Below are positions 1-64,000 of a DNA stretch of 64,000 nucleotides, piece by piece. The stretch lies in assembly GCF_963676685.1 (NCBI RefSeq), contig NC_092349.1, positions 55,738,001 through 55,802,000 of the forward strand. Direction: 5' to 3'. Every line of letters begins with the position of its first letter. Position 1 is the first letter of the stretch. The notes beneath the pieces are model-generated. The model did not search any database, had not been told where the DNA came from, and worked only from the letters and a program-made list of their open reading frames with translations. Origin of the DNA: Mytilus edulis. Its lineage: Eukaryota. Both the position numbers and the translations under genes were made by a program.

Positions 1-2765
1 ATGGAGCTATTATCTTATTTTTATTTTACAAAATTAAAGCGTTTTAATGTTTTCCTGTTTAATTTGTCTTTTAACACTAGTTAGTAACATTGACAACAAT
101 ATTTTGTGTCAAGATTTTTTTATGTTACATGCAAAGGTATTACTTCCTTAAAGTCAGACATTTATATAACATTTTATAACCTAAATGATTAATTAGATAT
201 TACTGGGCAGCAATTATATTATTTCTCCAAAGTTGACTATTAAGCACACCACTTTCATCTTCTGGTCTTCATGTATGTAACATTGACATACAACCTTTTA
301 CTTTTCTGTCAATGTTACACGCATGAACAGAACTGATAACATTTACTTACTCCTTTGCTCTATAAAGAGATTATTGATAATTTAACTTGTTTTACCACCA
401 TCAAACTTCATCTCTATTTCTAAATATAGATATTCTTTTTAGAAGTGTATTTTCTTCATTGACAACAAAATTGGTGTCAGTCTTGAAATTTTACATGCAA
501 TTTTTAATTAAAAAAATCTACAGGCAATATAAACCTAAGAAAGAAAAAGATGATCAGCAATAAATGTGATGAAGAAAACTCTCAGGAAGATGCTGCAAAA
601 AGATACTGTCCCTGTCAACCAGTCAGATGGTGATGTCCCTGGCAGCCAGACAGATGGTGATGTCCCTGTCAGCCTGGAAGATGGTGATGTCCCTGTCAGC
701 CTGGAAGATGGTGATGTACATATCAGTCAATCAGTTAGTTGGTGATGTTCCTGTCAGTCAGTCAGTCTGTGATGTTCTTGTAAGCCAGTCAGAGGGTAAT
801 GTCCTAGTCAGCCTGGCAGATGGTGATGTTCATATTAGTCTGTCAGTTGGTGATGTTCCTGTCATTCAGTCATATGGTGATGTTCCTGTCAGCCAGTCAG
901 ATGGTGATGTCCCTGTCAGCCAGTCAGATGGTGATGTCCCTGTCAGCCAGTCAGATGGTGATATCCCTTTCAGCCTGTCAGATGGTGATAACCCTATCAG
1001 CCTGGCAGATTATGATGTCTGTGATAGCCAGTCTGATAAGGTCCCTATTAGTGAGTCGGGTGGTGACGGTCCTTTCAGCCAGTCAGATAGTAGTTCTGTG
1101 TCAGAAAACCAGATGATGGTGACTGTCACATGTGTATGCAGACATACTAGTGATCTCCAATTTGACCATTCTACAGCAGTGTAGAAGATAGTTATTTCAA
1201 AATCTTGTTTATTCATCCCTTTTCATTCACCAGTCAACACATGTATCATGTGTATTTACTGATGCTCATTATAGAAATCATGAGGAATTCAATTTGTAAC
1301 ATTTTTTTTTAATTGTTATGCCAATAATTGACATTCCAGAATATCTTTTGCATTACAAGAGGTTCAGGCTCCTTCTGATTTCAAAATAATAATAATAAAC
1401 TCATCATGGATACCAGAATTGAAATTTTGTAGGCCAGAAATGCTTTTCGTTTACAAAAGACTATTCAGTGACGCTAATGAAACAAAAAAGTAAAAGAAGG
1501 CCAAATAAAGTTGAAAACAGGACTATGGTCTAATGGGTGTTGGTTTTCTCTTCTGAATTGTTTTACACTGGTCATTATTGGGCCCTTTAAATTGTGGCTT
1601 CCTGTAGTTTAGGTAACAAGTTTATAGAAGTTATGTAAACGATTGAACATAAGATTCTCAATAAATGCAGCTGTATAAACCTCTCGTAAATTTGTCCATA
1701 TTTTTTCTTGGTTTTTCATACTATTAGTTTTAAGTGTAGCTGTGTCACATGAATGAGGGATACATGTAATCATTTTGTACCCTTACTTTGTCAGTATTAG
1801 TTATTGAGTGAGAAACTTCGTGGATGCTGATGGTTGTGTGGTTGTCTTCTTATCAATCTCATCCCTGTGCATAAAAAAACGGATTGCTTACTTACTGATA
1901 TAAAAATGTTTCATGTTGTGGAAATTTTGGATGACTCCTTCATCAATTGATCTATCTTTGGTCATAATTTTATTTTTCTGGTTATTTTGACATTTGAATA
2001 TCTTTTAATTTAGCCTTCCATAGTGTACCACCATGAACAAGCATAACTACTGGTATAGTTAAAAAAATATGTCTGCTGTCTGAAATTTAGGTGAATGGTT
2101 TTGGTATTAACCACTATTTAAATAATATCATATATGAGAAATGTGGCAGTATAATTGTATAATTTACATTCAGATGGTTGTTTGGAGGCTTTTTATATCT
2201 TTTAAGGTCAATTCTGGCATGGTTCATTATTCATATTTTTTGTGTCCACGTTACATGCAACATTTAAGTCACTATTTTATGACAGAAATGAGATAATTGC
2301 AAAAATATTAATACAATTTTTTAATGTGAGGGTAACACAATGAAAAAGAGCCTTTACATGTTCAGTAAGAAAATGATTCTTACTGTATTTATCTCTTAAA
2401 CATTGCATGTAACATTGACAGAAAAGTAGAGGAAACTTGTTTTCACAAAATTTCTGAAAGAAATGAAAATATACATTTTAGAGTTTTGATGAAAGACAAT
2501 GTTTTGTGATCAATATATATGATGTTGAATGTTGAATAAGTTGAGGAATCATTAATCTCAATTTGGAAAAAGTGTCCATGTTACATGCTCCAAATTCATT
2601 ATTTGCTTTGGTTCCAAACTGACGTAAGTTTAAAAATGATTTTTTTGGGTACTAATAGAAGGACACCATTTGTAGCAATAATTTGTAAAAAATTTAGAAG
2701 CTTATAATGATTTTTATTTTTTTATTACAATGTCACACTAAAGTAGCATTAGCGAATTCCTGCCC
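1..2765. mobile_element. Degenerate DNA transposon remnant, right end only (possibly ISL2EU/PIF-Harbinger related)
   Basis: Recurrent subterminal motifs (gttacatgc; tacttttctgtcaatgttacacgc at ~299-322 inverted at ~2406-2429); sharp end ...gcgaattcctgccc at 2765 followed by an (AT)n run. The superfamily is a guess. Confidence 0.4.
605..1120. repeat. 27-bp minisatellite, consensus gatggtgatgtccctgtcagccagtca, roughly 18 degenerate copies
   Basis: Perfect adjacent units at ~900-960; explains ORFs 627..1184, 820..1116 and 1010..1216. Confidence 0.92.
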
Positions 2766-3254
2766 ATATATATATCGTCTCGTACTTGTGTTTTCGACCG
2801 TCTTACATTTTCCACCTAATTCTACTTTCACTTCCCGTATGCTGCACATGCCTATGTGACTTCATATTTGGCTGCTATACTTAGTAACAATTGCAAATGA
2901 TACCAAGTGTGGTGAAGATTTTTTAAATAAAGTTATTATAATAAGTATTTACGTTTTTTTTATTTGATATCACATTTTTGTACCATTTCACTGATACTAG
3001 TTTTACCTTCCAAAAGAATCAATCTAAAATAAACAAATTTTCTATAAATATGGCAAAGCTCATTTTGCCTGCAAAGTTAACTGCTTCAAGGTCATTTTGG
3101 GAATGTATACTGTTAACGTCAAATTGGTTAAACTTTTACAGCCATTTGTCATGTTTGTCAAAATATCATTATCGTTATTTGTCAGAGGTCTCAAATAAGT
3201 ATTGTTTGCATCATTTTGGAAAAGAATAACCTGTTGTGACAAAATCAGTCGATT

Positions 3255-4498
3255 TTTTGGCTCACCTGCGTTCGTCGTCCGTCGTCGTCTGTCGTCCGTT
3301 GTCGTTAACTTTTACAAAAATCATCTCCTCTGAAACTACTGGGCCAAATGAAACCAAACTTGGCCACAATCATCATTGGGGTATCTAGTTTAAAGAATGT
3401 GTCCGGTGACCCGGCCAACCAACAAAGATGGCCGCCATGGCTAAAAATAGAACATAGGGGTAAAATGCAGATTTTGGCTTATAACTCAAAAACCAAAGCA
3501 TTGAGAGGAAATCTGACAAGGTAAAATTGTTTATCAGGTCAAGATCTATCTGTTTTGAAATTTTCAGATTAATCGGACAATCCGTTGTTGGGTTGCTGCC
3601 CCTGAATTTGTAATTGTAAGGAAATTTTGCTGTTTTTGGTTATTGTCTTGAATATTATTATAGATAGAGATAAACTGTAAACAGGAATAATGTTCAGCAA
3701 AGTAAGATTTACAAATAAATCAACATGACCGAAATGGTCAGTTGACCCCTTTAGGAGTTATTGCCCTTTATAGTCAATTTTTAACCATTTTCCGTAAATC
3801 TTAGTTATCTTTTACAAAAATCTTCTCCTCTGAAACTGCTGTGCCAAATTAATCCAAACTAATGGCCACAATCATCTTTGGGGTATCTAGTTTAAAAAAT
3901 GTGTCCAGTGACCCGACCATCAAATCAAGATGGCCGCCACAGCTAAAAATAGTACATAGGGGTAAAATGCAGTTTTTGGCTTATAACTCAAAAACCAAAG
4001 CATTTAGAGGAAATCTGACAGGGTTAAAATTGTCTATCAGGTCAAGATCTATCTGCCCTGAAATTTTCAGAAGAATCAGACAACCTGTTGTTGGGTTGCT
4101 GCCCCTGAATTGGTAATTTTAAGGAAATTTTGCTGTTTTTGGTTATATTTTTATTATCTTAAATATTATTATAGATAGAGATAAACTGTAAACAGCAATA
4201 ATGTTCAGCAAAGTAAGATTTACAAATAAATCAACATAACAGAAATGGTCGATTGACCCCCCTAAGGAGTTATTGTCCTTTATAGTCAAATTTTAACAAT
4301 TTTCATAAAATTTGTAAATTTTTATTAACATTTTCCACTGAAACTACTGGACCAAGTTCATTATAGATAGAGATAATTGTAAGCAACAAGACTGTTTAGT
4401 AAAGTAAGATGTACAAACACATCACCATCACCAAAACACAATTTTGTCATGAATCCATCTGCTTCCTTTGTTTAATATTCACATAGACCAAGATGAGC
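3255..4498 (+). mobile_element. HINE-like (Helentron-associated non-autonomous) element with ~500-bp internal tandem repeat
   Basis: T-run then ggctcacctg, (cgtc/gtc)n microsatellite, units starting ~3308, ~3807 and partial ~4330, inverted subterminal agatgagc at 4491-4498. Confidence 0.75.
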
Positions 4499-4967
4499 AT
4501 GACAATGCATGATAAGTAAAACATTATAATTACTTCTTTGTCTAACAAAATTTATCTGGCCTAGCTAATGGACCTAGATCTTGTGGTCAATCAGGGAGAC
4601 TACCGGTATATACTGTTTCGAATTTTAAGCAATCAGTTTTGACTTTATTCAAATCCAGGATATTATTATTTTATTGGCTTTCAATAGACTATTTTTATAT
4701 TACCGACTGTTGACTCTGGATTATTATTTTTCAACTGGTTAGCTTGGACATCATGGTAATGTACCAAGTCAGGTAACGAGCAAGCAAAAGAAGTATAACC
4801 AAGCTTTCAATCGGTACAATTTGGGGGAAAATTACCTGCTTGACTTTTTTTTTCACTAAAAAATCATTGGAAAACAGTAAACTTTCCCCATAAATTACAT
4901 TTATGACTTCTATAAAATATCCCAAAAAAGACATCATCTTCAAAAGAAATTGCATCTTTTTTTCCAG

Positions 4968-5144
4968 ACAGGACCAGTTATACCAATGCCTGTACCATCA
5001 AGTTATAATGATGTGACACAAGAGAAATCTTTACGAGACTTCACAGGATGGGTTTGGTATGACAAGGAGTTCTTTTTGCCTCTATCATGGAAAGGACAGA
5101 GGGTTGTGGTTAGAGTAGACAGTGCACGATATTATGCTAAAATG
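4968..5144 (+). CDS. GUSB: GUSB-like exon ([15 protein letters not shown]...YYAKM)
   Basis: ttccag acceptor, gtaggc donor, 177 nt, phase 0-0. Confidence 0.93.
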
Positions 5145-8100
5145 GTAGGCTTAAAAATATTTATATGCAATTCAGTTACATCTATATAGCTATATCATGT
5201 ATTCTACAATGTATAACTAAAACTGGATCTCATGTTTACAGCAATAAAATATGTTAAGGCCCAAACTATTAATACATGTGTTTCTTCTAACTCTACCTAC
5301 CCTAATCTTTAGTGCCTACCCTATATATTTAACACTTATTTTGCCCTTTTGAAACAAGCATTATTAAAGCAGAATGATTCCCTAATAAAGTAATTACCAG
5401 CTAAGGTATGTTTGTAAAATAAAATGATATTACCTAGCTACCCTATTTTTTTCAGCACTATGAAAAGGAAACTATATATATACTATAGGTCAAAGTAGGG
5501 CCCAAAATGAGTAGTGTAAAACAATTCAAACAGGAAAACCAAAGGTCAAATCTACATAGAAATGAGAAAACACTTAATATGAACCTCATTAACAAAGAAC
5601 TACCACTGAACAACAGGGTCCTGACTTAGGACAGGTGCAAACAAATGCAGCTGTTTTAAACGTGATAACAGGCGCCTACAGTCACCTGATCTGAAACAGT
5701 AATGCAATATTCATATATTACAACATTGAAAGATACACTAAAAAATAACAATTAAAATGTCTTAACTTAATCAAAAAGATATACATGATATATTAAAAAA
5801 AAACAATTAAAAACATGCACTGATATATTTTTGGTAATGTGTAACATGTGTAAGTCATTGTAAGTTTTGTAGATAAATAGCATGTAAAACCAACCTAAGT
5901 TTGCAGCCTAAATGAACTTGTTTGATGAATCAGCACTTTTTGTAACTACATATCAAGTTCATTGTACTCTTATCTGTGACAATGAAATCCATCAAGAAAA
6001 GTTTTTTACAAGATGTTTCCTTTTAATTGGAATGAGTCAGAAATTGTTGACAAATATAAGCGAAATCAATATTGAATCAAATTTCATTGTATAATATATT
6101 TATTGTAGTTATTGTACACTAGCTTTGAATGAAATTAAAACTTTAGAGGAAAAAAAAAATAAAATCATTTAGCTATACTTTTTTGTACTTTCAGTGGATA
6201 AATTCTGTGTTTTTAGTTGAACATGAGATGGGACATTTGCCTTTCGAGGCAGAGATACAAGATATTGCAAAGTTTGGATCAGTGAATTATTTAACAGTAG
6301 CTGTTGATAACACATTAACACCCACTACACTGCCACCCGGTGAAATAGTGTATAAACATGGCAAGTAAGTATTCCAATGGTTAATTATTAAATGAAAAAT
6401 GGCTACCCAAACCTTTTCTGTCTGAGATCCATGTTGAATAGGCATCTATATAATATAGGGTAAGTGTAAAGATACATGTACATGGACAATTTGCACTGGT
6501 ACTGCTGTTGAAACCAAGTACAATTTTTTGGTTATACCACTTTTTTCATTTCTATGGTAGAAAGTATACAAAATCATATATTCACTTTCTAAAGTAAAAG
6601 TAAATGCAGTATTTCTTTTTCACAGTAGCTATTGCTAACAATAGGAAGAGTTTCTTTGGGTGTCATTTAATCAGGTTTCAAATCTTCTTGATTCTTGAGT
6701 CTAAACATGCTGAAGGTCTGCATCACCTGATGTCTTCATTATATAAATTATTATTTGAGGTTTCATAGTCTTCCATGTTTGTACTGATTATGCTTTAAAA
6801 AATTGCTATCAGATGTAAAGCAAACAAAACCTCATTTCATCATGTCTACAACTTATCAAACTTGTAATATGATGTACAGAATAACATGTGAGTTGTCGCA
6901 TGGTAACTCTATCTGTTATTTTTATCATTACTGTGGCTAGTTTTTGTCGAGCCTGCAGTTTTTGTTGCAGAAAGCTCGACAAAGGGATAGTGATCTGGCT
7001 TTATATTTTAGAAGGTGGAAGACCTGGATGCTTCATACTATGTATATAGATGCCCCATGTTAAAAAGTTTCCGTCAGTCTAATGTCCAATGTCCTTGACC
7101 TTATTTTCATGGTTCAGTGACTACTTGAAAATAAAGTTAAGACTTTTTGTAAAGTTAAATTCTCTCTTATTATAAGTAATAGGATAACTATATTTTGTAT
7201 GTGCATAGCTTGCAAGGTCCTCATGCATATATATATGTCTGTCATACAGTTTTTACTTGACCTCAACCTCATCTCATGGATCAGTGAACAAGGTTAAGTT
7301 TTGGTAGTCAAGTCCATACCTTAGATACTATAGGCAATATGTATGGTATATTTAGTGTATAAAAGGACTGTAAGGTGAATATGTCCATCCGGCGGGTGTC
7401 ATCTGACCTTGGCTTCATTTTCATGGTTCAGTGGTTATAGTTAAGTTTTTGTGTTTTGGTCTGTTTTTCTTACACTGACTATGCAATAGGTCTACTATGT
7501 TTGATTGTAAGGTGTACATGTGTATCTGCCAGGTGTCATCTGACCTTGACCTCATTTTCATGGTTCAGTGGTCAAAGTTAAGTTTTTGAGTTTTGGTCTT
7601 TTTTCTAATACTATATGCAATAGTATAACTATATATTTGGTGTATGGAAATATTTTATGATCTATATTTCAGTCATGCATGTGACCTCATTTTCACAGTT
7701 CATTGTTCAGGTTCAGTCTTAAGTTTTTGTGTTTTATTCTGTTTTTCTTAAACTATAAGCAATAGGTCAACTATATTTGTTGTATGGAATGATTGTAATG
7801 TGTACATGTCTATCTTCCAGGTGTCATCTGACCTTGACCTCATTTTCATGGTTCATTGGTCAATGTTTATTTTTCTTGGTTAATGTTAAGTTTATGTGAC
7901 AGTTGTAATAAAGCTTTATATTTAGGACAATCAACATAATATCATTGATTAGTAAAGAAGGCGAGACATAACAATGTGTGCACTCAAGATTGTCTTAGTT
8001 AAAACATGGACATATATTATTATTCACATAAGGCGCAAGTGACCTAATTAAACCCCATATATATCGTATAAGGTCATTAGAACACTGTGCAACAAATTTA

Positions 8101-11100
8101 TCTTACCAACTATCTGAACATGTGGTATTCACTGAGACTAGTGATCCATCTTAAATATTCAGAACCTACTTCCATTTGTTTAAACAAAATCAAATGCCAA
8201 CAATAACAACTTGTTTAAGCTTAAATGTTATTTTATGAATTTTTTTCAATCGTTCATAATCAATTTCTTCCCCTGTTAAAAAACCTTTCAGATATTTCCT
8301 CAGCACAGTGTTGTTTTTACAAATAGATGTAACACCACTACCAAACGTGTATTGAAATAAACCATGCCTAGTTAAGCCCCTTATGAAATTTACATTGTCT
8401 CCACACGGTTGCTTTAATTTTGACCAATCATATTCCTAGAAATGTATAGGAGGTAATCATGGTAATATAAAATGTTATACAAGCACATATTAATTAATAT
8501 GATTTTAAGTCGAACAGATAATCTGCTCTGATTTCTATATATATATATTACTGTCTTTATAATTTTGTTTATTTTATTAAAAAAGGAATCGGCATGAATA
8601 TCACTTTTTTAACATTAGAATAACTATACGAAATGATTATGATTAATTTTATATTTTGTAGTTATCCTCCACATTTCTTCATTCAGAACTTAAACTTTGG
8701 ATTTTTTAACTATGCTGGTATAGACAGACAGGTTCGGCTGTATACAACACCACTTGTATATGTATCTGATGTTCGTGTTGTAACAGATTTCACTAATAAT
8801 GGAGGCAAGTTATTATTTACATTTTTTTAATGGGATATAACTCAACCCCTAAAAACAATTACCTCTTCCAATATAATAAAAAGAAGATTGTTTGAGTATT
8901 ACCCTGACTGTATGCAGATGACCTCTTGTACCAGATTTACCTCTTCATATTTTCCTGCTTTATTAAATAAACTTGTAAATAAATTTGCTACAAAACTGAT
9001 TATTTTATTTTCCCTCAGTTACATCATAGATGTATCTATGGTTATGGTGCTTCATACCTGAGGGGGGATAGGACCTTTATCGGGACTCCGGGATGGGGTG
9101 TTTTTAAGCTCGGGATTTCGGGATTGACACTTTCGGTATCCGGGAATTCTTTTTTCGAATTTCGGGACCTCAGGATTTCGTTTAATTTAAGCCCGGGATT
9201 TCAGGATTTCGTGTTTTTAAGCTCGGGATTTCGGGATCAGGACCTCTCTATCCTCCCTCATACCTGCCAACTTTTCAAAATATTTATGGGGATTTTAGGC
9301 CTAAGAAGACCTAATGCTCCTCTTACATAGCCATAAGAGTATTTATCTAATTCTGTGTACTATTGTTTGAATGAGCATACATGTATATGTGGTTAAAACA
9401 ATTTTATACTCATTTAAATGCTGTGTTTAGGAGTTTAAGTTTAGTGAGGTATTGAAAACCACAAAAACAAAATATATCGGTAACCATCTAAAACCACAAT
9501 TGAAACCATGCAAAAAGTTGTTATCTATCACCTTTTTTAATGTATCAAATTGAAATTGTTTTTTTTCCCCTAATGAATTTAGGTTCAAATACTGGTACTG
9601 TCTATTGGACAATAACAACAAACTCTGAAAAGGTCAAAGTTCAGGTGGAAGTTGTTGATGCTGATAGTAACACTGTTGCCATGGGAGAAGGTATCCAAGG
9701 TCAAGCTACTGTTTCAAATGTTAAGCTATGGTGGCCATATTCAATGGTTAAAACTGGAGCTGCCTATATGTATGTATTAAAGGTAAGTTTCTTACCAAAT
9801 GTATAGAGTTGTTTTCTTTGTGAACATTTACTTTCTCAATTAAGAAATAATTCATGGGGGCTTGAATTATACTGATTTTACCACGGGATGGCCCTTTATG
9901 CTAAATATTTTACCATGAGCGACAGCGACAAACATTTTACAAAAGGTTTCTTCTTATATTGTTGCTATTGGAACATGTTAAATATCAGATATATTTTTAT
10001 TCTCTGAAAAACTTGTAAGTTATGTGTCTTATTGAAGTAAGGACAAAGAAGTTTGTTCAAATTAGCTTTAATGAACGGTGATCCCATTTTTATACGACAG
10101 CAAAATTTTTTGCAGTTGTATATTGAACAGATATATCATGTTAAGGAGGGGTATTTGCGAAAAATACCAGTCGAGAGAATGTAAAATTTCACGAACCGTA
10201 AGGCGAGGGAAATTCATTCTCAAGACTGGTATTTTTCGCAAATACCCCTCAAGAACATGATATATCTGTTTAATTACACCGAATGTTAATATACTAAAAC
10301 GCATTGTTGACCGTGACGTTACAAGCGTCCAGTCGGATAGAGTATTTTTTGGCAAATACCACGGCAGAGAGGGTAAAAAAGGCATATCCTTTTAGCAAAT
10401 ACCCCGGCGGCGTTAAAAATGAACGATATTCATTTGATAACAGTAAATTGGTGAAAAATACACTGGCTATCAACCAATCAAAACCCCGGATTCTTACATA
10501 AGGTGTAATTAATATTGGTATCACGTCGTCGTCGTCAGCGTCGTCCGAAGACGGATGGTTTCCGGATAATAACTTTAGTATAAGAAAATTGATATCAATA
10601 AAATTTTAATACAATGTTTATAACTGCAAAAGGAAGCTTGGGATTGATTTTGGGGGTTATGGTCCCTATGGTTTAGGAATTAGGGGCCAAAAGGGGCCCA
10701 AAACAAGCATTTATCTTTTGTCAGGACAATAAGTTGTGTATAAGTATTTCAATTGTTCTGAAATTGTACCACAATGTTTAATACCATAAGTAGAAGGTTG
10801 GTATATATTTATGGGGTTAAGGGGCAAACAGTCTAGGAATAAAGGACCAAAAAGGGGCCAAAAACAAGCATTTTTGTAGTTTCAAGACAAAAAATTGGAT
10901 TTATCTTTCTTTGTCCAGAATGGTTATCGAATCACCTAAAACCAATGCTTTATGAAATTGTCTTTGAAAATTGGAGTTATCTTTCTTTTTCCAGAATAGT
11001 AGTTGAATCAACTTAAATCAATTCTATATACATATACAATGCAACATTCACTTTTACTACCAAATGATAAATTAAAGCAATCTTTACCATTCAGTGCTTA

Positions 11101-14100
11101 CATACATCATTATAGGATTATGCCCCTTTACAAGTGGAAAAATTGAAGATTTTTTTTGTTTCTGTTCTCTTAAGGTGGTATGGGTGTCTTCCGCCATCTT
11201 GGATTGTAAAAAACAGAGAATCTAAGGTCCACATTTTCTATCAAGTTAGCAAAATTTGATACAGGAATGCAGATATTTAATGTGCATTTTCATTTAAAAG
11301 AACCAATTTATAAGAATATAACTTATAGTTATTAACATTTTTACAAGTATTGATTATTTTTGGTTGTTTTTAAAGTTTTTGAATGGGCATTTTAAGGGGA
11401 GGTAATATATTCCCAAAGCATTGTCTGAAGCTATCTTTTCCTAATTTATTTTACAATTCTATCATTTTGTTTAGTGTCTAATCACCAAATGGTGTTTTTT
11501 CCTGTATAATCCATACAAATTGTGTCATTTGGTCACAACCTGTAGCTTGAGAAAATGCGCGGTGACCTATCATTTTTATGATATTTTTGAACATATATCA
11601 ATAGATACTATGTTTTGGCAAAGTATGAACAAATTCTATCATTTTTATTTTAGACTCCCATACCACCTTAACTTAAGTTTGTCTCAACTAAATTAAATGA
11701 AATGTGTATATAATGCTTAATTATTACCTCTAAACTAAGTTGTGTCCATACTTGCCTCCACCGTTCAGGGTTCGACCTCTACGGTCGTATAATGCTACGC
11801 CCTGCGGAGCATCTGGTTTTAATTTATTTTTCTATTAAATATATGATCAAGTTCATTTAAAAAAAGGGATTTATACCTTGAGCCCCCACAAAAACATACA
11901 GGTCTGTTACGTTATTAGTGATGTATTTGTGAAGTCATAACTGTTGATGACATTTTGTTCAAATCTGATTTGTGGCATAATTTATGACAATTTTGCTGGA
12001 AAATTAACAGTTGCAAGACACCTTGCCCAACAGACACATTTTCCTAAAAAAAAAAACTGGACATGAAATATTTTCATATATTTTTTTTAATTTAATTTTA
12101 AGAATTATACATACATGTACATTAAATTTACTCATATAGTTGGAGTTTGAAAATACATTTTACAGGACCATTTATTGGAGTTCCTGGCTCTTCTCCTTTA
12201 AGGACAAAAATGACAACTTTTCAATTGGTATTGGTAAATAACTTCATGTGTGAAAAAAGATAATACACACTGTAGTCATTAGTAGAAAGGTACATACATG
12301 ACATACAGTTTGTCAAATTTGAAATTACCCTGTGTTTAAGATAGCTTTGAATTTAACAATGACTTGCATAAATCAGACTTCGATGAAATATGCAATATAT
12401 TTTTGAATCTTAAGCTTATTCCTTTATACCTGGCCATGGTCATATAAGGTTTTTTCTATACGAAAATGTAGCTAATGCTTTAATAGATAACTATATAAAA
12501 TAGATTAAAAGAAACCCACCAAAATTAAATTTATATTAATGGATAATATATGCATGCATTTACTTTTAAGTTACAAGTTGTGACATGGACACTCATACCA
12601 AATATTCATATACAAAATGTACCTATTTATTAACAGGTTACAGTGAAAGACTCTACAAGTGCATCAACAGATATATATAGACAGCCATTTGGATTCAGGA
12701 CTGTTAACAAAACTAACACACAGTTACTGATTAACAACAAACCATTTTATTGTCATGGTGTGGCCAAACATGAGGATTATGATGTAAGTAAATACAGGGA
12801 AAATGTAAACAATGTGTAGTTGCCTTACTTACAATCATACTACATCTATTTACAATTATAAAAATATTTTTAGGTTAAGATTGCATGAAATGCAATCAAA
12901 ACCTTATAGGACCGACTTGATATCTAAATCTTCCAAGACTTTTACACTACCTTTTTTGATACACAAAATATAGTGCATTGGTCATAACATTCATATTATT
13001 CATATATATACATATAGTCTTCGTCAGGCATTTTGTCAGGGGTTGAATGAAAAAACAGAAACCAGTATTTACAAAACTATTGTGATATTTTATAAGAACA
13101 GATATATTAGCTTTCCATGTACTACCTTCACAGTTACTTTTTTAGTCATGCTAGTGCAGCATTCATAGTTAAAATCTAGTAGAATTAGAAAACCATTGAC
13201 AATGCCATTGATGTATGTGAATATCTATACAACCAAAAGGAACCTTCAAAGTATAGTCATTATCTTTTAAAGGTCAACATTGACTATGAAATTTAGAAAT
13301 TTGGTTACATGATAACTTCTACTTTTATTAAAGAACAATTTCATTAAGAGATATTTTAGATCATGACAGTACAGATGAATTTTCTACTGATCTTTATCAA
13401 AATGGATCAAACAAACAAAAAATGAATTCTAAGGATGAACCTTTTTGGTAGCATTAATAGGCCAAGACCTCATATTTTATAATGGCAGAAGAAGCTTCAG
13501 TTACTGTGGATTCATTTATATTTGTTGGATACCAATTTTCATGGATTTTGTGGGTACAGGTGAACCGCAAAATTAAATCATCAAGGAATGGCAAATTTTC
13601 TATAGTCTTGTGTGCTGACTTCACCAAAACCCCAAAATTAAGTATCCACGAACATGCAAGTTTTCTGTATTCCACTAAAATTGGTACCCACCAAAAATAA
13701 ATGAATCTACAGTATTGTGAGTATATAATATATATGGCCCAGTCCACATTAAAACACTACTCTTTATTCCAGCTTAGAGGTAAAGGTTTGGATATGGTCA
13801 GTGTAGCTAAAGATTTTAACATATTAAAATGGTTAGGTGTGAACTGTTTTAGAACATCCCACTACCCCTATGCAGAGGAAATAATGGACCAAGCTGATCA
13901 GCAAGGCGTTGTAGTAATTGATGAATCACCTGCTATAGGATTAATCTAGTAAGATGTTAGTGTATAAAAATAAGGAGATGTGGTATAATTGCAAATGCGA
14001 CAACTATACAAAAAAACTCAAATGATGTTGTAAGATTTAAATGGCCATATGTGGTTCATTAGTGTTTCTGGTTTTTCGTTTTTATATATATATTAGACCT

Positions 14101-17100
14101 TTGGTTTTCCCCGTTTGAATGGTTTTACACTAGTAAATTTTGGGGCCCTTTATAGCTTGCTATTCCGTGTGAGCCAAGGCTCCATGTTGAAGGTCGTACT
14201 TTGACCTATAATGGTTTACTTTATAAATTGTTACTTGGATGGAGAGTTGTCTCACTGGCACTCATACCACTTCTTCCTATATCTATATAACCAAGTTAAC
14301 GTATCTTTACACACACAAATCTTGTCAGATGTTACTTGTGCACTATAACTTTGCTTATTCAGATGATGAATTGCATTACACGCACGATAACATGTGGTTG
14401 ATATGAAGGACCCACATGGCACAAAAAGAGACCAGGCCCATTTGTTTTTTTAAATTTCTGTCAGAATGCTATTATAAACTGTCAGACAAATTTTGTAGGA
14501 GTTATTGCCCTTAAATGATAAGTAATAACTTTGAAAAAAAACGTTGCCTGATATTGCCGAGCTATTGAAATTTGTCTTAAGAAAGATAGAAATTTTGACT
14601 AGAATAAATGATCATCAAGAAAGTGGTAATGAACAAAATCTTAATTCTACTTATTATGGGAGTTCTTAATCTTTATAAATAATCTTTTATATTGTTTTGC
14701 CTTTTTTGCGGTTTATCTTGAAAACTTAAAAAAAAAAAATTAAATAGAAACTTTGAGAAAATGAAAATTATAGCTGAATTAAAGATCTGCAAGTATGTTA
14801 ACGTGGCTGAAATTGTCAGTGCACATTTAGTAATTATTCCCCTTTTAATGATAATTTTTACTGAAAAGTGGCTATTTTTGAAGCGGTGGGCTAGCCTCTA
14901 TATCTAGTTATAATTTAATTAGGGTGTAATAGCTTCATTCTGAAAATGAGTGCACCAGCAATGCTTTCACAACAAAAGAAAGCATTCAATTCATATTATA
15001 ATTACATTTTAATGCTACAGCGATGACATTAAGAATTATATGAAACTTTTTCTTTGCAATATTTTAACATTGTCACTTATCATGCTTATAATACTGGCAG
15101 TACACACAGTCAAATCTTGTGTATTGTATTCTGAACTACATTGATATTGAAGTGTTTTGGTTGTTGTTAGCAAATCAAAATGTTGGATTCTAATAAAGCA
15201 TAGTTGAAAGCCGTACATTGACTTATAATGGTTTACTCATTGGCACTTACACCACATCTTCCTATATCTATGTTATGTATCTTTTGTTATAGTGAAGGTA
15301 ATTATGGCAACAAGACCTTGACCTTACACCTTCAAGCCATGAGGGAGCTAGTATCCAGAGATAAGAACAGGCCTGCTGTTATAGCATGGTCTCTAGCTAA
15401 TGAACCTAATTCTAGATTAAGTATATCTGGTCCTTACTTCCAGTGAGTATAAAATAGTAAATGTGGATTAATTTATTTAAATGTATACCAATTTTGTGGA
15501 TTGAGGAAACATTTAGTTTTCTTTAATTTATATTTTTGGTTTTGTTATTTTTTTTAAAGTATGCATTAAAGCCTATAGAATAGTTTTTTTTTTATTCAAC
15601 ATTTAAATTTGTGGTTTCACTTTACCTATGCTATGAAATGCATAACGATTAATATTCTAAAATAATATAAATGCTCATTATTTATCATGTTTATCAAAGA
15701 TATGATCATATGCCTGTCTGAAGACAGGAAGCTTACTAGTTTCCTTTGAGAAATTTTAATTTAATTATTTATATAAATGTGATTGTCTTGGTTGAATCTA
15801 TTTACAACTATACTTTCTTCCTTGACTATTTAGATCTAGAGCTTCACATATTTTTTAGCTGCTGCCTATTTTTTGAGTCTTTAGATTTACATGTTTTTGG
15901 GTTGCTGTGTCGATAATTGGCATAATCATTTGTTTTTGTTCATATGACATGGTTTACAATCACAGCTTTTACCTATGCTCAGTATCATGATCTATCATTA
16001 AGGTGGTACCCAACACCTTAACTAAAATTAATTTGGTTGGCTTAATTTTCTTATAATTTTGACAAAGTATTTACTTTGACCCTTTGACAAAAAATTTGAC
16101 AAAGTATTTACTTTGACCCTTTGACAAAAATATAAAAAATTCTAAAAATTTGAACCAACCGTTTAATCAGAAAAATTACACTGGTTATATAGCAGTTTGA
16201 CAAACACTTATTTTGATCATTGAGGAGCTTAATATTCCCTTAACAACACAACATCATTAAAACGTTCTGCTGATTTTACAGAGTTATGTCCCTGTAGTGT
16301 TAGGTACCACCTTAAAGGTAAAGAAGCAATCTCTTTTAACTGAATTTAAATGCAATTGTATTGTAATTTCAGAAATTATTGCAAGGTTTTTAACTATTGA
16401 TTATTAACTCGACTTGATGAGAATTGCAATTGAATAACCTTCAGTTTGACAGTTTTAATTTGTTTGACAGAGTGGTTTGATCTGGCGTTAATGCATCAAA
16501 ATCATACATGCAGTTTCACAGAACTTTATTTTATTTCAATTTTATACATTTTTCCAATGGATTAGAAGCTCTACAGTTTTAGTTTGATTTCTATTTAAAT
16601 ACAGCACAGTGGTGGATCCAGGGGGGTTCCTTGGGTTGAAACCCCTCTGTTTTTTTGGATGATCAATGCATATTTGAATGGGGACGTATAGTTGGACAAC
16701 CCCTCCCCCTCCCCCTCCCCTACTTTGACTTAAAGTATCATCTTTAAATTATTGATTTTTTTAATTTCACCTTAGTACATCAAAATATATCAAGAAGTTA
16801 TTGGGCTGTTATTAACAAAGTGAAAGCAGCATGTCATTTTAAAATCATTTTTTAAATGTTTTAACAATTATGGAACTCTTGGTAATTACACCCTTTTACT
16901 TCTTAGACAGGTATATAATTTGACAAAGGCTCTGGATCCATCTAGACTGGTAACCTTTGCTTCAAGTAACAGTAACCCATTAACTGATCATGCAGTTAGT
17001 ATATTTTAATTATATACATATTTATGCAAATTAAATTGAAAATACATTTTTATCTTCCACTATTCAGTGGCTGAGTCACATATTGTAACTGTTGTCTACT

Positions 17101-20084
17101 CTACTAAAAACCAACAGTTGTCTGTATGGTTTTTGTCCTCTTTATAGATATGGATCTAGATCTGTTTTGGTTTATGAGTGTTAAATGATGATTTACTGAT
17201 CATTTTGGTATTTCGTTTCCAATAATATACTTTTGGAAGGTCTAAGGTCATTGGGAGACAGCTAAATACCAAAAGTGTAAATATATTTTTAACCAATAGA
17301 AGAAAATATGCATATTTTGAAAACTTTTCTTGATGCATTTTGCATTTATCTTTTCAGTAATCTTTATAAGTACATGTACAAAGATTATACATGGTTTAGT
17401 AATTATATTTATAATATTCAGATGAGTTTCAAGATATCACTGACAAAAGTAATCAATAGCAAAAATATAAGAAAGAGACGTGTACAAGGCTATCTTCAGT
17501 TATAATTAAGTTATCATGAAACATACAGATATTGAAAAGATTGAAAATCCCTTAAGAATTGATTCAAACGCTTGTGCATAAAAAAAAGAACATTTCAGAT
17601 AAAATGATTGAAAAACACAGACACATTCAGTAGAAATTCAAGTTTAGATTTACATTTTGTTGGTAGGGAATCACAGCTCACAACAGTTTATTTTTCTTTT
17701 ATAGATGAACATAGTTGATATTATTATGGTAAACATCTATTTTGGTTGGTACCAAGACACTGGTTACCTACAGACAATTCCATACCAGGTACCACCAACT
17801 TTGGGAGGTCTATTTAAGCACTACAATAAACCTGTAATGGTCTCAGAATATGGAGCAGAAACTCTAACAGGATTACACACAGTAGGTTTTTCTTCTTCTT
17901 GTTTAATTTAAAAAAAAAGTAGCATGTTTTTTGTTTATAGCAGTTTTGTTCTGATACAAATGGTGTATGCTGTGTCAGTATGTTTCATTGATATAAGAAG
18001 ATGTGGTATAGGTGTCAATGAGAAAACTCTCCCCTCCAAGTCACCATTTGTAAAAGTTATCCATTATAGGTCAAAGTACAGTCTTCAACACGGAGCCTTA
18101 GCTCACATCAAAAACAGAGCTATATATATAAAGAGCCACAAAAATGACATGGTGTAAAACCATTCAACAAGAAAATCAAGTGTCTAAAAAACAACAACAC
18201 AAGACACACTTATGAACCACATCAACAAACAACAACCACTGAACATCAGCTCACTACCCGTTTTAATTTCCCATTTACATAACTTTAAGCCAATAATCTT
18301 ACTTCTGTACTGCTGAAGGTTTGCTCCTCTGTTTCAAAATAGCAAACTTTTTAAAAGAACTATTACAAATTGATAGTGTAAATACAAAGGAACTTAAAAA
18401 GTGATAAAAAATGATACGACTGTGTTCTTGTTTTTGAGATATAATCAATTGAAATTTCAGTGGGAAATGATTCTCTCTTGATTGTTTTTACATCTAACAT
18501 TGGCACCTTTTTCTCTTCAAAAACTATGAAAAAATAACAATAATTTAAAAAAATGGCTTTTACAAAATATGCAATAAAATTATATAAAGAATAGGAGTAA
18601 GCAGACAAAATTTTTGTTGAAACTACATGGATAAAACTAGAGGAATATGAATATCTTTGAAAAAGTCTAAATCAAGAGTAGCGAACATCCTTAATTATCA
18701 TTTTTGTCTATTAACATGCTTAGGGCTGTTAATTAATTCATAATTGTGTTGTTTTGCAAAGTATGTTGACCATAGAGGGGCATAAGATACCAGAGGGACA
18801 GACAAATTCATAGATTGAAAATAAACTGACAACGCCATATAGCTAAATATGAACAATAAATAGACAAACAGACTAAAAATAGTACACACGACTTGTAAAT
18901 GGTGAGATAGGCCAAGGGAGATACAATTTGTAGCAATTATATATATAAAGTTAATATTTTTATTTGTCCATAGAGTCCATCATTTACATTCTCAGAAGAA
19001 TATCAGAAAGACTTACTCATTCAGTATCATCAAGTATATGATACCTTAAGAAAAGAGTATTTAGCTGGAGAAATGATCTGGAACTTTGCTGATTTCCTCA
19101 TTGATCAAAGTAAGTATTAAGTTTAATTTGTCCATGACCAGTACATGTTGAGTATGACAAATTGTGGAAATATTGGTCTATTGTCTGAATTCAAAGTTGA
19201 ATACTGACCATGCAAGACCCTCATGGGTAGTCATGGTGGTTACGCTCCCCAATTGTAGTAGTCAATTCAAATCAAGGTATTATGAACTTAACATACATAA
19301 GAAATACCAGACCTGTTAGATTAAATATTAGAAAAAGGAAATATTGACTAAGCAGCAGAGAGATGCTTTAAGATTCTTTTTTTTATAAATATGTTTTTAA
19401 TCAAGATATTCTTACAATTCATATAAATTAACAGGGTCTAGAGCATGAACGCAGTTGACCAGGTCTCCAATTTAATTTGAATTATAAATTTGTCATTTGG
19501 TTAGAACTATAAAAAAATTTAAATAGAAGGGTTGAACCAAATGCAGTTAAGTTCAAGTCACATAATTTCACAAAATATATTCTCTATATATATTCCCTCA
19601 TCCTGCTGTTGATTCGATACATTTCTAATTTTCTGATTTACCAGTAGTTACTTGACTGAGAAGATCAGGAGTCGGTTTGAAAAAAAATTACGACTATGAT
19701 TGATTGTAAGTATAATGAATTGTTCATTGCTAACTATCAGTCTTAGTTGTAAGTTTTTTTGGGAAACAGACTCTAGAGCTGGAGAAACATACGTACTTCT
19801 TTGAAGCTCATTATTGCTACACATGAATTAAGATTATTATTTGCAAGACAACGTCTCACCACATTTTTGTGTTCTAACCAAACAATTTCCTTGCACTATT
19901 ATTGATCTTTAGTCCATGTCATGTTCTAATGTATTGACACACTTTTGTTATTACAGAAACTAATTGGGCATATGGTTGTAACAAAGGACTATTTACAAGA
20001 CACAGACAACCTAAAATGGCCGCCTTTACTGTTAGAGAGAGATATATGAAAATGATTAATGAAACTCAGAAGTACCAGAACTAA
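4968..20084 (+). CDS. GUSB: Beta-glucuronidase (GUSB)-like glycoside hydrolase family 2 gene, 5'-partial; join(4968-5144,6195-6364,8662-8804,9583-9782,12637-12783,13773-13948,15293-15442,16907-16994,17705-17881,18974-19109,19957-20084)
   Basis: 11 exons with AG acceptors and GT (one GC) donors join in frame (1692 nt, 563 aa + TAA). GH2/GUSB motifs: [42 protein letters not shown] (acid/base Glu), SEYGAE (nucleophile Glu), [17 protein letters not shown]. Exon layout parallels vertebrate GUSB exons 2-12. May be a paralog rather than the strict ortholog. Confidence 0.95.
6195..6364 (+). CDS. GUSB: GUSB-like exon ([18 protein letters not shown]...[12 protein letters not shown])
   Basis: tttcag acceptor, gtaagt donor, 170 nt, phase 0-2. 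Confidence 0.93.
6941..7985 (+). mobile_element. HINE-like element with internal tandem repeats
   Basis: 5' T-run + hairpin gtcgagcctgca...tgcagaaagctcgac; repeated tcatctgaccttgacctcattttcatggttca units; end ggcgagaca...gtgtgcactc. Confidence 0.7.
8662..8804 (+). CDS. GUSB: GUSB-like exon ([22 protein letters not shown]...TNNG), GC donor
   Basis: ttgtag acceptor, AG|GCAAGT donor, 143 nt, phase 2-1. Confidence 0.9.
9061..9258. mobile_element. 198-bp GC-rich MITE with target-site duplication CATACCTG
   Basis: TIR aggggggatag / ctatcctccct, internal cgggatttcgggat repeats, direct repeat catacctg at 9053-9060 and 9259-9266. Confidence 0.8.
9583..9782 (+). CDS. GUSB: GUSB-like exon (SNTGTVYW...KLWWPY...YVLK)
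   Basis: tttag acceptor, gtaagt donor, 200 nt, phase 1-0. Confidence 0.9.
10120..10512. mobile_element. Palindrome-terminated non-autonomous element
   Basis: ~145-bp imperfect palindrome 10126-10270; ttaattacacc (10270-10280) recurs inverted at 10502-10512. Confidence 0.7.
10523..11820 (+). mobile_element. HINE-like element, 5' end disrupted, carrying a nested TTAA element
   Basis: (cgt)n microsatellite start, internal repeats (tttaggaattaggggccaaaa...), GC-rich terminal stem-loop followed by a T-run. Confidence 0.65.
11174..11667. mobile_element. Kolobok-like non-autonomous DNA transposon (TTAA TSD)
   Basis: ttaa|ggtggtatgggtgtct ... agactcccataccacc|ttaa. Confidence 0.85.
12637..12783 (+). 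CDS. GUSB: GUSB-like exon (VTVKD...PFGFRTV...[17 protein letters not shown]); not in ORF track
   Basis: taacag acceptor, gtaagt donor, 147 nt, phase 0-0. Confidence 0.93.
13504..13712. mobile_element. TA-flanked Tc1/mariner-type MITE
   Basis: ta|ctgtggattcattta ... taaatgaatctacag|ta; degenerate relative at ~15457-15670. Confidence 0.8.
13773..13948 (+). CDS. GUSB: GUSB-like exon (LRGKGLD...[11 protein letters not shown]...[10 protein letters not shown])
   Basis: ttccag acceptor, gtaaga donor, 176 nt, phase 0-2. Confidence 0.94.
15293..15442 (+). CDS. GUSB: GUSB-like exon with acid/base Glu ([17 protein letters not shown])
   Basis: ttatag acceptor, gtgagt donor, 150 nt, phase 2-2. Confidence 0.94.
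16002..16311. mobile_element. Kolobok-like MITE (TTAA TSD), family shared with 43963-44227
   Basis: ttaa|ggtggtacccaacac ... gtgttaggtaccacc|ttaa; internal ~37-bp tandem duplication at ~16057-16130. Confidence 0.85.
16907..16994 (+). CDS. GUSB: GUSB-like exon ([20 protein letters not shown]...DHA); not in ORF track
   Basis: tcttag acceptor, gttagt donor, 88 nt, phase 2-0. Confidence 0.9.
17705..17881 (+). CDS. GUSB: GUSB-like exon with nucleophile Glu (NIYFGWY...[12 protein letters not shown])
   Basis: ttatag acceptor, gtaggt donor, 177 nt, phase 0-0. Confidence 0.94.
18974..19109 (+). CDS. GUSB: GUSB-like exon ([11 protein letters not shown]...[14 protein letters not shown]); not in ORF track
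   Basis: ccatag acceptor, gtaagt donor, 136 nt, phase 0-1. Confidence 0.94.
19665..19775. mobile_element. ~110-bp palindromic MITE, family shared with 45038-45147
   Basis: gagtcggttt...aaaaattacgacta / tagttgtaagtttttt...aaacagactc. Confidence 0.65.
19957..20084 (+). CDS. GUSB: GUSB-like last coding exon ([30 protein letters not shown]...QN*); not in ORF track
   Basis: ttacag acceptor, TAA at 20082-20084. Confidence 0.94.
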
Positions 20085-20248
20085 TAAAGGGATAAATATT
20101 TGACAATCATATACTAGTATATATATAGATATATGTGAACCAGAACAAAATACTACACTTAAATAAAAATCAAGATATGAATGATTTATTATATATACAT
20201 ATTTTTTGTAGGATTTCTTTGTTTCATACATTTCAATTTTACAATAAA
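20083..20248 (+). promoter_or_regulatory. Candidate polyadenylation signals of the GUSB-like gene
   Basis: AATAAA at 20083-20088 (overlapping the stop), 20162-20167 and 20243-20248; common by chance in AT-rich DNA. Confidence 0.35.
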
Positions 20249-21844
20249 AACATCCCTGTCTCATTCTATATTTATATCACTCTAATTTTGTAATTTAGAG
20301 TTTACAATTTTAATTAGAATACAAATTTATCGATTGAAAAAAACAAGGAAATTATTAGATTTGAATATGACATTATCCAATATTCTTCTAAGAAAACCTT
20401 GACAAATTTCTCTTCAGTGCAATATGTTTTTTTACATTAAAGATTGAATAATTACAAAGAATTTTCCAACTTTTTTATGCAAGCCCAAGAAAAATTGCCA
20501 CAAGATTTTTTTTCAAGTTTGGACTGAAATTTCATAATTATCAAATAAGCAAGCACCACAATGTTTTTTTTTTAAATGAGGTTAAAGGATAAGAAGAGAG
20601 AAGATTTTAATAATCTGTTTGAAAATTTTGGATTGTTTTTAATAGTTAGACTTAGTTGGAAAGTTGTATATGTACGTATAAATTGTTAATGTCGCAAATA
20701 TAAGAGGATCTTAGTCTATTTGCTTAAAGCTTATTATCATGTTTTATTTTTTATATAGACTAATGTGGGATGCTTATAGTATTATTTAATTAAGGAAAGC
20801 CTACACTAATTATACAATGAAATGATATTTATAGAAAGGTTGTAGCATTGTTTTCATTAACGAGACAACAAAAGAAAAAGATGTAACTAAATTTTTTTTT
20901 TAAATTATTTATGTAGAATGTTAGATGACTAATACTTTTTTCAATATTTATGTAGAATGTTAGATGACTATGTGATGATGTTGATGTATATGAAAAAGAC
21001 AAGTTTGTTTCATACTCTATTTTATGAATGAGATTAAGTAAGGAGATTGTAGTAGTATTCTTATGAATGAAACTAATTCCAGATAGTTTAGTTGTTTGTT
21101 AAAGCTGCAATTGACAAAAGAGTTAAATTAATTTTTCAAATTGCAAAATTAGTACCTGCTTACATAATGATAGTAGTATGAGAATGATGTAATAACTATT
21201 TTTTTATATATTTTATGAAATGGGAAAATTGTTGCAAAGTTTTTATAATTTTAGAGATATCTATTATATTTTTGTATGACATTCCTTGTTTTTTTCTATT
21301 ATGATTTACATTTAAATTTTGAATACCTTATCTACATTATTTGTTTGAAATTTATGTTTGTAATCCATTTTATAATTATACACCAAGTGCTGCCAATCTT
21401 TATACTGTTCAAGACTCAATGTAAAAAATAAAGTATATGTGATTTAATCTTGCCTAATTATTTGATAGCTGCTGAAATAACTGATGATCAATATTTTTTC
21501 TGTTGAACTTACAATCACTTTATTTTACTTGGGCACTAAAATAAATCTTTAACCAATTTTACTGTGAAAGCTGAAGTTTTCTTTGGGGTTGTAAGTTTAT
21601 TTATTAGATTTAACCCCAACAAACTTTTAATTTACATACGTATATTACAATAGTGTAATGGAGTTAATTAAATATAATTCCAATTAAATTAAATTCAAAG
21701 ACAAAACTAGGAAAGGTTAACTCTACTTAAATCAATGTTTCTATAGTAGATGATTCACCTTTTTTTCATTTTTTCTTCATTCAAAAACTTAAAAGATGAA
21801 AATATAGCCTTCAAAATAATTGTACCATTAAGATTTTTATATTT

Positions 21845-22040
21845 AAGGATTTTCTTATCCCAGACATAGATGACCTTAGCAGTTTTGGAATTTTGGATCC
21901 TCAATGCTCTTAAATTTTGTTCTTGTTTGGCTTTATAAATATTTTGATATGAGCGTAACTAATGAGTCTTATGAGACAAAATGCGCATCTGGCATACTAA
22001 ATTATAATCCTGGTAATCGTGGTACCTTTGATAACTATTT
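21845..22040 (+). repeat. Dispersed repeat containing a degenerate type I hammerhead-ribozyme-like motif (retrozyme/Penelope-associated)
   Basis: ctaatga-gtc(ttatga)gac-aaaa-tgc(gcatctg)gca-ta at 21959-21996; related copies at ~1430-1475(-), 40874-40920(-) and ~53025-53070(+). Confidence 0.65.
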
Positions 22041-22618
22041 CCTTTAGGATAATTGCTACTTTTTTTTTCTTTTATCTATGTGCTATGGTTGCACAGTTTT
22101 AATCAATTTAACACTCATGATTATCTAAATTCATCCTCCTCATGATCATTTTGAATGTTAAAGTATTATAAGTAAATTGAGATTGTATTTTGATCATACT
22201 TGCAGTTTATAAATACTCACTCCACAAAATACTCAATGTAACCACATTAAGTTTCTTTTTTTAACTCTGTATGGAAGGCTTTGCCATGTTTTGAGAACAG
22301 ATAACAGCAATTAAAGCATCAATATTGTGGATTAGATATTTGCAAGTACATGTAATTAAGTTTTGCCATGAGTTAGAACTTGGTTCCAATTGCTCAGTAA
22401 AAAATGTGTACATTTTTAAGAACTCCAAGAAGAGATATTGATACAAACAAAATTTTAATTTGAGTTTGGTTCTGTATCACAAACATTCCCTGACTAACAT
22501 ATCAAACAGTATTATTATTTTTTAAAACAAGTATTTAGAAATATCAAATAATTTGTACTTGTTCTTTTACACTTTTTAGTCCAATAAATCGGACCATTTA
22601 GTTGATGTAATATAAGAA

Positions 22619-22711
22619 GAACAAACTTATAGTAGACTGATTGATTGATTGAACAAACTTATAGTAGACTGATTGATTGATTGAACAAACTTATAGTAGA
22701 CTGATTGATTG
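22619..22711. repeat. 32-bp tandem repeat x~3 (gaacaaacttatagtagactgattgattgatt)
   Basis: Units start at 22619, 22651 and 22683 with no spacers. Confidence 0.92.
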
Positions 22712-23959
22712 TTTGTTTGTTAATGTCTAGTGACAAATAGTTCATGCATTTCAGGACAAGAAACAATTATCAATGAATACAATAGGTAGGTTCTGTAACA
22801 GGAAAACTTATGACATGAACTTAATAACAAGTCATCATAATACAATTTTGTAGCATTTTGTTATGAGTTTCTTTATTTTGATCTCTTTTCTAAAGTAACT
22901 TTGTGCACATTTATTTTGGACAGTATTGAAATGTTCATATTAATTTAGTAGCTGTTTTTCTTTAATATATTTGTAGTGCTTTTGATATTATGAATAAAAA
23001 AAATTATAAAAAAAGACTTGTTTGCTTTGGTGAATTTATATGAGTTGATAAGACTTTATGACTGTCAATGTTACATTGACAATGTGGGTTAAGGAAAACA
23101 ACATAATATTGTTCCAACATTTGACGAATTTGAGGTAGTAATTATTGCCAATGAGACAACCCCGGGGCTCCTACAGATGCCAATTGACATTGAAATTAGC
23201 TAGCAACTATAGATCACCATATGACCTTCAACAATGTGCAAATCAAAAACCACATAGCAAGATATCAAAAGATAAAATTAATAAAATTAAAACACAGAAT
23301 TTCTTTCTATTGTACAAAAGCAATAAACGAAAATCAAATATCAGTGTACAGCAACAAACCACAATCACTGATTTACAGGCTCATGACTTAGGACAGGCAC
23401 ATACTAAATGTTGCGGGGTAAACTGTTTGCTGCACCTAGCCCTCCTTACCTTGAATTTTCAAACGATATAATATGAGAATAAATGATAAGAAATCTATTG
23501 TGAAAGCTTGCTTATCAGAACAAAACAAATTAAAAAGCGACTATCAAAAAAAAAAAGACAAACGGTACACAAATCTGTGAGTACTTGCAGTTTCTAAAAG
23601 CTAGTTCAAAACCACTTACTACTAAAAAATTATAAATTTATCTAAGACTGAAATATAAAGCGGTACATATCCAACATCCTATTAAGCTGCATTAAAGACC
23701 TATTGGTGACTTTCTGCTGGTGTCTGTTCTATGGTCAGATTGTTGTCTCTTTGACACATTCCCCATTTCTATTCTAAATTTTATAAGTCATTAACAATCA
23801 GAGAAATACATGGCCTTTTGCAATGCCAAAACTAAGCTATTGAAATTGAATATAGGAATAATTAATTGAGTACAAAATCGATTTTAGCCGATAAACACAA
23901 TATTCAGATATATACTTATAAATGTCAAAACTTCAAGATATATCATTGTCTTTATGAAA

Positions 23960-24700
23960 GAATCAAGTTCAGGTATAATGTATAAGTATATTGAGGTAAC
24001 ACAATCCTTGACTTTTAAAATAACTAAACAGCTGTACATAGAATGCGTCCAGTGAAACCCAAATCGTTTCTACCGACACGTGCATAGTGAACGATTTTGG
24101 ATAAACATACAACGTAAGTGGGAGCCGAAGAATGACACTGTCTAAGAAAGGAAACATTACAATCGGGAACGACCATGGTTCCTTCATGTCGTAAAGTTTT
24201 GTAAAAGGTTTCCAGTGTAAAACTGAAATATCTATATCTAGGAAAAGACAGTTATTGCTGTTAATATCTAATTCATTAAAAGTCAGTTCTTTTTGGTAAA
24301 TTTTGGTAAAAGATTTAGAGAATTCTTAAGTATTTAACGAAAACAAATATCCTCAAGATAACGGTACGTGTTGTTTAATTTATCAATTAGATATATTTTG
24401 GACAGTTTTGTTTTAATAAGATTGGCAAACAAAGTAATTCATAACAATACAGGAGTGACTCGAGATCTGCAATTTAAATGGTGCAATTGTGCAAAGTGAG
24501 TTTAAGTAGATTAATTTGCAATTATGTAGTTCAAACGGCCATCTAGTTTTTGTTTCAGTTATAACATATGCTTTATTACCAAATATAATGATCAGTTCCT
24601 TGAAATTGTTTGAAGAACTAGATAAAAGCATATCAATTGTATACAACTTACGAGCGGTCGATACTTTACTGGTGTTTTGTGCAGTTTATTCTAGCAATAC
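23960..24700 (-). mobile_element. Penelope-like retroelement reverse-transcriptase remnant
   Basis: Minus-strand fragments AP-IADL-LYCYE, TYRYLEDI (degenerate RYxDD), CLFLDIDI, KLYD...FPIVMFPFLDS; many stops and frameshifts. Confidence 0.75.
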
Positions 24701-24719
24701 ATGGTAGGGACCTTCATAT

Positions 24720-25241
24720 GATGAAATCATAATCTTTCAGTCAGTTTAATTGAAGTCTGGAGCTGGCATGTCAGTTAACTGCTAGTAGTCTGTTGTTATT
24801 TATGTATTATTGTCATTTTGTTTATTTTCTTTGGTTACATCTTCTGAGATCAGACTCGGACTTCTCTTGAACTGAATTTTAATGTGCGTATTGTTATGCG
24901 TTTACTTTTCTACATTGGTTAGAGGTATAGGGGGAGGGTTGAGATCTCACAAACATGTTTAACCCAGCCGCATTTTTGCGCCTGTCCCAAGTCAGGAGCC
25001 TCTGGCCTTTGTTAGTCTTGTATTATTTTAATTTTAGTTTCTTGTGTACAATTTGGAAATTAGTATGGCGTTCATTATCATTGGACTAGTATATATTTGT
25101 TTAGGGGCCAGCTGAAGGACGACTCCGGGTGCGGGAATTTCTCGCTACATTGAAGACCTGTTGGTGACCCTCTGCTGTTGTTTTTTATTTGGTCGGGTTG
25201 TTGTCTCTTTGACACATTCCCCATTTCCATTCTCAATTTTA
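24720..25241 (+). mobile_element. SINE-like dispersed repeat with Nin/Deu-like core, family A
   Basis: Core catgtttaaccc...gcctgtcccaagtcaggagcct; 3' part duplicated at ~23690-23782. Confidence 0.6.
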
Positions 25242-26129
25242 CCTTCTAGTGTTAAGATGAATTGTCTTATTGTGATATTAAAATGATTGTTTACAATTCA
25301 ATTCTATATAAGGGACCTCATGGACCTGTATGAAGAAGAATGTTTGATTTCTTTCTAAAAAAAAACTTACGTGTAGTACTAACTTGAGACCACCACCACA
25401 TTGTTGATAGAGGGGATCGAAATACTGAATTATTCCATACACCCTCAAACTTTCATTTAAATCATTAATGGGTATTTCATAATATTAACATAGTTATTGA
25501 TGGCTGCCCTAATACATAAATATAGGTATCATAGTCAACACGTTTGATCTAATCACGTTCAAAGTAATCGTATGGGGATACTTTTGTCGAAGGGAAAAGA
25601 TGGAATCGGCGTTTTTATTTACTGAATTGTCCGATTCTTTTCAACGTATATTATAATTTGAGTATATACTAATCTTTATCAATTTTTATTTTTTATAAAA
25701 TTGCGTCCCTTGATATACCTCACACTATCTTGAAAATGTTCAAAGTGGTAAAATTGAAATCATGCCTTAGAAAATTTACGGACGTCATCACATACTGGTT
25801 GACCGTTGTTAGATAATCACGGATATGTGCAGGAAAACTGGTACCGTTAATGTTATTCATACTAACGTAACCACCTTCCTGTCCTGTTTCTCACAATAGT
25901 GACGTTATAGAATGAGAACTCATTACCAAATATGTAATAAGTATGAGCATAACGATGGGTGCCACTTGTTCCAGAGTAATTGGGATCAACTCCTATTTAG
26001 TTTGGATCATTTTGTCTAGTCTGTAGTGTTCTATTTTTGTGAACTTGCTTGACTCTTTTTCGTTTTCAGTTTTTGCCATTTTGTCAGTTTACTCTCGACT
26101 TGTGAATTTTGAATGTCTGCTTGTTTGCC

Positions 26130-26290
26130 AAGTGATCGGAATTCCTGCTGGAATGTTGCTACATAGAAATGGAAAGATCACAATTGGGAAGCTAAAATCA
26201 TCTCTTTCGTCGTAAAGTTTTATATTCAACAGACCCTCATTGAAAATTCCTAGATGTAAGTCGAAATATGAGGCATTGTTATCTGTAAAA
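26130..26290 (-). mobile_element. Penelope-like RT fragment
   Basis: Minus strand ASYFDLHL...KLYDERDDFSFPIVIFPFLCSNIPA; a further fragment at ~29140-29370. Confidence 0.75.
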
Positions 26291-26810
26291 TATACATGTA
26301 ATGTAATTAAAACTTAATTTACGTGTATTGATAGTAAATTCTTTGTATTCAAAGTGTCACATGCTATAATTACAAAATTGATACAACTTAAAAACAAAAA
26401 AATCAGTGATCAATTGATGAAAAATACAGGTTTGTGTAAAATGAATGATTATAGGACAAATGAGTTGAATTAGTGTATTTCAAAAGCAATTGTGGATACA
26501 AAATTTGATCACCACAAAACGTAATATGGTCAATTGTGTGATAGGATCTAAACATGACTATAATTGTTTTCGCCATGCATTTTAACTGTCCATTTAGGCC
26601 GTATTACTTGAAAATCATCCGAAAAATTTCTGTTTATTTTTTCTTCTAATTTGTAATGCCATACCTGTATTATACAAAATGTACAAAGATTGAACTTTAA
26701 GCCTTAAAGCGTATTTAGACCAAAGTACAGTTCAAATTGTCTTATCAGAGATATAACAAAGAAGTTCTCGGGTTAACTTTGATAAAACAAAATCTCTAAA
26801 ACATACATAC

Positions 26811-27246
26811 CACGTCCACTTGTATTTTTGTCCATCTGATGAGTTAAGCCTTTTTCAACTGATTTTTATAGTTCGTTCTTATGTTGTACTGTTATACCAC
26901 TGTCCCAGGTTAGGTGGAGGGTTGGGATCCCGCTAACATGTTTAACCCCGCCACATTATTTATGTATGTGCCTGTCTCAAGTCAGTAGCCTGTAATACAG
27001 TGGTTGTCGTTTGTTTATGTGTTACATATTTGTTTTTCGTTCATTTTTTTTTACATAAATAAGGCCGTTAGTTTTCTCGTTTGAATTGTTTTACATTGTC
27101 TTATCGGGGCCTTTTATAGCTGACTATGCGGTATGGGCTTTGTTGAAGGCCGTACGGTGGTCTATAGTTGTTAATGTCTGTGTCATTTTGGTCTTTTGTG
27201 GATAGTTGTCTCATTGACAATCATACCACATCTTCTTTTTTATATA
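26811..27246 (+). mobile_element. SINE-like dispersed repeat with Nin/Deu-like core, family B copy 1
   Basis: Near-identical to 33548-33990; partial relatives at ~5485-5700(-), ~14060-14290, ~17990-18250(-), ~23140-23460(-), ~43680-43860(-), ~52420-52580(-). Confidence 0.8.
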
Positions 27247-27607
27247 CTAAAAGACGTTTATAGTTAACCGTGATATTTGATAACGAACAGCAACCATTAC
27301 AAATTATAAAATTGATAAATGTATGGACACACATAAACTGTGTAAAAATAAACCAACAGAGGACAAACCTATCTAAATCAAATATATCAGTTAGACAAGG
27401 AAATAATCTTAGTCCCTATCTCTTAGCTTCTATCTAAATGATTTGCCAACCTATTTTGACAAAACAGGACATGTGACCCAAGCCCATTCAGCACACATCC
27501 AAAACATATTGTATTGTAAGCTGATGATGTAGTTCTTTTATCATCACCAGAAAAGAGCAAGATTCTTGTATTAAACCAACCAGGACGACATTTAAAAATA
27601 TTAAAAT

Positions 27608-27905
27608 ATCCGTACACAGCAACTTTACTACAAGTAATCTTAGTGTACAGTTCTAAAGCTGTATATAAACTGTACATCTGTAAAGCTATATAAATTGTAC
27701 AGCTCCAAAGCTGTAAATAAACTGTACAGCTGTTTAGCTGTATATAAACTGTAAAACTATATATAAACTATGCTTTTTAAAGTTGTATATAAACTGCAAC
27801 TCTGTAGAAATGTACATTAACTGTACATTTTTAAATCTGTGTTTAAGCTATACATATAGCTATAGATTATACCACTACACTTTGTTTGATATGATATCTA
27901 TCAAC
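27608..27905. mobile_element. MITE fragment (left half) built from ~28-bp subrepeats
   Basis: gctgtatataaactgtacatctgtaaa units; start tacacagc...tacaagtaatcttagtgtacagttctaaag is the inverse of the end of 58730-59077. Confidence 0.6.
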
Positions 27906-28466
27906 ATTTTATATATATTGTCCATTCCTTAATTTATATATCATAGTGTTACAACAGAAACCTTTACAAAGTTAGTTACGAGAAAAGGGATAATTTTTCT
28001 TTCCTTATAGTTGATTTTCTTTGTTGTTTGTTTAGGACGATGATATCATTTTAATACCGTAATCATATCCTTAATTTTACGGTGATGTGATTAACAGAGT
28101 CCGCAAATTTAGAAAAAAACTAGAAGTAAACTTTACAATTCTTTAAATAAACTTATACTAAACGGTTACCAATTCAACGCTGTAAACAAATCTTTGAATA
28201 CTCTTTTTATTGGTGTACATATTGATTTTGTAATCAGATAATTACAACCATACAAAAAATTACACATTTATACTGTCACAGTACTACATCTTTCGATATA
28301 TTTATTTTTGCATTGCACTGATCGATATTCACATACATGATGTTTTGATAAATTGTTATTGGCTTTGAACTTGCTGTCAGTAACTGCGAGTACGTTTAGA
28401 TCTGTACTTTGTCTCATTTTTGTTTTAAGGAAAGAGTGATGGTACATTGTATATACAATTGATGCC

Positions 28467-28971
28467 AACTCGGTTTTAAGTTATTAATCAAGTACTGTTC
28501 GTTTTAACAAGCGATACTCCTGTTCTTAATCGGAAACATATCTACAAAAAAAGAAAAAGAATGATAAAAATTTAACGCATTATTGGTCGTTACCAAACTG
28601 ACGTCAAACCCTCCAAATTATAACCTTGGGCTAGACAATAAGTTTTTGGCATAATCAACCATAAGTAATTGCTCAATCACTTCATGTTTCAACTTAGTCT
28701 TGTTGGTGAACAATAATTTACTCAACCATTAAATGAACTCGGTTTTAAATAACTAATCGAGCAATACTACAGCTCTCACTCGGAATAAATCTTCAAAAGA
28801 AATAATACGTATTTAACGCATTGCTGGCCTTTACCAAATTGACGTTAAACCATCCGCATTATAACCTTGGACTAGACAATTAGTCTTTGACATAATCAAT
28901 CAAAAGTAATAGCTCATTTACTTCATATTCAAACTTAGTAAACAATAATTCAATCAAGCATTAAATGAACT
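28467..28971. repeat. Diverged tandem duplication, two ~240-270-bp units
   Basis: aactcggttttaa...tttaacgcatt...ttaccaaa.tgacgt.aaacc...ttataaccttgg...cattaaatgaact present twice (units start ~28467 and ~28736). Confidence 0.8.
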
Positions 28972-31801
28972 TCCTTTGATAATAAGCAATGATTAAAAGT
29001 CTAACCACTGCAGATAAAACATCTGTTTCATTTTATAATCGTAAAAAAAGACTCGTTCACCAAGCTGTTATATACTTACATAAAAATGTTCTTATCTTTG
29101 TTCTACTTTAACAATAATTCGCTATTAAAAAGTGCAGCATGCTATCCAAGTTGCTGAAAAAAAACCGGATTGTTGTTACGACATCAGGAGCATATCCGAT
29201 ACCATATGTACAAAGGATATTCCATAACGGTCATCCAACTCGTGATGGCGTCCGTAAAAATTACTAAGTGATTATTTCAACGTTACCATTTGAAACTCTT
29301 GGTTTAAAAATGTAAAGATCAAAAGGGGAAGCCGAAACATCTCTTTGGCGTAAAGTTTTGTTTTTAATATCTAGGTATATTTAAAGTCCTAATAAAATGG
29401 CAAAATCAAAAGCTAACATATCTAACACGAATGGATAACAACTGTCATATTCCTGACTTTGTACAGGCATTTTCTTACGTAGAAAATGGTGGATTGAACC
29501 TGGTTTTATAGCGCTAAACCTTTCACTTGTATGACAGTCGCATCAAATTCCATTATATTTACAACGATGCATGAACAAAACAGATATAATAGGTAAAACA
29601 GTTAAAATATGGATACAGCAGTCATCACTGTGTCACAATCTCAAAACCAACAAATATTTAACATAAAAGCACAAAACGTATCTATCAATTTAAAAACCGC
29701 ATGCATTGCTTCAGGTGTATGACGTCAAAAAATGTAAACGTCACATTGTAAAAATGTAAAAAAAAAATTGTCGTTCAAAGTATTTAAAAACATATATAAT
29801 TTCACATAGGGAACGGTAGTATACAGGGTTAAAATCACAGGTAAGTCCTTGTCAATCAAGATTGGAGTCGAGCGCACCAGCATCAAAACAAACTGATTGC
29901 AACTATTGAGAGATATTATTTTTTTTCAGAAAATTCGTAAAAACTTTAGAGATAACTGAAATTAAAAAAAACATGCATATTTTTCTCTTTTATTTACCTA
30001 ACTACAACAAAATGAATTCTTTCAAAATAGATAAATATTTTTTCAATGATAATTATATATATCTTGATATCATCAGATTTCTGATTACAAATGTTAGATT
30101 TTGCATTAAAAAACCTGATATATGTTGTTAAATCATTTTATTTTCGAATGATTGATCTTGAAAATTATAGAGTTGCCCAATCCTTTTGTTTGCAAATTAA
30201 CCAATCTATTATTTAGTTTGCAAAGAAGCACATAAAAAATCTACAATTTACGTCACGTCACGCCTATTCCAACTGTTTGAGGGCATTAATTTTTATCAAT
30301 CTAGAAGACAATTTGAAAAAATGAAATAAACAGCTAACTGATTTTAATGTTTAAAAATTTTGCATGACTTCAACATGTTCAATTAAGATATAAGGAACTG
30401 TCGATGTATTCCTTTAAATAAAAAAAATATAAAAAAATAAAAATAAAAACATATTTAAAATTTAATTCACCAACAGTTGGATAATCAGTTAGAATGCGGA
30501 AAACTTAGTAAAAATATACTAGCAACGAATTCAATTCAATGTAAACAAATAACTATAATAAACTGATATTCTGAATGCATTTCCAAATATTTATTCATTC
30601 TTACCTAATTATAAAGGTTATAAAAAAAAGGACGTGACATTTTTTATTCATTTATTCTCATTGACGGACATTTTGTTTTGTGTTATGTTATGTGTTAAAG
30701 TTAAAGGGCTCTTGTTTTATTCTTTTAAAGTAACCAATTAGAAATTTAAATCCACTTTGAGTGGTTATAAACATAAAGATAAAAAAAACTTAGATTAACT
30801 AGTGTGAGACCTTTAAGTTGTCAACTTTTACCTTTTCCTGCAGGTTAAAACGGTGACATATGATTGATTGAATTAAAAGTAATCAACAATGCCTGCTCTA
30901 TGTATAATTGCACTTGATAAATAACATTGATTGTCAGAACAACGAAAAAGGTCTGCCAATTGAAAGATTCAGGAGAACCTTAAAATTGAATACAAGTGTG
31001 AATTTTCAAATCTGCAACATTTCTAGCTCCTGTGACATTGTTAATAAAGATGTAAAGTTAATGGGATAACATAAGAGTTTCGCTACCCAGGAAGAGACCT
31101 GATCAAAGATTTCAACTTATAAATGAATGAGAAAATCCATAAATGACATCCATTGATCACATAAATGTTGTAGCAAGAGCCGCTTACTCGATCGATGCAC
31201 CCAGTTCCGCTCATGAGGATGATAAGGTTGTAACTAATTTTAAATTAATATGCTTTTGAATTCTTTGTCGTACATATATTTGGTTTGTAAGAATGATACA
31301 GACCTTTAGATGCAATGTTAATTATTGTCCATCAAATGTTCAATGTAGCTTTGAGGAGATGCCCTTTAAAACCTGCAGATTATGCAATTAAGACCGGGTC
31401 GTGTACATCAAAAGTAGGAACTAATAGTATCATCCGTTGTTTTTCTTATATTGTTGCGCATGTGTACAAAAATGGTGTAAGGTACTCGATTACTATAGAT
31501 TTGGATATCTAAAGGTCTTCAATACTTTTGAATTTACTTAAGTGGATTTTTGTTGATGTTAGGTTTATGCATGATGATTACACCAAGTAGACAGTTAGTC
31601 TCATTGTCTATGTAAAACTACGCAGACAGAACTAAACTCTGAAGACGCTGTGTTAGTCATCCAATATGACATACAGATACGTGGGATAAGTTCGGGTCAC
31701 TTTTGTGTATGTGTTTTTTAACACAACAAGTTTATGAATGATAGGTTCTGGTATTGGTGTGGCATATTTGATTAAATGTTTACTGCCAAACGTTTGATCT
31801 T

Positions 31802-31952
31802 TGTCCGTGATGATACTATGGCAAATTTGAATATATAATAGATTTATTAGTGTTATAGTGTAAATATGTGTCTTCCCCCTTCAGATGTCCGTGATGATAC
31901 TATGGCAAATTTGATTAAAAAATAGATTTCTCAGTGTAATAGTGTAAATATG
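31802..31952. repeat. Tandem duplication, ~84-bp period
   Basis: tgtccgtgatgatactatggcaaatttga...tagtgtaaatatg occurs twice. Confidence 0.85.
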
Positions 31953-32192
31953 ACTCCGTCACTTGAAGGTGTATTGCTTTGGCATGTTTGTAAATGGAAG
32001 TATTCAGTCATTTGCTTGTTGTTTTACTTTTAGAAAAGATCATTGTTTTTTGTACAGTCTGAAACAATGTGATATTTACCCGAAAACACTTATTGTGACT
32101 CATATTTCACATGGCCATATAGTTAGTGTAAAACGTCCTTCTGATGTCATATATGGCAATTAAAAATTGATCAGGACATCGAAGTAACATAA

Positions 32193-32422
32193 GGGGCCTC
32201 GGTGGCCGAGTGGTCTAAGTAGTTACTACTGTAAACACTAGCCAGTCAACACTGAGGTTGTGAGTTCGAACTCTGCTCGTGCGGGTGGACTCAACTCCAA
32301 TAATAATTCACTAGGATTGTCAGTTTTCCTATCGAAGGTCGATGGTTTTTTTTCGGGCACTCTAGCTGCCACGCAATAGCGGTGCTTCAAAGTGGCGTTA
32401 AAACATCAAAAATCAAAATCAA
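32193..32422 (+). mobile_element. tRNA-derived SINE with ~15-bp target-site duplication
   Basis: Box A tggccgagtgg, box B gagttcgaact, (aaatc)n tail; TSD atcgaagtaacataa (32178-32192) / atcgaagtaatatta (32423-32437). Confidence 0.85.
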
Positions 32423-32777
32423 ATCGAAGTAATATTATAACTGACATTTTATTTAGTTTAAGTGTCGAAATTACATCATTCCTTTTTTTTTATTTATTAT
32501 ATTCTAAAGGACTAAGAACTATGTGTGCTTACCTTTTCAAATGTAGACATTAAAACAAATAATTGGTTTAGATTATATGTCTTTTTGTTTTATTGATTGA
32601 TTGCAAATACTTCAAAAGGTTTTTTCAATGATATATGATTTTGTTCTATTTAAACGTTTTAACAATCCGACAACAGATTACTTTGATATCAAAATGATTG
32701 CAATTATCAGTTAATCAGGCATACCACTCCAATTCATTAATAATGTATTTTTGGTATTCATTATTGCGATTTAATGA

Positions 32778-32784
32778 TATAAAA
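32778..32784 (+). promoter_or_regulatory. Candidate TATA box of the Cys-rich protein gene
   Basis: TATAAAA(GG) 57 nt upstream of the ATG at 32835. Confidence 0.45.
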
Positions 32785-32834
32785 GGCATATGATGTATAT
32801 GAATGAATACTTTCTTTAAAGAGTACTACAGAAA

Positions 32835-32877
32835 ATGCATTTACTTGGAAGCTTTATGATTTCTTGTATATTTCACG
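32835..32877 (+). CDS. Cys-rich protein exon 1 (signal peptide MHLLGSFMISCIFH)
   Basis: AAAATG start context, 43 nt, phase-1 donor matches the next exon, TATA box about 55 nt upstream. Confidence 0.6.
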
Positions 32878-35800
32878 GTTGGTATTTTTAGTGTTAGGCA
32901 TTTTCACAGTGACGTTGAAATAAATTCCGTTTTCAATGAGACATTCAATTTTTTTTATATATGTCTATTATATAATTAATTCCATTGTAACTGTTTCATT
33001 TCAAAAGTTATTTTATTGTTCATATGATTATATTTTTTTACAAATGAGAATACAACTGAATATAATTTTTTTAAAAAGGAATGTATTTTTTTTGTCTTTG
33101 TATATTTTTCCTTAACTATTTATCAAGTGAATTTTTTATCCTTATTGTTAGATTATAACATAAAACAATTGTTTCAAATATCATGAATATGAATAGCTTG
33201 AATTTGTTCAGCAATCTGTCAAAAATATGTATTAGTCAATAGTAAACAATCTTCTTGAATTATTATTTTGCAGATCTATATGGTGCATTACTGACTTTGA
33301 ATGAAACATGTTATTTCCCGCCTGCCGTTTTCGCTTACTGTAGAAACAATAGTGCAGCGAATGGCGTTTACATTCCTCCATTCTATAATTTTTTTCCTTT
33401 TGATTCTCACATTTTATTTAGTACTTCTTATATCGCATTGTGTGAAACAAGGTAAGAACATTTTCTCTTTATTTGAAATTATTAGGGTCGTTTAGTTATT
33501 CATTCAGCTTGACTATCAATTAAGATAACCTTTTTCTGACGGCATATCCGGTCTACTTGTATTTGTGTCCATCTGATGATTTAAGCCTTTTTCAACTGAT
33601 TTTTATAGTTCGTTCTTATGTTGTACTGTTATACCACTGTCCCAGGTTAGGGGGAGGGTTGTGATCCCGCTAACATGTTTAACCCCGCCACATTAATTAT
33701 GTATGTGCCTGTCCCAAGTCAGGAGCCTGTAATTCAGTGGTTGTCGTTTGTTTATGTGTTACATATTTGTTTTTCGTTTATTTTTTTACATAAATAAGGC
33801 CGTTAGTTATCTCGTTTGAATTGTTTTACATTGTCTTATCGGGGCCTTTTATAGCTGACTATGCGGTATGGGCTTTGCTCATTGTTGAAGGCGTTACGGT
33901 GACCTATAGTTGTTAATATCTGTGTCATTTTGGCTTTTTGTGGATAGTTTTCTCATTGGCAATCATACCACATTTTTTTTTTTTTTATATTGGACGATAC
34001 TTTTTACTTCAAACGATAGCAAGACGGATTTATATAAGTTTTTCTTGTTTCCGAATCCCTGTATTTATATTGTATATTTATATTTCATGCACTTTTTGAA
34101 TAAATATTGTTTAAACTAAACGATAGCAATAATCTTATTCCTTATTTTTGATGAACGTTTGAAAAATACCTAAATCCTTTATTGCTTAAACAGTTGAATG
34201 ATTGCCCTTAACTTTACAACCACCAAATATAAATATTTTCGGGTTTGCATAACATTACCGTTCCTGATTCTTAAAATTAATTTTCCATAGTAATGCATAC
34301 ACAAATCAAAACTAAAAGTAGAAAAACGTTCAATCTTCAAAGATATATTAATGTTTTAACTTGACAAAAGTAATCATAGTTAATCGTAGTAAAATCAAAC
34401 ATGTAATCTGGTTCCATAAAACAATATTTGTACTGATACTTTTCTCCTTGAAGACCCTTAAAGATATCCTAACTGCATGGGAAATCTTTTAGAGGTTGAA
34501 CGATAGTATTTTCACTCCAATGAAGTCAGTGTATCTGAACAGTGTGATTGGACAAAATTTACAGTATCTGCTGAAAATACTTTCCCAAACTGAGGAATGA
34601 AAGTAATTCATTTACCTAAGTAAGTAGAATTTTGGGCAGAGTTATAAAGTGGTGGAAATTCTGAAAAAGGTTATCACCATTTCTGTGGGCCAGGAAATAC
34701 TACTGTGCTACCTTGAGCATTCTCTCTCCTGGTATGACTTCTCCAAAATAGAAGTAACGTAAAGCAAATTATTTCAGAATGTCACAGTTGTCATTTTTTA
34801 TTATAGTGATATACATGTGCAATAAGATATCTTATATAGTCAAAGAACAAATAACGGTACCAACTGATATTACATGTCACAACAATGTTCATTCAAAAAT
34901 AATTGTCTTTGTGGGAGTTTCCAATACTATGCATCCTTGCATTTTGAAATGTTAGAAGACAGTTTCGGAGAATCATCGTTAGCAAGCCTGTTATGCAGAT
35001 TTACAAATACCAGAGAGACTTCTCATCTTGTACAGATTTCAGTTTTCACTCAAAAGCATATAGATAATATATGGATATATTAGAGACGTCAATAAATGAG
35101 ATGCAAGTCAACATTCCAGCCGACCAACAGCACTGATAAAGTTGAAAGAGATATACATACACCAACAGCAAATATGGATGACAAGTTTAGTTTCTTTCTA
35201 TTCCAGTTGGTGCAGGTAGGAATAAGAAGTTTCATGTTTATATTATCATTGACAATGTATTATGTTTCTAATATAAATATCATGCATTTCCTTTTTAGAT
35301 TTTCATGCATATACATTTAAAGACCAAACACAAAAGTAAACATGTGTAAAGACTTCCTTCCATGCTTAGTGTTTTTCTTCTTATGCTTATTCTTAAACAG
35401 CAAGGGAATTGACATACGTAAATTATTGGCACCAGTTGCTCATTGCCATGCAAAGTGCCAACAATAGCACTTTTAGAAGGGAAGGTAAGCTCTTTAATGC
35501 CCAACATGCTAGATTTGTAAGGTATTTTATTTTTTTGGTATAAACAGTTGTTTTTTTATTTTACTTTCAATGTTATTTGTAATCCACTGGCTATTAGATA
35601 CAGAACTAGTTATATTTGTATACAAGGTTTTTATCCAATTTATGAAGGGTTTATTAAAACCAAAATATTCTAAAGTATGATACATAACATTCTATTGTAA
35701 TGTGTTGAAGGTGTCAGACCACCAATTAAAAATCCCTATCTGTTGAACCAAATTTTGCAATTTTCACAGCTTTCTAAATATTTTACCTTAAGTTTAACTT

Positions 35801-38800
35801 CATAGAAACCAGGTATATCCTTAATTGTACATGTATCAGCTTTCTACATGCCAATTTTCACCATACCTTTAAAGCCTTCTAACAAAATAACTGACCATCA
35901 AACAGAGGTACTCCAAAACAAAAACCTGGTTTTCTGGAAATCTAAAATTAGTATACTATGGAGCGCATTAATCCTCAATTTTTAATGCAAACTCATAGAC
36001 AAGTAAATTTTGACTCAAAATGATCTAGATATATTTCTCTTTCACCAAAAGTTTCTTTTCTGCAAAGAGTGAATGAGATTGTCTTCATCATCTCCATCTT
36101 TTAATTCAGGTTGTTCATCAGTATCCTCTATTTCGTCATTTTCTGTAAGAACTTCAGTTTGTTGTTTTCTTCATGTTTTGTATTTTCGTCATCATTAACT
36201 GTTGTTGTTTCTTGTTGCTCTTCTCCTTCTGTTTCAGTATGTTTTTCCATGTTCTTTTTCACAAATGAAGGGCATTCAATTATCTTGATTATGGACATAT
36301 TCATTGCTTAGTTCGTATTTCCATTCATTTGAACAGTTATTTATATTTATTTATATCATGTCTTTTCAGTTAGTATTTATTGCACAAGCAAATGTCTGTA
36401 TCTTTCAATTGAGCAAAGTGATATATTCTTGCTGTGTATTTACTGATTGTAAAAAACCTTGGAAGTGGTTTGTCAACTTTTTTGCATGAGACTATTTTGT
36501 CTCCTGCCCAGCAGTGGGTAACCATATTGTCAACCCTGAGTCTTTCTCTGTTTTAAGACAAAACACATCATTCTATGATTTTGTCTGAATTCTATGTCAA
36601 TTGACCATCATCTGCTGATAGTGTGATGTTTTTAACTCTTACTGTTGTTGTTAACCACTCATCTTTTTGGTAATATGGGATCTGGGAATACAGAGGTACC
36701 GACTTGTTTCTTATTAATGTGATACCTCCTGTTAGCAACATCATTCTGTCTTCCTCACTGTCTAGATAGATTTTCCACATTTGTTTTATTCTTTGTACAT
36801 GTTGTATGCCTCTTACAAACTGTGGTTTGATCTTATGTCCAAGTGCTTGTATATTTCTACTTGTGTTATCCAAAGTTCTTTTGACGGAGTTTTGTTGCCA
36901 AAGAAGTCTGATTCTTTAATGAAGATAGGTTTGACTCCTTTAAGCTTTGGTTCAGGATCACTGTAGGCCTGATAATTTAAGTCAGTTAAAAATGTACACG
37001 TATACCTCATAAATTGTTTTTAGTTTCATTATCTTATATTACTGTATAATATATATTTCATTTCTACAGGGAAGTTGAAACAAAAATCTGATGTCAATTG
37101 ATGAATAAACAAATTAAAAAAAGAAATGAATTCATTTATTTGTAACTTGTACAATAAATGAATCTTTATGTCATTGTTGAAAACGATCTCCATTGTAAAA
37201 AAATGTCAGTCTTCAAATACCAAAATGAGTCTTTCCAGAAATACGTTTGAAAATCTTCTATGATTAAGAAAAAAAAACTTTTACACAATAGTACTTTAGG
37301 AATACATTTTCACTTTTCTGCTTAGAAAACTGATGGTTAATCTTGAAAACTCAGAAACATAAAAATCATGCTCAGCCAGTCTTCATTTTATGCAAATTGT
37401 CGAAAAATCTAATCTTCCTGAATTTATTAATCTTTCTATTATATATAGAAATTGGAATGCTTATATTCAGGCTAGTTTCGATTTTCTTCCCAATCATATT
37501 TTAATGCCTCAAAATGCCGAGCAAGATTGTTTTCGTTGACAGTTCTGAAAGTTAATTGTGACCAAACTCACAAAATTGCCAATTTCTAAACATAATTAAG
37601 GTGAAAATTAACACTATAAACATTGATAAAGAACTGTTTGTAATTTACTTTCATTCAATACACCAAATATAGAAATTGGTAATTGGTTTCTGAGATACTG
37701 GCCAAACTGAGGAACTTTTGACTAGTAACTAAAGTGCTCAATATATTGTTCTCTTCTAATGAATATTTAATGAGACTTTTGAATTGGTCTACATTAAGGT
37801 CACACTGATCTAAAATAATTCTGTGTTCGATTTCTTCGAACCATTGAATTATTATTGGTTAATCTAATTTTGTATTTCGATTTTGGATTTTGACCCGTAT
37901 TTTTTTTTTATTTGTCTATATCAAGGCCCAAAAGGTTCAAAATTAAAGTACTAAATATATGTATTTTTGGATATGCCAAATATAACTGCAAAGAAAAATC
38001 CTGGATTTTGTGCCCTGTTTTTAAATTGGTCAACGTTGAGGCCCAAAAGATCGAAAATCAAACTGTTAAATTTCATCAAGAATTAAATTATTTGGATTCT
38101 TCGATCTGCCGAATCTAACTGTGTGTTTCGATTTTATATTGGGCTTGAATAAAATTTTGATCTGCACTAAGGTCCTTAGGATCCAAAATGAAACTTACTT
38201 TGGTTTAACAAAATTTAAATTTTTGAGGTTCTTTGATATGCTGAAACTAAACAAAAACTTAGATTTTTCATTTTTGGCCCAGTTTTCAAGTGTGGTCAAA
38301 TAAAAGTCCTAACCTTGTATTTAGCTTTTGAATTTTGCACCCCGTTATCAATTTATTAAATTACTGTAGAATAAACAACTAGAATTTATTCGGAAAATTA
38401 AACTGTAAGTTGAATGTGATCTCCTGTTTCAGTGACCTAGCTATATTACATTCAACTTGTCCATCTGTCTGCTTATAGGACAAATATTTATTTCACACTT
38501 TCCCCAGATAATATTGGACTGTTTTAAACAGACTTAAACTTAAAAGTTTGTCTGCAGCTCCAGAGTGATGAGGTATTACTTTTTTTTTATTTGTCTTACA
38601 ACCACCTTTTTTTGTATAATAAAATCAATGAAACTTCTTGTTCAAATTTATCACAGTCTTCATCCAAATCTATTACAATTACTGGTCATAATATCAATAG
38701 TTGGTGGTTCTTATGTGCTCAAACACACTTTTGCAAATACTTACTTGTCGGAATATAATTTTCCTGGTCAGAAGCAGCAGACTGTTATTGTTTCTTAGTT

Positions 38801-41733
38801 TCCAGTAATTTGTATGTATTAAGTCAGTCAAATGTCATCACTTAGTACAAACAAATTATTGATATGTTAATTAAAAAAGTTTCTGGCATGTTAAATTGAA
38901 GAAAATAAACTAGTATCTTTCCTTCTTTAATGAGTTTACCAGTCTGTATAATCATGGAAGTAAATACACAGCTCGAAATAAATATTCAATTTTAAATAGT
39001 TAGAATAATAATGTTTTTAATTATTTTAGGCTGTGTATACTTTCCCACAAGACCAACATCAGTGGCAAAGTTCACACATTTGCAGAAAGTTGAAATAGAG
39101 ATGCTCATGATCAGCAACATTGCATAAAGGAGAATCAACCTAACTCAGAAAACAGCAATATGTCTACCTTAAGTGTATATTGCTGTTGCGATAGAGTGTT
39201 TGTTACATCATTTAATTTTGACAGTCATTTATTCCAAGAAAATCATAATTACAGGAAATATAAAGAAAGAAGCGCTTTATTAAAACATTCAAAGATAAGC
39301 TAAATGCATAAAGGAAGTACGTCATTTATGCACAACAATGACGTAACGCCACACTACCCACGTGGTCACGTTACTTAGTTACATATCTTGATGAATCCCG
39401 TGAATGATGAAAACGTTAGAACAATATTAATAATATTTCATTATCTACTTTCCTGATTTTTTGTGTTTATATTAATATAAGAATCTGTACACGACTTATT
39501 TTAAACATTTATTAATATTTGTCTATATTTATATATATATATATATAGATATATTGAACAATTTTGTGAATTTTGTCCACTCTGATTCAAAAGTTTTTAA
39601 TTTTGTCACACTTTTCTCATGTTTTTCAGACAAATTATAAAAGATGTGCATTGTACGAAGAATTACTGCTGGTACATGTAACTGTGGCAGGGTAACTTAA
39701 TGTTTTTTTGAAAAAAGAAATAGTCTGTTGATCTATAATGTTTTTTTTAAAGCTCATTGTTTTGACCATCTCATGTCAAATAAAAAACAAATTAATGGAG
39801 CAAATTTTTTGAATTCTTTTTTACAAATTCTGTTATTCATGTGTGCAGCAAACTTGACAAAATTTGAGCTGGATTTAATAAATATGTATAAAACTGCCAT
39901 AAATTGTGTTTTTTTATATCTTTAACACTATGTGTGTGATAACTAAAGAACCAACCTTCTGAGATACTTTCAGAGCTTAAAAAATCCAGAGTTTCTACTT
40001 CAGGTATGTATATATTCATAAATGTGTTGTACCAACTTTGGTGACGGACGTTACAATTGAAACATCACTGGAAGCATACTATTCGCAAATCAATTTTTAT
40101 AGAGGCCATTAAGAAAAAATTAAAGGTAAAAACAAAATACATGTATCTGTAAGGACTCACCTCAAATAGGTTTACCTTCAATATCAATATTTTCGGTATT
40201 CGAAATTCAACCTTTGCCTAATACTCATCAGAAATGTTTGTAGGGAAATCGAGTATTCAATATGGTTATAATTGAATATTTTTTGACAATATTCATTTTT
40301 CTCAGAAAAATGACCGAATTTTTGGAATGTGTCAGCAATTTTACAAACCATTGTTCAAATTGGAAGATACCTCAGGAAGTGACTAGATGGAACCACCTTG
40401 AACATTTCAACACCTTTATAATTGGCGCCTGTTTTAATGTAAATGGTAAGTTGGAGACCTGATATTACGTACTATTTTAAATACTAGTACATTAGTGAAA
40501 CATTGGTGCAAGTAGGTTCTTTGCTTGGAGAAATAATTTGTTCACTTTTTATCAGTGTATTCATCAAAATTTTTAGGGAACCAATCAGAATTCTTTTCAA
40601 CATTTATACGTATTTCTTACTAAGTTTTATGTAAGGTATTTCAGTATACATCTGGGTATTGCAAAACTATTGATGATATTTTTGTCAGAATTACTTGCCG
40701 TTAATGACTGATTGTAATTACTAAACATCTGTGTTCTTCAATGCTACAATATCGATATAAAAGAATTCCTCTTAAAACAATGAAAGTGACAGTTTTGCCC
40801 TTGTTTCAAGAAGCATGAGTTTTTCCATGATGAACATAAACTTATCATAGAAACCAGGATTAAATTTTGTATTTACGCCAGATGTACGTTTTGTCTACAA
40901 AAGACTCATCAGTGACGCTCGAATTGAAGGCATCTTTGTGACTCTTTAATGAAAAACATAAATTCAAAATTATATTTTTCAGCGTTAGATGATGGATTAA
41001 GGTGTATTGGTTCAAAAAGAGGGAATGTGCTTAACATATTCGCCAGGAGGAACTGCGACAAATCTGCAGCAGAATGGACAAACACTTTAAGGCCTAGAAC
41101 GGAAATGCAACATTATTGTATGTATGTACTCTTTATAATTTATCTTTAATCAAAGTAAATTTTTGAAAACCAATTAAAACATAAAATACAAAATACAAAA
41201 AGAAAATGAAAAATAACGCTTAATTTTTTTTTTACCTTTACCAAAGTGCAAAGCAAATGTGAATTTCTAATCGCATCCAGTTATTCGTATAGCTAAAATA
41301 TATATAACGTTACATGTATATTTTCACATCATGCAAAACCGATGTTATCAATGTTTTTTTTTTCTTCAGTCGTATGATTTTTATAATCCAATGTCTTGTC
41401 AATCAAACACGAGAGCTCGGATGTTCCTGTTCCGATGAATTTTATGATTTCTTGCTACATTCGTCCTACGTCCGTTTGCCAGTAGAGTGTTTTGATTCTA
41501 ATTCGACTAAGATGAAATGGCATTACATGTACACAGAAATACCAAAAAAGTTCCCAGTAAGACAGAACAGAACATATGAAGAAGAACCAAATACATGTAC
41601 CACTACTGATGATACTGTTAGTTCTGCAGCTTGGAACTACATGCCACACGTTTCAATAATCAAACTGAATTTGATTTTATACTTGTTACAAGCAGTTTTG
41701 GAGTTACCATTGAAAATTAACTTTCTGATTTAA
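32835..41733 (+). CDS. Uncharacterised secreted/GPI-anchored cysteine-rich glycoprotein, 287 aa; join(32835-32877,33274-33451,40306-40445,40983-41121,41370-41733)
   Basis: Exons join in frame with phases 1,2,1,2 and GT-AG sites. Hydrophobic N-terminus MHLLGSFMISCIFHDLYGA, 14 Cys in the mature part, six NxS/T sequons, C-terminal SSAA + hydrophobic tail. Exon 1 (donor gttggt) is the least certain. Confidence 0.8.
33274..33451 (+). CDS. Cys-rich protein exon 2 (LYGALLTLNETC...ALCET)
   Basis: ttgcag acceptor, AG|gtaaga donor, 178 nt. Confidence 0.8.
33548..33990 (+). mobile_element. SINE-like dispersed repeat with Nin/Deu-like core, family B copy 2 (intron 2 of the Cys-rich gene)
   Basis: Direct-orientation near-duplicate of 26811-27246. 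Confidence 0.8.
34400..37010 (-). mobile_element. Highly degenerate non-LTR retrotransposon remnant (ORF1-like region at ~36300-37010)
   Basis: Overlapping broken minus-strand ORFs (VKPIFIKESD...LWITQVEIY; VRGIQHVQRIKQMWKIYLDSEEDRMMLL...VRVKNITLSADD) resemble L1/Tx1-type ORF1; downstream coding-like sequence full of stops; boundaries approximate. Confidence 0.5.
40306..40445 (+). CDS. Cys-rich protein exon 3 (KMTEFLECVSNFTNHC...GACFNVN)
   Basis: tctcag acceptor, gtaagt donor, 140 nt. Confidence 0.82.
40874..40920 (-). ncRNA. Hammerhead-ribozyme-like motif, near intact (one core substitution)
   Basis: Minus strand: gagcgtca-CTGATGA-gtc(ttttgta)gac-AAAA-cgt(acatctg)gcg-TA; GAAA box reads AAAA. 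Confidence 0.6.
40983..41121 (+). CDS. Cys-rich protein exon 4 (LDDGLRCIG...QHYC)
   Basis: tttcag acceptor, gtatgt donor, 139 nt. Confidence 0.82.
41370..41733 (+). CDS. Cys-rich protein exon 5 (RMIFIIQCLVNQTRELGCSC...NFLI*)
   Basis: cttcag acceptor after a poly-T tract, open to TAA at 41731-41733. Confidence 0.82.
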
Positions 41734-42360
41734 AGTTCACGAAGACCTATATTCTTGCACTTTTTCAAATGGACAGTTTTTTTTAAATTTATTTGCCAAC
41801 ATTTTGACCGTATATGTTTTAGTGTACCGTGTGTTCCTTTTTAGTTTAATTTACTTCAATAATGAGCATAGATGACTGTTTGGCTCTGTCAATGATTGAT
41901 AATCTAGATCTAGATTCCTGTTCAATGATTAATCTAAAAACAAATTGTTTTGTTTGTTGTTGTTTTTTATTGCCATTTCATATTTGTTTCAAAGTACAAT
42001 CAATGTATGTTGTTTGATGGGTTATTTAATAATTCGAATGAAAAATCGTTTAAGAAGTTTAATTAAGTTGTCTATAAATGAAAACCCATCTGTCCGCCAA
42101 AAAAGAACGTTTAGTAAGATTAAATTTTTACTCGAAATTTACCACATTTTTATCCAAAGTAAAATTATTGTGTGTATCATAACACGTTTCTTTATATGTG
42201 AATTATACGTCGTTTTCAAGAAACTAGAAATTAAATTACAAATTCAATCAACACTTTTGAATTGTGAGAAAATGAATTATCTCGTTCCGTTAACCATTGT
42301 GTTCCATAAACTATAAGGTCAATAACAAAGATAGTTGTCAGTCAATAAATTTTTGTGTGT

Positions 42361-43160
42361 AATAGTTATCCCATGAGGACTCGGTGTGTCAGTGTCAGAT
42401 CACTGATCTGACACTTACACACCAAGTCCAAATGGGATAACTATTTTACATCCCAGCTGTTTAAGATTAGAGGAAAAACATTTACAATTCGTAAAATCTA
42501 GTTTATAACGCCACACAACCATTATAATATACTTAATATGTTACGATATACTATACACCCTTTATGACCCCCCGAACACGATGTTTAAATATGAAACCAT
42601 GACAAAAAAATTGAAAACAACACGTTTAATATTTTCATGCGTCCGAAGCGCTTTTCTGGATTTACCTTCATCAGGAACTCGTCCAACTGACTAATCGGCT
42701 CACACTAAATCGCCACTTTCTAAAAAATCAACCAACTCTTGTTGATCAACACGCCCCACCTACGAAAAAGGTAACCCATTGAACAATCAGTCTGATAACT
42801 CGCCTTATTTATGAAAAGGATAAAAATCCCACTAAATAAAGGTCTGCATACTCGCCCCCACTTATGAAAATATATTGCTTCCTTTAAATATGTTAAATTA
42901 CTGAGAGTTGGTATCAAGTCGTTCTGGTGTAGGAGTATGTGTCGTGGTTGATATGCTAAAGGTCTTGAGTTTGAATCTTAGTAAAGACAATGGATTTTTT
43001 CTACGTTAATTTTGAATGTGTCTCTTCTCTCATTATATATTTTTAAGTTTTATTGTTGTAATAAGCGTTCACGCAAAAATGTTACAAAACAAATGAAAGC
43101 ATACAAAACAAAGAAACTCTTGATGGGGTGATCCGGTAGAACAAATGAGCTTGGATGTAA
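42361..43160 (+). mobile_element. Palindrome-terminated ~800-bp element, copy 1
   Basis: Palindrome 42361-42445; ttacatcccagct (42446-42458) recurs inverted at 43148-43160; homologous in reverse to 45898-46598. Confidence 0.75.
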
Positions 43161-43962
43161 GTTTAATTTATTTATTTGTATGGCCAGATTGTAGATTGTT
43201 ATTTTGTTCGGAGGAATATGCTTTATATCAGTTTTCAGAACTTTACACTTTTCATTGAATACATTTTTTTCTTTCTTATATGTGTGGTATAAGAGTCGGA
43301 CAGTTTCATTTCTCTTACGGAATATAGCACCTCAAGTCTATGTTATGGTCCTGCATGATGTTGTCGACCAAAATCACCCTCGGTGTCATGAAAACAAAAA
43401 TGTAGCACCGTGCGTTATTGCTAAAAGTTATACAACCGTTACAGCAGACATAACTGCAGTTATTTCACAACTTAATATGAATGTTTAATCTTTCTACCTT
43501 GTTTAAAATTGGAATTTGTTTATTTTAATGCTAAACATACATTTTTAACAAATTCGGTAGTTTAAAATTTCAAATTAAATAATCAGCAATAAAAGTCACC
43601 GACAAAACAAATTATGAATCAAACCAACCAAAAATACTCCTAATGGTCCTATTTATGACATCAAAGAAAGCAAATATAACAGACAGCGACCAACAGCAAC
43701 CAATGAATTACATGTGCCCTATTTTGAACAGACGCATACATAGTGTAGCAGAGTTAAACACTTTTGTCTGCAATAAACCCTTCCTTTGCCTGGGACAATA
43801 ATGTAACAACACAAAATAAGAACAAACTGTACAAAAAAGGCTCAACGCATCAAAACGGCACAAAACACAAACAGAACTTTTGTTTTCATTTGTTGCCACT
43901 CATGCTCATTTTTGTTTCTATGATTTTTCTATGTTTTCTGGCGAAAGTATATTGTAACTTAA

Positions 43963-44227
43963 GGTGGTAAAATTAATTTGGCTTGTTTAATTTTCATAAA
44001 ATTTTGACAAAACATTGACTTTGAACATGTTGAACCTTTGACAAAAATAAAAAAAATTCACAAAATTTGAACCAACCATTTTATCAATAAAATTACACTG
44101 GTTATATAGCAGTTTTACAAACACTAATTTTGATCATTGAGAAGCTTAATATTCTCTTAACAACACAACGTAATCAAAACCTTTAGCTGATTTTACAGAG
44201 TTATCTTCTTGTAGTGTTGTTACCACC
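43963..44227. mobile_element. Kolobok-like MITE (TTAA TSD)
   Basis: ttaa|ggtggtaa ... ttaccacc|ttaa; body matches 16002-16311. Confidence 0.85.
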
Positions 44228-45037
44228 TTAACTACATTAATTATCATGACTGGATATGTCGAAAGTCTTAAAGAAAGTTTTAATGGTTATACAACAAGTA
44301 TAACATAACTCTATCTTTAAAATGTATTCATGTTAATAAGTTAAGGTAAGATAAAAAAAAAGGGGGGGGGGGGCGAAAGATACCAGAGGGACATTCAAAC
44401 TCAAAAATCGAAAATAAACTGACAACGCCATGGCTATAAATGAAAAAAAACAGACAAATAATAGTACACATGACACAACATAGAAAACTAAAGACTAAGC
44501 AACACGGATACTATGCCATAAAGATTACGTTGCTACCATTCCATATAAATATATTTGACCAACTACAAAGCCACTTTAAGTTTCTGAGATTCGTACTTGA
44601 CCATGGAACAAACCTTGTTCACTTATGCATGAAATGAAGTCAATCGAGGTCAAGTAAACCATGTTTGACGGTTGGAATAATACTAGTTGTCAAATATAGT
44701 TATTATAGAACTCATGATAAATGAAACACTCATATGATGAAAAAACACGATGCAACTTTTTAACAGGCACTGAACCATGACAATTATTTCAAGGACAATA
44801 CTAGTAATCATATATGACAGACTAGTACTTCGTTAAACAACGTATCTATAAATAAAGTATGAATCATACAGTTCCTCTAACCTCTTATATATATATATAT
44901 ATATATATAAAGCTCTACAAATAGTTAATGCTGTTGTCGCCGCCACCACCATCAGATTGTTATTACTTTGACTTGCAATATACAAAAAGCGTTGAATGCG
45001 CATGAAAAATAGAAATAAGCTCTCTGATCAAGACCTG

Positions 45038-45147
45038 GGGTCGGTTTCACAAAAAAAAACTTACGACTAAGATTGGTCTTAAGTCATGAACGAATCAGTA
45101 TACTTACGATTAATCATAGTCGTAAGTTTTTTTTGTGAAATCGACTT
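45038..45147. mobile_element. 110-bp MITE with 3-bp CTG TSD (PIF/Harbinger-like)
   Basis: ctg|gggtcggtttcacaaaaaaaaacttacgacta ... tagtcgtaagttttttttgtgaaatcgactt|ctg. Confidence 0.75.
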
Positions 45148-45897
45148 CTGGTCCGTGAACTTTTAAGCTAACATTAGAACATGAATCGTTATATCTACTG
45201 CTAGCTTCGACAATTTTTCTACAACTGCTCGAAGAATACATCGATGCTGTACATAACCCTCGTTTTGTAGATAAACTATATTAGATCGCTGAATAAATTT
45301 TACAAGTGTGAACGATGGAATAATTAAGCGTCCTATTTCAATTTTGATTTTGTTTTCTAAATTTTGACAGACACTCATCCCCTTTTTCATCGTTTGCAGT
45401 ATTTCTTACTTCTACAGACAGGACATCGATATACTCAGACCTCTTTTGAAATTCAATTCATTATGCGTTATACCTATCAAAAGACGTGAAAAAAATAACA
45501 TTCTGTGAGGGCAACTTATAAATTATAAAATCTATAAAAATAAATCTTAAGTGATTCCGTATACATAATATATCTAATTTAATGTAAAAATTTCACATCA
45601 GGTCAAAGTCACTGTTCTTTTCCAGATAAATGAAAATTGTAAATGTGCACCCTACATATATAAATACAAAAGTCAATATCGATCATATTTTGCAAAAAAA
45701 TATTAAAATAGTCCTTACTATAGAAACTATAGTAATAATCTTTTACAAAATTCTAAAAAATTTCGCTCTTATGTGTATACGTTTATGCGTCAAATTGTCT
45801 CAATGTGAATTTACGCTTCCCTGCAATTTACGCCTTGACCCATGTTTTAAAAAAACGTGTAACAACTGTAGACAATGACTCTTTCCAATCATACCAA

Positions 45898-46598
45898 TTA
45901 CATCCCAGCTCCTTTTTTCTACCAGGGGTGATCTGAGTCGGATAACCCCAACCAGATCACCCCAGCTGGAGTTTCCTTGTTCTGCATGCGTTCCTTTGTT
46001 CTGTAACTTTTTGGCGGGAATGTTAAATCCGCAATAAAACTTAGATATATGTATACGGAGAAGACTAACATTTACAATTAGTGAAGACAAAATCCAGTGT
46101 CTATGCTGGGATTCGATCTCAAAACATTTCGAATATAAACCCATAAATCAAACCCCTACAACAGGACTCAGTAACTTAACTTATTTAAAAGAAATAAAAA
46201 AATCGCCCAACACCAAATCGCCCCACTTTTTCACCAACTCGCCCCACTCTAGTACTGCATGTACGATCTAAGTGACGACTTTCTCTGATACGTGGGGTAA
46301 GTTGTCACGACTAAATTCAGTGTGGTTTTTCTATTTTTCGTAAGTGGGGCGAGTTGGCAGAACTTTATTCTATGATATTTTTACCCTTTTTCTTAAGTGG
46401 GACGAGTTGGTAAACAAGAGCTGGGCGATATTTCAGATGTTATGAATAGCAAATGTTTTTTCATCTAATCTATAACAGCTGGGATGTAAAATAGTTATTC
46501 CATTCGGACTTAGTGTGTTAGTGTAAGATCATCCTCTGGCCTCCGGCCATCGGGGATTACCTTACACTGACACACCGCTTCATCATGGGATAACAATT
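45898..46598 (-). mobile_element. Palindrome-terminated ~700-bp element, copy 2 (inverted)
   Basis: ttacatcccagct 45898-45910 / agctgggatgtaa 46477-46489, palindrome ~46489-46598; internal ctcgccccact repeats and box-B-like gatcgaatccc. Confidence 0.75.
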
Positions 46599-46869
46599 AC
46601 ATATAGCTATGTGTTATTTATTTACCAAAATCAATCAAATTCGTTGACTGCGCTCCCTTATAGTAAGTTAAAAATAATTCACCACTAAATTTGTTTGCAA
46701 ATTATAGGAAAATCTTCATATATGTCATGTTTTTGTCGTAGGTTAACGGGTTCACGATTTTCTAACTTTCGTTCTTTTACAGCATAACCCAAGATACGTG
46801 TATCGTATTGTTTTTTGAAATTTTCAACATGAAAAATATTAAATTATTGCACCCTTTGTTGGTGGTTAA

Positions 46870-47462
46870 GGTAGATCATAAGTATATACTTTTTGAAACA
46901 GAATTTTCTTATAATTTGCCAAAATGAAGATTTTACTATGCTTATATCAAAAATATAATAAAATGTATGGGTCACCGTGCTATTTTTTAAGCTATGAGTC
47001 GTTGAAAATTGCCTAAATTTGGTTAGATTGTTCATGAAAAAAAACACATTTGTGTGCATAAAAAACATTCTATGAGATAGAATTTTAAAATAAATTGTGA
47101 AAAGATAGGTTTCATTACATGTTTTAAGAAAAGAAAAAGAAAAAAGGGGGTCACCGATTTTGTTTTCTTGCTACAAGTAAAAATAATAATTTTCCTTATT
47201 AGTCCAGTATAATTTTTTTACAAAAGAGTTATCTCCCCTTAAATGGCTCATTTGAAAAAAATGATTCTAAATACAAAAGAAAATGATATTTGTTTAAATA
47301 TTTTGAATAATACAATAAATCACCAAGTTTTCCTTATCTAAATTAACAGTCTAACCATTAAATTGCAAATCTGTCTCAAAATTTGCAGATTTGGACAATT
47401 AACTAGACCGATTTTGTACTGTGATTGTACAATCCAAGATGGCGGTATACCATGTATCTACC
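46870..47462. mobile_element. Kolobok-like non-autonomous element
   Basis: ttaa|ggtagat ... atctacc|ttga; shares ccgccatcttggattgt and ggtgacc segments (inverted) with 11174-11667. Confidence 0.75.
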
Positions 47463-47629
47463 TTGATATAGTGTGTATATTGAATATATCATATAACGAA
47501 AGCAGAAAGTAATTTCTTAATTTTGTTTCTTACACTATTGTGTCAATAATAAGGACAATGGTCACTGAATAAATTGTTCATTTCTGCTTATTATGTGGTC
47601 GATTCGTATTTTTTTAATATCCAGTTAAC

Positions 47630-48860
47630 TTTGAAGATTAGCATTTAAGAATAGAAAAGCGTTAGGCATATACGCATCCATTACATTTTAAATGTACTAG
47701 ACATCGAGCGATCAGACACATTTCCTCTGTTCCATGTCTTTCGCGGTTGTGATACGGTATCTTCGTTTGCTGGAAAAGGAAAATGATTGTGTTGGAAGAC
47801 ATGGATGGCACATGAAGATGTGACTTTAGCAATTACAATGAATATTGAAAAGCGAACATTGATTTGATTACGTCATTGAAAGACGATACGTGGTTTTGGT
47901 GCACGATACACAAAACAAAACCGTCAGATTTGGTTTAAGAAAGCAAGCAAACAACTGTTTGCGCAAAAGACAAGACAAATTGAGGCTTTTTCTGCCGACT
48001 CGGTCTAGTTCCCTGATGTGCAATATACCAAGACGGTTGCGTATGGGGAACGAGCTTGGCATTGGTTTCTTTGGAACCTTGTCCAGGCGCTAATGGAAAG
48101 TAAATGGAAAAAGATGATAAATGAGAACCCTTTTGAGCAGTTCTTTCTGCGGCCTCGTCATATTGTCAGGAGCTTGTACATTGAATATGTAAGAAAAAAT
48201 GCCGTGGTCGTTGTAAACGTGGAAAATCGGGTCGCCCGTGCACTGTTTTGTATTTGTGGTTTTGATTAAAAATAAACATGCATTTACGCCAATATATAAG
48301 TAATTCAAAAGATGTTTTAGTACTTTAGTGGAATTATCTTTTTTAATAAATCTATTGGAAAACTCTACTAGTCCGGCGGCTACAAGCATATTTCTTATGA
48401 ATTGTGCACATCCTGCTACAAGCATAAAATTTGGCAAAGATTTGGCAAAGACCTTCCGCAACTATTTGTCTTCTATTTCAGATAGGGAGGCATTTGAAAA
48501 AAATGTCTCACTTCCGGTAAAATTCAAAATGGCGGACATCATACAGCCCTTTATCGAAGGCTAGTATGTGAAAAGGTGTTATTATCATGCTACTAACATA
48601 ATATTTGGTACCAAACTTTGTTATATACTACTGTTGGATATATAATATAGATAAGATGTCTTCAAAAACTATTGGTAGTTAGTTATCCTCAAAACTACTA
48701 ATTTTATTCTATTGTAAATTTTTAAATCACACTTCCGGAAAAAACACCCCAATATGGTGTAAATTTCAAAAATGAGTCTTAGATAGATTGGTTAAAACAA
48801 AATGAAATTATAGAAGTACTAAAACTTTTTTTCAAATTACTACTATTTGGCTAAAAATAC
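47630..48860 (+). mobile_element. AcademX-like DNA transposon remnant (XPG-like nuclease end + Cys-rich finger), copy 1
   Basis: FPLFHVFRGCDTVSSFAGKGK*LCWKTW from 47721; CQELVH*ICKKKCRGRCKRGKSGRPCTVL at ~48160-48250; stops and frameshifts. Confidence 0.7.
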
Positions 48861-48949
48861 ATGTTTATTCACAGTCACCACCACATGCAAACACAGCAGT
48901 GCACGGGAGACCAGATTTTCCACATTAACAACGACCGCGAAATCCCCTT

Positions 48950-49762
48950 TATCTGTATATGTATGCATACGTTGTCGATACCAATTATGGCTTTAACGAT
49001 TTGAGAGAGCGCCGCCGATTTATTGACGAAACGTTAGAGCAGATTTGACGTTTTCTACGCTTGATGCACGCACTTCAGTGTCGTCTAGCTGATTCGACGC
49101 GATCACTGTCTTTACAAAGAATGAGATTGAGTATTGTGGTGTTTTGCTGAGTGGAATGTCAAAACCCTTAGAGTGATTCTTTACTTGCTTTTCCACAATA
49201 TTTGTTGCGTGGTATTCTTCGAACTTCTTGGCAGTTATGATTCTCATAGGACGTCCTTTTTTGAGAAATTCGTCTGGGTCAATAGCGGGAATCAGCCCCT
49301 AAACCACTTTGCACATAAATATCAACTTCTAGCTTGTTCGTCTTGCAATTGTCTGGAGGTATGGTAGTTCCAGTTGGGCACACCCGTCCTCTCTTGACTT
49401 GTAATCTATGGTGATAAATCTTGCCGCTCGCCGTTGTATCCTTTCTAGCTTATTTATGTTTGTTACCGTGTAGGGGTCCCATACTATGGATCCATATTCA
49501 ATCTTTGATCAACGAGCGAGATGTAAGCAGTTAGTTTGCAATCTTGTTGGCAATATTTCAAGTTTCTTCTTTGAAAGCCTAGTGTTGAATTTGCTTTCTT
49601 TGCCACTTTAATATGTGGGTGGTCCATTTGAGGTCTTAGGCCTAGGTACGGGTTATATTTGACTTGTTGTAGTATGTGTCCATTTAAACTGTAGATTTTA
49701 TGGATTTTGTTTCTGATGCTTAGGATGTAGCATTTTTTGGCATTGAACCGCATTCCCCACTA
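48950..49762 (-). mobile_element. 5'-truncated CR1/L2-group LINE fragment (RT C-terminus)
   Basis: WGMRFNAKKC, PYLG, KKANSTLGFQRRNLKYC...TAYISLV, WDP, SFFVKTVIASNQL...SSVENVKSAL. Confidence 0.85.
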
Positions 49763-49789
49763 CATCCACAATGTACAAGCTTCTGACAA

Positions 49790-51810
49790 AATGATGAGGC
49801 CTTAGAAAGAGTTATTTCAAAGTTATCATCTTTGTCTCTTCGCCATCCATTAGAGCCTGATCTGGGTAGCATAGAGTCAATTCCCAGCTCGTCCCCCTAA
49901 ACACCTGCCTTAGTATATTGCACGTTTTACATGCTGGAAAAAACTAGACCAAGTTGAAAGAATACCCTCAATTAGTCTTCCCTTTTGCGCAAATAGTTAT
50001 TTTCTTGATTCGCTAACCGTGTTAACCCCATCTGATAAGTTTGTGTGAACCTACAGTTAAACATCGGTGATTTAGGCTGATCAATCATCATTCTTTATTT
50101 CAAAATCACATTTTCAAATGCCATCAATGTCTACCACGCAGTCTTTTTTTCCTTTTCAAGCAATCAGAGAACCATATCACAACTGGTAAAGACATGGATC
50201 ACAATAGTATGTATAATCACTTATTGCCAGGTGCATTTGAAAGGTCATTGATATATATTTATCCAAAGCTTTTTGCCCTCCCAAACACAATCCATAGTTC
50301 GTCTACCCCTGTCAAGGAATAGCGAAACAGTAACGACTATTCGAATCGTGACTCGTTTTAGTTCGTGTTTCATTGCATCAGACACATGCACCATGATTCT
50401 ATTGTCAGCCCCTTAATTGTGAACATTGTGATTAACTTGAAATACATCTCGAGGTAGATAAGATAGTATATCATGAGCACTTGTTATAAGAAGCAAGAGC
50501 TACATTTAGGGGAAAAGGGAATACACAGACGAATCCAGAGTCAAAACAAGATTATGACAATTAGAAAGAACTTTTAAGTTTTCATTCGCAACAGCTTGCT
50601 CAATAGATTTTGAGGAAAGGGTAGGTGTATCAACAATTGCTCAGGATGTTCTGTGTTATCCACCACAAGGTGATATTTCAAGCATAGGATCATGTTCACG
50701 TGAAGAGGCTGACACTTGAATCAAGATGCATGTGTCTAATGCAGTGAAACACAGACTTAACTGAGTCATGACTCGAACAGTCGATACTGATGTTGCTGTC
50801 ATTGCTGTTTCACTTTTCAGTAACATAGGGCAGACAAACTTTGGCTTGCATTTGAAAGTGGGAAAAGCTTCAGATATATATCTATCCACGACCTTCCAAA
50901 TACACTAGGCATTGAGAGATTACACGTTTGCTGGAAAAGGAACTGCGTTGGTGACATGGATGGTCTTTAAAGATGTTGCTCTATCATTTAGAATGATGAT
51001 TGATCAGCCAACATCACCAGATATGAATTTGACAATGTCATTGATAGAACGATACGTGGTTTTGTTGTAAGATCGAACAAACTTATCAGATGGGGTTAAC
51101 GAAGCAAGAAAAAATGTGTTTTTGGAAGAGGAAATACTAATTGAGGCCATTCCCACGACTCGGTCTAGTCTTTTTCAGCAAGTAAAACGTGCAACATATC
51201 ATGGCGGGTACGAATGAATAACAAGCTTGGTATTGGTTCCTATGCTAACTATATGTAGTCCATCGCTTATGAATGGCAAAGGGGAAAATATGATCCATGG
51301 GAACCTTTTGGACAACTCTTTGTGAGGCCTCTTCATCTTATCAGGAGCGTGTACATTATAGATGTAAGAAACAATCCCACGATCTTTGTAAATTTGAAAA
51401 ATAAGCTCTCCTATTTTGAATAAACATGTGTTAACGGCCATAAATAAGTCATTATAAACTTAAGATGTTTAAAAACTTTAGTGATTTTATTTTTGTTTTA
51501 ATCAGTCTATCCAAATCTCTACACCGAAGATATGGATTGAGGACTCATCTTTGTAAGTTACGCCATATTGGTTTTTTACCGGAAGTGTTAATTTTGTATT
51601 TTAACATATATAGCTGAATAGAATTAGTGGTTTTGAGGATGACGTAAAGCCAAAAATTTAATGGACAGTTAAACAAAACCATTTTATTTAAATTTGGAAA
51701 AATGATTAAAAAAAATGAAGATGAAAAATTATCAATATTTCTATGTCCACCATATTGAATATCACCGGAAGGAAGAGTTTCAAAAACATATGTCTTATAC
51801 ATTGTATCCA
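49790..51810 (+). mobile_element. AcademX-like DNA transposon remnant, copy 2
   Basis: CSREEADT*IKMHV...VMTRTVDTDVAVIAV (FEN/XPG-like EAD...DxD) at ~50693-50810; FAGKG; AIPTTRSSLFQQVKRATYHGG; colinear similarity to copy 1. Confidence 0.7.
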
Positions 51811-54089
51811 TGAGAAATTATTTTCGAAGATTGTATTTCTCGCGTTTAACCTATAACATTATATTTTGAGGCAATTTATTTTCGCCATTTTGTAATGTTG
51901 TTGTTTTGTTCCCATACAGATAGCTCTAAGATTCAAATATTAAGTTATATATTCCTATTCCTTTATAGTTTGATTTTTCCTTTATCTATTTCTATCTTTA
52001 GTACATGTGGAACAAGTTTGTAGAACTAACGTGCTGACCTTATTGTGAAATTAGTTCTCTCAAAACTTTGAAATTTTTAACCTTGTGTACCAATATTTCC
52101 CATGTGAAATTGAAAAATCGTCTAAAGAAAATACACCACAATGCTTTTCAACATAAAACGTTAGCATACGCTATACATTTATTACTTTGGGATATCATAC
52201 GGCATATTTGGTAAATAGTGAGCAAACAGATAATACATGCTACACAGATGAGATCTATACACAGATGAAAAGTGATAAGTAGGCTGATGTTTCTTATTGA
52301 CAACGTATTTGTTGAAATTTGATATAAACTTTTACAACAAATTGTCAAATTGATACATGTTCAGAAGAAAAAGCACAAATAAATATGATATACAGTAACA
52401 CAGTACAGCTACTGCATACTTTGGACTTAGGACAGGTATATATTACATAATATCGCGGTGTTTTAAATGTTAGCGGGCTCCTAACCCGCTCCTAACTTTC
52501 ACCTGGGCGGCAGTGCACCAGCATAACACAAAAGAACAAACTATAAAAATCAGTAAAAAAAACTTGACTCATCAGATGAATACAATGCAAAATAGTCAAC
52601 TCCCTTAAACAACACAGAAAATCGATCTGTAAGTTTTGCATTTACTGGAATTTCCAAACTAATAGAACATTCTAATGAAATTCTACTGCCAATGTTCGTC
52701 TAAATTTGTGACAGTCAGCCAGTACCAACACTTACAGATCTATGCAATGACCTATTTTATCAAAGTACAAACTTGCATGAGAAGTACTCAAAACAATTTT
52801 TTTTACAACTATTTCGAGGAGAACAAACATACAACACGTGTTTTAATGTTTATCTCAAAAACCTAAATAGAAATAGTATTCAATCGTAGAAAAATCATTA
52901 AAAGTGATATATTCTATCATGCATAGATCTGATTACTTGGCTAGGTTTGGCAATACGTCCTTTAAAACTATACTTATCATTTTAATGTTTAGTTTATGTT
53001 TACGATTTAAAAAACATTGGGCTCGAGCATCACTGAAGAGATATACAACATCAGTATATGCATCGGATGAAGTAGAATTGTGTTCGTTTAATAGGATTAC
53101 CACTGCATGTATTCATATATATTACAATACATCTAAAGCAACATTATTTTCAAAGCACTGACACATATGCGCATATTGCATATCATTTTAAGCAGTAATA
53201 TTATTTCCAAATATATATATTAATGTTTTTATAAAGTATGCAGCTAACCAATTAACAATGTGAGCTTATCGAGGCAACAAGACAAATTTTCAAAAGTATT
53301 CGGAAGGGAGAAGACCAAAATTTGAACTTTTCCAAAAGACTTAAATATATTTCTAAATATATGAGGAAATACTATATATTTCCACACTTTTTTTATCATG
53401 AATTAAAAGTAATGTATTTTATCGATTCCTGAAAGCCCCTGTGCATTTCTATACATTTTACTTGGGCTTGATACGGGTGATGTGTGACGTCGCCAAAGTC
53501 ACGTGATGACTGCTATAGTTGGATATGCATGACTTGTGATATTGTACTAACTAAGTACAGTACCAGGAATTTCAAAGTGCAACTATCCTTTTTCACATTT
53601 TGTTTGCGCTACTGATAACGTTACTAATTTAGCGCTTTGTTTTATGTAACTTTATTTATTGCTTTTGATGTAAATGTTGAGATGAATGTAATATCCATAT
53701 AAAAAAAGTATAACAAAAATACTTAGCTCGAAGGCATATAAAAAACCGTTTCACAACATACGAATAACAACAAAACACACGTTAGATGTGATTAAAATTA
53801 TACAAACAAAAACTTAATATAAAAAATTATAAATAAAATGTCAATAATACATGAAAAAAAACCTCCCACTCTAGGTATTGTATTTTTAAATCTTTGGAAA
53901 GCTGACCATTGCATTTCAATTAAAACATATTATAAAAGTTATTGTGTTCTTTCATGGTAAGCTATTATACATTCACCATTGCTAATAGTTGATTATGACA
54001 CAATAGTTTTCGTAGGGTTAGTTTTAGGTCATCAGATAACCCCTCTAGAGATGTCCGAAGAACTACCCAGAAATCATGCTCTTCGTAAT

Positions 54090-54247
54090 AGTAAAAGTTC
54101 AATGATAAGTTAATATTGATATTCAAAGACCTCCGAACAAAAAGGGATGATCAGATCCCCGAGCCAGAAGGGCGAAGGGATTTGAACAGCCCTTTTTGTG
54201 AGGAGGTCTTTGAATGTCAATACTAACTTAATCATTGAACTTTTACT
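54090..54247. repeat. ~158-bp imperfect palindrome (element terminus)
   Basis: agtaaaagttcaatgataagtt...caaagacctcc..acaaaaaggg / ccctttttgt..ggaggtctttg...aacttaatcattgaacttttact around a GC-rich centre gagccagaagggcg. Confidence 0.85.
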
Positions 54248-55339
54248 GACTTACAAACCGTCAAAAATATAAGAAAAGTACATAAAAAGCACTTGCAGAA
54301 ACCTAATTCCCCTGAACTGGGCGAGTCTAAATATGTTCAACTTAAATGATAGTTAAACAGTACTCAGACTGATATATACAATTAACAGTTAATTGAAATG
54401 AAAACGGACCAATTTAATGGCATTACATCATATAATTATTATTGATGATAAAAAAAAATTAGCATCTAAATAACACTAAATGATAGTTTTACAAAATAAG
54501 GGGGTAAATTTATATTTTTTTATCCAACTTTTCAAAATAACGATTTCTTATTTAATAAATCAGGCAATCAAAACCCCATACAGACCTCATTTATAATTGA
54601 CCAATGAATAGTATGCCCAACAACTTCATGCTATATATACTTGATGTTTTTGATCTGTCAGTAATCATGAAATAGATTCATAAGGATCAGACCTTAGAAA
54701 ACAGTAAGTAAAGTTAAAACTCTTCCAACAATTAGTTTTTTAAACAGTTAGTTTCAGAACTTCTAATCGGACACACCTAGAAGCATAAGGTCCTCCACAA
54801 TATTCATCCGGTAAATGTTCCTTTTGTATCTGATTTGGTTATTTTCATACATTACGTTACATGCGAATGCAAAAAAGTTTTGTCTATTCAGTCCAACTAA
54901 TAAAAAGATCTAGCTTTATTTGTGTTTTTTTAAATAAAAAACTATGCATGCAAACTTCAATGAATAAAACCGTATTAAACTAGGTTTCACTGGCCCGATC
55001 AAAACTTGTGAGGCGAGATATATACCGTAGGTCAATGCATTATATGAAAACAAACTCTTTAATTTAGTCGTCCGTTATTCCCTTTTCATGTCTAATTAAA
55101 GCAAAAAAGCCTGAAAAAACTTTTATCTTTTATCCTTGCCTGGCAAAACATTTAAAATGTTATAAATCGTATTAAAACAGTAGATAAGAACCATAGTAAA
55201 AAAATATTTAAAACTTTTTTAATTAGAATTCAGTTTTGTGATAAACTGAAGAGACCCCCCCTCCCCCACCCCCCAAAAAACCTATTTAAAATGGAAGTAT
55301 CTTTGTGTGCTAAGTATTAGTACAGAGAAATCAATTAAG

Positions 55340-55635
55340 TTGATTGATTGTTGATTGCTTTCCGTCCAGAAGCAAATATTTCATGCATGTTTATGACTAT
55401 AACACATAAATTTCAAATACAGTAGATAGGTCGTACAATAGGAGGTCGACAGTGAGGTTGGACGTGAAACTTTAAAATGCCTCTGGAAAATGAGGGTACA
55501 TGCATATTGAATAAGGACAGAAATTTAGACTTGAAACAGCTGGCAATATTCGGACCACTCGAATAAAAGGTGCAAGAGTTTTTAAATTGCCGATAGCATT
55601 GATCCATAAAATCCACCCTGAAGTCGATCATCCAT
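55340..55635 (-). mobile_element. SINE-like repeat 3' portion with (gatt)n tail
   Basis: gattgattgttgattgct...gtccag..gcaaatatttcatgcat shared with ~22700-22800 and ~57318-57380. Confidence 0.55.
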
Positions 55636-55780
55636 GTTTACATGTAGTTTAAAATATAATTTCACGCATCCAATTTAGGTTAGATACTTTTAGCTATCTT
55701 AAGTATTTGTGAGAATTCTGTGAAACTGTATTGTGTATTGTACTTTAGTTTTTAATATGATATTCTGTACTACCGATCCC

Positions 55781-56125
55781 TACCGCTCTCTTGGTTAGTC
55801 TCGTGTGGGGGCGTTCGGCTCGAGAGCGGGAGGTCATTTGTTCGAATCCCGAACGACTCAAACAAAGACGTTAATTAAATTGGTATTCTATTTCAACGCT
55901 AAACGCATGGATTCATAGACTGAGAGCACAGACTGGCCGGCTCAGAGTCGGAAATGTGTCCGGGTCGGGTGACTTTTCTTCCTGCGAACTAATATCTTGT
56001 GAACTTACACAAAAAAAAACCGACTCAGCTTGTCAGTCTAGTAAAAACGGGGTTAATACTCTTATTATATTTACATGTAATCGTCCTGAATATTATTTTA
56101 TTTGCCGCTGGTCGTCATCCATTAT
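55781..56125 (+). mobile_element. tRNA-derived SINE, probably MESC/Meta-domain type
   Basis: Box B gttcgaatccc at ~55840; core gactggccggctcagagtcgg..atgtgtccgggt; degenerate. Confidence 0.6.
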
Positions 56126-58479
56126 CATTATATATTTTACCGTTTTATTATACAGTGAAGGGTTTTTCTTTTACTGGTTTACATTCCATTTTCTTAAATT
56201 TTCACGAATCAAAATTAAACTATGGCAGGTGAAATTTTTCAACCAAACACTTGTAATTGTTGGGATATCTTTGACGATAATATAATTAAATCAAATGTGC
56301 GTTTTCGGATATATATTGTTGAATTGACTCCGTATAACTATTATATAGTCATGGGTCGGTTTTGAGCTTATATTCTGTATACCCATCTTTCTATAAAAAA
56401 AAAGACCGAATGTTGATTCTAAATATTTTTATTTATCTGTGTCTTTGGGTTGCTACCGCATTAATGTATACCTTTATCTCCTTTTATTCAAAACCAAATG
56501 ATTCGCTTGGGTATAGAAATATTGACATCTCTAGACCTCTCCCGTCCCACAGTATACCCTTGCTAAATGGGTGCGTTCGTTTGGCCTTTTGGTTATATGA
56601 ATACGCAGCTTTGTCCGATCAAAATATGATAGGAATGTATATCCGATGCCTGGTGCAGTGAAAATTTCACGCTATCTTTACCTTTAAAAAACAGTCGAGG
56701 GAAAGACGATCTACGCACGAGCTGAATGATTGAAATGTGTAAACAAACAAGAAAGGTCAGCTAAATCTTTTCAAATAAGTCGCATGGCTGATTTTAACAA
56801 CATTTTTTGTGACTTTTGCTAGAACAGTAGTAGATGAAAAAAAAAAATATAAGAAAACCGATCATCAAGACAATATAAAAAAATAAAACGCCCAAAATAA
56901 GTTGAATCTTTTTATAAATTGTTGTCAACCTTTTTTTTGTCATTTTTTTTTTTGTTGCTTTTATGACAACTATACCAGTCTGAGATATAAATAATCTTGA
57001 AACAGCAAATGTTGTCACCTAGACGAGACAGCCGTCATTGTACGCTTTAATATATGAGTTATTGCCACTCATTGAAAATTGTTTTTCTGTTCTAGTCCCC
57101 TATTAGTTTTGCTGGAAATTATACAATGTAACCCCTGATGTGTACTACGACAACGTTTTTTAATGTTACAAAAAGATTAAATGCAAAGAGAAAAATGATG
57201 GAAGACATGCTAAGATTTACGCATAAAAATTCAAATGTAAATAATAATGAAATATATAAAAATTGGAAAATTGTTTGAGACTATAATCAACTGAGGACAA
57301 ATACATCACTACATGAAGCTGATTAATTTATTGCTTCTTTTTGTCCAGTGGCAAATATGTCATGCATATTCTTGACTAGATTCAAAGTGGATCAATCTGA
57401 AGGAAATGCTTACAAATTTAGAGTAGCACTTTTTACAATAAGGCAGAGCGTTCGCTAGAGGTAAAACGTATGCCGTAATAGAATAGATTTCAACCATAAT
57501 GATCGGACTCGTAAGTTAAGCTATTAGCCCTCCTTCCCTCATTTTCCTCCACGATAGACGAATGTCATAAACAAAACGTCATGAATTTACAATCAATAAC
57601 GGCCACTATAAGTAAATGAGATATGGACTTTTTTATAAATAAATTCCTATTGCAGCCAACATCTCCCGGTTCGGGACAGGTTATTATTTCCACAAATACC
57701 GCCTGATTATTGATCAAAAGCACTTTGAATCAAACAAATTCTTAATGTGTTGTTGTCTTTAATGTCGTTTATTTACTTTTATAGTGAAAGACAACTGTGA
57801 ATACCGTGTGGTATCCACCCTATATTACTCTACCGCAGAATTACCACCTCGGGTGTTGGTTCACCATATTTAAATTCTTAATTGTAAATTAAGGTATTTT
57901 GCTGGGTGTTTTTTTCCCGATCCTATTTCGGACCCCCTGATTTTAAGAGGGCGTATTTAATTAGTCATGCCCGATTAACTACTTTAAGTCAATTGAACCT
58001 CTACTTAAAGACCTACACCGGGTAAATAAGTTCGAGGTACAATAATTAGACAATAGAAATCCTTTGTGAAATGGGATCGTCCCAGGTTTCTTAAATAATT
58101 ATTTTGCGTTGAATAACAATGAAAAATGCACGAGCAGGTTTGTAACGGAAACTAATAATGGCTAACATAGACGATACATTCTACTGAAGAGCAATCGGCC
58201 GTTCCTGACTGTAGGAACGACCATCCAAGGTATCTATTGGTCTTTAGATATACTCGGAATTACAACAACACACACTTTTTCGCCTAAGGTTAGTCTCTTG
58301 GCGTTGAAAATTAAATACGTGCTAACAGATGAACTACTACATAATGCAAAAACCTCTGTAATTAAACAAATCACTTTGATAAGATAAGACCTTCATAAAA
58401 AAGACATCATTTGCACTTGGCGAGTTAAACTTACAATATACGTTATTAAAATAGAACATGAAGCGGACAATTATAGGGA

Positions 58480-58610
58480 ACTAATGGTAGTGTTAATGAT
58501 CATTGGTGGCGCTATGTATATAATTTGAATAATTCCAGCCTTCGTAACCAATGCTAGTACTAATGACCATTGATGGCGCAATGTATATAATTTGGATTAT
58601 TTCAGCCGTC
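58480..58610. repeat. Tandem duplication, ~68-bp period
   Basis: aatg.tagt..taatga.cattg.tggcgc.atgtatataattt...cagcc occurs twice. Confidence 0.75.
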
Positions 58611-58729
58611 GTTGAATCAAAGCTACCCGGTGTTTACTCCTTTAATTCTGCATGAAGAGAAGCGATTTGAATAAATGAAGAGAAAACATATAGTTATTCC
58701 TGAAGGAATAGAGGTTGGATTGATCACAT

Positions 58730-59077
58730 TTGTAAAAGTGTATATTAACTGTACATTAACTGTACATCTGTAAAACTGTTTATAAACTGTACATTTTAAA
58801 AATTGTATATAAATTGCAGCTCTGTAAAAATGTACATTAAGCACACGTTTTTAAGTCTGTGTATAAGCTAAACATATAGATTCTACCACTGCATCTTGTG
58901 TGATACGATATCTATCCACAGCTTATTTACAGTTTTACAGATGTCTAGTTTATACAGACGTACAGTTTATCTACAGCTTTACAGCTGTGCAGTTGATTTA
59001 CCAGTTCAGATGCACAGTTGCTATGCATCTTTAGAACTTTACACCAAGATTACTTGTACTATAGTAGCTGTGTAGGA
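58730..59077. mobile_element. MITE fragment (centre + right half), same family as 27608-27905
   Basis: Same subrepeats, flipping orientation at ~58915; ends ctttagaactttacaccaagattacttgta...gctgtgtagga. Confidence 0.6.
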
Positions 59078-59084
59078 AACCATT

Positions 59085-59720
59085 TGTTTGAAATACACAT
59101 ACTTAGAAATGTTGTTTTTTTCAGCATCTGGTAGATCAAAATAGCAAAGACAAAACTGTTTAATAAGTGAATGAAAGTTTACTTAAGCGTACTTTAATTT
59201 AAGGCAGACCTTTTCAGTGAAAGAAAGTCCAAACTTTATTACATATTTTTAACCATACATTCGGACCAATCTTGTTGTGTGGATCTGAAAATTGGGTCAT
59301 ACACCACACAAGAAACACAAATATTTGAATAGTTTTATATCAAAAGAAACTTATTATCTTTTTCTAGAAAGAATTCATACTAAGCTTTGTAAATTTGGAC
59401 TTGGAGTTGACATAGAAACATCAAATATGGCATGTAGAGGAGAACTAGGCTTACTCCCTACATTATGCAATTATCAATAAGACAAATTATTGGTTTCATC
59501 TTATGAAAGATAGTAAATCTTTAAATATGTTCTGATGGGAAGCCATAAATATATCTCATTTCATTCCAAGGACACATCTTAAACCTAACAATGAATCTTG
59601 GATAGGAAAAATTAAACATATATTTAAATTCCTAGATTGAGACTTTCTATTTATAAACCTTAACACAAAACCATCTATTAAAAAAAGGTAAACAATTCTC
59701 TACAGATAGTTTCAGAAAAT
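59085..59720 (+). mobile_element. Non-LTR retrotransposon RT C-terminal remnant (RTEX/L2-like)
   Basis: PILLCGSENW, LERIHTKLCKF-LGVDIETSNMACRGELGLLP; frameshifted. Confidence 0.7.
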
Positions 59721-62068
59721 TTGGGTAGCCATTCCGAAGCCAGGAGCATGTAGTACAATTATGTTGTTGGATAAAACTGGTTAATTATTAACTTAATACC
59801 AAACAGACAACAATACAATATAAGCATGTATGTATAACACATGTATGATAATTTAATGAAGGTTTCGTCCCGCTAGGATAATAAAAAAAATATGTTGCTA
59901 TTTTCTTTTTAGATTAAAAATTTGGAACTGACGTCGGCGACGTTATCATTCAAGTGGGAAACATAAGCTTCTCTTGCTATAAAGGGGAATAATTGGTCTG
60001 ATCCTGGTCCCCCCCCCCAATAACGTTGAGAGGGAAAAGTTGTTGATCATGCCAATTTTTCAGGGGGAAAAATAGGATTGATCCAGTCCCCCCCATCCCC
60101 CGGAAAAAATGGCATTGGGGAAGAATGGCTATAGGACACCGGCATCAAAAATCTAAAATTATCGTCTGTTTTTCATATATATGTATATACCGGTATCACA
60201 ATAAAGGTTGACCAGGAACAGATGTATTTTTTAATAGAATTTTTTTTCAATGGTTGATAACAATAAAGTTTGGCTATAGATAGTAAATAAGTGTTTTCTT
60301 TATTTTAAAGTATAACATAGCCTCTCAAGCTTAGCCTCTAGACTTGCGTAAGCGGTTACGGAACTGACGCACGGAATTTCACTGGTGCTGTTGTTAAGAA
60401 GCTTTTTTTATAGCAGAATAGAAATCAGCGTATGATTCGTTAATTACTTGATATTACCAGATAGAATTGAAAGAACCTAATATAATTTAAAAGATGTGAT
60501 CATATTTTTGAAAATGGTGGAATTCGTACTCCGTGAAAGGTAAGTTACGCATAAGCTACCATGAACATCATTGTCACGTAAAAAGTTCTTCCCTCTTTTC
60601 ATGTTGTTATTTCTGAAGAAAAAGCGAAATAAAAACAAAATCTTAATTTTATGATTCATTTTCTTTTATTTGCTTCAACGTTATTCAAAATGAAGTACTT
60701 AAAACGGAACACAAAATACTAAACACGTAAAAAATTCCGCGGCACAGCAGACGTTTACAGTTGCTGTTTCGATGTGGTTCATATCGCCTGCACGCTGCGT
60801 TTGAAAGAAAAGGATTTACGTTCGTGTCTCATCTTGACCTTTTTTTTCCTTCATCGTTTAGTATTTTTTTTACATTTGTCGTTTTAAATCATATTATTAT
60901 TATCAATAATTTTGTAAAGACACCTTGAACAACTTAAAAATAAAGATAAATAAAAGTATATATCCAAACTTTGTTCATTGTTAATTCTCAAGCTACGTAT
61001 ACATTTTCTATGTCATAGTATCATTATCGAAAGATTTGCATGTGTTTTACCCATGAAGAAATGGTATATGTGCTAAAGGGGAAAGTTCCGTCTGTTGACT
61101 TTGATGATAGATATAAATAAGAAAAAAATCGACATGCACCAATAAACATTAAGACATGACTTTTTTTTAAAATCTGTATACATAAAAAGATTCTGCAGAC
61201 AGTGGACCTCAATTATTACATGATAATTCCCTTGTAGAATTAAAAATGAGTGAGTATCTATATAATGTTATGCAATCGATTATTTGATACTGAATGCAGA
61301 AGATTCATAGTTTAAATAAAAGCATTGCGATTTTAAATTAGATATTTATGCGCAGCATCCAGAAGTAAAGGTACATTTATGTTTTACATTATGTTATAGT
61401 ATGAAAATGTATGAACTATTTGCAACTGATTGTTAAAAACATCAATACATTCATTTAATATTCATATAAGCAAACACAGAATAAATTTGACAACTTAGAA
61501 TGTTATTTCTATTATGGAAAATCTTACGAGAATTTCATGTGATGCACTGGCTTGCACAATCTTCGCTATTGAGAAGCGGTTAAGACGGAGTTTCATATTA
61601 AAAGGAATTTTTTATATTTGAATCCAAATGTTGTGGTATGTGAATAACAATCATCAAACCCCAATATGACTGTTACCAAAAAACCAATTAATGATGAACA
61701 GGCATCATAATGTCAGGCTTGTCAAATGTCGAAAGTGTGTTGGTATTCTCTGTAGTTTGTTTGCTGTCTTATTCATTCGCCTTTCCATTTAATATGGCTA
61801 TTCTGCACAACACATTATAAAATATATTCCTCCTATATTCATTAACAGGTTTGTTTCTATTCTCATCTTTACAATTATAATTATTAAATGTAATCATGTT
61901 ATTTTACCAAAATTCTTATAGCACAGGCTAACGTTAGATTTCGAAATACAGTTAACACATACATATTTAACAAAAACAGATTGCAATGAAATTGTTTAGG
62001 AGTTGAATAGATTTTGCAATTGAATGTACTCAATATAAATTGTATCCTCTTATGTTGTTGTTTTCAGA

Positions 62069-63660
62069 ATGGACAACATAAGAAGGGGACGAAAAGATTT
62101 TAAAGCATATTGTGGGAATAAAGAACAAAACCCGGAAAAAGAAGACCTTTGTGTGGAGAAGCAAATAAAAATCTGCGCAATGTTTTCAGTTAGAGTTTCC
62201 TTGTTTTACCTAATAAGGATGACGTTATCTGTGATACGTGTCGACGGAAATACAGGAAGAACAGGCACAAGTTGAGGGCTTACGATACAGTTACGGTGAG
62301 GAAATGACGTTGCTTACGTAAAATGTTATTTTCGCAACGTCAAACTATGACTTATCGGGAAAAGATGCAGTTTTCGACTGATTTTTATCATTCAAACTTA
62401 TTTAACTTGAAAACGACTTCATGGTCCCCTCTGTTTTAAAATGCTAATAGGTCAAGGACAATACAGTGATTAAGAAATGTAATTCTCCAGCTGGTAACAG
62501 TGGATTACAAAATTAATTCATGTTTTGATAATGATATAATACGGTTTATAACTATGTTTCCTTGTTTAAATGTGTATTCATATTTTTGTTGAAATGTACT
62601 TTCATTCTAATCATTCTAATTTTGTGCTTTATTTTGTTATTCATTTATTAAATAGCTCATATTTTGGGCATCATGATTGGTTAAAAAAAATTGTTATCTT
62701 ATCGTATCAATATACCACGCTAACATGTGTCATAAAAAATGTGAATGAATTAAAATGATGGTATCTATCTAAATTCAAACTTAATACCCAAATAACATAA
62801 TAAAATATTAACATATAAATAAGACAACCACTGTCCGGTCAAATAATAAAGATATTCGAATAATGATTTAATGGGGAAATGTATTCATCCCTTTATTTTA
62901 AGGTATGTATCCATCAAATTTTTTGATAAAAAAAAAATGTCATTAACATGTCAAAACAGGAAGTACATTTCAACATGAATTATTAAAAAGCAAATGATGA
63001 TTTATTTTTAACAAGAAAACACGGGAGGATTTTATCCATAAATATATATATATATATATATAAAGTGTCTAGAAAATCAACCTAAAGATGTTAGAGTAGA
63101 TTTGATTCGTAACTTCCTCCCCGGCGCCGGGGCTGGAACCTGTACTTTATTTTCTAACTTCTAAGACAACACCGCCTAGCATTGCGCAGAGACCTTATCC
63201 CCTCCTCTAACTCTAGCTTATTATATATATCTAAGAATCAAGGACACATATGCTGCTTTATTTGACAGAAATCAAACGATATTCAAGATCAAGTTCAAGG
63301 TAAAATAATTTCATGACAGTCACTGTCAATTGATCTTGACCATTTTTGGAATTCTAATTGAGCTGTTTTCCACTAAATTAAAAAAAAAACTAATGTCATC
63401 TTTTGTAAAGATCAAGGCAGTTGACATGTCTAAAGCCATGCAAAGGAGAACGGGAAGCTTTTGAAGAAAATTCCATCGTGAAGGACATAGCGGATTACAT
63501 TAGAGATGAAGTTGATGACACGTACGGCGGGCGATATCACTGCATTGTTGGAATATATTTTGGCTTTTCCATTACATACGATCTGAGATATTATTTCCAT
63601 GTCAAACTGAATGGATATACCATCTTGTTTTTCAGACATTGCCAGGTGCCACAAAGTTGA
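62069..63660 (+). pseudogene. Dynein light chain LC8 (type 1) family gene, frameshifted; probable pseudogene or null allele
   Basis: Exon 63411-63660 after a gtaaag acceptor reads IKAVDMSKAMQRRT (cf. LC8 IKNADMSEEMQQDS), then shifts frame at 63453 to EAFEENSIVKDIADYIRDEVDDTYGGRYHCIVGIYFGFSITY...ILFFR (cf. [42 protein letters not shown]...ILLFK). Candidate first coding exon 62068-~62158 (MDNIRR...EDLCVE) lacks a good donor. Family call is solid; the upstream exon is tentative. Confidence 0.8.
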
Positions 63661-63764
63661 AATTAAGACAAAAGGCTGTAACACTATTGGAAAAACTGTA
63701 TATATTTATTAATGATGAATTTAATTTATAATAATATTTACGCAAATCAATCGTGATGTCAATC

Positions 63765-64000
63765 AATTTGTTTGCCCCACCTAGGACCATTAAGTTTATC
63801 GGTCTTTGTGGACGTTTGTCTGTCCGTTCGTCCGTTCATCCGTCTATCTCGATTGAATTTAAAGTTCTTGGTCAAGTTAGTTTGTTTATGAAGTTGAAGA
63901 CTAATTAACTTAAACATAGTACACATTTTCCCGATAACACAATCTTTCTAATTCTAAAGATGAATTAGAATTTTGACCCTAAATTCAAGCTTCACTGAGG
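63765..64000 (+). mobile_element. 5' end of a HINE-like element (runs off the window)
   Basis: T-rich start, gccccacct, (gtcc/gtct)n microsatellite at ~63815-63845. Confidence 0.55.

What the first reader, a model, noticed from the sequence alone, without database searches (positions are those of the whole stretch)
8699..19988. Intact GUSB-like GH2 enzyme with the uronic-acid-binding residues replaced: candidate new substrate specificity
Seen: the spliced ORF is uninterrupted and keeps SHYP, ANEP (acid/base), SEYG (nucleophile), WY and WNFADF. Three residues differ in ungapped alignment. F-G-FFNYAG (GGA 8699-8701) replaces F/H-D-FFNYAG, and [13 protein letters not shown] (TGG 19965-67, TGT 19977-79) replaces human EQSPT-R-VLG-N-K-KG. 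Established: in E. coli GUS, D163, Y472, R562, N566 and K568 form the glucuronate-recognition site, and the NxK motif is used to tell GUS from other GH2 enzymes. Inference: three concerted substitutions in an otherwise conserved, stop-free gene suggest a neofunctionalised paralog acting on another sugar (neutral, sulfated or algal glycans in a filter feeder), which automatic annotation would simply call GUSB. SARY for SAHx and GIDR for GI/LH/QR point the same way.
Basis: partly seen in the sequence, partly recalled or inferred. Interest (0 to 1): 0.8.

Follow-up and report, generated by a model that had tools for sequence, protein, structure and literature searches.

The report
Divergent mussel beta-glucuronidase paralog, altered sugar pocket
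A mussel genome carries, besides its normal beta-glucuronidase gene, a second intact and transcribed copy that keeps the catalytic machinery but has replaced three of the residues that hold glucuronic acid, so it probably cuts a different or modified sugar; this still needs an enzyme assay.

Summary
The window holds exons 2-12 of a 12-exon GUSB-family (GH2) gene. Exon 1, with the start codon and a signal-like peptide, lies 2.1-2.3 kb upstream of the window.

Exon-by-exon alignment to human GUSB and E. coli GUS shows H330, N412, E413, Y468, Y472, E504, W549 and K568 kept. D163 is Gly, R562 is Trp and N566 is Cys. D and N are invariant in 119 of 119 animal GUSBs.

The genome has exactly one other GUSB locus, 31 Mb away on the same chromosome, with canonical D, R and N-R-K. 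It is the ortholog of Mytilus coruscus 'uidA'.

RNA contigs from three runs, one of them a gut metatranscriptome, show four predicted introns removed and the W and C codons unchanged. All 8 listed exon variants are synonymous. A related species' fragment keeps NWAYGCNKG.

The gene is therefore a maintained, expressed paralog and not a decaying copy. Published E. coli GUS N566S data (27-fold higher KM) make weakened glucuronide binding likely. A new specificity is plausible but untested. A Daphnia GUSB-like protein shows a parallel Asp-to-Ala plus Asn-to-Cys pair. 'GIDR' is not special.

Full-length orthologs could not be retrieved. The joined spliced protein was neither searched nor folded.

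The parts
4968..5144 (+). Exon 2 (59 codons, phase 0/0; GH2 N-terminal sugar-binding domain, contains SARY). Exon 1 (Met, signal-like peptide, LYPRESETRE...) lies outside the window at L020:7707-7946 = window -2293 to -2054.
   Evidence: AG|ACA acceptor and ATG|GTAGGC donor. Pfam PF02837 E=2.6e-4. Exon 1 found by tblastn with the paralog's exon 1, E=1.7e-16, donor AAG|GTAAAT in phase 0.
6195..6364 (+). Exon 3 (ends in phase 2)
   Evidence: TTTCAG|TGG acceptor, GGCAA|GTAAGT donor. Aligns to M. coruscus GUSB residues 124-176.
8662..8804 (+). Exon 4, [11 protein letters not shown]. Requires a GC donor (GGAG|GCAAGT) to keep the frame.
   Evidence: Aligns to human GUSB chain 174-222, E=1.4e-11. The splice phase was worked out. 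This junction was not covered by RNA.
8699..8701 (+). GGA = Gly at the position of E. coli GUS D163 / human D207 (ligand of the sugar 4-OH)
   Evidence: Asp in 119/119 animal GUSBs. The role of D163 is from PMC10535898.
9583..9782 (+). Exon 5 (GH2 immunoglobulin-like domain)
   Evidence: Pfam PF00703 E=9e-4. AG|G acceptor, AAG|GTAAGT donor.
12637..12783 (+). Exon 6 (start of the TIM barrel, [11 protein letters not shown])
   Evidence: PF02836 21.3 bits.
13773..13948 (+). Exon 7 ([10 protein letters not shown]; His = E. coli H330)
   Evidence: PF02836 69.5 bits. PDB alignment.
15293..15442 (+). Exon 8 (WSLANEP; Asn/Glu = N412/E413, the acid/base)
   Evidence: The donor is joined to 16907 in RNA contigs of X1, X5 and X14.
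16907..16994 (+). Exon 9
   Evidence: Joints 15442>16907 and 16994>17705, both GT..AG. This settles the choice between two in-frame splice options.
17705..17881 (+). Exon 10 (YFGWY = Y468/Y472; VSEYGAE, Glu = E504 nucleophile)
   Evidence: Joints 16994>17705 and 17881>18974.
18974..19109 (+). Exon 11 (WNFADF, Trp = W549)
   Evidence: Joints 17881>18974 and 19109>19957.
19957..20084 (+). Exon 12 coding part with TAA stop ([20 protein letters not shown]...)
   Evidence: The X5 contig covers 19957-20100 with a single synonymous difference.
19965..19967 (+). TGG = Trp at the position of E. coli R562 / human R600 (loop-8 Arg that helps bind the carboxylate)
   Evidence: Unchanged in the transcripts of X1, X5 and X14. 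Kept in P0001.
19977..19985 (+). TGT AAT AAA = Cys-Asn-Lys in place of Asn-x-Lys (E. coli N566-K567-K568). The Asn is lost and the Lys is kept.
   Evidence: Asn in 119/119 and Lys in 119/119 animal GUSBs. Unchanged in transcripts. Kept in P0001.

Best explanation
This is a functional second member of the animal beta-glucuronidase (GUSB, GH2) family in a mytilid mussel, separate from the canonical GUSB gene 31 Mb away on the same chromosome. It encodes a 643-aa protein with a signal-like N-terminus. The protein keeps the full retaining-glycosidase apparatus: the acid/base Glu in ANEP, the nucleophile Glu in SEYG, and His330, Asn412, Tyr468, Tyr472, Trp549 and Lys568 (E. coli numbering). It has replaced the Asp that binds the sugar 4-OH (to Gly) and two of the four side chains that bind the C6 carboxylate (Arg562 to Trp, Asn566 to Cys). 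Shown here: the gene is intact, a canonical copy exists, the gene is transcribed and spliced, the substitutions are present in transcripts, and variation within and between close species is purely synonymous. Inferred: it still works as an exo-beta-glycosidase of the secretory/lysosomal or digestive route, but with strongly weakened binding of plain glucuronides and a shifted or relaxed glycone preference. Candidate substrates are a neutral hexoside, or a uronic acid or hexose modified or epimerised at O4. The sugar itself is unknown.
For: All 12 exons are open, with consensus splice sites and a CDS of 1929 nt. Exon-wise Pfam hits cover GH2 N, middle and TIM-barrel domains. Alignments to 1BHG/3HN3 and 3K46 fix every active-site residue. 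There are only two GUSB loci in the genome; the other has SAHY, FDFFNYAGIHR and TRVVGNRKG, and is 81-98% identical per exon to Mytilus coruscus 'uidA'. Four GT..AG joints are present in contigs of three runs, including an RNA gut metatranscriptome whose contigs match the exons with no mismatch. The W and C codons are unchanged in two organism labels. All 8 listed exon variants are synonymous, P about 2e-6. P0001, an ORF fragment from another source, is 33/36 identical and keeps NWAYGCNKG. 135 of 144 columns that are >=97% conserved are kept, and the changes are enriched in sugar contacts (p=0.02). Literature: NxK plus the loop-8 Arg and loop-6 Tyr hold the carboxylate (PMC12243196). D163 and W549 hold the 4-OH (PMC10535898). 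E. coli N566S has KM 0.26 to 7 mM, kcat/KM down 23-fold, and galactosidase and fucosidase activity up (PMC3118342). Parallel case: Daphnia pulex E9GYV0 has Ala at D163 and Cys at N566 with the catalytic residues intact.
Against: There are no enzyme data. Lys568 (whose loss, not that of Asn566, abolishes E. coli GUS activity per PMC3118342) and Tyr472 are kept, and an Asn sits next to the Cys, so glucuronidase activity may persist. The exon 4/5 junction rests on a GC donor that RNA did not cover here. Most RNA runs are only guessed to be RNA, and raw-read support is 1-2 reads per joint. No 3D model of this protein was made, because the joined sequence was not submitted.
Confidence: 0.6

Rival explanations
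1. It is still a beta-glucuronidase. The duplicate was subfunctionalised (other tissue, pH, aglycone or polymer context), and Lys568, Tyr472 and perhaps the neighbouring Asn567 suffice to hold the carboxylate.
For: Lys and Tyr are kept, and an Asn is adjacent to the Cys. K568Q, not N566S, abolishes E. coli GUS activity, and N566S keeps its kcat (PMC3118342). Some GH2 hexuronidases work without NxK (PMC12243196).
Against: Three ligands are lost at once, including the invariant Asp (119/119) and Asn (119/119). N566S alone costs 23-fold in kcat/KM (PMC3118342). A side chain at position 567 points away from residues 566 and 568 in an extended loop; this is an inference and no model was made.
Confidence: 0.25
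2. It is a catalytically dead or near-dead pseudoenzyme, for example a carbohydrate-binding or chaperone-like protein, maintained for a non-hydrolytic role.
For: The Asp that is conserved at the -1 subsite is lost. The gene sits on a long branch.
Against: Both catalytic Glu and their positioning residues (Asn412, Tyr468, His330, Trp549) are retained. Pseudoenzymes usually lose these first; this is general knowledge.
Confidence: 0.08
3. It is a decaying duplicate (young pseudogene) or an assembly or sequencing artefact.
For: Evolution is accelerated relative to the canonical copy: 52% against 60% identity to a coral GUSB. 8-9 otherwise invariant columns are changed.
Against: There is no stop or frameshift in 12 exons. 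Only about 55% identity to the paralog yet still intact, so the duplication is old. Spliced transcripts occur in several studies. 8/8 variants are synonymous. W and C are confirmed in transcripts of two organism labels and in P0001. Asp to Gly (GAY to GGA) and Asn to Cys (AAY to TGT) each need two base changes.
Confidence: 0.04

Closest known systems
Canonical animal lysosomal beta-glucuronidase (human GUSB, PDB 1BHG/3HN3; same-genome paralog at G000:C6:87288811-87305360; Mytilus coruscus 'uidA', P0196)
   Same: Same 12-exon layout, with exon borders matching the paralog. Same three GH2 domains, signal-like N-terminus, catalytic Glu pair, and H330, N412, Y468, Y472, W549 and K568. About 50-57% identity to animal GUSBs.
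   Different: Gly for the invariant Asp (D163/D207), Trp for Arg (R562/R600), Cys for the Asn of NxK (N566/N604). A branch about twice as long. 8-9 changes at otherwise >=97%-conserved columns.
Laboratory-evolved E. coli GUS variants N566S and T509A/S557P/N566S/K568Q (Matsumura and Ellington, as re-examined in PMC3118342)
   Same: The NxK Asn is replaced by a small polar residue (Ser there, Cys here) in an otherwise intact GUS active site. In E. coli this weakens glucuronide binding and opens activity on galactosides, fucosides and glucosides.
   Different: The natural protein keeps Lys568 and additionally loses Arg562 and Asp163, which those variants kept. No kinetic data exist for it.
Crustacean GUSB-like proteins with G-C-M-K-G: Daphnia pulex E9GYV0/EFX75346.1 (P0055) and Armadillidium nasatum KAB7493947.1 (P0085)
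   Same: Cys at the NxK Asn with the Lys kept. Daphnia also has a small residue (Ala) at D163 and intact catalytic motifs.
   Different: They keep the loop-8 Arg. P0055 groups with arthropod GUSBs and not with the mussel gene in the NJ tree, so the similarity looks convergent. P0085 is a partial 303-aa model.
GH2 beta-galacturonidases and GUS-like beta-galactosidases (GH2_3, GH2_11 and others in PMC12243196)
   Same: GH2 group I enzymes in which small changes around loop 8 and the -1 subsite switch the glycone between GlcA, GalA and Gal.
   Different: They are bacterial. None was shown here to carry the G/W/C combination, and no sequence-level comparison of their loop 8 was possible with the tools' output.

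Membership tests
Glycoside hydrolase family 2 (CAZy GH2) | Domain order Glyco_hydro_2_N, Glyco_hydro_2 (Ig-like), Glyco_hydro_2_C (TIM barrel) | tested here: met
   Exon-wise hmmscan: PF02837 on exon 2, PF00703 on exon 5, PF02836 on exons 6, 7, 8, 10, 11 and 12 in profile order. Six-frame PF02836 hits in the genome. Single exons other than 6, 7, 8, 10 and 11 fall below Pfam's whole-protein cut-off, as expected for pieces.
Glycoside hydrolase family 2 (CAZy GH2) | Retaining mechanism pair: acid/base Glu after Asn (N-E-P) and nucleophile Glu (E-Y-G) | tested here: met
   E in ANEP aligns to human chain 431 (E451) and E. coli E413. E in SEYG aligns to human chain 520 (E540) and E. coli E504.
Beta-glucuronidase (GUS/GUSB, EC 3.2.1.31) as defined by active-site signature | N-x-K motif in loop 8 (E. 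coli N566, K568) contacting the C6 carboxylate | tested here: not met
   C-N-K in place of N-K-K: the Asn is replaced by Cys and the Lys is kept. Asn is 119/119 in animal GUSBs.
Beta-glucuronidase (GUS/GUSB, EC 3.2.1.31) as defined by active-site signature | Upstream loop-8 Arg (E. coli R562) assisting carboxylate binding | tested here: not met
   Trp at this position. Arg is present in 127 of the 129 long GUSBs whose alignment covers these sites.
Beta-glucuronidase (GUS/GUSB, EC 3.2.1.31) as defined by active-site signature | Loop-6 Tyr (E. coli Y472) and Y468 | tested here: met
   Y-F-G-W-Y aligns to E. coli 468-472.
Beta-glucuronidase (GUS/GUSB, EC 3.2.1.31) as defined by active-site signature | Asp (E. 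coli D163) binding the sugar 4-OH | tested here: not met
   Gly.
Beta-glucuronidase (GUS/GUSB, EC 3.2.1.31) as defined by active-site signature | Hydrolysis of beta-D-glucuronides | not testable with these tools
   Needs recombinant protein and pNP/4-MU substrates.
Animal GUSB gene family (by descent) | Best similarity to and grouping with animal GUSBs; shared exon structure with the canonical copy | tested here: met
   Best PDB hit for most exons is human GUSB. 50-57% identity to animal GUSBs. Groups with molluscs plus a nemertean in 84% of NJ bootstraps, but sister to the Mytilus canonical copy in only 8%. Exon borders parallel the paralog.

The most novel reading that the evidence does not exclude
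Invertebrates harbour an unrecognised functional class of GUSB-derived GH2 glycosidases. It is marked by a small residue at the 4-OH-binding Asp plus Cys at the NxK Asn, and arose independently in mussels (G/W/C-N-K) and branchiopod or isopod crustaceans (A/R/C-M-K). The class would act on a non-glucuronide glycone, or on an O4-substituted or epimerised sugar of dietary (algal) or endogenous glycans. Removing the Asp side chain might even open the pocket beyond O4, allowing non-terminal (endo-like) attack.
Probability: 0.3. Interest if true: 0.7.

Novelty: new variant of a known kind. Interest (0 to 1): 0.5.

Why it matters
Automatic annotation will call this gene beta-glucuronidase, and histochemical 'beta-glucuronidase' is a standard lysosomal marker in mussel ecotoxicology. 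If the paralog has another specificity, it would be a natural counterpart of the classic laboratory evolution of E. coli GUS towards other glycosides. It would also be a rare documented case of glycone switching inside the animal GUSB lineage, and a new enzyme for marine glycan breakdown. The parallel Asp/Asn replacements in Daphnia make the hypothesis testable in two phyla. If it is only a weaker glucuronidase, the finding is an ordinary subfunctionalised duplicate.

Tried and rejected
(1) A word search with exon 12 gave one fragment only, P0001. With exon 4 it gave nothing. With the coral GUSB P0010 as a full-length proxy it listed only canonical GUSBs; the 120 best of 7535 did not reach down to window-like proteins.

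(2) The representative search with exon 7 returned mostly exon-sized ORF fragments. No representative was clearly closer to the window gene than to the canonical copy. At 50% clustering the paralog is probably merged with canonical GUSBs.

(3) A metagenome scan with P0001 fetched only an unrelated, intron-poor canonical GUSB locus, L021, with GNKKG.

Placement used per-exon rows and summed distances (NJ), which leaves the age of the duplication unresolved.

(6) dN/dS between the two paralogs was rejected as uninformative, because synonymous sites are saturated at about 55% protein identity.

(8) Y469F is not meaningful, since Phe is the commonest residue there.

(9) A processed-pseudogene origin of the spliced contigs was rejected: the genome has only the two intron-containing loci.

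(10) The search of earlier findings held nothing on glucuronidase.

Full report
WHAT IS THERE

The window (G000:C6:55738001-55802000, + strand; genome 1.37 Gb, about 31% G+C) carries exons 2-12 of a GUSB-family gene on the + strand. From open frames, AG/GT sites and phase bookkeeping, the exons are 4968-5144, 6195-6364, 8662-8804, 9583-9782, 12637-12783, 13773-13948, 15293-15442, 16907-16994, 17705-17881, 18974-19109 and 19957-20081, followed by TAA.

Exon 1 is not in the window. tblastn with the paralog's first exon found it 2.1-2.3 kb upstream, at L020:7707-7946 (E=1.7e-16). It has an ATG, a hydrophobic signal-like stretch, the LYPRESETRE...NGLWNFRAD motif and a phase-0 GTAAAT donor.

The twelve exons sum to 1929 nt, or 643 codons. 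One junction (exon 4/5) only stays in frame with a GC donor (GGAG|GCAAGT). That is a common minor donor type, but it is inferred here.

The joined protein was not sent to any search or folding tool.

CHECK OF THE OBSERVATION

Exon-wise phmmer against solved structures gives ungapped alignments to human GUSB (1BHG/3HN3; chain numbering +20 = precursor numbering) and E. coli GUS (3K46; chain numbering -2).
- The Gly of F-G-FFNYAG (GGA 8699-8701) lies opposite human D207 / E. coli D163.
- N-W-A-Y-G-C-N-K-G lies opposite T-R-V-L-G-N-K-K-G. So Trp (TGG 19965-67) = R600/R562, Cys (TGT 19977-79) = N604/N566, and the Lys (K606/K568) is kept.
- The other -1 subsite and catalytic residues are all in place: H330 in SHYP, N412/E413 in ANEP, Y468/Y472 in YFGWY and E504 in SEYG, and W549 in WNFADF.
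- Pfam sees the three GH2 domains in order.

In an alignment of 119 full-length animal GUSBs, Asp, Asn and Lys are 119/119. Of the 129 long GUSB sequences whose alignment covers all these sites, 127 read D-R-N-x-K.

Of 144 columns that are at least 97% conserved, the window gene changes 9. Three of those 9 are among the 11 sugar-contact residues (Fisher p=0.02).

'GIDR' occurs in canonical GUSBs, and the His of 'SAHY' is only 92% conserved.

PARALOG, NOT ALLELE OR ARTEFACT

Six-frame searches of the whole assembly, with Pfam PF02836 and with exons 4, 7 and 11, find exactly two GUSB loci, both on contig C6.

The second locus, at 87288811-87305360, has the same exon layout and the canonical residues SAHY, FDFFNYAGIHR and TRVVGNRKG. 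It is 81-98% identical per exon to 'uidA' of Mytilus coruscus (P0196). The window gene is only 45-75% identical per exon to P0196. So the organism is a mytilid mussel, and the window gene is the divergent copy.

RELATIONSHIP AND AGE

On this analysis the gene is 54.8% identical to the M. coruscus canonical copy. It is equally or slightly more similar to Solemya, a chiton and Haliotis (about 56-57%). Its branch is about twice as long as those of the canonical copies.

Over 200 bootstraps it falls with molluscs plus a nemertean in 84%, but is sister to the Mytilus canonical copy in only 8%. The duplication is therefore old and of lophotrochozoan origin. Its exact age is unresolved, and long-branch effects are possible.

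EXPRESSION AND SELECTION

The 31-mer index finds the stretch in DNA-like runs of three organism labels. It also finds about a dozen probable RNA runs that hold 12-17% of the words, and the exons make up 14% of the stretch.

Four runs were laid on window 15200-20100. The GT..AG joints 15442>16907, 16994>17705, 17881>18974 and 19109>19957 appear in contigs of X1 (organism A, depth 169), X5 (organism B, depth 19) and X14. X14 is a declared RNA library, an invertebrate gut metatranscriptome (depth 14-27), and its contigs match the exons without mismatch. In the raw RNA reads of X21 (6% sampled) the joints have 1-2 reads each.

The joint 16994>17705 decides between two in-frame splice options. No difference is reported at the Trp or Cys codons, and the X5 contig spans 19957-20100 with one silent change.

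All eight listed exon differences are synonymous. Only 19.6% of random changes would be, so P is about 2e-6.

Since the genome has no intron-less copy, the joined forms are RNA. The gene is thus transcribed, correctly spliced and under purifying selection. The decaying-duplicate reading is refuted.

The heavy read depth inside introns 8 and 10 comes from dispersed repeats, not from this gene.

RELATIVES WITH THE SAME CHANGES

The word search with exon 12 found one protein, P0001. It is a 69-aa ORF fragment from JGI/ENA metagenome contigs, 33/36 identical in the exon part. Its flanks and C-terminal tail differ, and it keeps N-W-A-Y-G-C-N-K-G. So the Trp and Cys are conserved in at least one further, more distant source.

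Exon 4 found nothing. The 1.84-billion-protein representative search with exon 7 returned canonical GUSBs and exon-sized fragments. Using the coral GUSB P0010 as a proxy listed only canonical proteins. Conservation of the Gly outside this assembly therefore remains unknown.

Among all long sequences fetched, three had non-canonical residues at these sites.
- Daphnia pulex E9GYV0 has Ala at D163 and G-C-M-K-G, with the catalytic motifs intact.
- Armadillidium nasatum KAB7493947.1 has G-C-M-K-G, with the Asp retained; it is a partial model.
- A crinoid protein has Leu for the Arg.

The Daphnia protein groups with arthropods, so the pairing of a small residue at D163 with Cys at N566 seems to have arisen twice.

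HOW IT MOST LIKELY WORKS

Established from the literature:
- In GH2 hexuronidases the C6 carboxylate is held by the Asn and Lys of NxK, an upstream loop-8 Arg and a loop-6 Tyr. The motif separates them from GH2 galactosidases (PMC12243196, PMC6351562).
- D163 and W549 hold the 4-OH (PMC10535898).
- In E. coli GUS, N566S raises KM for pNP-glucuronide from 0.26 to 7 mM, lowers kcat/KM 23-fold, and raises galactosidase and fucosidase activity. K568Q abolishes glucuronidase activity. The quadruple mutant containing both gains more than 100-fold galactosidase activity (PMC3118342).

Inference: the mussel protein keeps every residue needed for double-displacement hydrolysis of a beta-pyranoside, but it lacks two of the four carboxylate ligands and the 4-OH ligand. 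It should bind plain glucuronides poorly. Its glycone preference is probably relaxed or shifted, particularly in what it tolerates at C4 and C6. The signal-like N-terminus and its presence in a gut metatranscriptome fit a lysosomal or digestive enzyme.

Because Lys568 and Tyr472 remain, a weakened but real glucuronidase is the main rival. A pseudoenzyme is less likely, since the catalytic residues are conserved.

NOVELTY AND VERDICT

By descent the gene belongs to the animal GUSB family and to GH2. By active-site signature it fails three of the defining GUS features, so it should not be filed as a beta-glucuronidase without an assay.

I found no paper describing such a paralog in molluscs. It is a new variant of a known kind. 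It is interesting mainly as a natural analogue of the laboratory GUS-to-galactosidase evolution, with a possible convergent counterpart in crustaceans.

Interest 0.5.

Noticed in passing
L017:5682-7331 (G000:C6:87301682-87303331), intron after exon 10 of the canonical GUSB paralog: A 53-bp minisatellite of 31 copies (89% matches). Its unit is a copy of the 3' end of exon 10 with its donor (...IIVTEYGADTVAGLHQ|GT). It therefore repeats the nucleophile motif and a splice donor about 31 times just downstream of the real exon, which could supply cryptic donors. A second array, 29 bp x 14, follows at L017:7502-7910.
   Followed up: partly
L016:8098-9190 (G000:C6:~87294098-87295190), around exon 6 of the canonical paralog: The 3' end of exon 6 ([19 protein letters not shown]) is repeated several times in tandem, in frame and in the following intron.
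   Followed up: no
window 607-1037 (open frame 573-1181): A 27-bp tandem repeat of about 16 copies (80% matches). It reads as an open (S)DGDVPVSQ-type peptide repeat of about 200 codons. It lies inside intron 1 of the GUSB-like gene.
   Followed up: no
window 15200-15270, 15998-16316, 17990-18250, 18644-18971: Intronic segments with very high RNA and contig depth at 90-95% identity, many loose ends, and 'opposite strands' joints between 15236 and 18052-18061. They look like copies, partly inverted, of abundant transcribed dispersed repeats and are not part of the gene's mRNA.
   Followed up: no
window 3309-3521 and 3853-4113 (+ frames), also complementary-strand frames nearby: Two similar open frames (…ATIIxGVSSLKNVSxDP…RWPPxLKIxHRGKMQxLAYNSKTKAxRGNLT…), about 540 bp apart in intron 1. 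Probably two copies of a repeat or transposon remnant.
   Followed up: no
L019:1602-1907, 4395-4655 (G000:C6:~55719600-55722660), upstream of exon 1: Open frames resembling ornithine/diaminopimelate-type decarboxylase exons (…IIAEPGQFYVSSAF…, …IIWGPTCDAVDLI…GAYAF…). This is probably the upstream neighbour gene on the + strand.
   Followed up: no
L021 (JAAUXU010117909.1:14380-34278), 8236-10174: A metagenome-collection contig (47% G+C) with an almost intron-free canonical GUSB gene (FDFFNYAG, VVGNKKG). It appears to be eukaryotic DNA from some other invertebrate filed among metagenome records.
   Followed up: no
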